From Podarcis filfolensis (taxonomy: Eukaryota): a stretch of DNA of 64,000 nucleotides. This document shows positions 1 through 64,000 of the stretch, one piece after another. Made by a program: the position numbers and the translations under genes. Under the pieces are notes generated by a model that ran no database searches, was not told where the DNA came from, and saw nothing but the letters and a program-made list of their open reading frames with translations. Each line of letters opens with the position of its first letter. Position 1 is the stretch's first letter. Where the stretch lies: NCBI GenBank assembly GCA_964270895.1, contig OZ185446.1. One strand, 5' to 3'.

Positions 1-30
1 AGTAGCCTATTTCCTTGTTCCTTTTCCTAG

Positions 31-71
31 AAAAAGAACTTTGGAAGGAAAAGGTTGTGGTTTATGAAAAG
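31..71 (+). other. Candidate 41-nt internal exon, probably 5'UTR of an upstream KIAA1217 transcript
   Basis: A strong polypyrimidine tract and acceptor (tttccttgttccttttcctag, 10-30) is followed by a purine-rich 41-mer and an AAG|gtacaa donor. No homology recognised. Confidence 0.3.
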
Positions 72-395
72 GTACAATGTATTTTTTTTTTAAAAAAATA
101 TTGCTTTCTTTCATGCATTTGGTTACTGGATAGAAATGGTTGCATGTCTGAGGTTCCCCTGCCGTCATCCACAATTCCAATTTTGTTCTTCAGAATAAAG
201 CACTGCCAGAACTTGTTCACTGACCTAAAGCAGCTGAGGCTTCCCATAATACTTCTTAGGGAGCTGACAAACAAGTATTTTGCTGCTTCGTGGGATGCTA
301 CATCAATATGATGTTTACTTCATAACAAGCACGGTTAGAACTCAGAGGTTTAGTGGAGTCTGGGGGCACACAGACAGACAGACAGTCAGACACGC

Positions 396-423
396 GTGTG
401 TGTGTGTGTGTGTGTGTGTGTGT
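396..423. repeat. (GT)n microsatellite
   Basis: Perfect dinucleotide run. Confidence 0.95.
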
Positions 424-1694
424 AGTTGTGGAAAGAATATCATGGCTTTAGAAATCTCAAAAGCAGATGAAAGGAGGACGGATGCTCGGGGGATGGCAGG
501 GAGAGACCTGTAGTGGCAAAGAAGTCAGGAGCAGAATGTGTATGGCAGGGCCAGGGAGGAACATTAATCTCCTAAGGGAAATTAATCACAAAATGAGACA
601 AGGCTTGGGAAGCAGTGAATGAAAAACAACAACAACACAAACCCCAGCAACTACAGGGTCCAGAAACTGACTTGTCAGCTGCCCTTGGCCTTTTTGACCC
701 ATTAATGAGAGGATGGAGCCATACAGCATATTTTGCCAAGTTAGACAGCTTGAAATAGAGCTTTAACTATTTTAAGTTCCAAAGTGTGTGTGTGTGTGAG
801 AGAGAATATACTAGGTTCGTATTTCAGAAAGAAGGAAGCTGGGGATTGCGTTTGTGAGATGACCTCCTTGCACAGCCACCTTTGCCAGTCTGGTGCCTCT
901 CGCTGTCTTGGGCTGCAACATCCCTTGGCATCAGCCTGCATGGCCAATTTGTTTGGTAGCCCCAGGCAGCACAGGAATAGTCGGCACCTCTCCTTGTGGG
1001 TGAAAAGATGGCAAATATATTTTAAAGATTTCACAAAAGGCCTGGCTATTGCAGGGTTTAGAAATACTTCTCAGCCCATCAGAGGTTTCTTGTTTCTGGT
1101 GGAATGGCAATTAAAGTAATAGTTTGGAACACAGTCATATTGGGCCTTCTTGTTTAGCACTGCGGTGAGATCACCTCTAACCCTAGAGACAACTTGGCAT
1201 TATGACTATGCAGTAAACTGCGAGTCAGAGAGAACACGGAAAATCAAGAAGAGAATAAGAATTGTGTTACTTGGTCAGACCAAATGCCCGTCTAGTATAG
1301 CACTTGGGTTCTTACAACTAGATGGCCCAAGAATCTCACAAACAAGTCATCCTCTATCCACAACATCTGCTAACCTACTAACGATGGGTACTCCATTTAG
1401 CTATTATGGCTAGTATTTGCTCTCCGTCTTGAACGTATCTTAATTCTTTTGAAAGCCATCTGCGCTAGTGACGATCGCAACATCTTGTTTCTAGACCAGT
1501 TCCTAGTGCCCTTCAGATGTTTGGGACCACAACTCCCTTGACCCCATAGCCAGCATGACCAGTGATCAGGAGTTGTAATATGAGTTGTAGTTCAATACTT
1601 GCCTGCTTGGTTGCTGCTATTTTTGTAGCTGCCTCTTCTGGTTAGGAAACAAAGTGCCCTATAGCTGGTTGCCTGAACATTTCCCTGACCTGGG

Positions 1695-1823
1695 CTTCTG
1701 GTTGTAGGATGCTTTGCTTCTCATAACACCAAGGCTCCTGGTTCAATCCCTGTATATTCCTGCCTTGCGGGGGGCTGGACTAGATGATCCTCAGGGCATC
1801 TTCCAACTCTGTGATTCTGTGAT
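1695..1823 (+). mobile_element. Degraded tRNA-derived SINE with CR1-like 3' tail
   Basis: B-box-like ggttcaatccc followed by the typical tail ggggctggactagatgatcctcagggcatcttccaactctgtgattctgtgat. Confidence 0.6.
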
Positions 1824-2703
1824 ACTCTATCTGCCTGCTGCCCCATCTGTTTGTCTCCTAGGAACAGCCAAGCAAAATGGGGCAGAGGACCGACATAGCA
1901 GCATTCCATTTGTTGGCCTGCTCAAGACAGGCATTAGTACAAAATGAGAGCTCATAGCAAATCCACAGTATTTTGAAGTCCTTTTTAAATTATTAGGTCA
2001 GTCTTCAGCCTAATACTTCAGATCTCAGTTATGCAAATGTTTACGGTGGCAACAGGGAGAGTCGCTTTCTCAGACTGGAAAAACACATTTATTGACTCAT
2101 GAATTTTCAGAAAGTATGCGATAACTAATATTAATCTCAATAGAGTTCTGCACTTGGCTGACTTAAATATTTTTTCCCAATCAAAATACTGCCATTTATG
2201 CTGTCAGTCAGAACTGAGCATCCAACTTCATATACCCTTTATTTGAGGGGAATAACAGAAAAGAAGTATGTGAAAACACATCGGGAGTATTTAATAAACA
2301 TTATTGGAAAGTAAACAGTTGTTCTGTTTAATCCTGTTTTTCCACATACGGCACTTGTAACAAAAGAAGACTTTATCCTTTTAGTTCTTATACCTTGTAT
2401 CCTCCCTTTTTGAAGGAGTGCATAGTAGCATTTTACTCTCACAACAACCCTGTAAGGTAGGTTGTGCTGAAAGCTGGAGGCTTTCCAAAAGCCACCTAGG
2501 GAGGATCATAGTACCTGTTGGGGGGGGGGGTTCCAAACCTGAATCCTGCAATTAATGGGACTGAACGGCCTATGGATAATTTATTTTTTAATTTAATTTT
2601 CCTATATGTATAGCCTGCCTTTTTTCTGTCATGGAAATCAAGGGTGTGGATATATGGCTCCTAGGTGACACCCATACTTGCTTAGGTTCAGCAAGACCAT
2701 ACC

Positions 2704-2871
2704 CAGTGGCGTAGCGTGGGTTGTCAGCACCCGGGGCAAGGCAAGTAATTTGCACCCCCTAACCCGTGGATTTGCGCCCCCTAACCCGTGGATTTGCGCC
2801 CCCTAACCCTAACCCCCAGATGTTGCGCCCGGTGTGGCCGGCCCCCCTGCACCCCCCACGCTACGCCAGTG
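2704..2871. mobile_element. hAT-type MITE with internal 22-bp tandem repeat
   Basis: TIRs cagtggcgtagcgtgg / ccacgctacgccagtg (1 mismatch) and a perfect 8-bp TSD accatacc (2696-2703, 2872-2879). Confidence 0.85.
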
Positions 2872-3597
2872 ACCATACCTTGAGTGACTGCATTGCAGTG
2901 AGTTGGACTAGATGGCCTTTGGTGTCCCCTAGAACTACAGTTCTATGATCCTGTGACCAGTACTTTGCCACTGTCAATGAGTCTGAATAATTCTACTGCT
3001 TTCATATTGACGTCAGTGGTGGAGTTTACCATAGGCTAAACCAGTGATTCACAGTTTCCCCCCCTGCATGTACCACTTGAAAATTTTGAGGGTCTTGGCA
3101 GACCAGTTAATGGGTTCTCTGCTTGTTGACACACTTGCAATGTGCTGTGCTAGATGCTGTAAGATTTTTAATTGCATTTTTATTGCATTGCAGTTTGAAT
3201 TTTGTTGCTCCTGCCGTTCTTCACAAACACAATAGAATATTTGAAGCCATGGGATTGCACCCCTGTTCCCCTCTCCTGGCTTTCGTTTCCCCTGCCAGCC
3301 TTAACCAGGGTTTCCTCTTACATTTAAGCAGGAACCTTATTTGTGGTAACTGTGGTTACCATTCGTGAAACACAGCTAAGTCAGGGGTGGGAGATTCTCC
3401 TCTGAGAGATGGGAGGGACGGGACGGGCTGTGTCTGGTTGTTCTACCATGTGGATCAAAGCTACTGCCATTGCAGAATCTCCTCTTATGGCTTTTCCAGA
3501 GTTGTCATTCTTCTGTTCCATCAACTTTGCCATGCTGATGAACAGAGGATATTCTCATCTGTCTCACAGTAGCCATCACAACTGAATGGAACCCCAG

Positions 3598-3708
3598 CAT
3601 GGGTGCAGCCAGCATTTTTGTTAGGGGGAGCAGAACCTCAGTTAGCTATGTATTTTTATCTATTTTTATTGATTTAGGGGGGCAGCTGCCCCCCCAGCTG
3701 CGCCCATG
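3598..3708. mobile_element. hAT-type MITE
   Basis: TIRs catgggtgcagc / gctgcgcccatg and an 8-bp TSD aaccccag / aaccgcag (1 mismatch). Confidence 0.75.
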
Positions 3709-4187
3709 AACCGCAGTGTTTGTAGCATACCTCTGAACAGCAGGTCCTGGCGATGACAAAAAGGGAATGCTTATTTGGGAGTTTGCAGAGACATCTGACT
3801 AGCTATTGTTGGAAGCTGGCTCTTAGACTACCTTCTTCTTCCTTTGAATATAGTATGGCAATTCTTCCATTTATAAGTTAGCTACAACATCAAACAATAT
3901 TTTGAATCTCCATATAAAAGGATCTCAGATAACAAGGTTGAGAGATCTCATTGCATGAAACCCAGTGAGCTATTGTCACTCAAGATACCGAGCTAAATGG
4001 ATTGCTTGTCTCCTGCATGTGCCAAGGTTAGCTCTTTTTATCCTTAAAATATAGGAACAAGATCAAGTTATAAAGGTGGGGCTGTGCCAGGATGAAATCT
4101 ATTATCAATTCCAATGCCTGCTGGGGTTTTTTTTTTTAATGACCTCATGGCTTCATTCCTTTAGAGCAAATATTGTGCTTAGCTGTA

Positions 4188-4540
4188 AGGTAAAGGTAAG
4201 GGGACCCATGACCATTAGGTCCAGTCGTGACCGACTCTGGGGTTGTGGTGCTCACCTCGCTTTATTGGCCGAGGGAGCTGGCATACAGCTTCCAGGTTGT
4301 GTGGCCAGCATGACGAAGCTGCTTCTGGCAAACCAGAGCAGTGCATGGAAATGCCATTTACCTTCCCGCCGGAGTGGTACCTATTTATCTACTTCTACTT
4401 TGATGTGCTTTTGAACTGCTAGGTTGGTAGGAGCAGGGACTGAGCAACAGGAGCTCATCTGTTGCGGGGATTCGAACCGCCACCTTCTGATCAACAAGTC
4501 CTAGGCTCTGTGGTTTAACCCACAGCGCCACCCGCGTCCC
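4188..4540 (-). mobile_element. Sauria SINE, full length
   Basis: tRNA-related head at the right end (reverse complement gggacgcgggtggcgctgtgggttaaacc), ACCTTT-type tail at the left, and TSD tgcttagctgta (4176-4187, 4542-4553). Confidence 0.92.
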
Positions 4541-5147
4541 ATGCTTAGCTGTAGACTCGAGCAAATGTTACAGGCTCCAGAAAAATGCCAGGGAACAGGG
4601 CAACCAACTTTTAGGAGCATGATAAGGAAAAACGCTAAAGTAGGAATGCATTTGTTTGAAATGGACATCTGGGTATTGAATGTAGTGACAATGATCCCTT
4701 TGCTCAGATGTAAACTGCACATCTGGATTGCGATTTCCACTCTTTTACCTTGCTAGGTGAGGCAGCCTTATTGCACTGTATGCCTGCCCAGCGGCAGGTC
4801 TTTACATGCCAGAAGATGCTCCCCCCACGTAACTGTTGCTGACAGAGCATCTGTTTCTCGCTATTGGTTTGAAATTCCACCAGTGAAGAACAGTTGTCTG
4901 TTTTTGTATTGCAACATGCATTTACATTCCACAGGTCTGGTAAATCTTACTCTCTGCCACCCAGCGACTTTTATTTAGAGCATATTCCATCAGCAGGCAC
5001 TGCAGTTTAAATGCAGCTGCACGGCACAGATTCTTCACAGTGGTGAAGTCTGCTGAAAAAGGAAGAAAGATTTTGGATTGGTTTTTTTGTTTTGCTCTGT
5101 GCATGCTTGCCCTGTGTATCATCAGGTAACATCCCTGCATATTCACG

Positions 5148-5367
5148 ATGTCCAAACCTTCTCGCTTAGCCAGACCGCTGTCTACTAACGCAGCATCTAG
5201 ACTGCCTTTGTCTAGGAAAGAAGACTTTAGTGGCAAAATGAGGAAAATTAGTTTAGGTGAAAAGATTTTGAGAGCTGGCAGTGAAGGGAACCTGATTAAG
5301 CAGCAGCAGCAGCAGCAGGTGCAAACCACAGAAAGACTTCTTTTGCGGAGGGCTCCAATTCTGAAAG
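5148..5367 (+). CDS. KIAA1217: Putative alternative first coding exon of sickle tail protein homolog (73 aa + phase 1: MSKPSRLARPLSTNAASRLPLSRKEDFSGKMRKISLGEKILRAGSEGNLIKQQQQQQVQTTERLLLRRAPILK)
   Basis: ATG has A at -3, an in-frame TAA lies at 5127, and the open frame runs to a strong donor AAG|gtaaag (GT at 5368). The splice phase (1) is the same as for the canonical first exon at 62099-62168, on the same strand. Gene assignment rests mainly on position and phase. Confidence 0.7.
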
Positions 5368-7088
5368 GTAAAGCTCTGTTTTTCTCTCTTAAATGAAGAG
5401 CCCGGCAGATTAGAGTTTTTTGGAATGAGGCAAACTACCTTTAATAGTGCAGCCACAATTACAGTGTAAAGAAAACCGGGGAGATAAAAGATTGATGTTG
5501 TGTTGGCAGTGCACTAACTGTGCTTAATAAGATCTTGTAATAGCAAAGGTATTTTGTCTGTGGTTTAAACCAAGACTTGCAGGCTGAAAAAGTTAATGAT
5601 CCACAAGGGTTAGTAATGCATGTATCACTCTTCACAGCTTTATTTATTTTTTAATGAACTCTTAACTTACACATTGTACAACTTCAAGGGTTATGAATAA
5701 ACGGATGCTGAAAATGGGATGTGAAATTGTGAAATAATGTGGAAAGGATGGAAGGTAATAAGTACATGGCGTTCTCTGCTGGACTGTCTCATTCTGCACA
5801 GTGGAGCAAAACTGTAGCTCCCGAATCCAGCAAACCAGCTCTGAAAAGAAATACCACAGACAGAAGCATTTTGAAAGGTGCAGACCTGCAGGGAATGAGC
5901 AAAGACGCTTGGCGAAGTAGTGGAATAATGAATACTCTTACACATCTCCTGATCTCCTGAACGAGATACTTGAGAAACTGTAGTGTGATAGGCAGCGTTT
6001 TCCCCCTGCAATTTATAACCAGTGGGAAGTGGAGACTTCAGTTGTATTATGAATCCTAAGGCTGGATTTGCAGGGCGTTATGAAATAAGAGCATCAGTCT
6101 CCTAAATGATTTCCCCCTCATCTTTTAGTGGCCTGGGGGTGGAGGTGGAAAGGAACCCTTTCCTTTCATAAATGGCAGCCAATTTCGCTGTCCATTACAA
6201 GCAGTTAAATCACAGACTTTGGAACTTGAAACTGTAGAGGTTCACTTTATGCACACACACACACATGGAACATCAAAAGCTTATAGGTTTTGTTGCTATT
6301 CTGGACAGGATGTTTTTCAACCGTGGTCCCCGCCTCCCCGGCTTGCCTGTTGCATGATTTTTGTTATTAAGAAGAAGGGAGGTGATGACACTTTATATTG
6401 CCTAGTGAGATGGACAGTGTGTTTGTACCAAAGGCTCTCTGGGACATATAAAAGACAGGCAGAGAAGCAAATGGCAAAACACTGCTTTTGGGGAGGGAGC
6501 TTAAAATGTCTGATCTTGCTTGTAGCGAAATGTGCATATTTGGCAGCTGACATGGACACTTCCCTTTGAAGATGAGAAAGAGGCTAAAAATCTTTGTTTT
6601 GAGAAATAGCAAGGTAAAAATAAATTCTCATTAGTAGCAGTACCCATCCATCTCTCCATCTGCACACCAGGCGGACTTGTAATTTGACTGTGGGATAGAA
6701 GGTAATGTTGAAATTTACCGAGGTTCCCCCACCCTTTCTTATCTGTGTTGTGTTTTCTACCATTTTTTTTTTAAAGCTACTCAGACAATGCCTTAAAAAA
6801 TTGCCTCCTCTTGCAGCTCCTGAAATGTTGCCTTATGATCAGAAAGTTGCAGGCCTTTCCCCAGTGCTGAGTTTTACAGAATATTAAGTGATGCTTTTAG
6901 GGAACATGACTTTTATGAAGCTCCTGAGGCATGCTTCTACCTGTTGCAGCTCAAGTGTTTTTAGTGCTACATAATATTCTATGATGAACAGCGATGGCTA
7001 GTACAGACTGGTGTTTTAAATTTGCTCTTAAAGCTCCTGTAGAAAGAAAGAAGAAAAAACACACACCCAGTGGCTAAAAGTCAAATGG

Positions 7089-7092
<4 letters not shown>

Positions 7093-7125
<33 letters not shown>
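7093..7125. repeat. (TG)n microsatellite
   Basis: Perfect dinucleotide run. Confidence 0.95.
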
Positions 7126-7128
<3 letters not shown>

Positions 7129-8864
7129 CTTTCGGCATTCAGAGTACTGTGTTTGTTTTGTAGAGCATGAATTGATTCCTGTTACGCATTGCATAACATT
7201 GCACATGTGTGTACACATAAGGCAAAGCATTTAAGAAAATTACTTTGGGGAAGAAAGTTAGAAAATGCCTGTTGTGCTTAGTGTCAGGAGCCATATATGA
7301 AATATATGGGGAGGGGGATATTTCTAAATAAACATGCACAGGATTGTGATATGGTTCTTTGTTACAGTGACCTGGGAGTTGGAGAGCCATGTTGAGTAGG
7401 TCAGTGACATACCACTATGTACTGAGCACCAAGGGCACATGTGACTGTAGCAGGTTTTGCATGTCCATAGTTATGAGTGGACACTCAGGTGAAATCTGCA
7501 AACAAACACTGTGAAAATCTCTGCATAGCTGAGTCCCCAGTCTCTGACAGCGATGTCAGAGTGTCCTTCCTAGAAGGATAAGTGATCAGTGGCTGTGCTG
7601 GAGTTTTAAAGATGGTGGTTTGCATGCAAAATGGGTTGAGATGCTGGTCTCACCTGGATGTAAGTGACAGTATCATGGAGCTAAATGTAAAATGGCCTCA
7701 GATCGTAGGTTTAATGCTGACCTGAAACAATTGCCTTCTACCCACCCAATTCTTTCCTGCTGAACCTGTTGCCATCAAGAGTCCCCACATTCATTAGAAG
7801 CACATAGACAGCTGTTTCTTGTTGGGCTGGAGGCTTCAAGATGGAGAAAACTCTTAAAAGCTTAAGAGTAGTAAAACTGGCATGGTGTTTGTTTGTTTCT
7901 AGGCAACCCTGGCTAGAGCATAGAATTTCTGATTCCCCCTCTGTGTACACTGTAGCAAAGTTTTAACGCTGGGTTTTGTTCAATGTTCTCTGGATGTCCC
8001 CAACTGGGGCTGAAGCTTTTGCACAATTTGGGGCACATCTGCATAAAAACTTCCTGTGATCCCAGTACAACACTGTAGCATTTTAAAAAAACCCAAGCCC
8101 TAGAAGTTCAAGAAGTCCTAGAAGCTGCCTCTTCTAATTGATAACTGGTAAGGATTATTGCTCATGTCCATGTATTTCAAAATATAGTTGTGACACAGAA
8201 GAACACGTTGGGCAAGGAGCGTGGATTAAAGCTTCAGAACAGGGAGAAGTGTGCAGTTCTAATGTGCCTAGAACAATGGGAGTTTCAAACGCTGGTCTCT
8301 GTATCTATGAAGTGTCCCTTCATAGTAAACTGGAATAATGCATAGGAAGTAGATTCAAGATGGTGTGATTTAAAGATTTTATAGCAAAGGTTCCATTACT
8401 CTGTAATGGAATTACTTGTACATTCCAACACAGATGTGCGTGTTCTATATTTGCTAAATACATCAGATGGAAACTAAGCTGAGGGTATGAACAGGTCCTA
8501 GACTGCCCATGGTTTTGGTAAGTGTGCTGAAAGTCAAGTGTCTCTCTGGAACACATGTGAATGCACACACATGTAGACACCCTCATGCTTTTGGTTTTGG
8601 CTCTGGTTTTCTGAGCTGAGCACGCAGCAATTAAGTGCTGAAAAGTCAGGCATGCGTGTAGGGATGCTAGTTTGTCTACTGCTGCTTATAGTACAGGATT
8701 GCCACCAATTTGTTGAAATAATTGTACGTGAAGCAAAAGAAGTTGCTTTGCTGTGCAAGGAGATACCATTGCCCAGCTTAATAAGGGCCAAATTATATGT
8801 TCCATTAAATGTGTGATTAAACATGCTACTGACTGCAGTGGCACTTTTTCTCCAGAATCAAATA

Positions 8865-9106
8865 CAGTGGTACCTCGGGTTAAGTACTTAATTCGTTCCG
8901 GAGGTCCGTTCTTAACCTGAAACTGTTCTTAACCTAAAGCAGTACTTTAGCTAATGGGGCCTCCTGCTGCTGCTGCGCCACCGCTGAACGATTTCTGTTC
9001 TCATCCTGAAGCAAAGTTCTTAACCTGAGGTACTATTTCTGGGTTAGCGGAGTCTGTAACCTGAAGCGTATGTAACCTGAAGCGTATGTAACCCGAGGTA
9101 CCACTG
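8865..9106. mobile_element. Tc1/pogo (Tigger-like) MITE, family A
   Basis: TIRs cagtggtacctcgggtta / taacccgaggtaccactg with TA TSD. Further copies at 29538 and 58450. Confidence 0.92.
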
Positions 9107-10180
9107 TAACAGCTTTTAGAGAGCAGTTTTTTATGTCTACAACAGTATGAGTAGGAAGGACTGAACTCTCTCTTCCTTGTATAACACAGTTCCAGTTATG
9201 ACATATGCATGCCTGGTAGCTTCTATTAAACACCACCAGATAGGTTTGATGCTTTCACACATTTAACCTATCATATAATTTGGTCCTATGTATGTATGCA
9301 TTTTAGTAACGAACGTGACTCGTGTGATCTTTTTACAAAAAGGCATGTTGTAAATTGTGTCAAATAAGATGTGTTTCTGTTGGAGGCCTTAATAAACACA
9401 GGTGGAGTTTTGGAAGCCGGCATCATGGATTGGATCCAGATTTCCCAGGAGCAGGACACTGGAGGAAGAAATGGGCAGTTAGGGGAGGGGAGCAAAGAGA
9501 GATAGGAACTTAGAAAGCTACTTTAAAAATAAATAAATCCAAGATTAGACACATGATAAGTGTTTGAAATGCACAGAGCTTCCCCCCGCCCAACACTTCG
9601 GTACACATCACTTTTCAGTTTCCATACCTGCATGCTACACCAATAGTTTGAAGCAGCAGCTATATTGCTGCTATCCACATCCATGGGTGTCTGTATACTT
9701 TGCAGGTAGTACACATCCATGTTCTTAGCTCACTTACCTCAGTTAGTGTTTCCGTGCCCCACTGGGAGCACGTGCACCGGTTTTTGTTTACCTGTGCCAT
9801 TTTTTATTTTTTATTTTGGGGATGCAAGTTTCCCATTACATCAGACTTTCACAAAACAGTGAGCTCATTGGGTTGTGCCCAGCCCCACCAATAGCCCACT
9901 GGTGAAGCAGAAGCTAAGTTTAAGGTGGAGGTGAACGAAGAGGCGGAAGTGAAGTGGTGGTCCCGAGGGGCAGAAAGGAAGTAGGATGCTCCATTGTGGT
10001 ACACACCCACACAGGTGTGCTGGCTTGCCTCCACGATTGAGGGGGCCGGCGCCATGCCAATGTGCACACGTCACACAAACGACATGCCCACGCATCACGC
10101 GCATGCCACAAGACGCAAGTACGGCACACGGTGTGTGCACGCTGCATGCGCATGTTGCCGTGGAATATTGACGGGCCCAG

Positions 10181-10555
10181 GCATCAATGAAGCTGAATGT
10201 TGGACAATTCAGGACAGATAAAAGAAAGTGCTTCTTCATGCAGCCCATAGTTAAACTTACTCCCACAGGAGGCAGTGATGGCTACCAACCTAGATGCCTT
10301 AATGGAGGACTAGAAAAATTCCAGGAGAGGGCTCTCAGTGGCTACTAGCCATCTTGGCTGTGCTCTGTCTCCACAGTTGGAAGCAATAATGTTTCTGAAT
10401 ACTAGTTGCTGGAAATTGTAAAAGGGGAGTGTGCTCTTGTGCTGAGGCCCTGCTTGCAAGTTTCTCACGGGCATCTGGTTGGCCGCTGTGAGAACAGGAT
10501 GTTGGACTAGATGGGCCATTGGCCTGATCCAGCAGTCTATTCTTATGTTCTTTCA
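10181..10555 (+). mobile_element. CR1 LINE 3' end
   Basis: Encodes MKLNVGQFRTDKRKCFFMQPIVKL, resembling the CR1 ORF2 C-terminus. It continues into the typical 3'UTR ending ggactagatgggccattggcctgatccagcag...ttcttatgttctt. Confidence 0.8.
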
Positions 10556-11339
10556 GTCTCCTTCTCCAGAAAGGATTTGTGACCAGGAAATAGTTGTTAC
10601 CCTCCATTGCAACTGGGGCTTGAAATAGGATTTGAGACACACACAGGATAGTGCTATAAGTTTGGCTGGAATTCTGGATCATGCCCCAATGTTTGTATAA
10701 AAGAGTATTTTGGTTTACCAAGTAGTGCTTTTGCTTCTAGGGCATTATGTAAAGATAATCCTGCAACGAGCAAAACCCATCATGCAACAGTATTCAAACC
10801 CAATCCACTTTTATTGCTACTGTGTTCGATTTTATTAATATATTCTTGTCCTAAATTTTGTTACTGAAACTTTATGATACAGGGTGTTGTAATTTATTTT
10901 TCTTATAAAGCCATGGACAGGTTAAAGCTTGTATATTCTAGAAGTAAACATGATTTCTGCTTTAAACATGAGACATTTTACTCCTGGGACACATTTGCAG
11001 AGTTATGCTTATGGTTTATGTCAGAAAAACGGACACGAGGGACATGCTTTGATATTTTATGACTTAAAACATAAGGCAGTTTAAAATATTTTGTAGCTAG
11101 CTGACCAGAGAAGTATTTTAGTAAAATTTTGTTGGATGGCTGCAGTCAGACAGTTAAAATAATTATCAACAAATCTTTTTAAATGTTAAAGGTTCGCTCT
11201 CTCTTTCTCCTTTAATGTTAAGAGTATCAATAATAATATATCAGCTTAAATTGCAGATCTGGGTAACCTGCTGGGTCCCAAATTTACCATGCTGTTATGC
11301 GTCCTTTCAAATTAAGCGATTAATTCCTGTAGTGCATAA

Positions 11340-12330
11340 TGACAATGAAGTTGACAATCCCCAGTATAACAGAGCGCTTCCTTTTTTGAAGTTGAAAAAT
11401 GAAAAAAATTGAGTCATATTACTAATTCTTTGTTGTTGACCAAGATGAATGTGTGGAAAACATGGCCACATTTCTTAGCTCTATCTGAATCCCCGCTAAC
11501 AGCTTTCTTATGCCAACCTCTCTTTTATGAAGAATTCAATATCCAGGCAAATGCTCATTGGGCTGCTAAGAGTGTTTATCATGTTTGTGCTCTGTTTGAC
11601 AAAGGCTGGGCACAGGAACTGGACGTACCCAGGCAGAAATCGAGTTATGGTTGAACCACTTGGCTTCCATTGTATCAAATCCATTCGTTCTGTAAAGCTT
11701 ACCTTTGAAAGGTGAGGGACTTGAGATCTCTTACCTTTTATGATCAACTGTGTGTGACGTCTTCTAGTAATCTGAATGGGGTGGTTTCCATATTGTATAA
11801 AATACTTAGCTCCATGTCTGTGTCTACTGAAGAAGCAGTGGGGAATGGGGGGATGGAAATCCTTCCACATGTGGTGGGAGTGTCCACTTGTACAAGTGTT
11901 CTGGATGAGATTGTTCCAGGAAATCTCTGCCGTTGTGCAACAAAGTAGTCCAAAAGCCTTAAGTTAGCTTTATTGTCAATGTTTCCTAATACAGTCCAAA
12001 ATGTTGTGTACAAGGACCTGCCCCCCCTTTTTTGCTTATGGCTGCTCATATAGAGATTGTGGAACATGGGAGACTTCACATAGACTTTACGTTCCAGGCC
12101 TGATGGAATAGAGTTTGAACTTCGCTTATGGTGGAGAAAGTGATTGAGGCTATTAGACTGGCTAGAGGAGTTAAATGTTTCCCTGATTCCCTTTTGTTGT
12201 ATATGTAACTTGATAGCAGGATGGGGTTCTTCTTTGAGAGCCTCAATGACCACTGTGGTCTGACATAATTCCAAAGCATTTTTGGCCTTTAGCTTTATAC
12301 TCCTGTGGATTTCCTCAGGCCTTTTTTTCA
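11340..12330 (-). mobile_element. Highly degraded L1-clade ORF2 3' fragment
   Basis: Frameshifted minus-strand peptides resemble L1 post-RT motifs in the expected order: IEALK..P.IKL, SKKGGAG..HFGLY, a Cys/His knuckle remnant KKCGHVFHTF, and VILGI. Confidence 0.5.
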
Positions 12331-13574
12331 GGGGCAACTCACCGGAACTCAGTTCTGGCGCCTCTCAGGTGGGTGCCCATTGCCATTATATGAGAAAGAA
12401 GGAGGCTTTCATTGTCAGTTCTGGCACCTCTTTTTCCAGAAAACTAGCACTAGATTTCCTTCACTTATCTCACTCTCCTATTATCCACCTCTGTGTTTTA
12501 CTGTCTATCCCATATCATTCATGTACCATTGTTTTGTAACACTGGTTTGTGTCCTATGGTTTGTTCTGTTTCCCATCACAAAAATTTTCAGGAAAAAATG
12601 ATTTTATAAAAAATGAAAGTATGCACAAAGAGAAACCAAGCAGCCTTGATATTAACAACGAGGGCAATTCATTTTAACTGGTGTGCTAGGTAAAAAATTG
12701 CTGCCTCAGCTCAACATCTGGCACAGTCTAAAGAAGACTGTCCTCTGGGAATTGTCAGGTTCCTGTGTACCCATATGTCCTAATGAGGGAGAAAAACACT
12801 ACAACCCAAAAATATGTTGTATCAAAAGCACCTTATGAAACCAGCCCCTCTACAGTGTGTAATGCAGAATCAGAATGCTCCCTCACCCTGTTCACAGTAT
12901 ACAAAATTAGGAGGTATCCTAGAGGTGGGGCATGAACAAGGCTGGATTGTGTGATGCACTGACCAGAAACTGCAATCACATTCCTGTTTATTGGTAGGTG
13001 CCATTGATTTTTTTACTTACAGAGCTCCAGAACCCGCAGTAGTATAATATTTCTGGACTGTCTTCACGGGAAACTCTAAGCCAAGCAGGATGCATTGGCT
13101 GTAGTAGTTTAAAATACTCCTGATGACAATGAGTCTTGTGGGTAATAAATAAATAAACTGCATCCATCAGAAGTCATGACTCATGGGAGTTTGATGACTG
13201 CCACCCCAATTATGAAACAGAGGAAACTGGAATAAAATGCATGAAACCCTACGGGCCCCTTCTGGAACCCTCACTTTGGTACATAAAAGTTTTTTTGCAA
13301 AGAATGTAGGTTTGAGCTGCAGCCAAACAACCTTGGGTGCTTGTTTTATCTTTTGTATGCTTTTCGTACTGGTATCCGAACAACAATGAAAACAGAAATA
13401 ACCGACCATCAAAGTAGGAAAGGCATGTTAGCAGACTCAGTGTGCAAAAAAGAGCAGCAGGAAGTATGGATTATAACCCACTTCTGAAAGGATGACAGAT
13501 AGGAAACCCCTCAGATAGGAATCCTACAGGAGGGCATTCCAACAGGAATGGCCCACATAAATTAGCCCCTACAT

Positions 13575-13840
13575 GTTGTTGTTGTTGTTTAGTAGTTTAG
13601 TCGTGTCCGACTCTTTGTGACCCCTTGGATCAGAGCACACCAGGCACTCCTGTCTTCCACTGCCTCCCGCAGTTTGGTCAAACACATTCTGGTAGCTTCG
13701 AGAACACTGCCCAACCATCTCGTCCTCTGTAGTCCCCTTCTCCTTGTGCCCTCCATCTTTCCCAACATCAAGGTCTTTTCCAGGGAGTCTTCTCTTCTCA
13801 TGAGGTGGCCAAAGTATTGGAGCCTCAGCTTCACGATCTG
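13575..13840 (-). mobile_element. Bov-B (RTE) LINE 3' fragment
   Basis: Peptide KLRLQYFGHLMRREDSLEKTLMLGKMEGTRRRG..RWL...GVTKSRTRL, plus a (CAA)n tail. Confidence 0.93.
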
Positions 13841-14890
13841 AGGTGTTTTTAGCTCATCTGTTGTAGGGTCTCAGAAATGTGGAGGTCATATGGGAGGAGA
13901 CATTACCCTTCCCAACCTTAGTTCCCCACTTGTTGTTGGACTGCAATTCCCCTAATTTCCAGCCAGAATGGCCAGTGTTCAGGGATGGTTGGACCTAGTC
14001 TTAATCAGGATATGCACCACTACTTCATGATGCAACCCTATACCTGCTTACCTGGGAGTAGGCCCCATTGAACTCTGCAGGACTTACCTATAAGTAGCTA
14101 CATACAGAATTGCACTCTGTGAGATCAAAACCAGTACATTGGGTTAAGCTCGGGAGCAGAACTGGTAGCAGCAAGTGTCACAAAGAGTAGGTAGAATGTG
14201 AATATTTCAATTTGTATCTGTTAACAGCTGGGCTTCAGCATTCTGCACTAGCAGACATTTCTGGACTGCCTTCAAGGGCAGCTCCAAATCAAGCATTTTA
14301 GAATAATATGTCCCATTTCCTAACAGCTGTCTCAAGTGCTCTGATGGGTTCCAAGAGTGAAAACCAGGCAAACATCCAATGACTGAAACCCGTCAAGTTT
14401 CTTTGTAGACTATTCTCCTTTCGTCTCCCCCTCTTCTTCTTCTTCTTCCTCCTCCTCCTCTTGCAAGAATAAACTTGAATTTGTTCATGCTAGTGTGCAT
14501 TTGGCTACCAAAGCAGAATGTTTTAGATTATACATAAACTGCTGGTTAAAGTGTCCCTATGCTCTACTTGACATTCCAAAAAGTATCATTGTTATTCTCT
14601 CCAGATTTCTCATTCAGTCAGAGCACTGGAGAGGTTTATATTTCCCCTTTTGTATGCTTGTAAACTTGCTTCATTCTTGCAAGATCAACCAAGCAGACTT
14701 TCACCTCACATTTTTGGAAGTCTAGTCAAGAATGACATTTTTGGAAGTCTAGTCGAGAATGACTTATTACCTTTCAGAACCACACCTGCAAAAAGTTGTG
14801 TATTCTGAGCATTGCTAAGATCAAGATAAATGCTACAATTATCCACCCCAACCAATCCTTTCTTCTCTCCTTCCTGCCCCTCCCAGCTGG

Positions 14891-15302
14891 TAGGGATGAG
14901 GTAGGAATATGATTCAATTCTCATTTAAAGGCAAATCTACCTAACTCGCACTTTCTGAAACATGTGAACCAAAGCACAGGCATCTATGAAATTTGTGTTT
15001 CCCCGAATTTTGCAGTGCAGTCTCCTCACCCCCCAGTAGCGTGTATAAAAATGCACATGTTAGCGTAAAATGTGCATACAATGCAGATATTGGCCAAAAT
15101 ATATAAAAAAATGCATTATTTTAGGGACTGTGGTTTTGAAAACAAAAAGTGTAATCAGGCAAAATTGCATAGAAAAACGTGTCCATTAGGAACTTTTCTT
15201 TTAATATAAAAAGTGTAAACTGATGTTGAATTGGGAAGAAACTTAAGATAGAAAATAAGAGAAACAGAGAGAAACAAAAAATGGCAGATTCACCAGTCCC
15301 TA
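14891..15302. mobile_element. Degraded non-autonomous DNA transposon, hAT-like TAGGGATG...CCCTA ends
   Basis: Terminal tagggatg / cagtcccta. A related partial copy ending catcccta lies at about 31640-31815. TSD not clear. Confidence 0.5.
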
Positions 15303-16454
15303 TCTGTTGGTGAAGATAGTTTGAGATGCCTAATTGTTTCTAAAGCCACTTGGAAAAGCAAGCAATATTATGGGAGGAATAATTACCAAAAGTCTTCAGA
15401 TGAATATTTTGATTTTCCCCCTCTCTTACAGTCAGAAGCCTTCCCCCTCACCATCAACCTGCATCTGGCATTCTGATAATTTTCACATAAAATCCGGATG
15501 CTTGCCAAATGCGAGACTACTGTACTGTATGTTTATAACAGTAATTACTTTTATGGTAGCTATCTGGAGCAAAATGTATTTTCTAGCAACTTATGGGCCA
15601 CATAAACTTTACTGCTGTCCTATTAGTATAGTGAACGGAAATGGAAAGCACGAGAATAGCTTCCTATATTATTTATATTATTTTATTTTTTGAAATGATT
15701 GGTATGAGTAGCTGCGCTGATTATTTTTATGGCATGATTTGAAAAACAACATCTAGATTTAGAGCTATCCTACATAATGCAAACCCCCAATCCCCCACTT
15801 TGATGGCAGCAATGCATAGCTTAAATGAGAATGAAAGGGGTCTGTTAGAAGTGACTTTTCAGTCTAGCTTGCACCCTAGGCAGTATTTTGCATTCTCGCT
15901 TTGGTTCTGCGAGAGTGTGTGTGTTTTTTCTGTGAACTACTTTTTAAAATCCTACTAAGATGTGAGAGCACTAAACAAAATGGCTTAAATAAGGGACATT
16001 GCTGGGTCATTAAAGGGCTCAGAATGCAGGGCCATGACAAAAAAGTTGCATAAAATTTCCTTATCCATGTGTTTGTGTGCCCCCCCCCCCGAAATTAAGA
16101 AATTAAGGTGATTGTTGGCTGCGATTTCACCAGCATTGCACTGCATTGCACTCATAGGAACCAACTCCTAAGGGCCAAGGTCCCTTTGCCTTCCCCATGA
16201 AATATTTGAGGGGGCTGTCCCCCCCAAGTTAAAATGCATTACCCTTCAAATGGTGTGTGTGCACTGTGTCATGTGATTGATTGCGCAGCACAGGGCTTAA
16301 CCCTCCCAATATTTTATTCAAGTTGGCACCCCTGAGTGCACCCAGTTCCCCTATAAGAAAAGTAAAAAATAAAACTCTCTTAGGTTTATGAGAATGGTAG
16401 GAAGGAGCAGGAGACCTGGGGTCCACTGCGGAAAGATTGGAGGTTCCAGGGTGG

Positions 16455-16625
16455 CATACTTACCTCTCTAGCCATTCCTATCCTCAAAACAACCCTGTGA
16501 AGTAGATTAGTCTGAGAGTGAGTGACTGGCCCAAAGTCACCCAGCAAGCTTTGTGTCTGTGTAAGGAGTTGAACCTTGGTCTCTCACATCTTAGTCAAAC
16601 ACTCTAACTGCTACACCATACTGGA
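16455..16625 (-). mobile_element. MIR-derived (Squam3-type) SINE
   Basis: CORE-like acaaccctgtgaagtag...gtgactggcccaaagtcacccagc, and reverse head ctaactgctacaccatactgg. Confidence 0.7.
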
Positions 16626-16821
16626 TCTCTTACAAAGCAGCAGCCATACCACTGAACACCTGTTGAGCAGAGGCACTGAGCCTGTGTGGTGCAGAGAAGC
16701 CCCTGCAGAATTTGATCCGCTGCTGTCAGTGAGGGGGGGGGAAGCTGTATGTTTAATTAGGGTTTTTGACCCAAATTAAGCAATAGACCTGCCTTGAAGT
16801 TATTTGCAACTGGATAAAGAC

Positions 16822-17166
16822 AGGGTGGTGCTGTGGGTTAAACCACAGAGCCTAGGGCTTGCTGATCAGAAGGTTGGTGGTTCGAATCCCCGCAACGGGG
16901 TGAGCTCCCATTGCTCTGTCCCTGCTCCTGCCAACCTAGCAGTTCGAAAGCACGTCAAAGTGCAAGTAGATAAATAGGTACCGCTCCGGCGGGAAGGTAA
17001 ACGGCGTTTCCGTGCGCTGCTCTGGTTCGCCAGAAGCAGCTTAGTCATGCTGGCCACATGACCTGGAAGCTGTACGCCGGCTCCCTCGGCCAATAAAGAG
17101 AGATGAGCGCCGCAACCCCAGAGGCAGCCACGACTGGACCTAATGGTCAGGGGTCCCTTTACCTTT
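16822..17166 (+). mobile_element. Sauria SINE
   Basis: Canonical head-body-tail (ccctttaccttt) flanked by the direct repeat taaagacagggtgg (16815-16828, 17166-17179). Confidence 0.92.
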
Positions 17167-20100
17167 AAAGACAGGGTGGGTAGCCTCTCGGTCGTCCTGC
17201 TAGGGCCCTCCTGATTGGATCCTTGGGACAGAAGGGGAGGCGGAGACTCTGCACACTTCTAGTGGAAACAGCACAACAAACAAATATAGTAGAATTCAAC
17301 AGCGGCAATTGTTCATGTTTCAAAGCTATCCTTTCAGTTAATAATATACATGCTAATAACTTGGGGGGGGGGGAGGGCTCAGCTGTACCAGGCCCTAATA
17401 CAGTGTATGCCAATAATTCTGCCCCTGACCAGCAGGCTAAACTGCTGCATGGCACTGTCTGCCCTCGATGTCACCTGCGCATTAAGTTACAGTAAAGGAG
17501 CCAGGAAAAACCCCAAGCTATGAACTTGCTCCTTCAGAGGGAGTGTGACCCCATCTAGAGCAGGCTACACACCACTCAGCTCAACAGAAAAACCACCCAC
17601 TAGCAGCATCTCACTTTTGTCTGGATTAAGCCTCAGGTGGATTTTTTGTTTTTGTTTTGCCTCTCAAGCTGTCCATGATCACAATCCAGCACATCTCCTG
17701 CCTCACCTGCAGAAAATGAAAAGGAGAAATAGAGCCGCCTGGCATCAGCATACTGATGACAATGCACTCCAAAACTCCGTATGACCCCCCCCTCAACATT
17801 TTCATATGTAGGTTAAGCAATGTGGGGGCAGATCTGACTCTTGCGGGTCTTCATGCTGGAGAACCCATGCAGCTAAGCAGTGCTCCTCAATAATCACTTT
17901 CTGGAGTTGACCACTGAAGCAGAGGGGGGACCACCACATTACAGTGTCCCCAGATACTCAGCTGAGACAGAAGACCACTAAGGTTGATGTTGTTGAAAGC
18001 TGCTGAGACATCAAAGAGAATCAACAGGGTCAGGGTCCCCCTTTCTCACTCCTCCTAAAAATGGATCTAGATTTTTTTTCTGAGTCCTTCTCTTATGCAT
18101 TCTGTACTTTCCTCCACTTCTGCCTCTGTTCACTCCCTTATTATATATACATTTAAAATTGGCCACTCTATCTCAGATACATGAGGAAGGAAAGCATTTT
18201 CCATAATATTAAACCTTTGGATTATATGACAGATATCCTCTCCATCTTCCCCTTGCCCTGAAAATGGCTTCAACTGAACATGTAAGAAGCAATAAATTTT
18301 AGGTGCTGTTTATTTGTGTTTGTGTTGCTTGGGCTTTTGGCGGCCTGAGCTCTCCCCCATTCCCCTCTTATCAAATCCCAAGGACTCCAATCTCACTGTT
18401 TAATAATGAAATGTGGTCTGACTTCTGCACATAATTATTTGGCTTCAGGACTCCTGTGAAAAATATTAGGTTGTTACAAGACATAAAATGAAGAGATTAT
18501 TAATACACCGTAGATGTATCAAGGAAATCCTTGATGGAAGGTTTGTTACATTCAGGATCTAAGGTAGCACGTTCCTCTTTCTAGATGTGATTCCTTCCAA
18601 CAGCAGGAACCTGGAAGATCTTTACCTTCTCACAGAGCAGTCCTTTACTCTTGAAACTTTATAGTCAAGCTTGATCCAGACCAAGTGATATATGGCGGGA
18701 GCCGGGGGAGAGCATTCTAGGCCTCTTCAGGCATTCAGAAATAATGTGTAAATATCAAATTGGGGGTGAAAAAGAGGCAGGCAAACCAGGTATGCCCATT
18801 CCATTCCCAGCCTTCCTGTGTTGAGCAGGAAGATCTGAAGGGGGCTTCTACGTGTGTACAGCTGAACATGAATATTCAACCGAACGTTCAGACCTTGCAA
18901 ATAAATTTGTGAAGGACAGAGATAGAGTGGGTGTATCTGCTGTGTGCATTTTAATATTGGGCCTGTGCTGTGCCATTTGCAGTGTTTATAATGATAGCTT
19001 TATTCTGAAGTGCCTTGAGCATCTAGCATAGGCAGAATATGCACATAACACAAAGTAAATCACAGAAAATGTGATTTATACTAAAATCCCGCCATTATTT
19101 CATCTGCAAAACTAGTCCTGGTGGATGAAAGTTACTTTCATTTTCTAAAATGTTCCTTGATGGCAAAGCAACTGGTATCTTTAGTTTACCAAATAAAAAA
19201 TGTAGAGCCAGGAAGCAGAAATGTATTGTGGCACTTACCCATAATACACTTATTTCAATAAGTAATTTTCCAGATGCTGGTTTCGTGCGTGTGACTGACC
19301 TGAAGTGGATTAAGAGAGAAGAGGCTAGGTCAGCTGAGACACTAGTTGTTTTGGCATTTGTATCTTCACCTATGCATTAGTTTCTCTTGGTCTGCAGTGG
19401 TATTCCAGAAACAGCGTTCCACTACTTGGTAACAGAAGGCAAAGGAGCCCTGTCTGCTCTGCTGGGTTGTTGAGTTGCTCCTATGAGCTGAGGGTTGCTT
19501 AGGGGAATGGGAGATGTATTAGAGGGCCATCTTGAAGAGCAGCAGCAACGAATTCATCCTCTCATTGCTCAGATGCATACTGTTGATGCAAATGAAGAGA
19601 AAGCTTTGACAAGTAGTTTCCACACACCCTTGAATTTGTGCCTCTGCTGGGAACTCTCAGCAGGAAATCCTCCACATGTTTTCCTTTAACGTACAGCAAC
19701 TTAAGAGAACCGTCTCATTCTGATTCAAATATCTGCATGTAGCAGTAACATAACCTAAGCAGGGCGATGATAAATGTCACTGCCGATAAAAGGAGCACAG
19801 TGATTCGACTGGAGTGAATATTCAGCCATATAACACTGAAAAGAAGAAATCTTAACAATCAACACTCGAGGGCCCTTTAAAAAGAGTAAGTGTGGCTACA
19901 TTTTTGGTATGCTGAAAAAGGAAACTCTTGAAGATGTTGAAACGATTCCTCTACATCCCCAAGGAGCAAAGCAAGGCTGTTACTGGATGCTTTACATTAC
20001 TCTGCTAATTCTGGCTTATTTTAACGGGAACAAAAAAATCTGGCTTACTTTAACAACAAAATTGTAAGTAAGTTTTTTAAATACACAGTTTTTACTTTGG

Positions 20101-21860
20101 CACAAAATTACGTGGCTAGGGTTTTTGCATGCAGAAAAAGTGTTTTATGCACTCTGTGAAAATTTTGTGCCCTTTCTGCAATACGACTATAATTAAAGTT
20201 TTGGTTTGTTACCCGTAACTATATTGGATTTCTTAATTACCATTTCCTGCTTACAAATATGTATACAAACAGTCACATTTTAATAATTAAGGTGGTTGCA
20301 TATTGCTTTGCGGTGCTAAAGACTACAGGTTCAAATGTCATGAAAAAATTAAAAACCAATTTGTGGCATTTTGCTTAATGTGTGAAATAAGTCAAAACAA
20401 TTATCCCACAAATGGTTTGAAACAGTAGAAAGCACAGTCTTTGAACGTAATGCATTGAACAAGGTACTTGTGTTACCATGTTTTGTTTTGTTTGCCTGTA
20501 GTTTCTTTCTCAGAACTGGAAAGAGTAAAGAAAAAGAAAAAAGATGATTCAAGAAAACCATTTTCATACTTTTATATACAGTTTCAAAGAAGGGGCTCAC
20601 AAAAATGAGGTTTTAAAACAGTATTTGTTGCATACACACCCAGCTCCAGCATTGATGATTTTAAAGTTTTGGCTGAAATGAGCCATGGAACCAGCTGAGT
20701 GCTGATTCACACCTGTATTTTTGAGACAGTAAAGTCTCCTGAAAGTGATGGTGGAATCCAGTTTTCCTATGGGTGGGTACAATCCTAAAAAACTGAAAAG
20801 TTACTGCCTCTGATGAACACACTGAAATAAATCATACATTGCTTGTTTTAATCTAATAAAGTATTCACTTCAGCGCTTGGTGTGCCACTAAAATAATGAA
20901 AGGTGGTTTCAATAAGACTATCTACTTAAAAGGGTATGCGAGAAAGGTAGGTGTGATTTGGGTGGGCAGCTGGACGGATGACAACTGAAAATTAAGAAAA
21001 TATGCACTCTTACATAAAGCATGTGGTTTTTAGAGCTTATAATTATGGTTACCTTGATTTAAAAAAAAAATTTAATGACTTGGCAATGAAAGGAAGTTGC
21101 CGAGTATGATTTCATATGAATGCCTTCAGGAATAGATTCGTGCCAAGGCCAGGGCATAGACCTGAAAAGGACACTAACCTAGTAGCAAACCATTGCCCCC
21201 TAACCCCAAGCAGAGCACTTCCTACTGCTCTAATTTTAAAGAAGGCAGCCTATCCCCAAAGCAATAAAACAATCCCTCCCTTAGTATTTCCAGGGCAGTT
21301 GTCCCTTCTGTCAGGGTCCAAACAGACATGATATTACATTCATTCATGCATGGAAGGTATCTGTTTCCTCTTTAACAATAGCAACTGAAGGTGGGCAGCT
21401 GGACTGAAACCATGGAGTACGTGGAGTTTAACCCATTACTCCCTGTACTGTCAGACATTGGACACCCCCACTCTGAAAGTGCCCTTTGCATTGGAAGGGG
21501 AAGGGTCCATTGGCCCCAGCCAATGTCGCTAACCAAAGGCAACATTCCTACTGTACTGATAAGAGCCAGAATTTGCTTTGCAGTGCAGGGAAAATTCCTT
21601 AACACCTCAGCATGTAATTGGCTCAGTGTATGGCATGTTTAGGCTAGTTGTAGCCAACATGGCATTTTTCAGATGTTGCTGAACTCAAACTCGCATCATC
21701 CCGGTCCCTTTCACATTCTGCATCGGTCTGGTAGGAATCGTTGTCCAGCAATTTCTTGGGTGGTGGTGTTCCCTTGGTTTAAGCCTTTTCCGAGCAAAAT
21801 AGCCAAAATAATCAAAAGGCCCTTTAGCTTCTTTCTCATGTGGTTTCTGCAACCTGCGAT

Positions 21861-22650
21861 TGTGGTTTGAGGACCCGAACCCCGCGCAGTGGAATGAAAC
21901 ACAAGGACACATGATATAAGGTTAATGGGCAAGAAAAGGCCACAACTTTATTGATTACAGCAAGTGAAAAGGTATTGGCTTAGGCATTGGATTACGTCAG
22001 CTGACTCCACCCACTCGGAGAGGGGTGAGTCTAAAAAACAAAGGGGGTTTATTCACCAGTAGGTGGAGCCTGTTGATGCTAATCCAACTATAAGCTCTCC
22101 CCTGATGTCACCGAGGGTCGTGCCATGGCCTCCCACCAAGTAGGCATCGGACAGAATACACGACCGCCGGATTCCTTTAACGGAATACCCAAAAATTGAA
22201 GGCGCAGGCGATGGCCACACCTAGCCCTTCGACACCACAACACATTATTCCAATGCCTAACCTACCCACCAATACCACGAAAGTTGTGACGATTGCTACG
22301 AGGTAGGCGAAAAAACCAAAAAGCCTAATGCCAAATGGAAAAATTCCTACCAGGCCCCCCGGACAACCAGGGTGACCAACCTAAGGTCCATAGCAAGGCC
22401 AAAAGAAAACTGGAAACCCTGCTCTAAGGGAGTGGAGGGTGGGTGACTCGCGATGGGACGACGAAAAGTGAGGGCTGGAAGCTGGCACCGCAGCAATTTA
22501 GGCTGCTGTACACGCCCCCTTGAAGGCACCTGGTTGGGTGCCTGGCCGAGGGCGGGGGCGCCAGCCAGGTGAGTGGGAGGCAGGGGGCAAACGCCCCCTG
22601 CTTCAGGCGGAGTCCGGCTCCCGGCCACAACCACTCCCCTCTCTTGCAGG
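21861..22650 (-). mobile_element. LTR-like element, probably the 3' or solo LTR of an LTR retroelement
   Basis: Inverted ends TGTGG (21861) ... CCACA (22629). Minus-strand AATAAA at 21947-21952 lies about 90 nt from the U5-like end. A purine-rich PPT-like tract (minus strand AAGAGAGGGGAG) abuts the other end. CpG-rich. No TSD found, so boundaries are uncertain. Confidence 0.6.
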
Positions 22651-23559
22651 GAGGAGAGTCTCTGTTGTTAACAAAGGACAGAATGTCAAAGGGAACTGAG
22701 ATGAAACACACATCCATACCAATGTCGGTTTTACATATGCATTATAGACCAATATAAGAAAAAACTGATTTGAGCCCTTTGTTCTTACCGAATAGGAGGA
22801 GTCTTTGAGTAAGAAAGCTTTGAAAAAGCTGAAAAATTGGAAAGATGAAACGGCACATAATAAGGATGTACATTGGGCCAGACAGCCTTCTATTCTGGTG
22901 GGGGCACTGATTTGCAGGCAGAAGCTATAGCTCCCATGATAAGGTTTAGCTGAGCCAAGGCACATAAGCCCTGTCTGTAGAAAACAGCTGTGGTACACAA
23001 ATATGAGGAAATGTAGCCTTTATTACTAATCCACACTGTTCAGTCAAGCCTGAAGATATTCTTCCTGCTTCTATAAAATCTCTGATGCGTTTTGGGTCTT
23101 ATGGCCCTTTTCCAAGGGCGAATAACATAACTTTGGAAAGCTCTGTTCAGTGTTTGCTTGAACTCACAGGATGAACTGGAGGATTGAGAGATATTAATGA
23201 GGAATTTCTCACCAATTGTGCCCTGCTGAAGCTAAAAGATGTGTAATCCATACTTCTGCATGGAATGCCTTTTACATTAACTTCAGTGTCCAGGACATCT
23301 CTGACCACTTGCATAGGTGGAGACATCCCAACATTGAAGTGAACTGGGGAGCATGTACATGCAGGAGCTGCACATAAGTTTCTGTTCTTTGGCTGCTATT
23401 TTTATTTTATGCATTCTTGCTAGAACAGCTTTCCCCACCCTGCTGTTCTCCAGTTGTTTTGGACTGCAATGAACCACCATCCCCAGCCCACATACCCACT
23501 GATTGGAGCTGGAATTCAGAACAGCCTGCAAAAGTTAGGCAGGATTCAGGAGGGATAAT

Positions 23560-24170
23560 AATAATTTTTTTTTTTTATTTATATCCTGCCCTCCCCAGCT
23601 GAAGCTGGGCTCAGAGCGGCTAACAACTGTAAAATGATAAAACATTCTAAAATCATTTCATTATAAAATTAATTCCAATCGAATTAATTGGAACCATTGG
23701 GCTAGAAGTTCTGTGAGGATTGCCAAAGGAGGGAGTCAGGCTGTGCCCTGGCCAAAGGTCTGGTGGAACAGCTCTGTCTTGCAGGCCCTGCAGAAAGATA
23801 TCAAGCCCCGCAGGGCCCTAGTCTCTTGTGACAGAGCGTTCCACCAGATCGGAGCTACAGCCGAAAAAACCCTGGCTCTGGTTGAGGCCAGCCTAACCTC
23901 TCTGTGGCCTGGGACCTCCAATATGTTTTTGTTTGAAGACTGTAAGTTCCTCTGTGGGACATACCAGGAGAGGCGGTCCCGTAGGTACGAGGGTCCTAGG
24001 CCGTATAGGGCTTTGAAGGTTAAAACCAGCACCTTAAACCTGATCCTGTACTCCACTGGGAGCCACTGCAGCTGGTATAGCACCGGGTGAATGTGGTCTC
24101 GCAGCGAGGACCCTGTAAGGAGTCTCGCCGCGGCATTCTGCACCCGCTGGAGTTTCTGGGTCAGTCTCAT
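23560..24170 (-). mobile_element. L2 LINE 3' fragment (ORF2 C-terminus and 3'UTR)
   Basis: Open frame KLQRVQNAAARLLTG...HIHPVLYQLQWLPVEYRIRFKVLVLTFKALYGLGPSYLRDRL...RVFSAVAPIWWNAL, typical of L2. Confidence 0.93.
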
Positions 24171-24729
24171 TGGTGCAAGGGAAACAGTGCTTCAAATGGA
24201 AAGTGGCCGCAGAGCAGGCCATGGATTGCGTGCTCCGTGGAGGCCTGCCCCTTTGCTCACTCGTGATTCGCTAATTCAGCAAGCGGGCGGGATCTATTTC
24301 CCAGGCTGTAAACTCAGCACGCAGGCTTTGTTTGCTGCCTAGGAAAGCATACGCAGGGCAGATTCTTCAACGCAGGGAGGAAAAAGAGGTGGTGGTAGAG
24401 CATACTGCCACGTACTGGCTGAAACAAAGCCCTGGTCCCAGTCAGTGTGGCCAGTGAGTGGTCAAGGATATTATAGCAGTAGTTCTCAACGACTGGAAGG
24501 CGCCACAACTTTCAGCTACTCCTGGGCAAGTGTGTTAGCTGGGGCTGTGTGGTGAAGTCTCAGAGTCCTCTCTGGGTGCAGGCAGGAATGAGGTGTGCAG
24601 GCGCTGTGATGTTTCTGAACTGTGGCCAGGTTGGGTGCAAAGGAGGCTTTGCCTGGTCAGCAGAGCAACATTTTCCACTTCCTGCTTTTGAAGCTACATT
24701 GTCTTAACTCTTCCAGCCCAAATTTTCAG

Positions 24730-24829
24730 GCTTTTAATGTTTAATAGGTTATTGTATTTTAGTGTTTCGTTGGAAGCTGCCCAGAGTGGCTGGGGAAACC
24801 CAGCCAGATGGGTGGGGTATAAATAATAA

Positions 24830-24877
<48 letters not shown>

Positions 24878-24880
24878 GTT
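24730..24880 (+). mobile_element. L2 3' end with (TTA)n tail
   Basis: gaagctgcccagagtggctggggaaacccagccagatgggtggggtataaat followed by a long TTA array. The same tail occurs at 42406 and 47130. Confidence 0.8.
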
Positions 24881-24950
24881 TATTTATTTATTTCTGAAGC
24901 CCCGGAGAGAGAGATATAAGTTAGGATATTTATTGTACTTGTGTACAGTA

Positions 24951-25306
24951 AAGGGTAAAGGGTCCCCTGACCATTAGGTCCAGTCGTGGCCGACTCTGGG
25001 GTTGCGGTGCTCATCTCGCTTTATTGGCCGAGGGAGCCGGCGTACAGCTTCTGGGTCATGTGGCCAGCATGACTAAGCCGCTTCTGGCGAACCAGAGCAG
25101 CGCACGGAAACGCCATTTACCTTCCTGTTGGAGTGGTACCTATTTATCTACCTGCACTTTGACGTGCTTTCGAACTGCTAGGTTGGCAGGAGCAGGGACC
25201 GAGCAATGGGAGCTCACCCCATCACGGGGATTCGAACCGCCAACCTTCCGATTGGCAAGTCCTAGGCTCTGTGGTTTAACCCATAGCGCCACCCACACCA
25301 CCCGCG
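24951..25306 (-). mobile_element. Sauria SINE
   Basis: Canonical sequence with flanking direct repeat cttgtgtacagtaaa. Confidence 0.92.
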
Positions 25307-25439
25307 CTCTTGTGTACAGTAAACAAAGCTAAAAGCTTAGACACTGCCAATCTGCTCTCATATTTAATTGCAGTTGGCTTCCATGCATTGCTACTATTTA
25401 TTTTACTTATTGCATTATGTCCCATATTTTTCTCCAGCA

Positions 25440-25620
25440 AGCTTCAGATGGCATACATAGTTCTCCCCCTACTCATTATCCCCACAACTACTCTGTGAGG
25501 CAGGTTGGGCTGAGAGGCAGTGACTGGTCCAGCCAGGGAGCTTCATGACTGAGTGCAGATTTGAACCATGGTCTCCCAGCTACTAGTCTGACACTAATCA
25601 CTACACCACTCTGGCTCTCA
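25440..25620 (-). mobile_element. MIR-derived (Squam3-type) SINE
   Basis: Similar to the copies at 16455 and 48300. Confidence 0.7.
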
Positions 25621-26064
25621 ATGAACACATTTTCCAGGTCTAGATTTGGGTACAACTGCCCACAGCTATGGCCTGCCCTACAGGCAGATTAACAATCAAC
25701 AACAGAATATTAGAACTCAGTTCTCTTTGGACTGGCATATCAATTCCCTCCCAGCTCCCAGAAGAAGAAAACCCCCAGAAAAACTTGGCGAAAATTCCCA
25801 AGCCAATCTGTGTATTTGGGGAAATGTCGCCGCCTCCCTCCAGCCCATCAAGAATACTCTCTTTCCTTACCTTGAAGGTATGTGTGTGTGTGAGGGAGAG
25901 AAAGAAGAGCAGGGAGAAGGAGAGAAAGAAGAGCCTCTCCTATGGTCCCTGATGACTCAGTATGCTGTTTGTTAACTAGCATAACAGGCAATGGATAGGA
26001 GGTTTGGTAGAATGGCTTGCGGGGGTGGGAGGAAGGCTGAGGGGAGAAGGATGCTGAAGCAGAT

Positions 26065-26192
26065 GTTGAGACTCTTTGGTCCTCCAGATGTTGCTCAAAT
26101 TCAGCTGCCATCAGCCCTAGCAAACAAAGCCAATGGCCAGGGATGATCAAAATCCGGTTCAGCAAAATCTGAAGGGTCAAAGGTTCCCCACA
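26065..26192. mobile_element. Degraded copy of the palindromic hAT MITE seen intact at 49545
   Basis: cctccagatgttg...ccatcagccctagc...ggccagggatgat...atctgaagggtcaaaggttcccca. Confidence 0.6.
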
Positions 26193-29100
26193 TGTGCCCT
26201 AAAGTTTCCTTCCAAACCTGAGTTCAGAGAAGTTCATCAGCATCTCTAAGAATGACGTGGGTTGTTGTTGTTGCTTTTAAATTGAACTGGAGAAGTTTCA
26301 GTTTGTATTGGTAAAATTGGAGTGAGTAATTTAGCATGCTTATTTTCACCAAAGCTAAAACTTCTAAACTGCCAACCTTGCCTAATGCTGATTTGCGATT
26401 GGCATCCATTCATTGTTACCAGTTGAACTTATGAAACATAATTTTCCACAGAAAAACAAAGCCCTGGAAAAAAATTCCACCCACATTTCTGATCTCTAGC
26501 CCATTAAACTGTTGCTTTCCCTTCTGTTTAAGCCCTGCAGCAACAGTTTACCCTCCTGTGCACAATTTCTCCATGCATTCACCACAAGACAATTTTCATG
26601 ATTTGTTATTATATGTGTCACAAGTGGAATATGTTAAAGAATAATATTTCAGTAATGCAGAATATGTGCCAAAGCATTGCCATTATACTGCACTTGATTT
26701 GCAGAAATGAATATTTAAGTTGAAAGGTGGGCATTATTGCTTGCAGTTAAGTTTTGTGGCAGCACTAGCGCAATCTGGGAATTGGAAGCAGTAATGAAAT
26801 CTTTTTGGAAGCAACAGGTTAACAGCTGAGAAATGCTGAAAGAATGCTAAGAGGGTCCTTGGACATAAACATATATCTACAGTATATGTATATATGAATA
26901 TTCATGACAGTGGCTGGGCAATTTATCTCTAATAAGAACCCATTGCATTAAATAAATTGCAAGTCTGTTGAGTCGCATTGGGTGTTTTTGGATTGAGATG
27001 GAGTCAGTTGGCTTCACGATCAGAGCACAGACGCGGAATCCTATTATTTTCTTAATTAAGAATTACTGTCAGGAACACTTGACAGTGGCTTATAATGCCA
27101 ATAATCCAATGCAAAATAGTTGTTGTTTTAGCTCATAAGCAGTTTGTTGCGGCATTAACCCCAACTTCACCTTTGTCAGCTGGGGTAGCTGTTGGACAAT
27201 CAGAAATGTTTGTTTCTCGGGAGGTCATTTTAAAGTTGCAGTTTGTTTGCATGTGTGAATGTATATCTCTTTTTTCACTTTAAAAAATTACTGTTGGAGA
27301 GAAATGCAAGATCCTTTAATTGATAGCGGCCAGAATTTAAAAGAGTTGTGTTGACTGGAAAAAAAAATCATTCACTTCTTTTGTTGATCTTGCACACTGA
27401 TGCACACGACCTACTAATGTGATTCTTGGCGTCCCATACAAAGCCACTCATCCGTGCTGGATGTGAAAGCAGCTTCCTGGTCTGTACATGTGCTGTGTCG
27501 CATTCCTCTGGTTTTCTAACAAAGCTTTTAATTGGTATGCTGTGACTAATGAGCATGAAGTCCCAGAGGAAATGGAGCAGAATTTTCTATTATCCACCAG
27601 GATGAACTTAGCACATAGATTATCAGGGCTTCAACTCTGGGATAAATCAGGGTCAAAGTCTCCAAATACAGTGCAATAATAATTGAACGTTTCTTTCATA
27701 AAATTACACTAATCAATTTTAGCTGAACTGTGTCATGCATGGACTACCCTGAGCAGTGCCATGTATTGACCTTTTCAGCAAGAAAGAAATGTTTTACTAC
27801 AGTTCATAGCAGTGACTTTGTGCTGAAAATATTGGCTTCTTCTTCTTCTTCCTATTTCTGGCCTGCCCACTGAAGTCACTCCTCAGTATTACCAAAGCAA
27901 AATTGATTATCCTTTTCAGAGAAAAAGGGTTGCAGGCTTCAACCACTTGGAGTTTGGTGGGAAGCAAAGCTGCAAATCACAGAATCCAGGGAAAACCCTC
28001 AGGTGAACTTGTGTCACTAATGACAGGCCTTTCACCACAGGGTGCGCTGTTCATTGCTTCCTTTCTGGATTGTGACCAAAGTCTACTTTTCCTCTAGTCC
28101 AGAGTTTCCCAAACTTGAGGCTCTACTCCAAGTAATGTCACATAATGAAATGGGCATATTTGCACTTAATGAGTGAATCAACTTAAATACTGTGTTATAT
28201 ATAACTATATAATTGTGTTTAGTAAGTGTATACACACTATACATTAGTATAGGTGCTGCACACCATGCTTATGTGGTTTGATGAGACAAAAATTGGGGTG
28301 TGGTGTGTATATCCAGCTTTTGGTGTTAGTGGTACAGTTCTCAGCACAGTTCCTGCACATTTCCCACTCCCTTTCCAATATAGACTCTTAGTCTTATCAC
28401 ATCCCTCTGGAAATTCAGGTGGATATATTGTTTGTTATACGGGGTAGACAGGAGGCAAACATCAGAGCAAATAAAGCTATGAATTGAATATTTGTGGAGC
28501 CCAGAAGGTGTGTAACTTCATTTTGTACAATATTAAAAACTCAAAAGAGATTTGAGAATCCTTGCGGAGGTTCATGTGACTGCGCTCCTGAAACCTCAAT
28601 TTATGCCTTCAGTTTGTTTACAACAGACATTCACGCTACCAGCACAAACCAGTCAGCCCCATAAATTATGCTAACTCTAGAGTTATTTATTTATCCTAAT
28701 TATTAATTCAATAGTGTCCAGTAATGTATCTCCATTAGCACCTTGTAAACTAAAGTCCATTGATCTGATAGCTTGTGGCTGTTGGAAGATTCCCAGCTTC
28801 AAAACCATTTTTGCCCGTTTTCCTTGGCAAACTCTTATGAATGGCATTCTTCCAGTGAGTTACCTAACTGGTCATAAATAGGTGTGACTAGAGGACTGTC
28901 AGCTCAGAAAGTAAAGTGGGTGCTCACAGGAAGTTGCATTTTCAGTGCTTTGGATCTTGCTGTGTATTTTTAAGCTTTTCAGTTAAAATCCTTGACGTAG
29001 ATTTTGTAAAAAAAAAAAAAGTAAATAAATGTAAATTTTTAACTGGATTCAAAGTGCTGGGGGGAAATAGTTATTCTTTCCTTTCATGTTAATAGGGGCA

Positions 29101-29397
29101 AGTACCTAAATGATCAAGGTCCATTTGCTTTCTTTTTTATAAGGTGTTGAAGGTCAGGACTAGTGATCTAAATTATGATGAGAAGGCAAAAGAAAGCTAA
29201 TGGCGGTCTTGCGGCCTTGGTGCTTCTATTTAGTGTGACTGATGTTCTCTGGCACAGGTTATTGCACTCCTTGGTCCAGTTTGAGATGTTAATGTTCACC
29301 AGAGATCTCATCGTGGCCAGGGTTTGCAAAACCTGGTTCATAGTTAGCATGCATTATGGTTACAATAAGTACATCTGTAACTCATGACCATGGCTGT

Positions 29398-29838
29398 GGG
29401 GAAGAGCTGTAGCTCACTGCTTCAGTACATACTTTGCATGCAGAAAGTCCAGGTTAAAACCTTGGCATCTCCTGGCATGACTAGGAAGAGGTCTGTCTGA
29501 AAACCTGGAGAGCCAGTGCCAGTCAGTGTCAACAGTACAGTGGTACCTCGGGTTACATACGCTTCAGGTTACATACACTTCAGGTTACAGACTCCGCTAA
29601 CCCAGAAATTGTACCTTGGGTTAGGAACTTTGCTTCAGGATGAGAACAGAAATGATGCTCCGGCGGCGCGGCGGCAGCAGCAGGAGGCCCCATTAGCTAA
29701 AGTGGTGCTTCGGGTTAAGAACAGTTTCAGGTTAAGAACGGACCTCCGGAACGAATTAAGTACTTAACCCGAGGTACCACTGTACTGAGTTAGAGGGACC
29801 AATGATCTGACTCCGCATAAGGCAGTTTCTTCTGTCCC
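29398..29838 (+). mobile_element. tRNA-derived SINE (AnolisSINE2/Squam2-like) interrupted by a Tigger-like MITE
   Basis: Head gggaagagctgtagctc...tgcatgcagaaagtccaggtt. The body resumes after the MITE (ctgagttagagggaccaatgatctgactccgcataaggcag). Confidence 0.65.
29538..29782. mobile_element. Tc1/pogo (Tigger-like) MITE, family A, inverted relative to 8865
   Basis: Same TIRs and TA TSD. Confidence 0.92.
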
Positions 29839-31032
29839 TCCCCATGTTGATGTTGTCTGTGTTCAGATGTGACACTTAACTGGGGTTTAACATTTCATCA
29901 ACAAGCCTTGGACTCACAACTGTGCCCCTCCCCTGCAATTCCAGTATAGCTGTGAGGAGAAGGGCAGAAGTTTTGGTTTCCATTTCCAAGTAGCTGCTTT
30001 TTGTCATTGTGTTCAAACCAGGACAAACTTCAGATTGTGGGTTCTGGTGTTGGCCTGTTATCCTAAGCCATAGTTAAGATCAGCCACAATTCCAGGTCCA
30101 CGCATAACAACAAACCATGGTCAGTTGAAAATGAAATGATATTTTCTCCTCACAGCACTGTCCCATGATGAAGTGGGGCAGGAACTTCCAAACCCTGTTA
30201 TTGTCAAGGAGATGGTAGTGGCAATTACCACATGGGAAAGGAGGGGCTGAGAGTAGAAACAGCAGACCCTGGTGTAAATCATTGCTATTCAGTGTGTGAT
30301 GAAAATCCAACCAACACACTTCATTGTAAAGCAGAAAAGAACATGATTAGGTCTTAAATGAGCACGCAGCTACTCTAATGGGGATGCAATGACCTAAAAT
30401 TAGAAATAAAAACATTTTCCAGTAGGTGCAAATATTTGTAATATAAATGTGTAGCTGACGTATGCCAAGTTTTTTTTTATGATTTCACAGCTGGCTTCAA
30501 CATCCCCACGTGCAATGCTATTGATTCAGGGCTGCAATCTTGGCATATTCATGCAGAGAGCAGCAATTCAACATGTGAATGACCTTGCTCAGTTTTAAAA
30601 GGAACAAATGCTATGGAAGGGCTTGTAGTGTGTGGCAGGATGTTTAATCAGTTTCATTGCTTTAAGGAACAGTAGGAAGGAAATGGTGTGTTAAAGATTG
30701 TAACTCCTTATGCATCTTAACTGGCTACACCAGGATCTTAGGACAATGGGAGATCCATCCCCCTCCCCAAAGGAACTTCCTACAGCCCCCTCTATTTTTA
30801 GATACTTAATGGCATTGTCCTTTCACTGCTAACTGTTTTTCTTCTCTGCTTCCTGCCCCCCGCCCCCCGTTTTCTGTCTTCTGGTTGCCCTTTTAAGGTC
30901 TTGCCCATGTGTTTATATCCAGGATAAATTATTTACATTACCAGTTGGGTGCACATTTTCACAAGGGAAAAAGATAAAGTACACATGTGTAAATCCACAA
31001 TCTATCAGAATGTATCTTTAAAATACTACATT

Positions 31033-31353
31033 AAAGGTAAAGAGACCCCTGACCATAAGGTCCAGTTGTGGCCAACTCTGGGGTTGCGGCACTCATCTTG
31101 CTTTATTGGCCAAGGGAGCCGGCGTACAGCCACTTCTGGCAAACTAGAGCAGCGCACAGAAACGCTGTTTACCTTCCCGCTGGAGCGGTACCTATTTATC
31201 TACTTGCACTTTGATGTGCTTTCAAACTGCTAGGGTGACAGGAGCAGGGACCGAACAACGGGAGCTCACCCCGTTGCGGGGATTTGAACCGCCGATCTTC
31301 TGATCGGCAAGTCCTAGGCTCTGTGGTTTAACCCACAGTGCCACCCGCATCCC
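31033..31353 (-). mobile_element. Sauria SINE with internal deletion
   Basis: Canonical sequence, but it lacks the roughly 30-nt cttccgggtcatgtggccagcatgactaagc segment present in other copies. Confidence 0.9.
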
Positions 31354-33207
31354 TAGCTACACTTAAATGTTTGATTATTGGATGTACCATTACCCTGTTG
31401 GAAGTAGTCTATACTTTCTATCTTCTTATCATTTGAAACTATCTAGCGAGGATACCACTAGAAAGAGATTTAGGAATAAATTGTTCATTTCTGAACATTA
31501 TACAGGCTATCATGCTACATAGTGTTTCAGAATTGTTTCAGAATGCCATGGTTTTGATATTGTGAGTAGGCATCTCGTTTTGATAGAAACAATTTTCAAG
31601 TTAGCTTGGACTAACAGTGTATACGTACTCCCAATCAAGTTCTACTGAGTTCAGTCGAATGCAAAGATGCAATAAAATGCATGAAATTCGCACTGAAACA
31701 CTGGTGAATTTTATGGGGACTCCTAAAAAGGAAAAGAAAAGAAAACTGATGTGGCAAACCAAACGCAAGATTGGATAAATGAAAAACCAAAATGGACATA
31801 TTCACTCATCCCTACCCCTGAGGCATAAGAGAACAAGTCTTTGCTCTTTTCTATGTGGCAGCCCTTGAAGTGTTTGTTGAATGACGTTGCTTGTGTCAAT
31901 CATTTAATGCAGTCCTCTTCACCTTGTGAAATAGACCTGGCAGTCCATTTCAGGAGGAACATTGGAGAGGGAAAAGTTGGGCTGAAGCATTGGGTGGGTG
32001 GGGGGAATTTTATTGTGTCTAGATATTGGATAAAGAGCTCTGCTTGAAATAAAACTGTCCAGTTGAGTTACAATGTTTGTGCTTTTCTTTATGTTACATT
32101 CAAGTGTAATATAAGGCCAAATGCGTTTTTTTTAAAAAAGCAACAACATTTAAATAGTGTTAAAGGGAACATCAGCTTCCCAGTATAGAAATAAACTTGA
32201 GGAGTTGCTTTTGTGTGTGACATAATCATAATCATCAAGAAAGGGAGCCGTTGTGAGTTGTTTTAAGTGTAATTGTTATAGTAAAACCCGGTCATGCTTA
32301 TCAGAACTCAAGACCTCAATACGTTAATAAAATGTTTATGTATTGCATGCATTTGGTGGTAGTATTTATTATTAATTATGTGGCAGGTTGCCACCTTTTA
32401 TCCTGCTGGTTGCTGCTCTTTCTTCCGTTTCTCCCCAAAGGCAGATCAGTTTTATATCCTTGCTTTTTAATGACTTTCTTATTTTACTTTGCCAAATATT
32501 TGGTGGGGAGTGGGGAGAGTCTTTTCAATATTCCTTCCTGCCCTTCCCAGTGGAGTGGAAAATATCTCTAATGTCATGCTGATTACAGAGCTGTGCTTTC
32601 TGGGGTTTCCTGTACTTCATTTGCTTCCAAGTTTCTTCTTCTTTACAGCTCTCCGTTTCTTCATGTGGTTTGCACTTAGCTATTCTCTGCCTATGCTTCT
32701 CAAGTTTCTAGGGACCCCAAGAAGAGCTGTGACCCATGGACCTTATATTCCCTTGTTCTGCTCTATCTCTTGTCTAAACTGAAGCCCCTTTCCACCTTCC
32801 GTATGGCCTCTTTGAGAAGTAATACTAAACTATGGTTGAGTGTCCTTCTCAAACCCCCTGTCCATTCTCTCTCCAGCCCACCCAATTATGGAGATGCTAA
32901 CTAGGCTCTGGGTGTGTTTTTTGCTGCCGCTGCAAAATTCATAGGAAGAGCTGTTTGCATTGGTGATTCAATAGATTAGATTAGATTTATTCTATTTATG
33001 CATTGCTTCTCTCAAAAGGGAGTTCTGAAGCAATTTACAGGGACGGCATAAAATTTACAACAAAATCCATTAAAACAAAACAACTATCCTAAAAGCATCC
33101 ATCCACAAAATTCTCCCAGGGGCATAAAAATAACCATCCCAGCAATGTAGGGATAAACACCAAAAATAAATGAGCAAACCCTGACCATTAGCAATGTCCA
33201 AATATCT

Positions 33208-33419
33208 TTGTTGTTGTTGTTTAGTCGTTTAGTCATGTCCGACTCTTCGTGACCCCTTGGACCAGAGCACGCCAGGCACTCCTGTCTTCCACTGCCTCCC
33301 GCAGTTTGGTCAAACTCATGTTGGGAACTTCGAGAACACTGTCCAACCATCTCGTCCTCTGTCATCCCCTTCTCCTTGTGCCCTCAATCTTTCCCAGCAT
33401 CAGGGTCTTTTCCAGGGAG
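33208..33419 (-). mobile_element. Bov-B LINE 3' fragment
   Basis: Nearly identical to the 13575 copy, with a (CAA)n tail and a 10-bp TSD ccaaatatct (33198-33207, 33420-33429). Confidence 0.93.
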
Positions 33420-34132
33420 CCAAATATCTAGGAGAATTAAAAATAAATAAATTGTTTGATGCTGGAAGGATTACAAAGTTGGTACCAGGTGAACCTCCCA
33501 AGGAAGGGCATTCTGAAACTGTGTGGCTGCCACAGAAAATTCCTGTTCTCTCATTGCCATCTTCCAATTGTCTCTTGCAGGGGACATACAGAGAAAGACC
33601 TCAGATGCTGCATTGAGTAATGAAAATGCAGTGTAGTGAATTTAGGGGGATTTGTGTGATGAGTGTTTACACACTAAGGGCTTACAATGCAAAAGAGTTT
33701 CTTTGCAGTTGTACTTCAGGGTCACCACCCTATGCTTACTTACTGGAATAGATCAATCTTAAGCTGCAGGGCAAGGCATTTGGATTGATTACTGATTGAT
33801 GGGTGCCTGGCCCTTTATTGCACAGCCGAGGCAGTGGTTTCCATGCACAGAAAGTTCTGCTTGATTTTTCAGATGTACCAGCCATAAAATCGAAACTAGA
33901 ATTAAAAGTTACTGATCCATTCCCGCACTGCTGTCATCCCAAATCCTGGTTTCAAGAAACAGCTGCATGGAAAATGGTTGTGCCCATTCCAGGGTCCACA
34001 TCTAATTCCCTAAGCTAAGGTTTTGACAAATGATATGGGCATGGTGCTCCTGTAGAAAACTTTGGAATTAAAGCAGCAGGAGAATGGAAAAATTCTAATA
34101 CATTGGTTTTTACTTTGGAAAGAAGACCAAGT

Positions 34133-34677
34133 CAATCAAAAAGGAAGATCAAACACTCTTTCAGTACGCGACAGTGGCTGCCAGAACCCTAATAGCGCAG
34201 AATTGGAAGACATCAAAAATCCCAACTATAAACGAGTGGCAAATCAAACTATTTCACTATTTAGAACTGGCAAAAATGACACAGAAAATAAGAAATCAAA
34301 AAGACATAAAGTTTAATAAAGAATGGAATAAATTTATGACATACATGGAAACAGAGGTAAAAAAATTAAAAATCACAGTAGGTGTGACGTAACACTTGTG
34401 ATGTAAAGAGTTTTTTGAGGAAAAGAAACTGCAGATAAAAAATCATATAATATATTCTGAAACCGAGATGAAGGGAAGTCAATTAATGTTGTATGTTATT
34501 TAGTTAATGTAAGTTAATTTGTTGGTGTCTTATGTTAGGAGATGTTTTTTTCTTTTATTTTCTTTATTATTATTTCTTTTTTATGTACTTTTTTTTGTAT
34601 GTATGTGTTATGTATGTTTTCTTCGTTTGTTTTAATGTTTGATGTAGTAAAACGAATTAAAATCAATTAAAAAAAAA
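34133..34677 (+). mobile_element. 5'-truncated L1 LINE insertion
   Basis: Uninterrupted ORF2 C-terminus (KEDQTLFQYATVAARTLIAQNWKTSKIPTINEWQIKL...EWNKF, stop at 34392), T-rich 3'UTR, A-tail, and a perfect 16-bp TSD ggaaagaagaccaagt (34117-34132, 34678-34693). Confidence 0.92.
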
Positions 34678-34984
34678 GGAAAGAAGACCAAGTAATTCAG
34701 AACGCACAACATCTGCTGAGGAATTCAGATGAGGGGAGAATTTTAGAATCACCTGTAAAGTATAAAGGAGTATAAGGAGTAACATACCTTCTCAAGTCAG
34801 GAGTGTGTAGCATACATAAACCAGGAAGCCACCAGCCAATTATGAATGTCCTTTTCTTGAACGTTCAGACATAAGTCTGGAAATTCTTCTGCATTATTGT
34901 GCTTTGTCACATGGGGGGCACCATTTGCATGTTCTGCCTCAGGCACCATATTTATTTAGATCTTGGTGAGTTGGATGTTGTTTA

Positions 34985-35361
34985 GATGTGGGTGGCACTG
35001 TGGTCTAAACCACTGATCCTCTTGGGCTTGCCGAACAGAAGGTCGGCGGTTCGAATCCCCACGATGGGGTGAGCTCCCGCTGCTCTGTCCCAGCTCCTGC
35101 CAACCTAGCAGTTTGAAAGCATGCCAGTGCAAGTAGATAAATAGGTACTGCTGTGGCAGGGAAGGTAAACGGCATTTCCATGCGCTCTGGTTTCCATCAC
35201 GGTGTTCCGTTGTGCCAGAAGCTGTTTAGTCATGCTGGCCACATAGCCTAGAAAGCTGTCTGTGGACAAACGCCGGCTCCTTTGGCCTGAAAGCGAGATG
35301 AGCTCCACAACCCCATAGTTGCCTTTGACTGGACTTAACCATCCGGGGGTCCTTTACCTTT
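34985..35361 (+). mobile_element. Sauria SINE, divergent subfamily
   Basis: Head and tail are canonical. It carries the diagnostic extra segments ctggtttccatcacggtgttcc and gctgtctgtggacaaacgcc. Confidence 0.88.
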
Positions 35362-37821
35362 AGAACTGTCTTACACAGGTGAGCAATTTCAGTGGCCTTC
35401 CTGCATCTCTGTGCTATTCTTAGTCTGTCATAAATTACTTTCCCTGCCTCTACATCTACTTTCCTGCTATTCCATTTTCTTCTTTCTTCTTTTTCTTTTT
35501 TGGGCCAGTTATACCTCAACCTTGTGTGTATATTTTATGTTCCAGATTTGCCAGCGTATTTTGATTGTCAGTCTTACAGCATTCTAAGTCTGTTTATGCA
35601 GAAGTAAGCCCCCTGTGTCTAATGTCGTCTATTCCCTTGTAAAGTGTTTACAGACATAATCTCTAGTAAATGATTGTAGATCAGGGATGGGATAGGACAT
35701 AAAGTAGTCTAAAACTCTGTATATTGAAAAGTATCAACAGACTTTTAAATAAAAACGAGGTCTTAGTATGTAGCTTTAGGCTATATTCTCTCTCTATGTA
35801 TATATTTATGTATTTCTGGAAGAAAGGAAATGGCAAATACAGCATTCAGTGATTTGCCAGTGAGAGATTATTGTGTGTTAACCCTAGCACAGAACATCAG
35901 ATATCACACCAGGCTCACTATGCAACTGCCTCAGACAATTGGAATGTGTTTCATTATCTAGAAACCAGGATGAAAGGCAACTGGCAGTCTTGCTAGTCTG
36001 AACATTGTGATCGTCACCACCGTCTAAAATTTTTTGAATTCTTTTTGGGTGCTTTGGCAAGTCAAATAGTTCAGTTCATAGGTCTGTTACAGGAGCATGA
36101 ATGGCACACACTCTCAAAGTTGTGGTAACTCAGATAAAGGCCTTGTGAAGCATAGGTTTTGTTTATCTTAGCAGATTATAATTAAACTAAGTGATTCAGA
36201 GACATAATGCCAATGATCTTTACAACAAGGTTCAAAGACAAACACTTAAACATTTCAGTGTAGTGTAGTATCAAAATACTGTTTTTTATTTGCGCAATAC
36301 GGATAAATACTTTTCAAAATGAGACCAAAAGCAGAGGACAATCCTAGTTGAGATCCAGAATCGCCATTCAAGCAGAGTGCAGAAGAAGGCTCGTTTATTT
36401 TGGGAATGATTCATGTTCTTATGTAGCTGCAATGATTTATACTTTCTGGATGTTCCATGATCATATTATAGAGTAGTTGTGTTCTATGTTATAAATCAAG
36501 CTCTGCTAGGAGTTTTTTCTTTTTGTTTTCCAACGTATTTCTTATCAGTAAAAAAAAAAAATTGGTGTGGCATGAGCAAATTTTTATTGTAAAAGTGTGG
36601 CCCAGAGAAAAAAGTTTGGCCTACGCTGTGCACAATACTACCATACTTCCTTCAACTCTCTCAGAGACTACTTTCTGTCTCCCACAGAGCTGGACTGAAG
36701 CTGGGGCTACCTTTCAAGGCCATGCAAATCCTAACAGATGCATGGCATACATAGATGACAGCATTGCAAGGACATGTGAGAACATAATATGTGATGTTTT
36801 AGGACCTAAATATATATTTTTTTATCCAAAGAAATCAATATATTATTTCCCCCCAATGACTGAATTTCACAAGAATGATCTTTAATCTGAAACCTAATGA
36901 GGTAGCATTGCCTACCATATGGATATAAATTTGGCTGTTTGGGCATTCGGGTCTTGAGGGTTTTTTGTTTGTTTGTTTAAGATTACATCGTGTGCTCTAA
37001 ACATGTTGTGAGCTGCCTTAAGAGTTCTAAGCAGGAGAGGACAGAACACTTTTAATTAAGAATGCACTGGAGGCTGTTCAAAAGAGCTTTGCATTCTGGG
37101 GAGATGTTTTTGGGAGGCAAAATGATAAGTAGCCGGGATGGGATGCAGAATAAGCCCTGGTACATGTTTAGAAGATGCATCAATAGCCTTTTGTGCCCTT
37201 ATTTTAATAAATAACCTTGTCCAACAAGAGCTCTTTGCTTTGTTTGAGATTATCTTGCGCTTGGAAATGTATACTGATATTATGTATTTGGGGAACAAAC
37301 ATTCAGAAATAATGCAAACTTAACATTTTAGCATTTCATATTGATGCATAAATGAGGCTGAATGGACTTAATGAAGAAACCATGTGAAAACTGACATGGA
37401 TTGGAAATAGAGTGATCATGTCATTTCTGTTCATAACAAGCCACTTAAATTATGAGGTTGGTTTGTAAAGTAACCAGAGTTTGTTTTTAACCAGAATTCT
37501 TGGTTTGAATGTAATACGAAATTGCCATTCGGTAAAAGGAGAACTAAACCGTTCCATTCCAAACTGTTCATCCTAGCTGTGCAGCGCAAGGAGATTGGAG
37601 TGGGAGAACGTGCCATCCAAATACTTTAGCTGAGCTCAATTCAGGCTTGTCCACATAGCTCGTAAAAATGCAAATGTGCCCCTGACCAATACTATCAGGA
37701 CAGTCAGCTTCAAACTCTACCCTATCAAAGGCTCTGTCCTTTCAGATGAGCCGCCTCATGAGTAGGCCTGGAGATCCTTCCCAGTGGCCAGTTCTAGAAG
37801 CTTGTCATTGGCCTATTATTT

Positions 37822-38180
37822 AAAGGTAAAGGTACCCCTGACCGTTAGGTCCAGTCACAGACGGCTCTGGGGTTTCTCGCTCGTCTCGCTCTATAGGCCG
37901 AGGGAGCCGGCGTTTGTCTGCAGACAGCTTCTGGGTCATGTGGCCAGCAGGACTAAGCTGCTTCTGGCAAACCAGAGCAGTGCATGGAAACGTCATTTAC
38001 CTTGCCGCCGGAGTGGTACCTATTTATCTACTTGCACTTGACATGCTTTCAAACTGCTAGGTGGGCAGGAGCTGGGACCAAACAACGGGAGCTCGCCCCT
38101 TTGCAGGGATTTGAACTGCCGACCTTCCAATTGGCAAGCCCTAGGCTCTGTGGTTTAAACCACAGCACCACCCACCTCCC
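37822..38180 (-). mobile_element. Sauria SINE
   Basis: Canonical sequence with TSD tggcctattattta / tggcctagtattta. Confidence 0.92.
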
Positions 38181-41100
38181 TGGCCTAGTATTTAGCCCTT
38201 GGCATAATTGGTTGCATCTGACTCATTGGATTGGTTCAGAAGGAACACAAACACATGGTTTGTTTTGCTTAACTATAGTTGGTTTCTACATGCAAACCCA
38301 GTTTGGGCAACCAGCAATAGTTTACTTGGGGGCATCAAACTAGGATCTGAAACCACAGTGTGAGTTTGTTCTCATCATGATTTCCTTCCCCTATTAACTT
38401 GGACAGCATCATAATTCTCCTGTAGCTTCATGCTTGTGACTTTTGCTTCCTGTCCCATCTTTGGACACTCCTCCTATTTTGGGGTCTGGTGCTGCTCATA
38501 TGTCTCCTAGCTTAACTGCTTTCACTTCTCTTCCCTTCCAGCTGAAACTAAATGTTTAAAAGTTAAGGAGGAAGACTGGCCCCTGCAATCATATATTTGC
38601 TGCTGGTCTTGGTCTTTCCAGATGCTGTTTCTGGGGTCTTCCGGAGATCACAAACACCTTAGTACTGACACTGGTATTTAGGAATCACTATTTGAAATTA
38701 ACAAATAATGTACCTTATGTCAAATATTTTGCCCAGCTAGATCTACCTTTGCTGGCTATAATGTGCTGGAACTTTGCTGGAGAAAATAGATGATAGCACT
38801 GAAATTTATAACAAGCCACTTTGTTATCTGTTTTCACTGATTTTTCATCCATATAAGAATAGATTCCTGCCACTTAGTGCTCTTAGTGCTTTGATTGGTA
38901 TGACACAACCGGCTCCCCTTTGTGCCTTCAGGTGCCACAACTATTTTGCGTTTTTAAAGATTCATAGGATTTTCCCAGATGGAAAGAATTCTATTTTTGT
39001 CAGTTCCATTTATGCCTTGTAGAAATCCCAATTAAAGAGAGGATTTATAGAAGATGACCGCCATCATGAACCATTTATTATGGAGTAATTTTGCTAAATT
39101 TGCCTGTCTCTCTCCTTTGCCCCTTGTTACTGCCTAAAATTCTGAACTGCTGATGTATTGGACTCTATTTGATTTGTAGTTAATGAGTAGTTTACATTAA
39201 TATGCGGGTGAAAAATAACTGTAATTTTATTCCCCGTCCATGGTTAAGTCTGGAAAATACTTTTATAGGAAAAGACCATGTAAACAGAGTGGTCCGGATG
39301 GTTTGTTTTGCTAAAGTGGTACCATATGTTTGTTGATTAACAAGTTGTCAGGATATTAGAAGTTCTTGGCTGCTTCTGTGGAGGAGCATCTGTTTTCTAC
39401 ATTCTTTTACCTAATTTGTATGAAGACTTTGCCAGATTGAAGGCTTTCCTGCATATCAGCCATACATTCCATGGATCTTTTTTGTCATTCTGTAGGCAGC
39501 TTCTGTTGTGTGTCACGAGGGCGGATATGTAGCCACATATCTCAGAAGCAAATGAAGAAAGATGGGAAAGGAGTACGGAGCAATGAGGAACTACATGAGG
39601 ACAAACTCATTGCCAATCAAAATTGCTCTTGCATTATCAGCTCTTATGTTGTATGCTTTCAATGTCAGCCAGCACAGAACCACAGTAACTAACAAAGGAA
39701 GACACTGAATGCAAACATTTAAGTTAGCTCCTCAGCTTGGACGACAGGATATACCAACAGGACTTTAAAATGAATGATATGTGTGCAATATCAATTAAAG
39801 GGCAAAAACACATACAAAGGATATGTGATAATTCTTCCCTTAAAGTTTCTAAGGCTTGCAGCCTGAGTAGTGAGAAGGTGACTCAGTTTGGTGTAGGCAC
39901 CTGCCTAACCCTTTATGGCCATGTCCCCTATGATTTGGCAGGATCCAGATATAGTTCAGAGCACTGGCTTCTACCCATAATAGTCATGTTCCACTTCCGC
40001 TATCAGAGGCCTCTGAATTCCAGTTGCTGGGAATCCCTAGTAGGATGAATGTTGTTGTACTCAGGTCTTCCTTGCAGACGTCCCCTAGGCATCTGGTTGG
40101 ACACTGTGAGAACAAACAGGATTGGGCTTCAAACAGTTCCCCCTCTTCATCAGCTATTATCAGGGAGAATTCTATGAAATCCATCCCCAGGTGGTTTTAC
40201 AGTCCAGTCAAAATGGCACACATTCAGGAAACAGGCAACAGGCTTTGCTTGCAGAATTGTGGCCCCATAGGGACATACGAGTATCTTTGGTGGTCCTTCC
40301 CAGCAGCTCATCCCTTGTGGTCTGCAGTATTTTCTGAAATTAACGTTTTTTTTTGTAAGATTGCACATGTGGACCTTGCCTTGTGTTTGTTGTCTATTTT
40401 TAAAGGGGCCAACCTTTTGTGTTGAAGCCTCTGGCTATTTACTCGTGGGTGACTGCCTAACTTGAAACTGCTAAGAATTGGAACAATGTCTTGAATGTCA
40501 CAGTGGACAGTTGGCTTAAGAAAATATTACACATTGTTATTCTGGAAAAGCTCACCCACTGCTTGAAAGTATTAAGTGGAAACTCAGAATCTGAAGATTT
40601 TGCAGCTGTTGGGTGGACTGTTATGACATATATGAACAATTTTTCCCATTTGAACCCTGTACTTGCCAGTTATTGGAACTTTTTATTACATCTACATACG
40701 TACAAATAGCTTGTCAAGCCCATTGTGTCTTATGATTGAAAACCTCTTGCCACCCATGTCCAGATGCCCCCATTTCTTCCTGCTTTTTCTTCGCCTCTTT
40801 CCACCCCTTCCTTACATGTGAACGGAAGAGCCAGTAGTCTGCATACTTTATGCTGTTGTTTTCATGTCTCAGTGGTTCGGGCCTGGTTAGTTTTGAGTTT
40901 GGAACCGTGCCTGTAGCTGAGCTTGATGGCTACCATGAAATGATAACCAGTATAGGGCCTGCCTGAGGTTTAAGGGACCATACTTTGGGTTTCTGTTGAC
41001 AAAAATCAAGATGGCGGCTAGCTTTTTTGAAAGACCTGCATTAGGTCAAGCCTTAATCCCTGAGGGGATTGTCTCCTTCCTCTCCCCCAGTTCTCCACAT

Positions 41101-42254
41101 CAGCAGCTGAGTTGGATATCAGGCAGTCTGTGAGTCCTTACTGCTGAAATGAAACTAGAGCTTGTTGACCTTTAGAGGGAAGTTCATGAAGACTTTTTGA
41201 ATATACAAGCAGGGAAAGGTCTTATTTATTAAAAAATAAAATCGAATGAAGAAGATGCAGTTTGTTACCTTTTTGGTTTTTATTACTTTTGCAGTTTTAT
41301 TACTTCTACCCCCACACCCTTGGGGGTTCTTTGGACTGAATGTTAAATATAAAATGTCAACTCACTGAGGCAAGCTAGCAGAGTCCTTTTTACAAGGATA
41401 GACACTGTTGTGCCCACGGGATACTGCCTGTCACTGCTTGCTGTGTCCCTGAACTTCCCTACTTTAAAGCTGGAGTGGCCCCTCTTCCTTGCTGCTTTTG
41501 ATAGAGTATCTAGCCTTATGTGACCGAAATTCTGGGAGTCAGTTGTTACACTAAGTAACCCAGTCAGGGGAAACAACAGATTGGAGCGGGGACTTAACTT
41601 TTATAAAATACCATGAGACAGCTTGGTTAACAAAGAGGGTAAAGGGAATTTCTTATGTATTCTGAAGGTTCGGAAGTTGGGATCTACTCCCGGTCCCTGT
41701 CAGACATTGAAGGAGAACAGGCTTCAGTCCAATAGAGGGCAGTAGCAGACAGGTTCATAAATCATTTCATTAAACATAATGCTGAATTACTGGGGTATTG
41801 CAGGTTGATGCACTTCTGAGCACATTTTTCTCTGTAGCCCGCAAGGAAAATGGAGGGTAATTAAGTTGTGTAAAGCTCTACCTTTGCAGCTGGAATGTCT
41901 GTTGGCGTCTTTGAATTCTGGGAAAGCATTTCCCAAAACAAAATAACAAAACAAAACACTAAAGGCTTCCTGTTGAAACAAATGTGGGTTGTGTTTGTTT
42001 GTTATTACATGGGCTAAAAGAGAAGTGTCTTTGTTCAGCTGATTTCCCCCCACTTTCATTAGCATGTTATTAGAAACACTGGAGGACGTTTTAATGCAGA
42101 TAGCAGTTGACTAATAGTTTAAAAAGTTGGGATTATGCAGGCTAGGTGATGGGGGGGGGTTACTTTCTTTTGTAAAAGAAGTGCATTAAAGTAGCCTGCC
42201 GCTGCTTCATTGTAAAGAGCAATATATGCAGAGCGAAATAAAGCAAGGTATGCC

Positions 42255-42745
42255 TGTATTAGCTACCCCTTCTAGTTTAATGTCATCTGCAGGTTTAATA
42301 AGCATCCCTTCTAGTCCTTCATCCAAGTTACATTTTGAACATATAAAAATGTTGAATCAGGACAGAACCTTGTGGCCCCCATTTGTTACTTTTTTCCAGG
42401 ATGACAATAATAATAATAATAACAATTTATTATTTATACCCCACCCATCTGGCTGGGCTTCCCCAGCCACTCTGGGCGGCTTCCAGCAAAATATTAAAAT
42501 ACTGTAATACATCAAACATTAAAAGCTTCCCTAAACAGGGCTGCTTTCAGAAGAAACTGTTAGTGAGCACGCTGAGTTTGGTCAGTGAACCAGTTACAAA
42601 TCCACCTAGCAGTAACATAGTCTAACCTACATTTTACCAGTTTCTCCACAAGGATATCATGGGGAACTTTGTGGAAAGCCTCACTGAAATCAAGATATGC
42701 TACATCCACAGCATTCCCCTGATCCACCAAGCTTGTAACTCTTTG
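42255..42745 (-). mobile_element. CR1 reverse-transcriptase fragment split by an L2 insertion
   Basis: Minus-strand RVTSLVDQGNAVDVAYLDFSEAFHKVPHDILVEKL...WICNWFTDQTQR resumes after the L2 piece as WKKVTNG.PQGSVL...FNIFI..LDEGLEGMLIKPADDIKLEGVANT. Confidence 0.88.
42406..42553 (-). mobile_element. L2 3' end nested in CR1
   Basis: Reverse complement of the tail at 47050-47200, including the TTA array. Confidence 0.8.
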
Positions 42746-44129
42746 ATGAACACATGGTAGTTAGGGATATGGCCATGGGGCATGATCCTATCCTACCTTC
42801 CATGCATCAGTTATTCCCAGTTCAGTTCTCTACACAGGGCACCTCTTTCTTTGTGATTTTTCTGTGGACGTGACTCACACAAAGTGCAGTCCATTTGAGC
42901 TCTTTTGATTTCAGTGGGAGAGACTTTAAGTATAAGCACTGATATTAAATGGGAGATCATATGCTTATCTTCCTCTTGCTTAAATCAGTGAGACTTAAAG
43001 TGCTGAACTTTGCTGGGTTCGTGTCCTGTGATTCCAGTAGAGTCTCATCCTGATACAATATATAGCTATCTGCAGTTACTTTTCCTGGCTTTCATCTCAC
43101 TTCAACCTTCAGATGACCCACTGAGTGTGAAAACAAATCAAAGCCTGAACAAAGTTAAGGTGTTATCTCGAGATAACTGGCTTTATAAACAAGACCTGTG
43201 GGATGAATTATTGAAGGCACTTTCCTAGACCATCTATAATGGTTGGTGAGCCCATATTTTGCAGGACACTTGGGTCTCTAGCTTAAGTTGATTCCATTAA
43301 AAAAAACAAAAACAAATGTATATTTTAGGGGTGCCTGATTACATAAAGTGTTTTCCCTATTTCTGTGGGTTCTTGTCTAGAAGACAGATTTTGCCGTTCC
43401 CATATCCTGTAACACCTCTTTGTGGAAAAGTTTTAAACTTTTATTTCTTTTAAATCTTCCGTTGTACCAAGACAAAGGTTTTGTCAAGGCAAGCAATACA
43501 CATTGTTTTATGTGCATTCTTTCCCACCTGCTGCCTTATTAAAAACCCAGTAACATGGCAACCGGTGTCTCTGGTTGTTTGAAAAGACAAGAAGAGTTTG
43601 AGTAAGCCTGTTTTGATCAAGCCAATCAAAATATTCTTCCAATAAGAGGGGGTGGCGAAACTTCTTTACTTTGTGTGGGTGTCAAATGAAGGGCTCATTC
43701 TGTTACCTTGAAAACTCTCCAGATGTACACAAACAGCTTTCCGGATTATCTGGGAAAGAAGGCCGGGAGTGGGTTAGGAATTCTGGGCGTGGAGGAACTC
43801 TTATGTGTAGCATTAAATTTGGGAGAGGTTTAACCTCCCCCCCTTTTTTAAAGTGCTCATGCTGAAAATGATACATGTACAATACCTTGGGTTTGTATGG
43901 GTTCAGAGAGAAAGTGTAAGCCATCATGCAATGTGACACTTTTCCAGAGCACCCTTTCACTTAGTTACTTGGCTTTGTCTATAGGTTTGCAAAGACTAGA
44001 GACCCACTGTAAATATTTGATAGGTTTTTGGGACCCAGGTACTAGTTTGGGCACCTTTTCCTATATAGATCAGTCTGGGCTCTGAGATCGGTGGGGGCGC
44101 TGACCCATTGGTGGGCATGGCTCGCTGTG

Positions 44130-44460
44130 CAGTGATGCAAGACATGGACTTCTATGAAGTAGCACCCTGCCTATGGAATTCAATCCCCTTGGAGATATCA
44201 ACGGCTACACCGTTATTAAGCTTCTGGTGCCTGATTAAAACACACTTGTTATCTCTGGCACTTGGAGAAAGTTAGTTGCAGTATTTCAAACTTGAGACCT
44301 TACGCCAGTCTGTTTGACTTGCTGACATTTCTCTTGCAATGGTTTCACACCGGATTTTATCTTATTGGCATGGGTTTGTTTCCTTTGTACTGTGTTTTTA
44401 GATAGCATGTTGTAAGCAACCTTGGGACCTTGTAACAAAGGACAAGGTGGTCTATAAATT
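44130..44460 (+). mobile_element. Old L2 3' fragment
   Basis: Peptide VAPCLWNSIPLEI...IKTHLLSLAL and a ttgtaagcaaccttggg-type tail. Confidence 0.6.
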
Positions 44461-44515
44461 TGGTTACTCTGTTAATTAAACAAACAAACATGCATGCATG
44501 CCTGCGGAGCAGGTA

Positions 44516-44749
44516 CAGTGGTACCTTGGTTCTCGAACGGCTTGGCTCCCGAACAAATCAGCTCCCGAACGCCACAAACCCGGAAGTGAGTGTTCTGGTT
44601 TGCAAGCATTTTTTGGAAGCCGAACTTCTGACGCGGCTTCCACCTGACTGCAGGAAGCTCCTGCAGCCAATCGGAAGCCATGCCTTGGTTTTTGAACGGT
44701 CAAATGGGACTCCCGGAACAGATTAAGTTCGACAAGCAAGGTACCACTG
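44516..44749. mobile_element. Tc1/pogo (Tigger-like) MITE, family B
   Basis: TIRs cagtggtaccttgg / gcaaggtaccactg with TA TSD. Related copy at 53116. Confidence 0.88.
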
Positions 44750-46302
44750 TAATGTACTGAGCACAGAGCTGTTGGGCTCCCTCTCTCCCTCCCCATGTGG
44801 TTTTCCCTGTTGGGATTGCCTCAGATCTCCTATCTTATCATATAATGAAAATGGGATATTTAAGTTTGGCACACAAAATGAGGAGAGAAGTGAATGTCTG
44901 CTATTTTTCCTTTGGTTTCCCCCATTGAGCAGCTTGTTCCAAAGAGAGGCAAAACAGCATTAAGGGTTTTGCTGCTTGCATGCTTGATGACCTGTTTCAC
45001 ACTGTGGCTCTTCTTCTGTATTTATTAGCTTTTGCTGACATTAACATTTTGGCCTAACATGCATCTATTCACCTGCAGTGTAGAAATGGCCCTTTGAGAA
45101 CAGAGACATTCTGCTTTCTGGGTGCACTAGCCGTATTTAAATGTCACTTTTAGCTCCTTTGGAAGTGGCGGGGGAGGAGCCGTGGCTCCCAGGGCTTTTG
45201 CGGGGAAATTTGTGACTTTCTGAAAGCCATGGCAAAGCTCTTGAAATTAAGGAAGAAGTAAATGACTTTTTACCAGAAATTTATTGTAAGTGGTAGCTGC
45301 AATTTTCTAAAGCATTTCATTTCGTTACTCTGATTTCATTAAACTTGGCTGTGTTTCAGTTCTTAATATTGGTGTATATGTTCAATACTGTTCACCTTAA
45401 TATTGCATGTTGCCTTGAGATTGTTGCTAGAAGGCGCCTAGGAAATCAAATAAAAATGATCATAATGATAATTTGAAACAATTAATTGAAGAGGTTATGT
45501 TTGTTTTAAATACAATGATACATAAATAAAACCTTAAAAGTGCAACTAGCTGAGCAGAAGCTGCAAGGCAGGGAATGCTTACTAGGAAGTAACTCCCACT
45601 GAGATAAGTAGAACTTTCTTTTGAGTAAATATACTTAAATTTGGATCCTAAGTTGAAGCAGCAGCATAATGCTTAGCAGGCGAAGGAGTCAGGAGAGAAG
45701 ATAAGAAAATGAATGTCAAGCTCTCTAAACCTTGAATTTCAATCCCTATATACTGCATACTTTAAAGAGAATAGATTAGGAGCAAAGAATTCTTAAACTG
45801 CATAAAAGAAGTTGCATTTATGACTCTGGTTTATTGAGCTGCCACCTCCTCCTAAATTAATTCATATTTTCTCATCACATCATGTGCGAAGCAGCCTGAT
45901 TTTTATCGCTCCTGACAACACCTCTGAGATTAAGTGGAAATTGGTCTGAACCTAAGTAAAAATCTATGGGAAGTTTGCACTGCCAAGGCCTACAAAGGGA
46001 CTGAAAATATACTCATTTGCAACAATGGAATATTTGACTCCATCCCAATGAATCTTTGGCTTGTCATAGATATTCCACTCACACATAAATGTGGAAAAGC
46101 TATTCTAAAAAGTGGTAGTGGCAAATAACTTTTCCTGTCGTATTGACATGAGCTGAATCTTAAATGGATGCTGCACACCTTATTACCCCAGTAAATTGTC
46201 TAATCTACCCTTTAAACATTTCCTTGTAATGTGCTAGTAGGATCAATCACTTCATATGACCACTATGTATCAGAATGAGCCCTTAAACTTAGGTGCAAAA
46301 TA

Positions 46303-46868
46303 CCGCATTGGCCCAAATATAAGCCGCACCCGCAAATAAGCCGCACCTTTAAAATTGAAGGAGAAAAAATTGAAAAGTTTAAAAAATTGAAAAATTTAAA
46401 ATTGAAAAGAAAAAAAAGGCAATACCCAGACTGCTTCTGGGGGGGGGGGGGGAGCTGCACTGCTTTGCCGGCGGCCTTCCCCTCTTCCACCTTCTTTCCA
46501 GCGGCTCGGGGGAAGCTTGGGAGCAGCGGGTGGGCTGCGTGCCATTGCCCCATCCTCCTGAGCTGTTCTTAGGGGGGGGGGAAGCCGCTTCTTTGCTGGT
46601 GACCTTCCCTTTCCCACGAAGGCTCTGGGGAGGCTTGGGAGTGGCAAGCAGGCTGCGCACCGTTGCCCCACGTTCTCAGGCTGCTCTTGGGGGGGGGAGG
46701 CCGCCGGCAGAGCGGTGCAGCTTGGGAGCGGAGGGCAATGGCACGCATGCTGCTCCCAAGCCTCCCCAGAGCCGTTGGGGGAAAGGGAAGGTCATGTATA
46801 TGAGCCACACTTTAACTTCTCGCTGTCAGAATTTGGAGAAAAAGTGCGGCTTCTATTCGGGCCAATAT
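46303..46868. mobile_element. pogo/Tc2-like non-autonomous DNA transposon with GC-rich internal repeats
   Basis: Ends ta-ccgcattggcccaaatataagccgcac / gtgcggcttctattcgggccaata-ta, with internal direct and inverted modules. Confidence 0.75.
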
Positions 46869-46887
46869 AATTGGCTCTGAGCAATCC

Positions 46888-47202
46888 ACAGAGACATTCA
46901 CAGAGGGGCTTCTGGTGGTTCCCGCACTGTGAGAAGCCAAGTTACAGGGAACCAGGCAGAGGGCCTTCTCAGTAGTGGCGCCCTCCCTGTGGAACGCCCT
47001 CCCACCAGATGTCAAAGAGAACAACAACTACCAGACTTTTAGATGATATCTGAAGGCAGCCCTGTTTAGGGAAGCTTTTAATGTTTGAGGCATTACTGTA
47101 TTTTAATATTATTATTAATATTGTGTTGGAAGCTGCCCAGAGTGGCTGGGGAAACCCAGCCAGATGGGCGGGGTATAAATAAATTATTATTATTATTATT
47201 AT
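46888..47202 (+). mobile_element. L2 3' fragment
   Basis: Peptide QGTRQRAFSVVAPSLWNALPPDVKE...LKAALFREAF, followed by the 3'UTR and a TTA tail. Confidence 0.88.
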
Positions 47203-48299
47203 TAATTCTACAGAGAAGTCAGCAATTAGCTGCATTAATTTACTAAACAATTTTGCAACTCTCTAGTTGGATTGCATCTGGGTTTCCCTCGATGCAATGA
47301 TTAAGAAGTGCTATTGATGAGTCACATCATACCTCCATTTCCGTAGTTGTATAGCACCCATCAAACACCTGCAAGTAGGCCACAAAAAGCTGGACTGTAT
47401 TGTCCTTCTGACTTTGTGGGTTTTGAACGGGAAGTGTCTGAAAAGCATCCTCTAAGATAATTAGTATGTAATGGCCAGGGGTTTGTAACTTTATAGCTCC
47501 TTGGGTCTTCTGATGTTGGCTCCTGCTAGCATTACAGAATGGGATTTATCCAGGATTGAATTTATGAACGACAATTCATCAAGAAACAAGACCTACCATT
47601 CTGTATCTTGGTTTAGCTATAATATAATTTTTCACTGGGAAATGGGCATCTTCTCTAGACAAATTGGTGTATCTGTTTTATTGCTTGTGCCTACTGTAGT
47701 GTCATGCACTTGCAGAATAGGTGCTGTTAAATAGATACATCTATATTCAGGGTATCCTCACTGTTTATAGAGAGGAGTCTAAAAATACTTTCATTTTCCC
47801 TGCTCAGTGGGATGTTCTGCTTCAGATGCTATAGAATGATGGGATTTAAATAGTTTTATGGCACTTCTCTGTGTTACACATGGGGTGAAAGGGAGAATAC
47901 CATGTATAATAGATGAACACTTCTGAATGCATTTAAACCATAGCAGGGTAGGGAATGATTTCAAAGTCTGATTTTTCAAACTTCTTGACCATTTCATTTC
48001 TACTTCCATTTAAACCTCTGCACCCTACAGTAATGCCTGGGGGTTCAATATATCTTTTCCACTTGCTTGTTAACGGAGCACACACTTTACATCCGATGGA
48101 AGCAGATGTGCATTGTAACTCCTTCCAAAGGCCATGCGTGGGAGCTCAGTGGCAACCCATATAGATGATTTGGGTATTACGCAGAAGGAGAGACTACAAA
48201 ACGACAAGTGACTTATATTCCTGTTTCTTTCTTTCAGCCCTTAAATAATTTTTATGTTAGGGAACCTGTAGCTCTGCAAAGCACAAATACTATTCTTGG

Positions 48300-48740
48300 T
48301 TTTATTTGTATCCCACCTTTCTTCCAAGAAGCTTAAGGCCCCCTGCCCCATTTTATTCCACTCAACAGTCCTATGAAGGAGGTTAGGTGGAGATATAGTG
48401 ACTGACCCAAGATTGACCCATTTGGTTTCCAAGCTGAATTGGGATTTGAACCTGTGTCTCCCTAGTTCCAGCTTGACACACTAACTAGGGCCGGGCGATA
48501 TATTGATATATCGTCCAAAACCGGTTTGAAGTCTATATCAGTTGCATTGTTTTTGACCTGGCAATATATTGTGAATCATGATGTGTGTGAGAGTGTGCTA
48601 TGCGAAAATCACAATGTGGAGAAAACCGCGAAGTCAGCCAATGCCTCTACATAGCTCCGTCCTTATTTAAGACATTGTGATATACCAGTATATTGTGATG
48701 TTTAGCTGATGATATATCGCCTTAACACTAACCACCACAA
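48300..48740 (-). mobile_element. MIR-derived (Squam3-type) SINE interrupted by a hAT MITE
   Basis: CORE-like body at 48300-48485. The head resumes after 48724 (acactaaccaccaca). Confidence 0.65.
48486..48724. mobile_element. hAT-type MITE
   Basis: Left TIR tagggccgggcgatat, damaged right TIR atatcgcc-tta, and an 8-bp TSD acactaac (48478-48485, 48725-48732). Confidence 0.78.
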
Positions 48741-49544
48741 CATGCTTCTTATCATGTTAGCTGTCAGTGTTCCTGTGAAGGGTATAGAAGGATTGTGACG
48801 CAGCCTGCACAATAAAAGTCCTGTAGAGATGACAGAGTCTGCGTGTTAGTACTGGATAGGAGCAGAACAGAGTGAATTCCAAGGACTAGCATTGTCCTAA
48901 GAGCCAAGACTGTTTGGTTAAAACAGGTACAAGTCCATGATTGAAAAGCAAGAGGCGATGTAAATTTGAACAGGATATGAGTACATCCATTGTAAGCTGT
49001 GGTTGCTTTCTCCCTAATCAGACAGTTTAATTATGGCATCAGCACAGTGTGGGAAGGATCAAACAGTCATTCTTTTTTCTTTTTTTTCTTTTGGAAGTTT
49101 ACCAAAAGGTATGGAGTGTGGGAGAAATCATGAAGTCTGTGTGTTTACAAGTGGGTGGAAGGTCAACAATGTCGTATTCTTTGAGTAGGTGGAGTTCATG
49201 CAGGCTGAGGAATGAGAAACAATGCTTCCCAAACAGAAGCCAGTTTGACTTTCCAGACAGGAATTTGACTGCTTCACTAACTTGAAGGACATAGTCTGCA
49301 ACTGTGTTTTCCTCTTAAAAATTCATAGTCGTTACTTATTTCCACTATGGTGTCCTCTGGATTGCTTCACCCAAGTGATTGATGTACTCAGAGGACTGGA
49401 ACTCTTAGAAAGAAGAACCTGGACTCAGATGATGCTTAGTAGATAACAAGGTTTATTTGGCTGTTCCCTACACGCAGACTTATGGGCTTCCTTCCAGAAT
49501 CCCCTTTCTGCCTACTGTAAGTCCTGGGACTGCTGACCCTAGAG

Positions 49545-49680
49545 CAGGCATGGCCAAACTTGGCCCTCCAAATGTTTTAAGACTACAGTTCCCATTATCC
49601 CTGACCACTGGTCCTGTTAGCTAGGGATGATGGGAGTTGTAGTCCCAAAACATCTGGAGGGCCAAGTTTGGCCATGCCTG
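49545..49680. mobile_element. Intact 136-bp palindromic hAT MITE
   Basis: Near-perfect hairpin caggcatggccaaacttggccctcca...tggagggccaagtttggccatgcctg with a perfect 8-bp TSD ccctagag. Degraded relatives lie near 1510, 13910, 21665, 23430, 26065, 52380, 55750, 58370 and 60590. Confidence 0.95.
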
Positions 49681-50744
49681 CCCTAGAGCATTCTGAGATC
49701 CTGATCTAAATCAATGGCATAAATGCATACCCAAGGCCTCCATTGTCTTGTTGCAAACCCTTCTGGTGGTCTCATGTCAACAGTGGCCGTGTCCAAGAAG
49801 TGGACGTGGCCACATTCACTTGCGCACACCTGTACTCCCTCCCCCAACATATCACAGTGCCTGCACACACTCTGCCCACAACAATTTCTCTCTAGTTTGC
49901 AGATCTGCCCATGGTCCTCTGAAGAAAGATTGGCTGCCCAGTGCTTCAAAATGTGAATACCGTAGGAAAGAATTGCGCCACTGGTTGGATTTTAAAATGA
50001 ATTTCCATTCCTGCATCTGAGGTTTCTTAGCCGATAGTTGAAGCAACGGGTAAATGCTGGAGGTCCTAGCCTGAGCATCCTCCTCCATACTTGTTTCCCA
50101 CCTGGGAAGAGCTTTTTTTCATTGGCTTCAGCGTTCTGCTTTCTTTAGTTGCCAAGAGTAAAAGGATGTGCTATGCAGCAAAAGGTCACTCCCCACCCCC
50201 ACCAAATCCCTACACTGTGCAATGATTAAGCTCATGTCTGGCAAAAGCAAAACTTAGCATAGCTTTGGCCCGTGTAATTGTAAAACGTTCTCAGCCACCT
50301 GCTGGCCCATGATCGGCACTAAATGGAAGCAGAAATCTAGCACACCAAATTGGTTAAATGAACAGAATAATGTGCTGCTTTGTTACATGCTGGGAGTTTG
50401 AAGGAAAAAATGAGGGGCGTTCAAAAATGTTTGTGCACACCCCACCTGCAGTCTGGATGGGATATTCTGGTCTAACATCTCAGGAGTCTGGCATCTCATT
50501 CTGCTGCTGCCTGTGTAGGCCAGGCCACTGTCACATCCTGTGATGGGGAGTTCCACAGTCACAGAAACTATCCTTCTGTTTGATGTAAACATGTCTTGCT
50601 AGTTCAGATATTCTGTCATATATTAAGGATGCTGGGCAATCAAATTAACCTGGTACAATTTAAAGAGCATTTAAGTTGCTTTTGCTTAATTCCAAAAGGG
50701 TCAACTGCAATGTGAAAAGGGGCTTAATTAATGAGAGTATGACT

Positions 50745-50905
50745 GTATATACATCACACATTTAAAGCCACCCCCCCAAAAAAAAAGAATCCTGGGAACT
50801 GGAGTTTATTAAGGGAGCTGGGAATTGTAGCTCTGCGAGGGGTGGATTACAGTTCCCAGGATTCTTTTTGGGGGAAATGTGCTTTTAAGTGTGCTTTAGA
50901 TGTAC
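50745..50905. mobile_element. Palindromic MITE-like repeat
   Basis: Inverted arms cccccaaaaa..aagaatcctgggaactg / cagttcccaggattctttttggggg. Confidence 0.6.
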
Positions 50906-52379
50906 AGCCGTGTACAAACAGCCTAGCTCTTATAATTCCAGGACTTGGTTGTCCAGAAAACTACAGTGTAAACTATGTTATTGTCTTACTATGGATGGCC
51001 TAATCATGGCACATTTATCAACAATGTTAACAACACTGAGACAATTTAGCAGTAGTCTCCAAAATGCACGTAAGTTGCAGGTAGCTATGCTGATGTGTTA
51101 GGGGGACAAATGAAAAAGTATTAGACCAACTAAAACATCACTGCTTTTAACATTTTAGTTAGTGCTAATAAAGGTATTTTTCTAGTGTTAACTGTGGAAG
51201 CTGTTTTAACATGGGTGGTAATACCAAGATGCCTTGTTTTGTCTTCATTTATATCAGTTATCAACCACCATTGATAATAAAATTGCATTAATTAATTGCT
51301 ACCTTTATAGTTCCTATCAAAATGCTTGCCCTACTTGATCATTAATTGTAGATACCATTAAAGGTGATTTAAAAACAACAAAACTAGCAAATGACTTAAT
51401 TAGAACAGCCCATTTGGTTTTAATGTTGATAATAACAGATTTAATTACAATGACCCAAGGAGTTGCTTTTTTTCTTTTGGTTCCAGAAATGAAGTGTTCT
51501 GCTCTGGAATCCCAGGCTTATTTCACTTCTTGACTGATGATCAACCACAGTGCTTGTCCATTTATTTTAAGCTATCAGACAAAGGAATACCAAGATATAT
51601 CAAAACAGGCCAAGTCTTGGCTGCAAGATCACAGTTGCTGTCGCATTGCTTTTATCAGCTGCTGTTTCTGACAAAGTGCCTGTGTATTTTCTGCTTTCAT
51701 TTTCTCAAGGAATTCTGCACACAATTCTTTTGAGTGGAACCGAAGAAACAAAGTAATACTATATGATGTGTGTTGAAAATTGATTAGTCAAAAGTCCAGA
51801 ATTTATACACTGGTGACATTTTTCTGCTTTGATGTCAGAGAGGGCAGAAAGTGCACATTCACCTCTCACTCTAACCTTCTGGAAAGCTTGTGCCAAATTT
51901 CAAACATCAATAAGGAGGTTATTTTTTTCAACAGAAAAAGAAATCTGAGATGTTACTTACTGTTTCAATTCAGATATCACACCAAACCATGATTTGCACA
52001 AACCACCATTCAGAACCTTAGCTATTATGCAGACAGAGCTGCTTGTTCTACATGTTTCTGTGGTGCGGTAGCACCCAGGGATGAAAACACTACCCTAATT
52101 ATGATTTCTCAGCGCAGGTATCATTCCTAACCATTGTTAGCATGAACCATAGCTTGCAAACCAAACGACGGTTTCTGATTCTGGTTTGGCAACTGGTCAC
52201 CATCAAGGAGTTCTCCGTTCAAATAGCGCACCATCCAGTAGTTAAATGAGATGTCGAGCTGTTATTTCCATCTGAGAAGCAATGATGCCTGTTAAGATCA
52301 TCACCCTGTGGGTTGAGTCAAAAGAAGATCTAAATTACTGGGCATGCTCATACCAAAGTAAACAATCCTTCAAATCTGG

Positions 52380-52480
52380 GATGGGGAATCTGCTCCTCCA
52401 GATGTTGCTGGACTACAACTCTCATCATCCCTGACCAGTGGCCATGCTGAGTGAGGTTGATGGGAGATGGAGTCCAGAAA
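52380..52480. mobile_element. Degraded palindromic hAT MITE relative
   Basis: cctccagatgttgctggactacaactctcatcatccctgacc...gatgggagatggagtccag. Confidence 0.65.
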
Positions 52481-52611
52481 GTTTAATATTTTATCTACCC
52501 ATCCTTCCTTATAAACAGGTAGTAGCAAAACTTCCTGTTGAAACAAATACTGTGCCACACTAATGGCATGTGAGCACTTTGACCGTCGGAATTTGCATCT
52601 AATGCAGCAGC

Positions 52612-52810
52612 TAATATAAGAAGAGCCTCACTGGAGAATACCAAATGCCTGTCTAGTCCAGCGTCCTGTTTTCCATAATGGCCAACCAGATGCCTATGGG
52701 AAGTCCTCAAACAGGACAGGCAGCAGCAACTTGTATGTAGAGACCTGCAGCCTTCAATACTGGAGATCGTATGTCGCCATTATGGCTATTCGTCATCAAT
52801 AGCATTACTC
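52612..52810 (-). mobile_element. Degraded CR1 3'UTR
   Basis: Reverse-complement similarity to 10380-10555 (tctagtccagc, ggccaaccagatgcc). Confidence 0.6.
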
Positions 52811-52819
52811 ATCACCATC

Positions 52820-53000
52820 CAGTGTATTGTAAATGATAGAGTGTTGGAATCTGAGCTGAGAGACCAGGGTTTGAATCCCCATTCGGCCACAAAGTTCACT
52901 GGCTGACCTTGGGCCAGTGACTTACTTCACAGGGGAATGGGGAATGGAAAACTGTGTATATCACCTTGAGGAAAGGCAGCATATAAAATGTAATAAAATA
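52820..53000 (+). mobile_element. MIR-derived (Squam3-type) SINE
   Basis: tRNA-like head ccagtgtattgtaaatgatagagtgttgg...gggtttgaatcccc and CORE ctgaccttgggccagtgac. Confidence 0.65.
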
Positions 53001-53115
53001 AAATAATAATTAATTTATTTGTCTAATTTCCCCTTTAAAGATATGCACGTGGTCTTGGCCTTCACCACACCTATGTGATCCCATAGTTCAACTATGCACT
53101 GTGTGTGAAGAAATA

Positions 53116-53340
53116 CAGTCGTACCTTGGTAGTCGAACACCTTAGTTGTCAAATCGGCTCTTGAATGTTGCAAACTCAGAAGTGTGTGTTCCGGTTTGCA
53201 AACGTTTTTTGGAAGCCGAATGTCTTCCGCGGCTTCCGATTGCCTGCAGCCAACCGGAAGCCACGCCTTGGTTTTTGAACCATTTAGAGAATCGAATGGA
53301 CTCCTGGAACAGATTAAATTCGAGAACCAAGGTGCGACTG
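53116..53340. mobile_element. Tc1/pogo (Tigger-like) MITE, family B
   Basis: TIRs cagtcgtaccttgg / ccaaggtgcgactg with TA TSD. Confidence 0.85.
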
Positions 53341-55749
53341 TACTTCATTTCATTGATGTTGCCTTTCCCAGCTTTCAACTTTATTGGATAACCCCATGTT
53401 ATGAGAGGAGAGAAGCTTCTCTCTATTTACTTTATAAACCTCTAGCACCCTCTCTCTTACAAGCCTATTTTTAAAAAACTAAAAAGGTCCAGTTGTCACT
53501 TCTGCCAGTCATTTTGTCATCTATAATATGTGTACACATAACAGGTTGTATATATGAGATCTTGAGACTGACTGAGTGAGCGAGTAAGTAAGTGGTTAAA
53601 TTAAGCAATCAGACGTAACGATGAAATCCATTGCTTTGCTGGCTCGGGGCTGTCATGAGTTCATAAGTGTTAGAAGTGAGTCAGAAATGAAAACCAACCC
53701 ATCAGCAGACTTGCCTGTGATGCCTAGGAATTGTTTTGTTTCACCAAAGCTCTGCGGGTAGCATTCTGCCAGTGGAAATGCAGCTGTTCCCAGTTTCAGA
53801 TGCTAGGCTGTGAAAATACTTTCAGGTCTTTGCTATAAACAAGGAGCTGATTTTTATGATATCTAAAATGCACTTGATATATGCACATCCTAGGGTTAGA
53901 CTGTCCTATTTGCCCTACACAACTGGAGATAGACAGATTTCAAAACGGGAACACTGGAAGCTGTTAAAGAGGAAAACGCAAGCAGATGCTCCGAGTCAGG
54001 TATAGCGAAAGCTTTTGAGCTTTGGCTGATTATTGTTTAGAAGATGGCTGGTACCTTCCTTCTGATGTTAAAATATTATTTCAAATTAGCCCAAATCTGT
54101 AAAACATGGAAGGACCCTCAGGTGATTATATTAATGCAAATTGGAGCTGATGCAAATCCCTTCTCCTAAATATCTGTTTTGCTGGAGCATCTTACACACA
54201 GCTGGTTCCAGCTACTCAAAGTGCTTATTTGCACACACAGATGGTGCACCCAAATAAACTGAAGTAGCCAGGAGTAGCCCGGTCATCTATGTCACCTCAC
54301 CCAGTGCTGATAGCAAGGCCCGGATGTGTAGTAAGGTCCTTTATCTGGCTTCTCAGTTGCCATGATGCCCAGCATTGGGCTGCCTGATGATGTGATGAGT
54401 CATTATTACACATTTGCATGATAAGGATTCCAGACTTACCACGTACAAGAAAGGATGAAGAATGGGAAATAACAGGCATTTGCGCCAAGGGTTCATTGGA
54501 AGAAAACAGGTAAATGACCACAACACCCCTTTTGGAAGGGGAGAAAATGCATGGGAGAAATATAGGAGCACTGGAAGTGCATCTCTTTGCTCCACGCCCA
54601 CCCCACCCTCGGAAAAAAGCCACAGGACATTATTTTTAAAATATAGGAAATAAGTGCTACTAACTATTATATCTCAAATTCTGTTATTTTAATATAATTG
54701 GAGCAGGATCCAGTGCCCTTCTAGTCCAAAAGGTCAGCTGCATGATTAGATATTTTCTCCTACTTTCTCCTTCCCAAAGTGTTTTTTTTAAACAATAAAT
54801 TGTGCTCTCTGCCTCTCATCATGCAACAAAGGAGGAAGGTGTTTCTTGTGAGACAATCTCTGGGAAGCTGAAGAGAGGCCAGAGATGGAGGGGTTGGAAG
54901 CGAGAGAGGAGAACAGGATTATTTTACATCTCTTATGACTCAGTCAGATGACTCTTGCTGGCATCAAGGAGAACAAGAGAAGCCGGCTCAATGAAAGAGA
55001 GCAAATTATTTTGTCCTTCCAAGACCACAGGATTCAGACAATGGGAGTAGAACTCAAAGTGAAAAATTGCCAGAAGTTCAGGGACTGCCTGTTGAGATGC
55101 TAGCTCTCCTCTCTCTTAGTTTGGCACTTACACAGAAAATCAGAAGAGCATGAAAAGCACTTGTCAATGCACCATCACCACAGAGGAGCCCTGCAGACTA
55201 GACTTCAGGGTGCTTCACCAAATCTGGGGAAGGGGCAGATTTTTCTCAACGCTGCCAGGGCCAACCCAAGACATGCATGAGGCAAAGGACAAGATGACAC
55301 ACACATGCCCCTTTAGCCTGACTCCACTGGCAATTGAATATTACTTCAACACTGGGAAACAGGATAATGCCCTCCCACCACACCTGAGGGGAGAAAGCAG
55401 GCGGCTCAGGGTACGCCATAGGGCACTGCTCTCCCCATCATCCTAGCAGCTGCCACCTAAGATGGCTGCTTCACCCTGCCTAATGGTAGGGCCGGTATTT
55501 CTTTCTTGCTCTTGTTGACTTGTTCCATTTACCTTTGATTTCAGAGTGTGTGCTATGCAAAAAATAGAAAAGGAAAAGAGGCCAAATCTTTTACTGATTC
55601 TTCAGGATTCTTTACGTGAAGGTTAAAAAGAATCAGGAGTGTTTTGTGGAACCTTAAAAGCTAACAACATTTATTATGGCATAAGGCAAGCTGTCATGAA
55701 TAACATTTCATGCATCTGGTGAAGTAGACTCTGAAAACATATACCAAGG

Positions 55750-55885
55750 GTAGGAAACCTGTGGCCCTCCAGATGTTGTTGGCCTCAAACCCTAGTCCAC
55801 CCTAGCAAGCATGGCCAATGATCAGGGATGATGGGAGTTGTAGTCCAACAGCGTTTGGAGGGTCACAGGGTCACCAACACTGACT
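55750..55885. mobile_element. Degraded palindromic hAT MITE relative
   Basis: gtggccctccagatgttgttgg...gggatgatgggagttgtagtccaacagcgtttggagggtcac. Confidence 0.65.
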
Positions 55886-57247
55886 TATACCATAATAAAT
55901 TTGCTGGTTTTTTAAGGTGCCACAAAACTCTCCCTTTGTTTTGCTGCAACAGACTAGCCTGGCTGCTTCTCTGGAAATTAAATTAAAGCGTTATGCAACA
56001 AAACTTATCTTGCTCCTGCACCTTGTCTTTGATATCATGGGGCTTCTCTTCGTATATTAGGTATTTTAGCTGCATTAAGTGAATACCTAAAATGTGGAAT
56101 ATGAATGTAACATAGGCATGGTTCGCATATAATGGTAAGCCGAAGTATGACTTACTAGGACCACGCAAACATTCCGGCTCCCCGATAGGAGCTCACACTC
56201 GCTTTGTTCTCCTTGTTCTTTTAGCTCATTATGGCACAACAGCAAAGCCAAGGTTTGACTTAGCATGTCGTCCCAAATTGGGCTTAATATTTAAGCTCTC
56301 TCCTCCTTAGCTATAATCCGTAGCCAAGAACAAACCTCCCTGCGTTCTCCCCAGGAGCCAGCAGGTTCGCACATTCATGCTAAGCCACAATTTGGAGCAG
56401 TGCTGCGTGTGAATGTGGCCAAAAACATGGTGTGTCTTCCATACGGGCATAATTTGTCTCGGGATTGGTTAAAGCACTCTGCTCGAGCATACACGTAGTA
56501 GCAAAGAACAAAAAAATGGTTTGCTGCTACGTAATGTGTGTGGTGACCCTCCATAACTCTTCTACCTTATTCTAGCAGGAAGGGATGATTCCAAAGCTTT
56601 ACTATTTGGCAACCCAAGTCAACTACCTACAATTGCAACACTTTTTGCTGTTGCTGCTTTAGCTCATCCTTTTCCAGCTGTACTTCGCCATTGTTCAATC
56701 TGGACTCCTGCCAGGTGCTTTCTGTTTCTCTGCTTTCGTAGAACTATAGCAGTTTGCCCCCACACGCATTCCCGCTAGCTTTGAATAAGAGTTTACCAGC
56801 CCATCATGCCCAGGAGTATTCTCAGCAGAGCTCCCTAACCCTGAAATTCTTCCTCTTGTTTGGAATGAAAATTGAGATTATTACAAGTTTAGGTGCCAAT
56901 ATTGTGCCTGTGTGGTCTGAATTAATCAGCCTAGGTGCTCAAAGCCTGCAGTTCCTGTTGGCGGGTGTTCAGAAGTTGATTACTTTAACCTCTTAACTCC
57001 TGATGAAACTGTGGTTGATTGATGAAATGGACTTTTTATTCTTAGTAAACATGGAGCAGCAGCCGATCTTGTAAACATGGAGCAGCAGCCGATCTTGGGG
57101 TGGGGCATCATCACACGCAACATACCAGGAAGAATAGGGAGCATTTGATGGTGTGTGTCCCGTCCCTCCCATCCACACTCCAGAGTTCTCAAGCAGCAAT
57201 GTGAGAAAGTGTTTCACATTCCAGAAAGGAAGTGTTCGTGTGCTAAA

Positions 57248-57496
57248 GAGCCAGTGTGGTGTAGTGGTTAAGAGCGGTAGTCTCATAATCTGGGGAACCG
57301 GGTTCGCATCTCCGCTCCTCCACATGCAGCTGCTGGGTGACCTTGGGCTAGTCACACTTCTCTGAAGTCTCTCAGCCCCACTCACCTCACAGAGTGTTTG
57401 TTGTGGGGGAGGAAGGGAAAGGAGAATGTTAGCCGCTTTGAGACTACTTCGGGTAGTGATAAAGCGGGATATCAAACTCTTCTTCTTCTTCTTCTT
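57248..57496 (+). mobile_element. Young MIR-derived (Squam3-type) SINE with (TTC)n tail
   Basis: Head ccagtgtggtgtagtggttaagagcggtag, CORE gggtgaccttgggctagtcac, and tail aaagcgggatatcaaactcttcttctt. Confidence 0.8.
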
Positions 57497-58449
57497 TGTA
57501 CAAACAAATAAATTATTTTTTGGAAAAAGCCAGTCTTTTGAATGGACATTCTCTGATGGTACTCATCATTGCTGAGCCGCTTCTGAGCTGAGCTGAGAAC
57601 TTTCCCATCACTGTGGCTTCAGAACAGGTGGAAGTCAAAGACCCCTTTCAAACTTGAAAAGTAGAGGAGGGCAGCAGTACTACTGTGCCAAGTTGCTCAG
57701 ATATTATTCAGTCAATATTTTTTCACTGCAATTCTGGATTGCCCCGGACCCCCTTCCCCTCATTGCAGTTCCATGTACATTTACCTGGGAGTCAGCTCCA
57801 CTGGACAGGCGACTTAGCTCCTCAGTGGAGATGCACAGAATCGCTCTGTCGCCAAAACTCTTCCTTTCTCCGGTTTATGATCCGGCAAGCCTGCCAAGAT
57901 TGTAGCAGGAGTGCACTCATTTATCTATTTTTGTCTATTTTAGTTTCCAATTCTATCTCAGCCTAGCTAATTTTCTCCAAGCTTATTGCTTGACATGCTT
58001 TTTAGCGTCGTCTTTTACAGATTTCACAAAGGCTGCAATTATGAATCTTAATTTAATTCTGCTTGGGATTTGCCAGATGCTTTTCCTGCACGAGGCTCCC
58101 ATTCCTTAAGAACGCACAAACAAGGAGAGGTTCCAAGAGATACTCTTCCTTCTGGCGTTAGTTTTGAAGTGGTGGGTGGAAGCACCTGTAAAAGGTCTTT
58201 GTGGGGCACAGCTGTGCAAAATGTACCCACGTAACTTAGAAATGGGCATCCCGTGTTTTCTACTGCTTAGCAGTTTGAACAGGTGATAATATTCCACAGA
58301 CAAATGGGCACTTGAAAGAGTTACATAATATGTTTGACTTTGAAAGTGTCCATCATTAAAGAGCCTTTTCCAACCCATGCCCCTCCAGATGTTTTTGGAC
58401 TCCAACTCCCATGACTGAGTCATTGGTTGGGTAAGGCTTTTTTAAAATA

Positions 58450-58675
58450 CAGTGGTACCTCAGGTTAAGTATTTAATTTGTTCCGGAGGTCCATTCTTAA
58501 CCTGAAACTGTTCTTAACCTGAAGCACCACTTTAGCTAATGGGGCCTCCCGCTGCCGCCGCACTGCCGGAGCACGATTTCTGTTCTCATCCTGAAGCAAA
58601 GTTCTTAACCCGAGGTACTATTTCTGGGTTAGTGGAGTCTGTAACCTGAAGTGTATGTAACCCGAGGTACCACTG
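58450..58675. mobile_element. Tc1/pogo (Tigger-like) MITE, family A
   Basis: Same TIRs as 8865, with TA TSD. Confidence 0.92.
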
Positions 58676-58769
58676 TATAATGGAACATGATTCTGGGGAA
58701 TGTTAATATTTATAGAAGTGCTGTACAACAACCAAGAACTCTCTCCTCATAGCAGTGGAGGAAGCTGCT

Positions 58770-59036
58770 TAGGTGTCTGGGGCAGCGCACCCAGGGGTGG
58801 GGCGAGGGCGGGTGAGCCTCCCATAGGGGCGGGGCACATTGCGGGGCCTCCAGAGTCTGCCTGCCTCCTCGCACTCAGCCGCCCTACAGCTGGGGGGCAG
58901 GCAGTGGGCAGACCGTTTGGGCAGCACAGAGCCTGCGCGCACCCAAGCCACCGCGTCTCTCCCAGGAGAGACACGTGGCTCAAGCGGGCTGCACGCCCCG
59001 CAGTGAGTGCTGCCCAGCATTTTGTCACCCCCCTCA
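58770..59036. mobile_element. GC/CpG-rich non-autonomous element fragment, probably hAT-derived
   Basis: Abrupt GC-rich island ending gcattttgtcacccccctca. Ends and TSD are not convincing. Confidence 0.4.
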
Positions 59037-60944
59037 GTTTCCTCCGCCCCTTTCTCCTGAGCAGCTTTGCAATACTTTTTGCTCAACAGGTGCCAATGTA
59101 CCTTTGAGTAGGCCTGTGCGAGTGGTTTGATGCATGGATACCAAAGAAGGATGTAAAAAATGCCGGAATGGCCAGTTCCTAATTCTTTGCTAAAGAAAGG
59201 GGCAAATGTACAACGCAGCCTATAAAAACCCCACTGCTGTTACAGACGCAGGTCAGACACTGCAGCAATGAGAGGTCGTCTTCGCCAGGAAAGCATTCAT
59301 TCATTATGTATACAAAAGACAGCATATGTCAGTTTGGCAAGAACCTCCTGTCAGTCCACCTGCCGATGAAGGCACAGGGGGCAGGTATCCAAGTCTCCCG
59401 GCTAACTCCCCTGCCTAGGCCAAGAACCAAGTTTCCCAAACCTACAGATAAGCACAACATTAAAGCAAGCCAATTAGCATACATCAAAGCAAGTGTGAAT
59501 AAACTTATTGAGCTCATCCTTGCAGCAACTACCAATTAGTCTTGAGGTTACCTTAAGTACCAAGATGGCGTTTGCAGGCCTTCCAGGTTCAACATACCAG
59601 TCAACCCAGTTCTTGTCGATTTCCTTGACATTTGGGGCAAAACTTCCATTTCACAGCAAATCTACACATTTCATCCTGCAAGTTTGATTTACTCAACTGT
59701 AGTAGAGTTGCCAACATTTTTATCGACACCTGTTTCTGTGTCTCTCTTACTGCAGTGTGACCTGATTAGTGGACAGTAATGCTTATTAGTTGTCTCCATG
59801 CAATGGGCATTTTCACCAGTAGATTTTCTGTATAGCAAGCTGCTGTTAAGTGCATAGGGGAAGGACAGAGCGTTTCTTAACTGGTCATGTGGCAAGCAAC
59901 CCTAAAAGTAAGGTGGCATTTGCCAAAGTTCTTGACTTACTAAGCCATATTAGCATCATTTTCATGTCATAGTAAACCATACTATGGATTACTGGGAGTG
60001 CACAGCACAGCAGCAAAGCCAAGATTTAGCTTAATGTGCCATTCCAGCTGGGAACTGCAGTTAAGGCCAGTCCTCCTTAACCATGACCTGTAACCATAAG
60101 ACAAATCATAAGACAGATCACGGTGAAAGAAGAAGCGATCTCAACCACGATCCTGGTTTCTGACAACACGCTAAATTTAGCTGCTGTGCTGCACTGTGCT
60201 AAAAGGCCAGGAAAGAGCAAAGTGAGTGTGAGCTTATCTCTGGGCATCAACCCGTTTGTGAGGACCCAGTAAGCCATAGCTCCTGCTTTGTGCTTCCCCT
60301 GGCAAGAACAGATACTGTGAATAAACCAGGAAAGGGATAGGTTTTCTTTATATCTAAACAATGGCTCATGCTTTATTTTACCCAGCAAACCACAATTGCT
60401 AGCTAGCCTTAAACCATGTTTTGCTGTTGGCTTGCTGAACATGGTTTGTTAAGGTGAAACAAGCAATGATCCTGAGTTCAGTTGTAATGCTAATTTATCC
60501 CCTTCCTAGTTTTTCTGGCTTCTTCTGCCAGAGAGGAGCAAAGTGGGAGCAATTCAGAATGCTGGTGATGACTTAAAGCCACCAGGGATATGGGACTCCA
60601 GGTGTTGTTGGACTCCAATTCCCATGAGCCCCAGCTAGCACAGCCAGTGGGTAGGGATGATGAGAGCTGTAGTCTAGCGACATTTTGAGGGTCAATGTTT
60701 TCTCAGCCCTGCCTTAAGAACTGTCTGAACCCATTTCAGAGACCCTGTTAAAATGTCTACCTTTAAAAGCCATTCGATCAGTGGGCCTTTTCAGTGGTGG
60801 CCCCACAATTATGCAATCCAATTCCAAGTAAAGCCAGGTGAGCCTTTTTCCTTTGCCAGCTTTAAATGGGCCTTTAAAGACCCATATTTTCATCGTCACC
60901 TTTGTGGGGCTAATCCAGGTTACCAGATACTGTTCTTTAGAGCT

Positions 60945-61295
60945 AAAGGTAAAGGGACCCCTGACCATTAGGTCTAGTCGTGACTGACTCTGGGGTTGTG
61001 GCGCTCATCTCACTTTATTGGCCGAGGGAGCCAGTGTACAGCTTCCAAGTCATGTGACCAGCATGACTAAGCCGCTTCTGGCAAACCAGAGTAGTGCACA
61101 GAAACACTGTTTACCTTCCCACCAGAGCAGTACCTATTTATCTACTTGCACTTTGACGTGCTTTCGAACTGCTAGGTTGGCAGGAGCAGGGACCAAACAA
61201 CGGGAGCTCACCCCGTCGCGGGGATTCGAACCGCCGACCTTCTGATTGGCAAGTCCTAGGCTCTGTGGTTTAACCCACAGCGCCACCTGTGTCCC
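60945..61295 (-). mobile_element. Sauria SINE
   Basis: Canonical full-length sequence. Confidence 0.92.
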
Positions 61296-61361
61296 GTTCT
61301 AGATGAGTTGTTTTGCTGGCATGTTATCTTGTATGTTCCTGGGATGATGGACTTAGCTATT

Positions 61362-61362
<1 letters not shown>

Positions 61363-61414
<52 letters not shown>
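61363..61414. repeat. (TAA)n microsatellite
   Basis: About 17 perfect units. Confidence 0.95.
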
Positions 61415-61559
61415 TTAATTGATTGATTAATTATATTACTGGTTTTACTGTTGGATTTCATGCATGGTTGTAAACAGCTTTGAGAGCTGATTTTGCCTTT
61501 TTTCCTTAAAAAAAAAAAAGGTCCAAAAGCCTTTTAATCAAATAATTAAATAAACGTGG

Positions 61560-62098
61560 CTGAGAAACCTGAGCTACTTATTTGCATACAGATATTGTCC
61601 GGAAAGAGCTTTGACTCAGAACTCAGGATTTCTGTAGGCTAGAATTACTGTCCTCCCAGGGCTCACTATCAGTAACGCTGCCTGGTGGAAGAGCAGCTTC
61701 ATGGCACTGGATGGAAAAGAACTAGGTTAGAATCTCACCCTCGGGCAAACCCATCACCTGTTGGGGGCCTCACTGAGAGAGAGGAGAGAGAGAGAGAAAG
61801 AGAAGCTCAGGGGGCTATTTCGGCAACAGCCGCTGAAGCCGACAGCCGCTTTTGAAAGTACTGCCCACTAGTCTGCTGAAAACTTTCTGACTGTTTCACG
61901 CAGTCTCTCCCTGCCCTCCTGGAATGTAGTTCGCTTTTGAAAGGAACTTTGTACTGTCAAGGAGGAGGATAGATTTTCCTCACTGGGGGTGGGGGGAGGC
62001 TGCTGGGGTTTCCCCCCCCTCTTGGTAGTTTTCTAAGCTGCATGTTTTTTTGGCTTTTGAATCAAAAGCTTGTGCAGTTTTGAAAGTAGGCAGGGACA
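61560..62098 (+). promoter_or_regulatory. KIAA1217: Proximal promoter and 5'UTR of the canonical KIAA1217 first exon
   Basis: Directly upstream of the ATG exon, with an in-frame TAG at 62087. It contains octamer ATTTGCAT (61580), AP-1 TGACTCA (61612), a GA-rich tract (about 61774-61803) and a modest CpG increase. TSS not determinable. Confidence 0.55.
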
Positions 62099-62168
62099 AT
62101 GGAGGAAGCTGAGAGCCAGAAACCTGAGCCGCTCCTGGCTTGTCCGAGAGACAGCAGACAGATGAAGG
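62099..62168 (+). CDS. KIAA1217: First coding exon of sickle tail protein homolog (MEEAESQKPEPLLACPRDSRQMK + phase 1)
   Basis: Aligns without gaps to the recalled human N-terminus MEENESQKCEPCLPYSADRRQMQE (same 70-nt coding length). Strong Kozak acaATGg and consensus donor AGG|gtgagt (GT at 62169). Too short for the ORF track. Confidence 0.9.
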
Positions 62169-64000
62169 GTGAGTAACAGAATCATGCGTAGATGGAGTTG
62201 CAGTCAGCCTGTCCCTCATTGCTGCTTTTTATATCTTCATGACAGATTATATGGAGCAGATACTTTATATATTATGCTGCGGCTGACTGTTTTTTGTCTG
62301 TTTCTTACATCTGACTTTCTCTTGGGAAATACTTTTCTAGCAGAAAGAAAGCGAAGAGCATAAGGGTTCAGAGGTTGGGTTTTTTTTTTGGTTTTGGTTT
62401 TGATGCAAACATTTTACGAAACACAAAGCAATCTATGAAAAGGGAGGGTGTTGTCCCCCACAGTCAAGGGAGGCCAGCCTTCTAATATTATGTTCTCCAA
62501 CAATGCATGAAGAGTAAGCTTCCTCCTCATTTAGTTCAAGTGAGGATTTCATTTTTGAGCTCAAGTTTTGAAACTCAGCAAACCGCTCAGAGTTTAGTGC
62601 TATTCCATGGGAAACACACGAGTGTGTCTTGGAATGCAGCCAGAAATTATGGACACAGCTTTCATGTCAGGGCAGATTTGGTGCTCTGCATACCAGTTTC
62701 ACTCTGTTTTGTCTTGGATATGGTGCAAACCACATGCTTTATAAGAACAAACATTTTGGATTGGGCAGCAAGATATTCCTAATTTGAATCTGAAGTGTTT
62801 GTAGAAAGTGTGTGTGTGTGTTTGTGTGTGTTTGTGACTTGTTATTATCAGAGCTAAGCCCTGATGACTTGACAGGGAAGACAGATCAGAAATGGTTTGT
62901 TTATTCATTCATTTATATTACAGCTTTTGTGTAGCATTTTCTGTCACTGGTAGCCTAAAAGTGATGGAGTATCAATACAAATAATAAAATGCAATTAGTA
63001 AGGCAAATTTGGGCTAGGCTCCTGAAGGAGTAGCAAAACTGAGCAAACTCTGGCACGTTGGTCTTCTGCAGTGGTGGGTCAGGAGCTAACTCCCAGGTCA
63101 CAGCCAGATCTGTGGTGGGTTGCAACAGCCACTCTGCCACCATGGAAATATATGGCTAAAACAAATAAGAAATGGTCCCCCAAAATTCATGTTTGGGTTA
63201 AAGGTGCGTCCTGGGTCAAAAAAAAAAAGGGGGGGTGTTGGAGGCTGCTCTAATAGTTGACCAGAGCTGTGTTCAAGACTAACCCAGGTGCCTTTACAAT
63301 GGGTGACATTGAACTATGCTCTGGCTGTGTGATGTGATATATAAATATAATAAATTAACTTTCTCTGGCCTATTGGTCCTTGTTGTGACTTGCCTCCTTG
63401 CAATTTCCTGCTTTGGGCAAAGCTGGGTGACAGTGACACACACTGGTGATTGCCAATTCTGCAGACCCACTGTGAGTGCGAAATATGCCCCTTATATACC
63501 TGGCCCTTCTCCCTCGTGTTTCCAGTAGAGGTAGTACGTCAGATCATTTATAATGCCTGAAGTCAGCCTAACATATTTGATTTGGACTATATGCCAGCAA
63601 TTGGGAACCTCTGGTCTGTGGGCCTCATTGGGTGCCGTTTGGCCCGGGAGGCTGTTTTGAGCAAGCAACACCCACCTGCCCCACGCCTTAGCATCATACA
63701 TGACATCAAGCATGCGGCAGGTGAAGGCGTGGCTCCTTACCAAAAACAGGTTGCCGGCACTTGCAAAAAGGCACAGCGCTTTGGAAGTGCTGCTGGTCAT
63801 CGTTGCCTGCATAGTTTGGTTCCTTTTGCCACAGTGCTTTGAGTTCATCCAAATGCTCAATGCTGCTGGGTTACCCAGTAGACAGACTAAGTATGTGCTT
63901 AGGGCAGGGACACAAATAAAAGAGAGAATATTTCTCAATTTTATGGAACTCCTTTCCAGTTGAGCTCAGACAGGTCCCCCCCCCACTGAATTTTCTCTGC

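Follow-up and report, generated by a model that had tools for sequence, protein, structure and literature searches.

The stretch from 5148 to 5367 on the plus strand of the 64,000-nucleotide piece of Podarcis filfolensis DNA analyzed here (the window) is very probably orthologous to a conserved exon that serves as an alternative first coding exon in KIAA1217/SKT, the gene for the sickle tail protein homolog (Etl4 in mouse). Its predicted peptide opens with MSKPSRLARP, and starts of this type are already known, being built into hundreds of public gene models, many of them from birds and fish. The other ('canonical') first coding exon of the gene, which is referred to here as the MEE... exon, is found on the same strand 57 kb downstream. 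The features on which this assignment is based are as follows.

5148..5367, plus strand: probable coding part of the alternative first coding exon of KIAA1217/SKT (the MSKPS exon), from sequence, orthologous ORFs, and annotated proteins
5301..5318, plus strand: (CAG)6 run encoding a Gln run inside the exon, from its coordinates and from indels in alignments
5368..5373, plus strand: predicted 5' splice site GTAAAG after ...AAG, from sequence, DNA and protein alignments, and annotated proteins
62099..62168, plus strand: predicted other ('canonical') first coding exon with the start MEEAESQK, from sequence and matches to bird N-termini

Anatomy and coding constraint of the MSKPS exon

The coding part comprises 220 nt, corresponding to 73 codons plus one base, and ends in phase 1. 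The start ATG is located at 5148-5150 and is preceded by an in-frame TAA at 5127-5129, seven codons upstream. At the other end the exon closes with ...CTGAAAG and the intron begins with GTAAAG, the GT being located at 5368-5369. An upstream in-frame stop, 73 open codons, and a phase-1 end had all been named in a preliminary description of this DNA and are found as described. The same description had credited the exon with a good Kozak context and a strong AAG|gtaaag donor, and both statements hold in part. The ATG has an A at -3, and a purine is kept at this position in seven of seven orthologous contigs, but +4 is a T and the context is therefore adequate and below optimal. The donor is present and conserved, but a consensus G at +5 is absent in every species compared, which makes it a good rather than a strong site.

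The 73-residue peptide was used in a word search, which yielded 21 short orthologous ORFs with identities of 58-80% and E values down to 1e-25, among them one annotated in the frog Ascaphus truei as a 73-aa 'hypothetical protein'. Overall, the peptide ranges from teleost-like and bowfin sequences to birds. Frame and donor, the conservation of which was looked for in related species, are both conserved. In the protein alignment, all sequences share Met1, residues 1-10 and the core RKISLGEKILRAGSEGNL hardly vary, and the similarity breaks off at a Gly (G74) that never changes and represents the G|GT codon read through the donor. At the DNA level, five species share the donor GAAAG|GTAA without a difference, and similarity drops sharply directly beyond it. 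Indels within the exon are multiples of three and cluster at the Gln run at 5301-5318, the length and content of which differ between species, and the frame is open in all species. Pairwise dN/dS is 0.15-0.5 over the exon in all 10 pairs and 0.07-0.30 over the first 52 codons. The orthologous genomic contigs compared were restricted to sauropsid-like, amphibian-like (L006), and fish-like (L008) matches; P0011 (220 contigs from metagenome sources) and P0014, which may derive from human DNA, were left out of the alignments, and the other mammal-like short ORFs (P0013, P0015-P0021, P0027-P0033) were viewed as proteins only. By these comparisons, 5148-5367 is a protein-coding exon under purifying selection.

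The 73-residue N-terminus is basic and Ser-rich and probably disordered. It contains a conserved RKIS sequence, which we take to resemble a site for basophilic kinases. A Pfam scan of the peptides of both exons (5148 and 62099) returned no family. Among the short ORFs, a 54-aa ORF from a close relative (P0035) starts only at an internal Met (MRKISL...) and, like the window sequence, ends by reading into the intron (KGKALFF); either its contig has no sequence before the internal Met or a stop is present upstream of Met31.

Annotated proteins and the junction with exon 2

A length-free search aligned the peptide with residues 1-73 of a 1399-aa protein (P0023, E 1e-21), which is isoform X10 of the 'sickle tail protein homolog' of the hoatzin Opisthocomus hoazin (XP_075275651.1), and with residues 1-68 of a 2029-aa protein (P0026), which is isoform X4 of the 'sickle tail protein homolog' of the bowfin Amia ocellicauda (XP_066574406.1). 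The identity of the window peptide is 73% to the hoatzin sequence and 63% to the bowfin sequence over 68 residues. Conversely, residues 1-76 of the hoatzin protein fall on 5148-5375 in a tblastn search. The 'sickle tail protein homolog' of the coelacanth Latimeria carries the peptide at residues 73-132, with 72 residues ahead of the MSKPS Met. When the word search was carried out with the hoatzin protein restricted to residues 1-73, 254 full-length SKT/KIAA1217 proteins were found to carry the exon, the underlying gene models in other species being mostly automatic predictions. Every listed one among these proteins has PF03915, and all of the 119 that were checked among the matches listed begin with MSKPSRLARP. 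Under the name sickle tail protein homolog or KIAA1217, they are deposited in RefSeq, GenBank, and UniProt, and they include dozens of bird species; UniProt entries for KIAA1217 with the MSKPSRLARP start exist for zebra finch, canary, and junco. Among the annotations examined, the notion that many of them may lack the exon is not borne out, as these 254 annotated proteins carry it, whereas the accompanying expectation that predicted isoforms of other vertebrates may include it proved right, since models from birds, bowfin, and coelacanth start with it or contain it.

The SKT isoforms of hoatzin, bowfin, zebra finch, canary, and junco resemble the exon in the window in several respects. The N-terminal 73 residues correspond, the exon ends at ...LK before a shared exon 2, and it precedes the MEE... 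exon with the strand in common. Divergence from the known SKT isoforms (hoatzin, bowfin, finch, canary, junco) is found in the Gln-rich middle and in the last ~15 residues.

The annotated proteins switch to exon 2 exactly at the MSKPS donor. In the hoatzin protein, the ...LLK of the MSKPS exon is followed by DQAKNSLHVTS..., and among the isoforms of woodpecker, plover, and sparrow the starts MSKPSRLARP... and MEE(N/K)ESQK... both run into DQAKPSLHVTS.... The pattern recurs in the bowfin models, where the starts are MSKPS... and another, short one. The following classes of N-termini in birds were read from 90%-identity clusters that hold several isoforms of one species.

Class 1: MSKPSRLARP...FLK, joined to DQAKPSLHVTS
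Class 2: MEE(N/K)ESQK..., joined to DQAKPSLHVTS
Class 3: MPHGR...REL, joined to DQAKPSLHVTS
Shorter forms from internal Mets: MQTSEMDRK..., MSEGDSP..., MQREIAY...

Class 3 represents a third bird start exon, MPHGR...CREL, which encodes 21 residues (P0190, P0209) and uses the common exon 2; sought in the window by tblastn, it gave chance-level matches only. The proposal of mutually exclusive first exons joining the same exon 2 is thereby supported by orthologous models of birds and bowfin. Both of the two alternative starts originally described were found, but the number was set too low for birds, which have at least three alternative first coding exons.

The MEE... exon has its ATG at 62099 and comprises 70 nt, i.e., 23 codons plus one base, followed by the donor AAGG|GTGAGT. 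N-termini of the bird type MEE(N/K)ESQK (P0186, P0207) match 62099-62167 on the plus strand with 75-77% identity and E values of 2e-9 to 3e-10, and this sequence match confirms 62099-62168 as the predicted MEE... start of KIAA1217/SKT. Its phase 1 is as stated previously. Both exons bear an ATG, end in phase 1 with G as the last base, and lead into a common exon 2 in bird models; because of the shared phase and final base, the split codon is identical whichever exon is used. They differ in that they have 23 and 73 codons, respectively, lie 57 kb apart, and encode peptides without sequence similarity, which agrees with the earlier notion of unrelated N-termini.

In transcripts containing the MSKPS exon, translation would start from the ATG at 5148. 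The donor at 5367|5368 would be spliced to the shared exon 2, which would begin with (D/E)Q(A/G)K..LHVTS beyond the end of the window, and the MEE... exon at 62099-62168, as the start of the alternative isoform, would be skipped. The predicted product is an SKT protein in which 73 residues replace the 23-residue MEE... start and the downstream part is unchanged. For P. filfolensis, we infer the splicing from 5367 to exon 2 from the orthologous models. To look for exon 2 and other SKT exons within the window, the first 450 residues of six full-length proteins were used in tblastn searches; only 5148-5375 was matched.

Two readings that would detach the stretch from KIAA1217/SKT have to be weighed against this evidence. 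According to the first, the ORF arose by chance, or the stretch is conserved as a non-coding element and merely open, without contributing to any protein. ORFs of similar size are indeed common nearby: between 4000 and 6500 there are 20 ORFs of at least 40 aa, including one of 135 aa across the same place on the opposite strand, so that the size of the 73-codon ORF is not above chance. The lack of a Pfam domain and of RNA depth in the examined runs would also fit. However, chance does not account for the invariant Met, the frame-keeping indels, a dN/dS well below 1, the end of similarity at the donor, and the use of the exon in hundreds of annotated full-length proteins. The exon is regarded as real because of its conservation across species, not because of ORF length, and the non-coding reading is hardly credible. 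A separate small gene upstream of KIAA1217, of which the MSKPS exon would be the only exon or one of several, is also highly improbable. Two de novo annotations contain stand-alone or differently joined models, namely the 73-aa protein of Ascaphus truei and a 507-aa 'hypothetical protein' of Columba livia. However, the Ascaphus model consists of nothing but the exon, with 84% of its length matched by the window peptide, and the Columba model flanks the exon with sequence that resembles no other match. RefSeq and Ensembl/UniProt models from dozens of species join the exon to exon 2 of SKT, and the conserved phase-1 donor implies a further exon downstream.

The significance of the orthologous first coding exon lies mainly in annotation quality, in that the P. 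filfolensis genome has a conserved start of the MSKPSRLARP type; if the species' own annotation is without the MSKPS exon, its addition is warranted. A search for papers on an isoform-specific function of the MSKPS N-terminus found none. Since a strongly constrained N-terminus of 73 residues is thus without a functional study that we could find, work on SKT isoforms in adhesion, at centrosome and cilia, and in the intervertebral disc should separate the N-terminal isoforms.

The upstream region: own promoter or internal exon

Two conserved features are located upstream of the ATG.

4920..5020, plus strand: conserved non-coding block, 130-230 nt upstream of the ATG, from alignments; candidate core promoter or regulatory element
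5124..5131, plus strand: conserved CAGGTAAC motif, 17-24 nt before the ATG and containing the TAA at 5127-5129, from alignments

The block at 4920-5020 contains CATTCCA (4925-4931), TTTAAAT (5006-5012), and CAGCTG (5014-5019), and conservation of its CATTCCACAGGTCTG part with the M-CAT-like CATTCCA extends to the amphibian-like contig L006. The block is a possible promoter or enhancer for the MSKPS isoform. Within the CAGGTAAC motif, CAGGT(A/G) at 5124-5129 is found in all six amniote-like sequences, in each of them after a T-rich tract, and is not found in L006 (amphibian-like) or L008 (fish-like), both of which contain the exon. Possible roles of the motif are those of an acceptor (CAG|) or an alternative donor (CAG|GTRA), and it may also be no more than conserved 5' UTR. 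CpG o/e around 5148 is 0.35-0.38, and there is no CpG island at the exon at 5148 or at the one at 62099; a local rise in CpG near the MEE... exon is due to a repeat copy ~800 bp upstream.

We lean slightly toward a promoter of its own just upstream of the MSKPS exon, and feeding from upstream exons may occur in addition. A TATA-type promoter with a start near 5040 and a 5' UTR of ~105 nt containing an 8-codon uORF from 5103 would suit the arrangement. This uORF begins with an ATG in frame with the main ATG, stops at the TAA at 5127-5129, and is not kept in the aligned contigs.

It is possible, though doubtful, that there is no promoter at ~5.0 kb and that the stretch is an internal coding exon, reached by transcription from one or several far-upstream non-coding exons, possibly outside the window, and spliced at an acceptor at 5126|5127. 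Such an acceptor is suggested by the CAG at 5124-5126, which is conserved behind its T-rich tract in the six amniote-like sequences, but the GT(A/G) that follows is conserved as well and would be needless for an acceptor, and the amphibian-like and fish-like contigs have the exon but no CAG. An internal position would also agree with the lack of a CpG island at 5148 and with the coelacanth model reaching 72 residues upstream of the MSKPS Met, whereas the block with TATA-like TTTAAAT and E-box 130-140 nt upstream of the ATG is arranged as in a core promoter. No loose ends of RNA reads are seen at 5127, at a depth of ~0. A precedent is provided by the cDNAs of mouse Skt/Etl4, in which the first coding exon is joined to three non-coding exons from as far as hundreds of kb upstream (PMC4683868). 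The mouse gene has several promoters (PMC4683868). It is alike in being a large gene with several tissue-specific transcripts, which have been ascribed to different promoters and to far-upstream exons (PMC4683868). In contrast to the MSKPS exon, the upstream exons 1-3 described for mouse are non-coding; the first coding exon is exon 4 (PMC4683868), which may be of either the MSK... or the MEE... type. The in-frame exon 5 of mouse encodes 96 residues (PMC4683868), the same length as obtained by hand counting for the shared exon 2 of birds.

A third use of the motif, as a working alternative 5' splice site in the 5' UTR of amniotes, is improbable. With splicing from CAG|GT(A/G)A, the MSKPS part would be dropped, exon 2 would be joined directly, and translation would start at the internal Met of MQTSEMDRK, a start that is also listed in bird annotations. 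If this were true, one promoter would toggle between full-length and N-terminally truncated SKT.

RNA reads and repeats in the window

A search for sequencing runs containing this sequence listed DNA sources and none recorded as RNA. Reads were taken from raw-read RNA runs of a near-identical species, the DNA of which contains 86% of sampled words. Positions 1-6000 of the window were compared with two bulk RNA-seq runs (~12% of each read) and with two small contig runs. In both bulk runs the depth over 5001-5400 is ~0, and at such depth neither a joint nor a loose end is seen at 5367 or 5127; this near-zero depth at the MSKPS exon is too low to count against expression or splicing. The two contig runs, for which the label RNA is a guess, each provide a single short contig that lies within the exon and is free of errors (5135-5308 and 5156-5306), and no contigs in the unique flanks at 4601-5000 and 5401-6000. 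This exon-only pattern fits RNA or capture data. Nearly all RNA reads matching positions 1-6000 are partial matches to interspersed repeats at 1600-1800, 2700-3000, 3600-3800, and 4187-4541.

The last of these belongs to an interspersed repeat of ~350 bp, of which the window contains seven copies with 73-100% identity, located as follows.

4187-4541
16823-17167
24948-25294
30132-31353 (region)
34990-35362
37821-38180
60941-61295

This repeat is very abundant in the RNA runs in the form of partial matches. Seven such copies within 64 kb are more in keeping with a squamate genome than with that of a bird. Scans of the 64-kb window for tRNAs (ARAGORN) and with Rfam returned nothing, the repeat included. 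The consensus of loose ends beside 4482 has a tRNA-like GGGGATTCGAACC box, which suggests that the repeat is a tRNA-derived SINE. At 1600-1800, 2704-2950, and 3600-3800, many partial RNA reads with numerous mismatches are found; each of these stretches occurs once in the window, and they are probably members of other repeat families.
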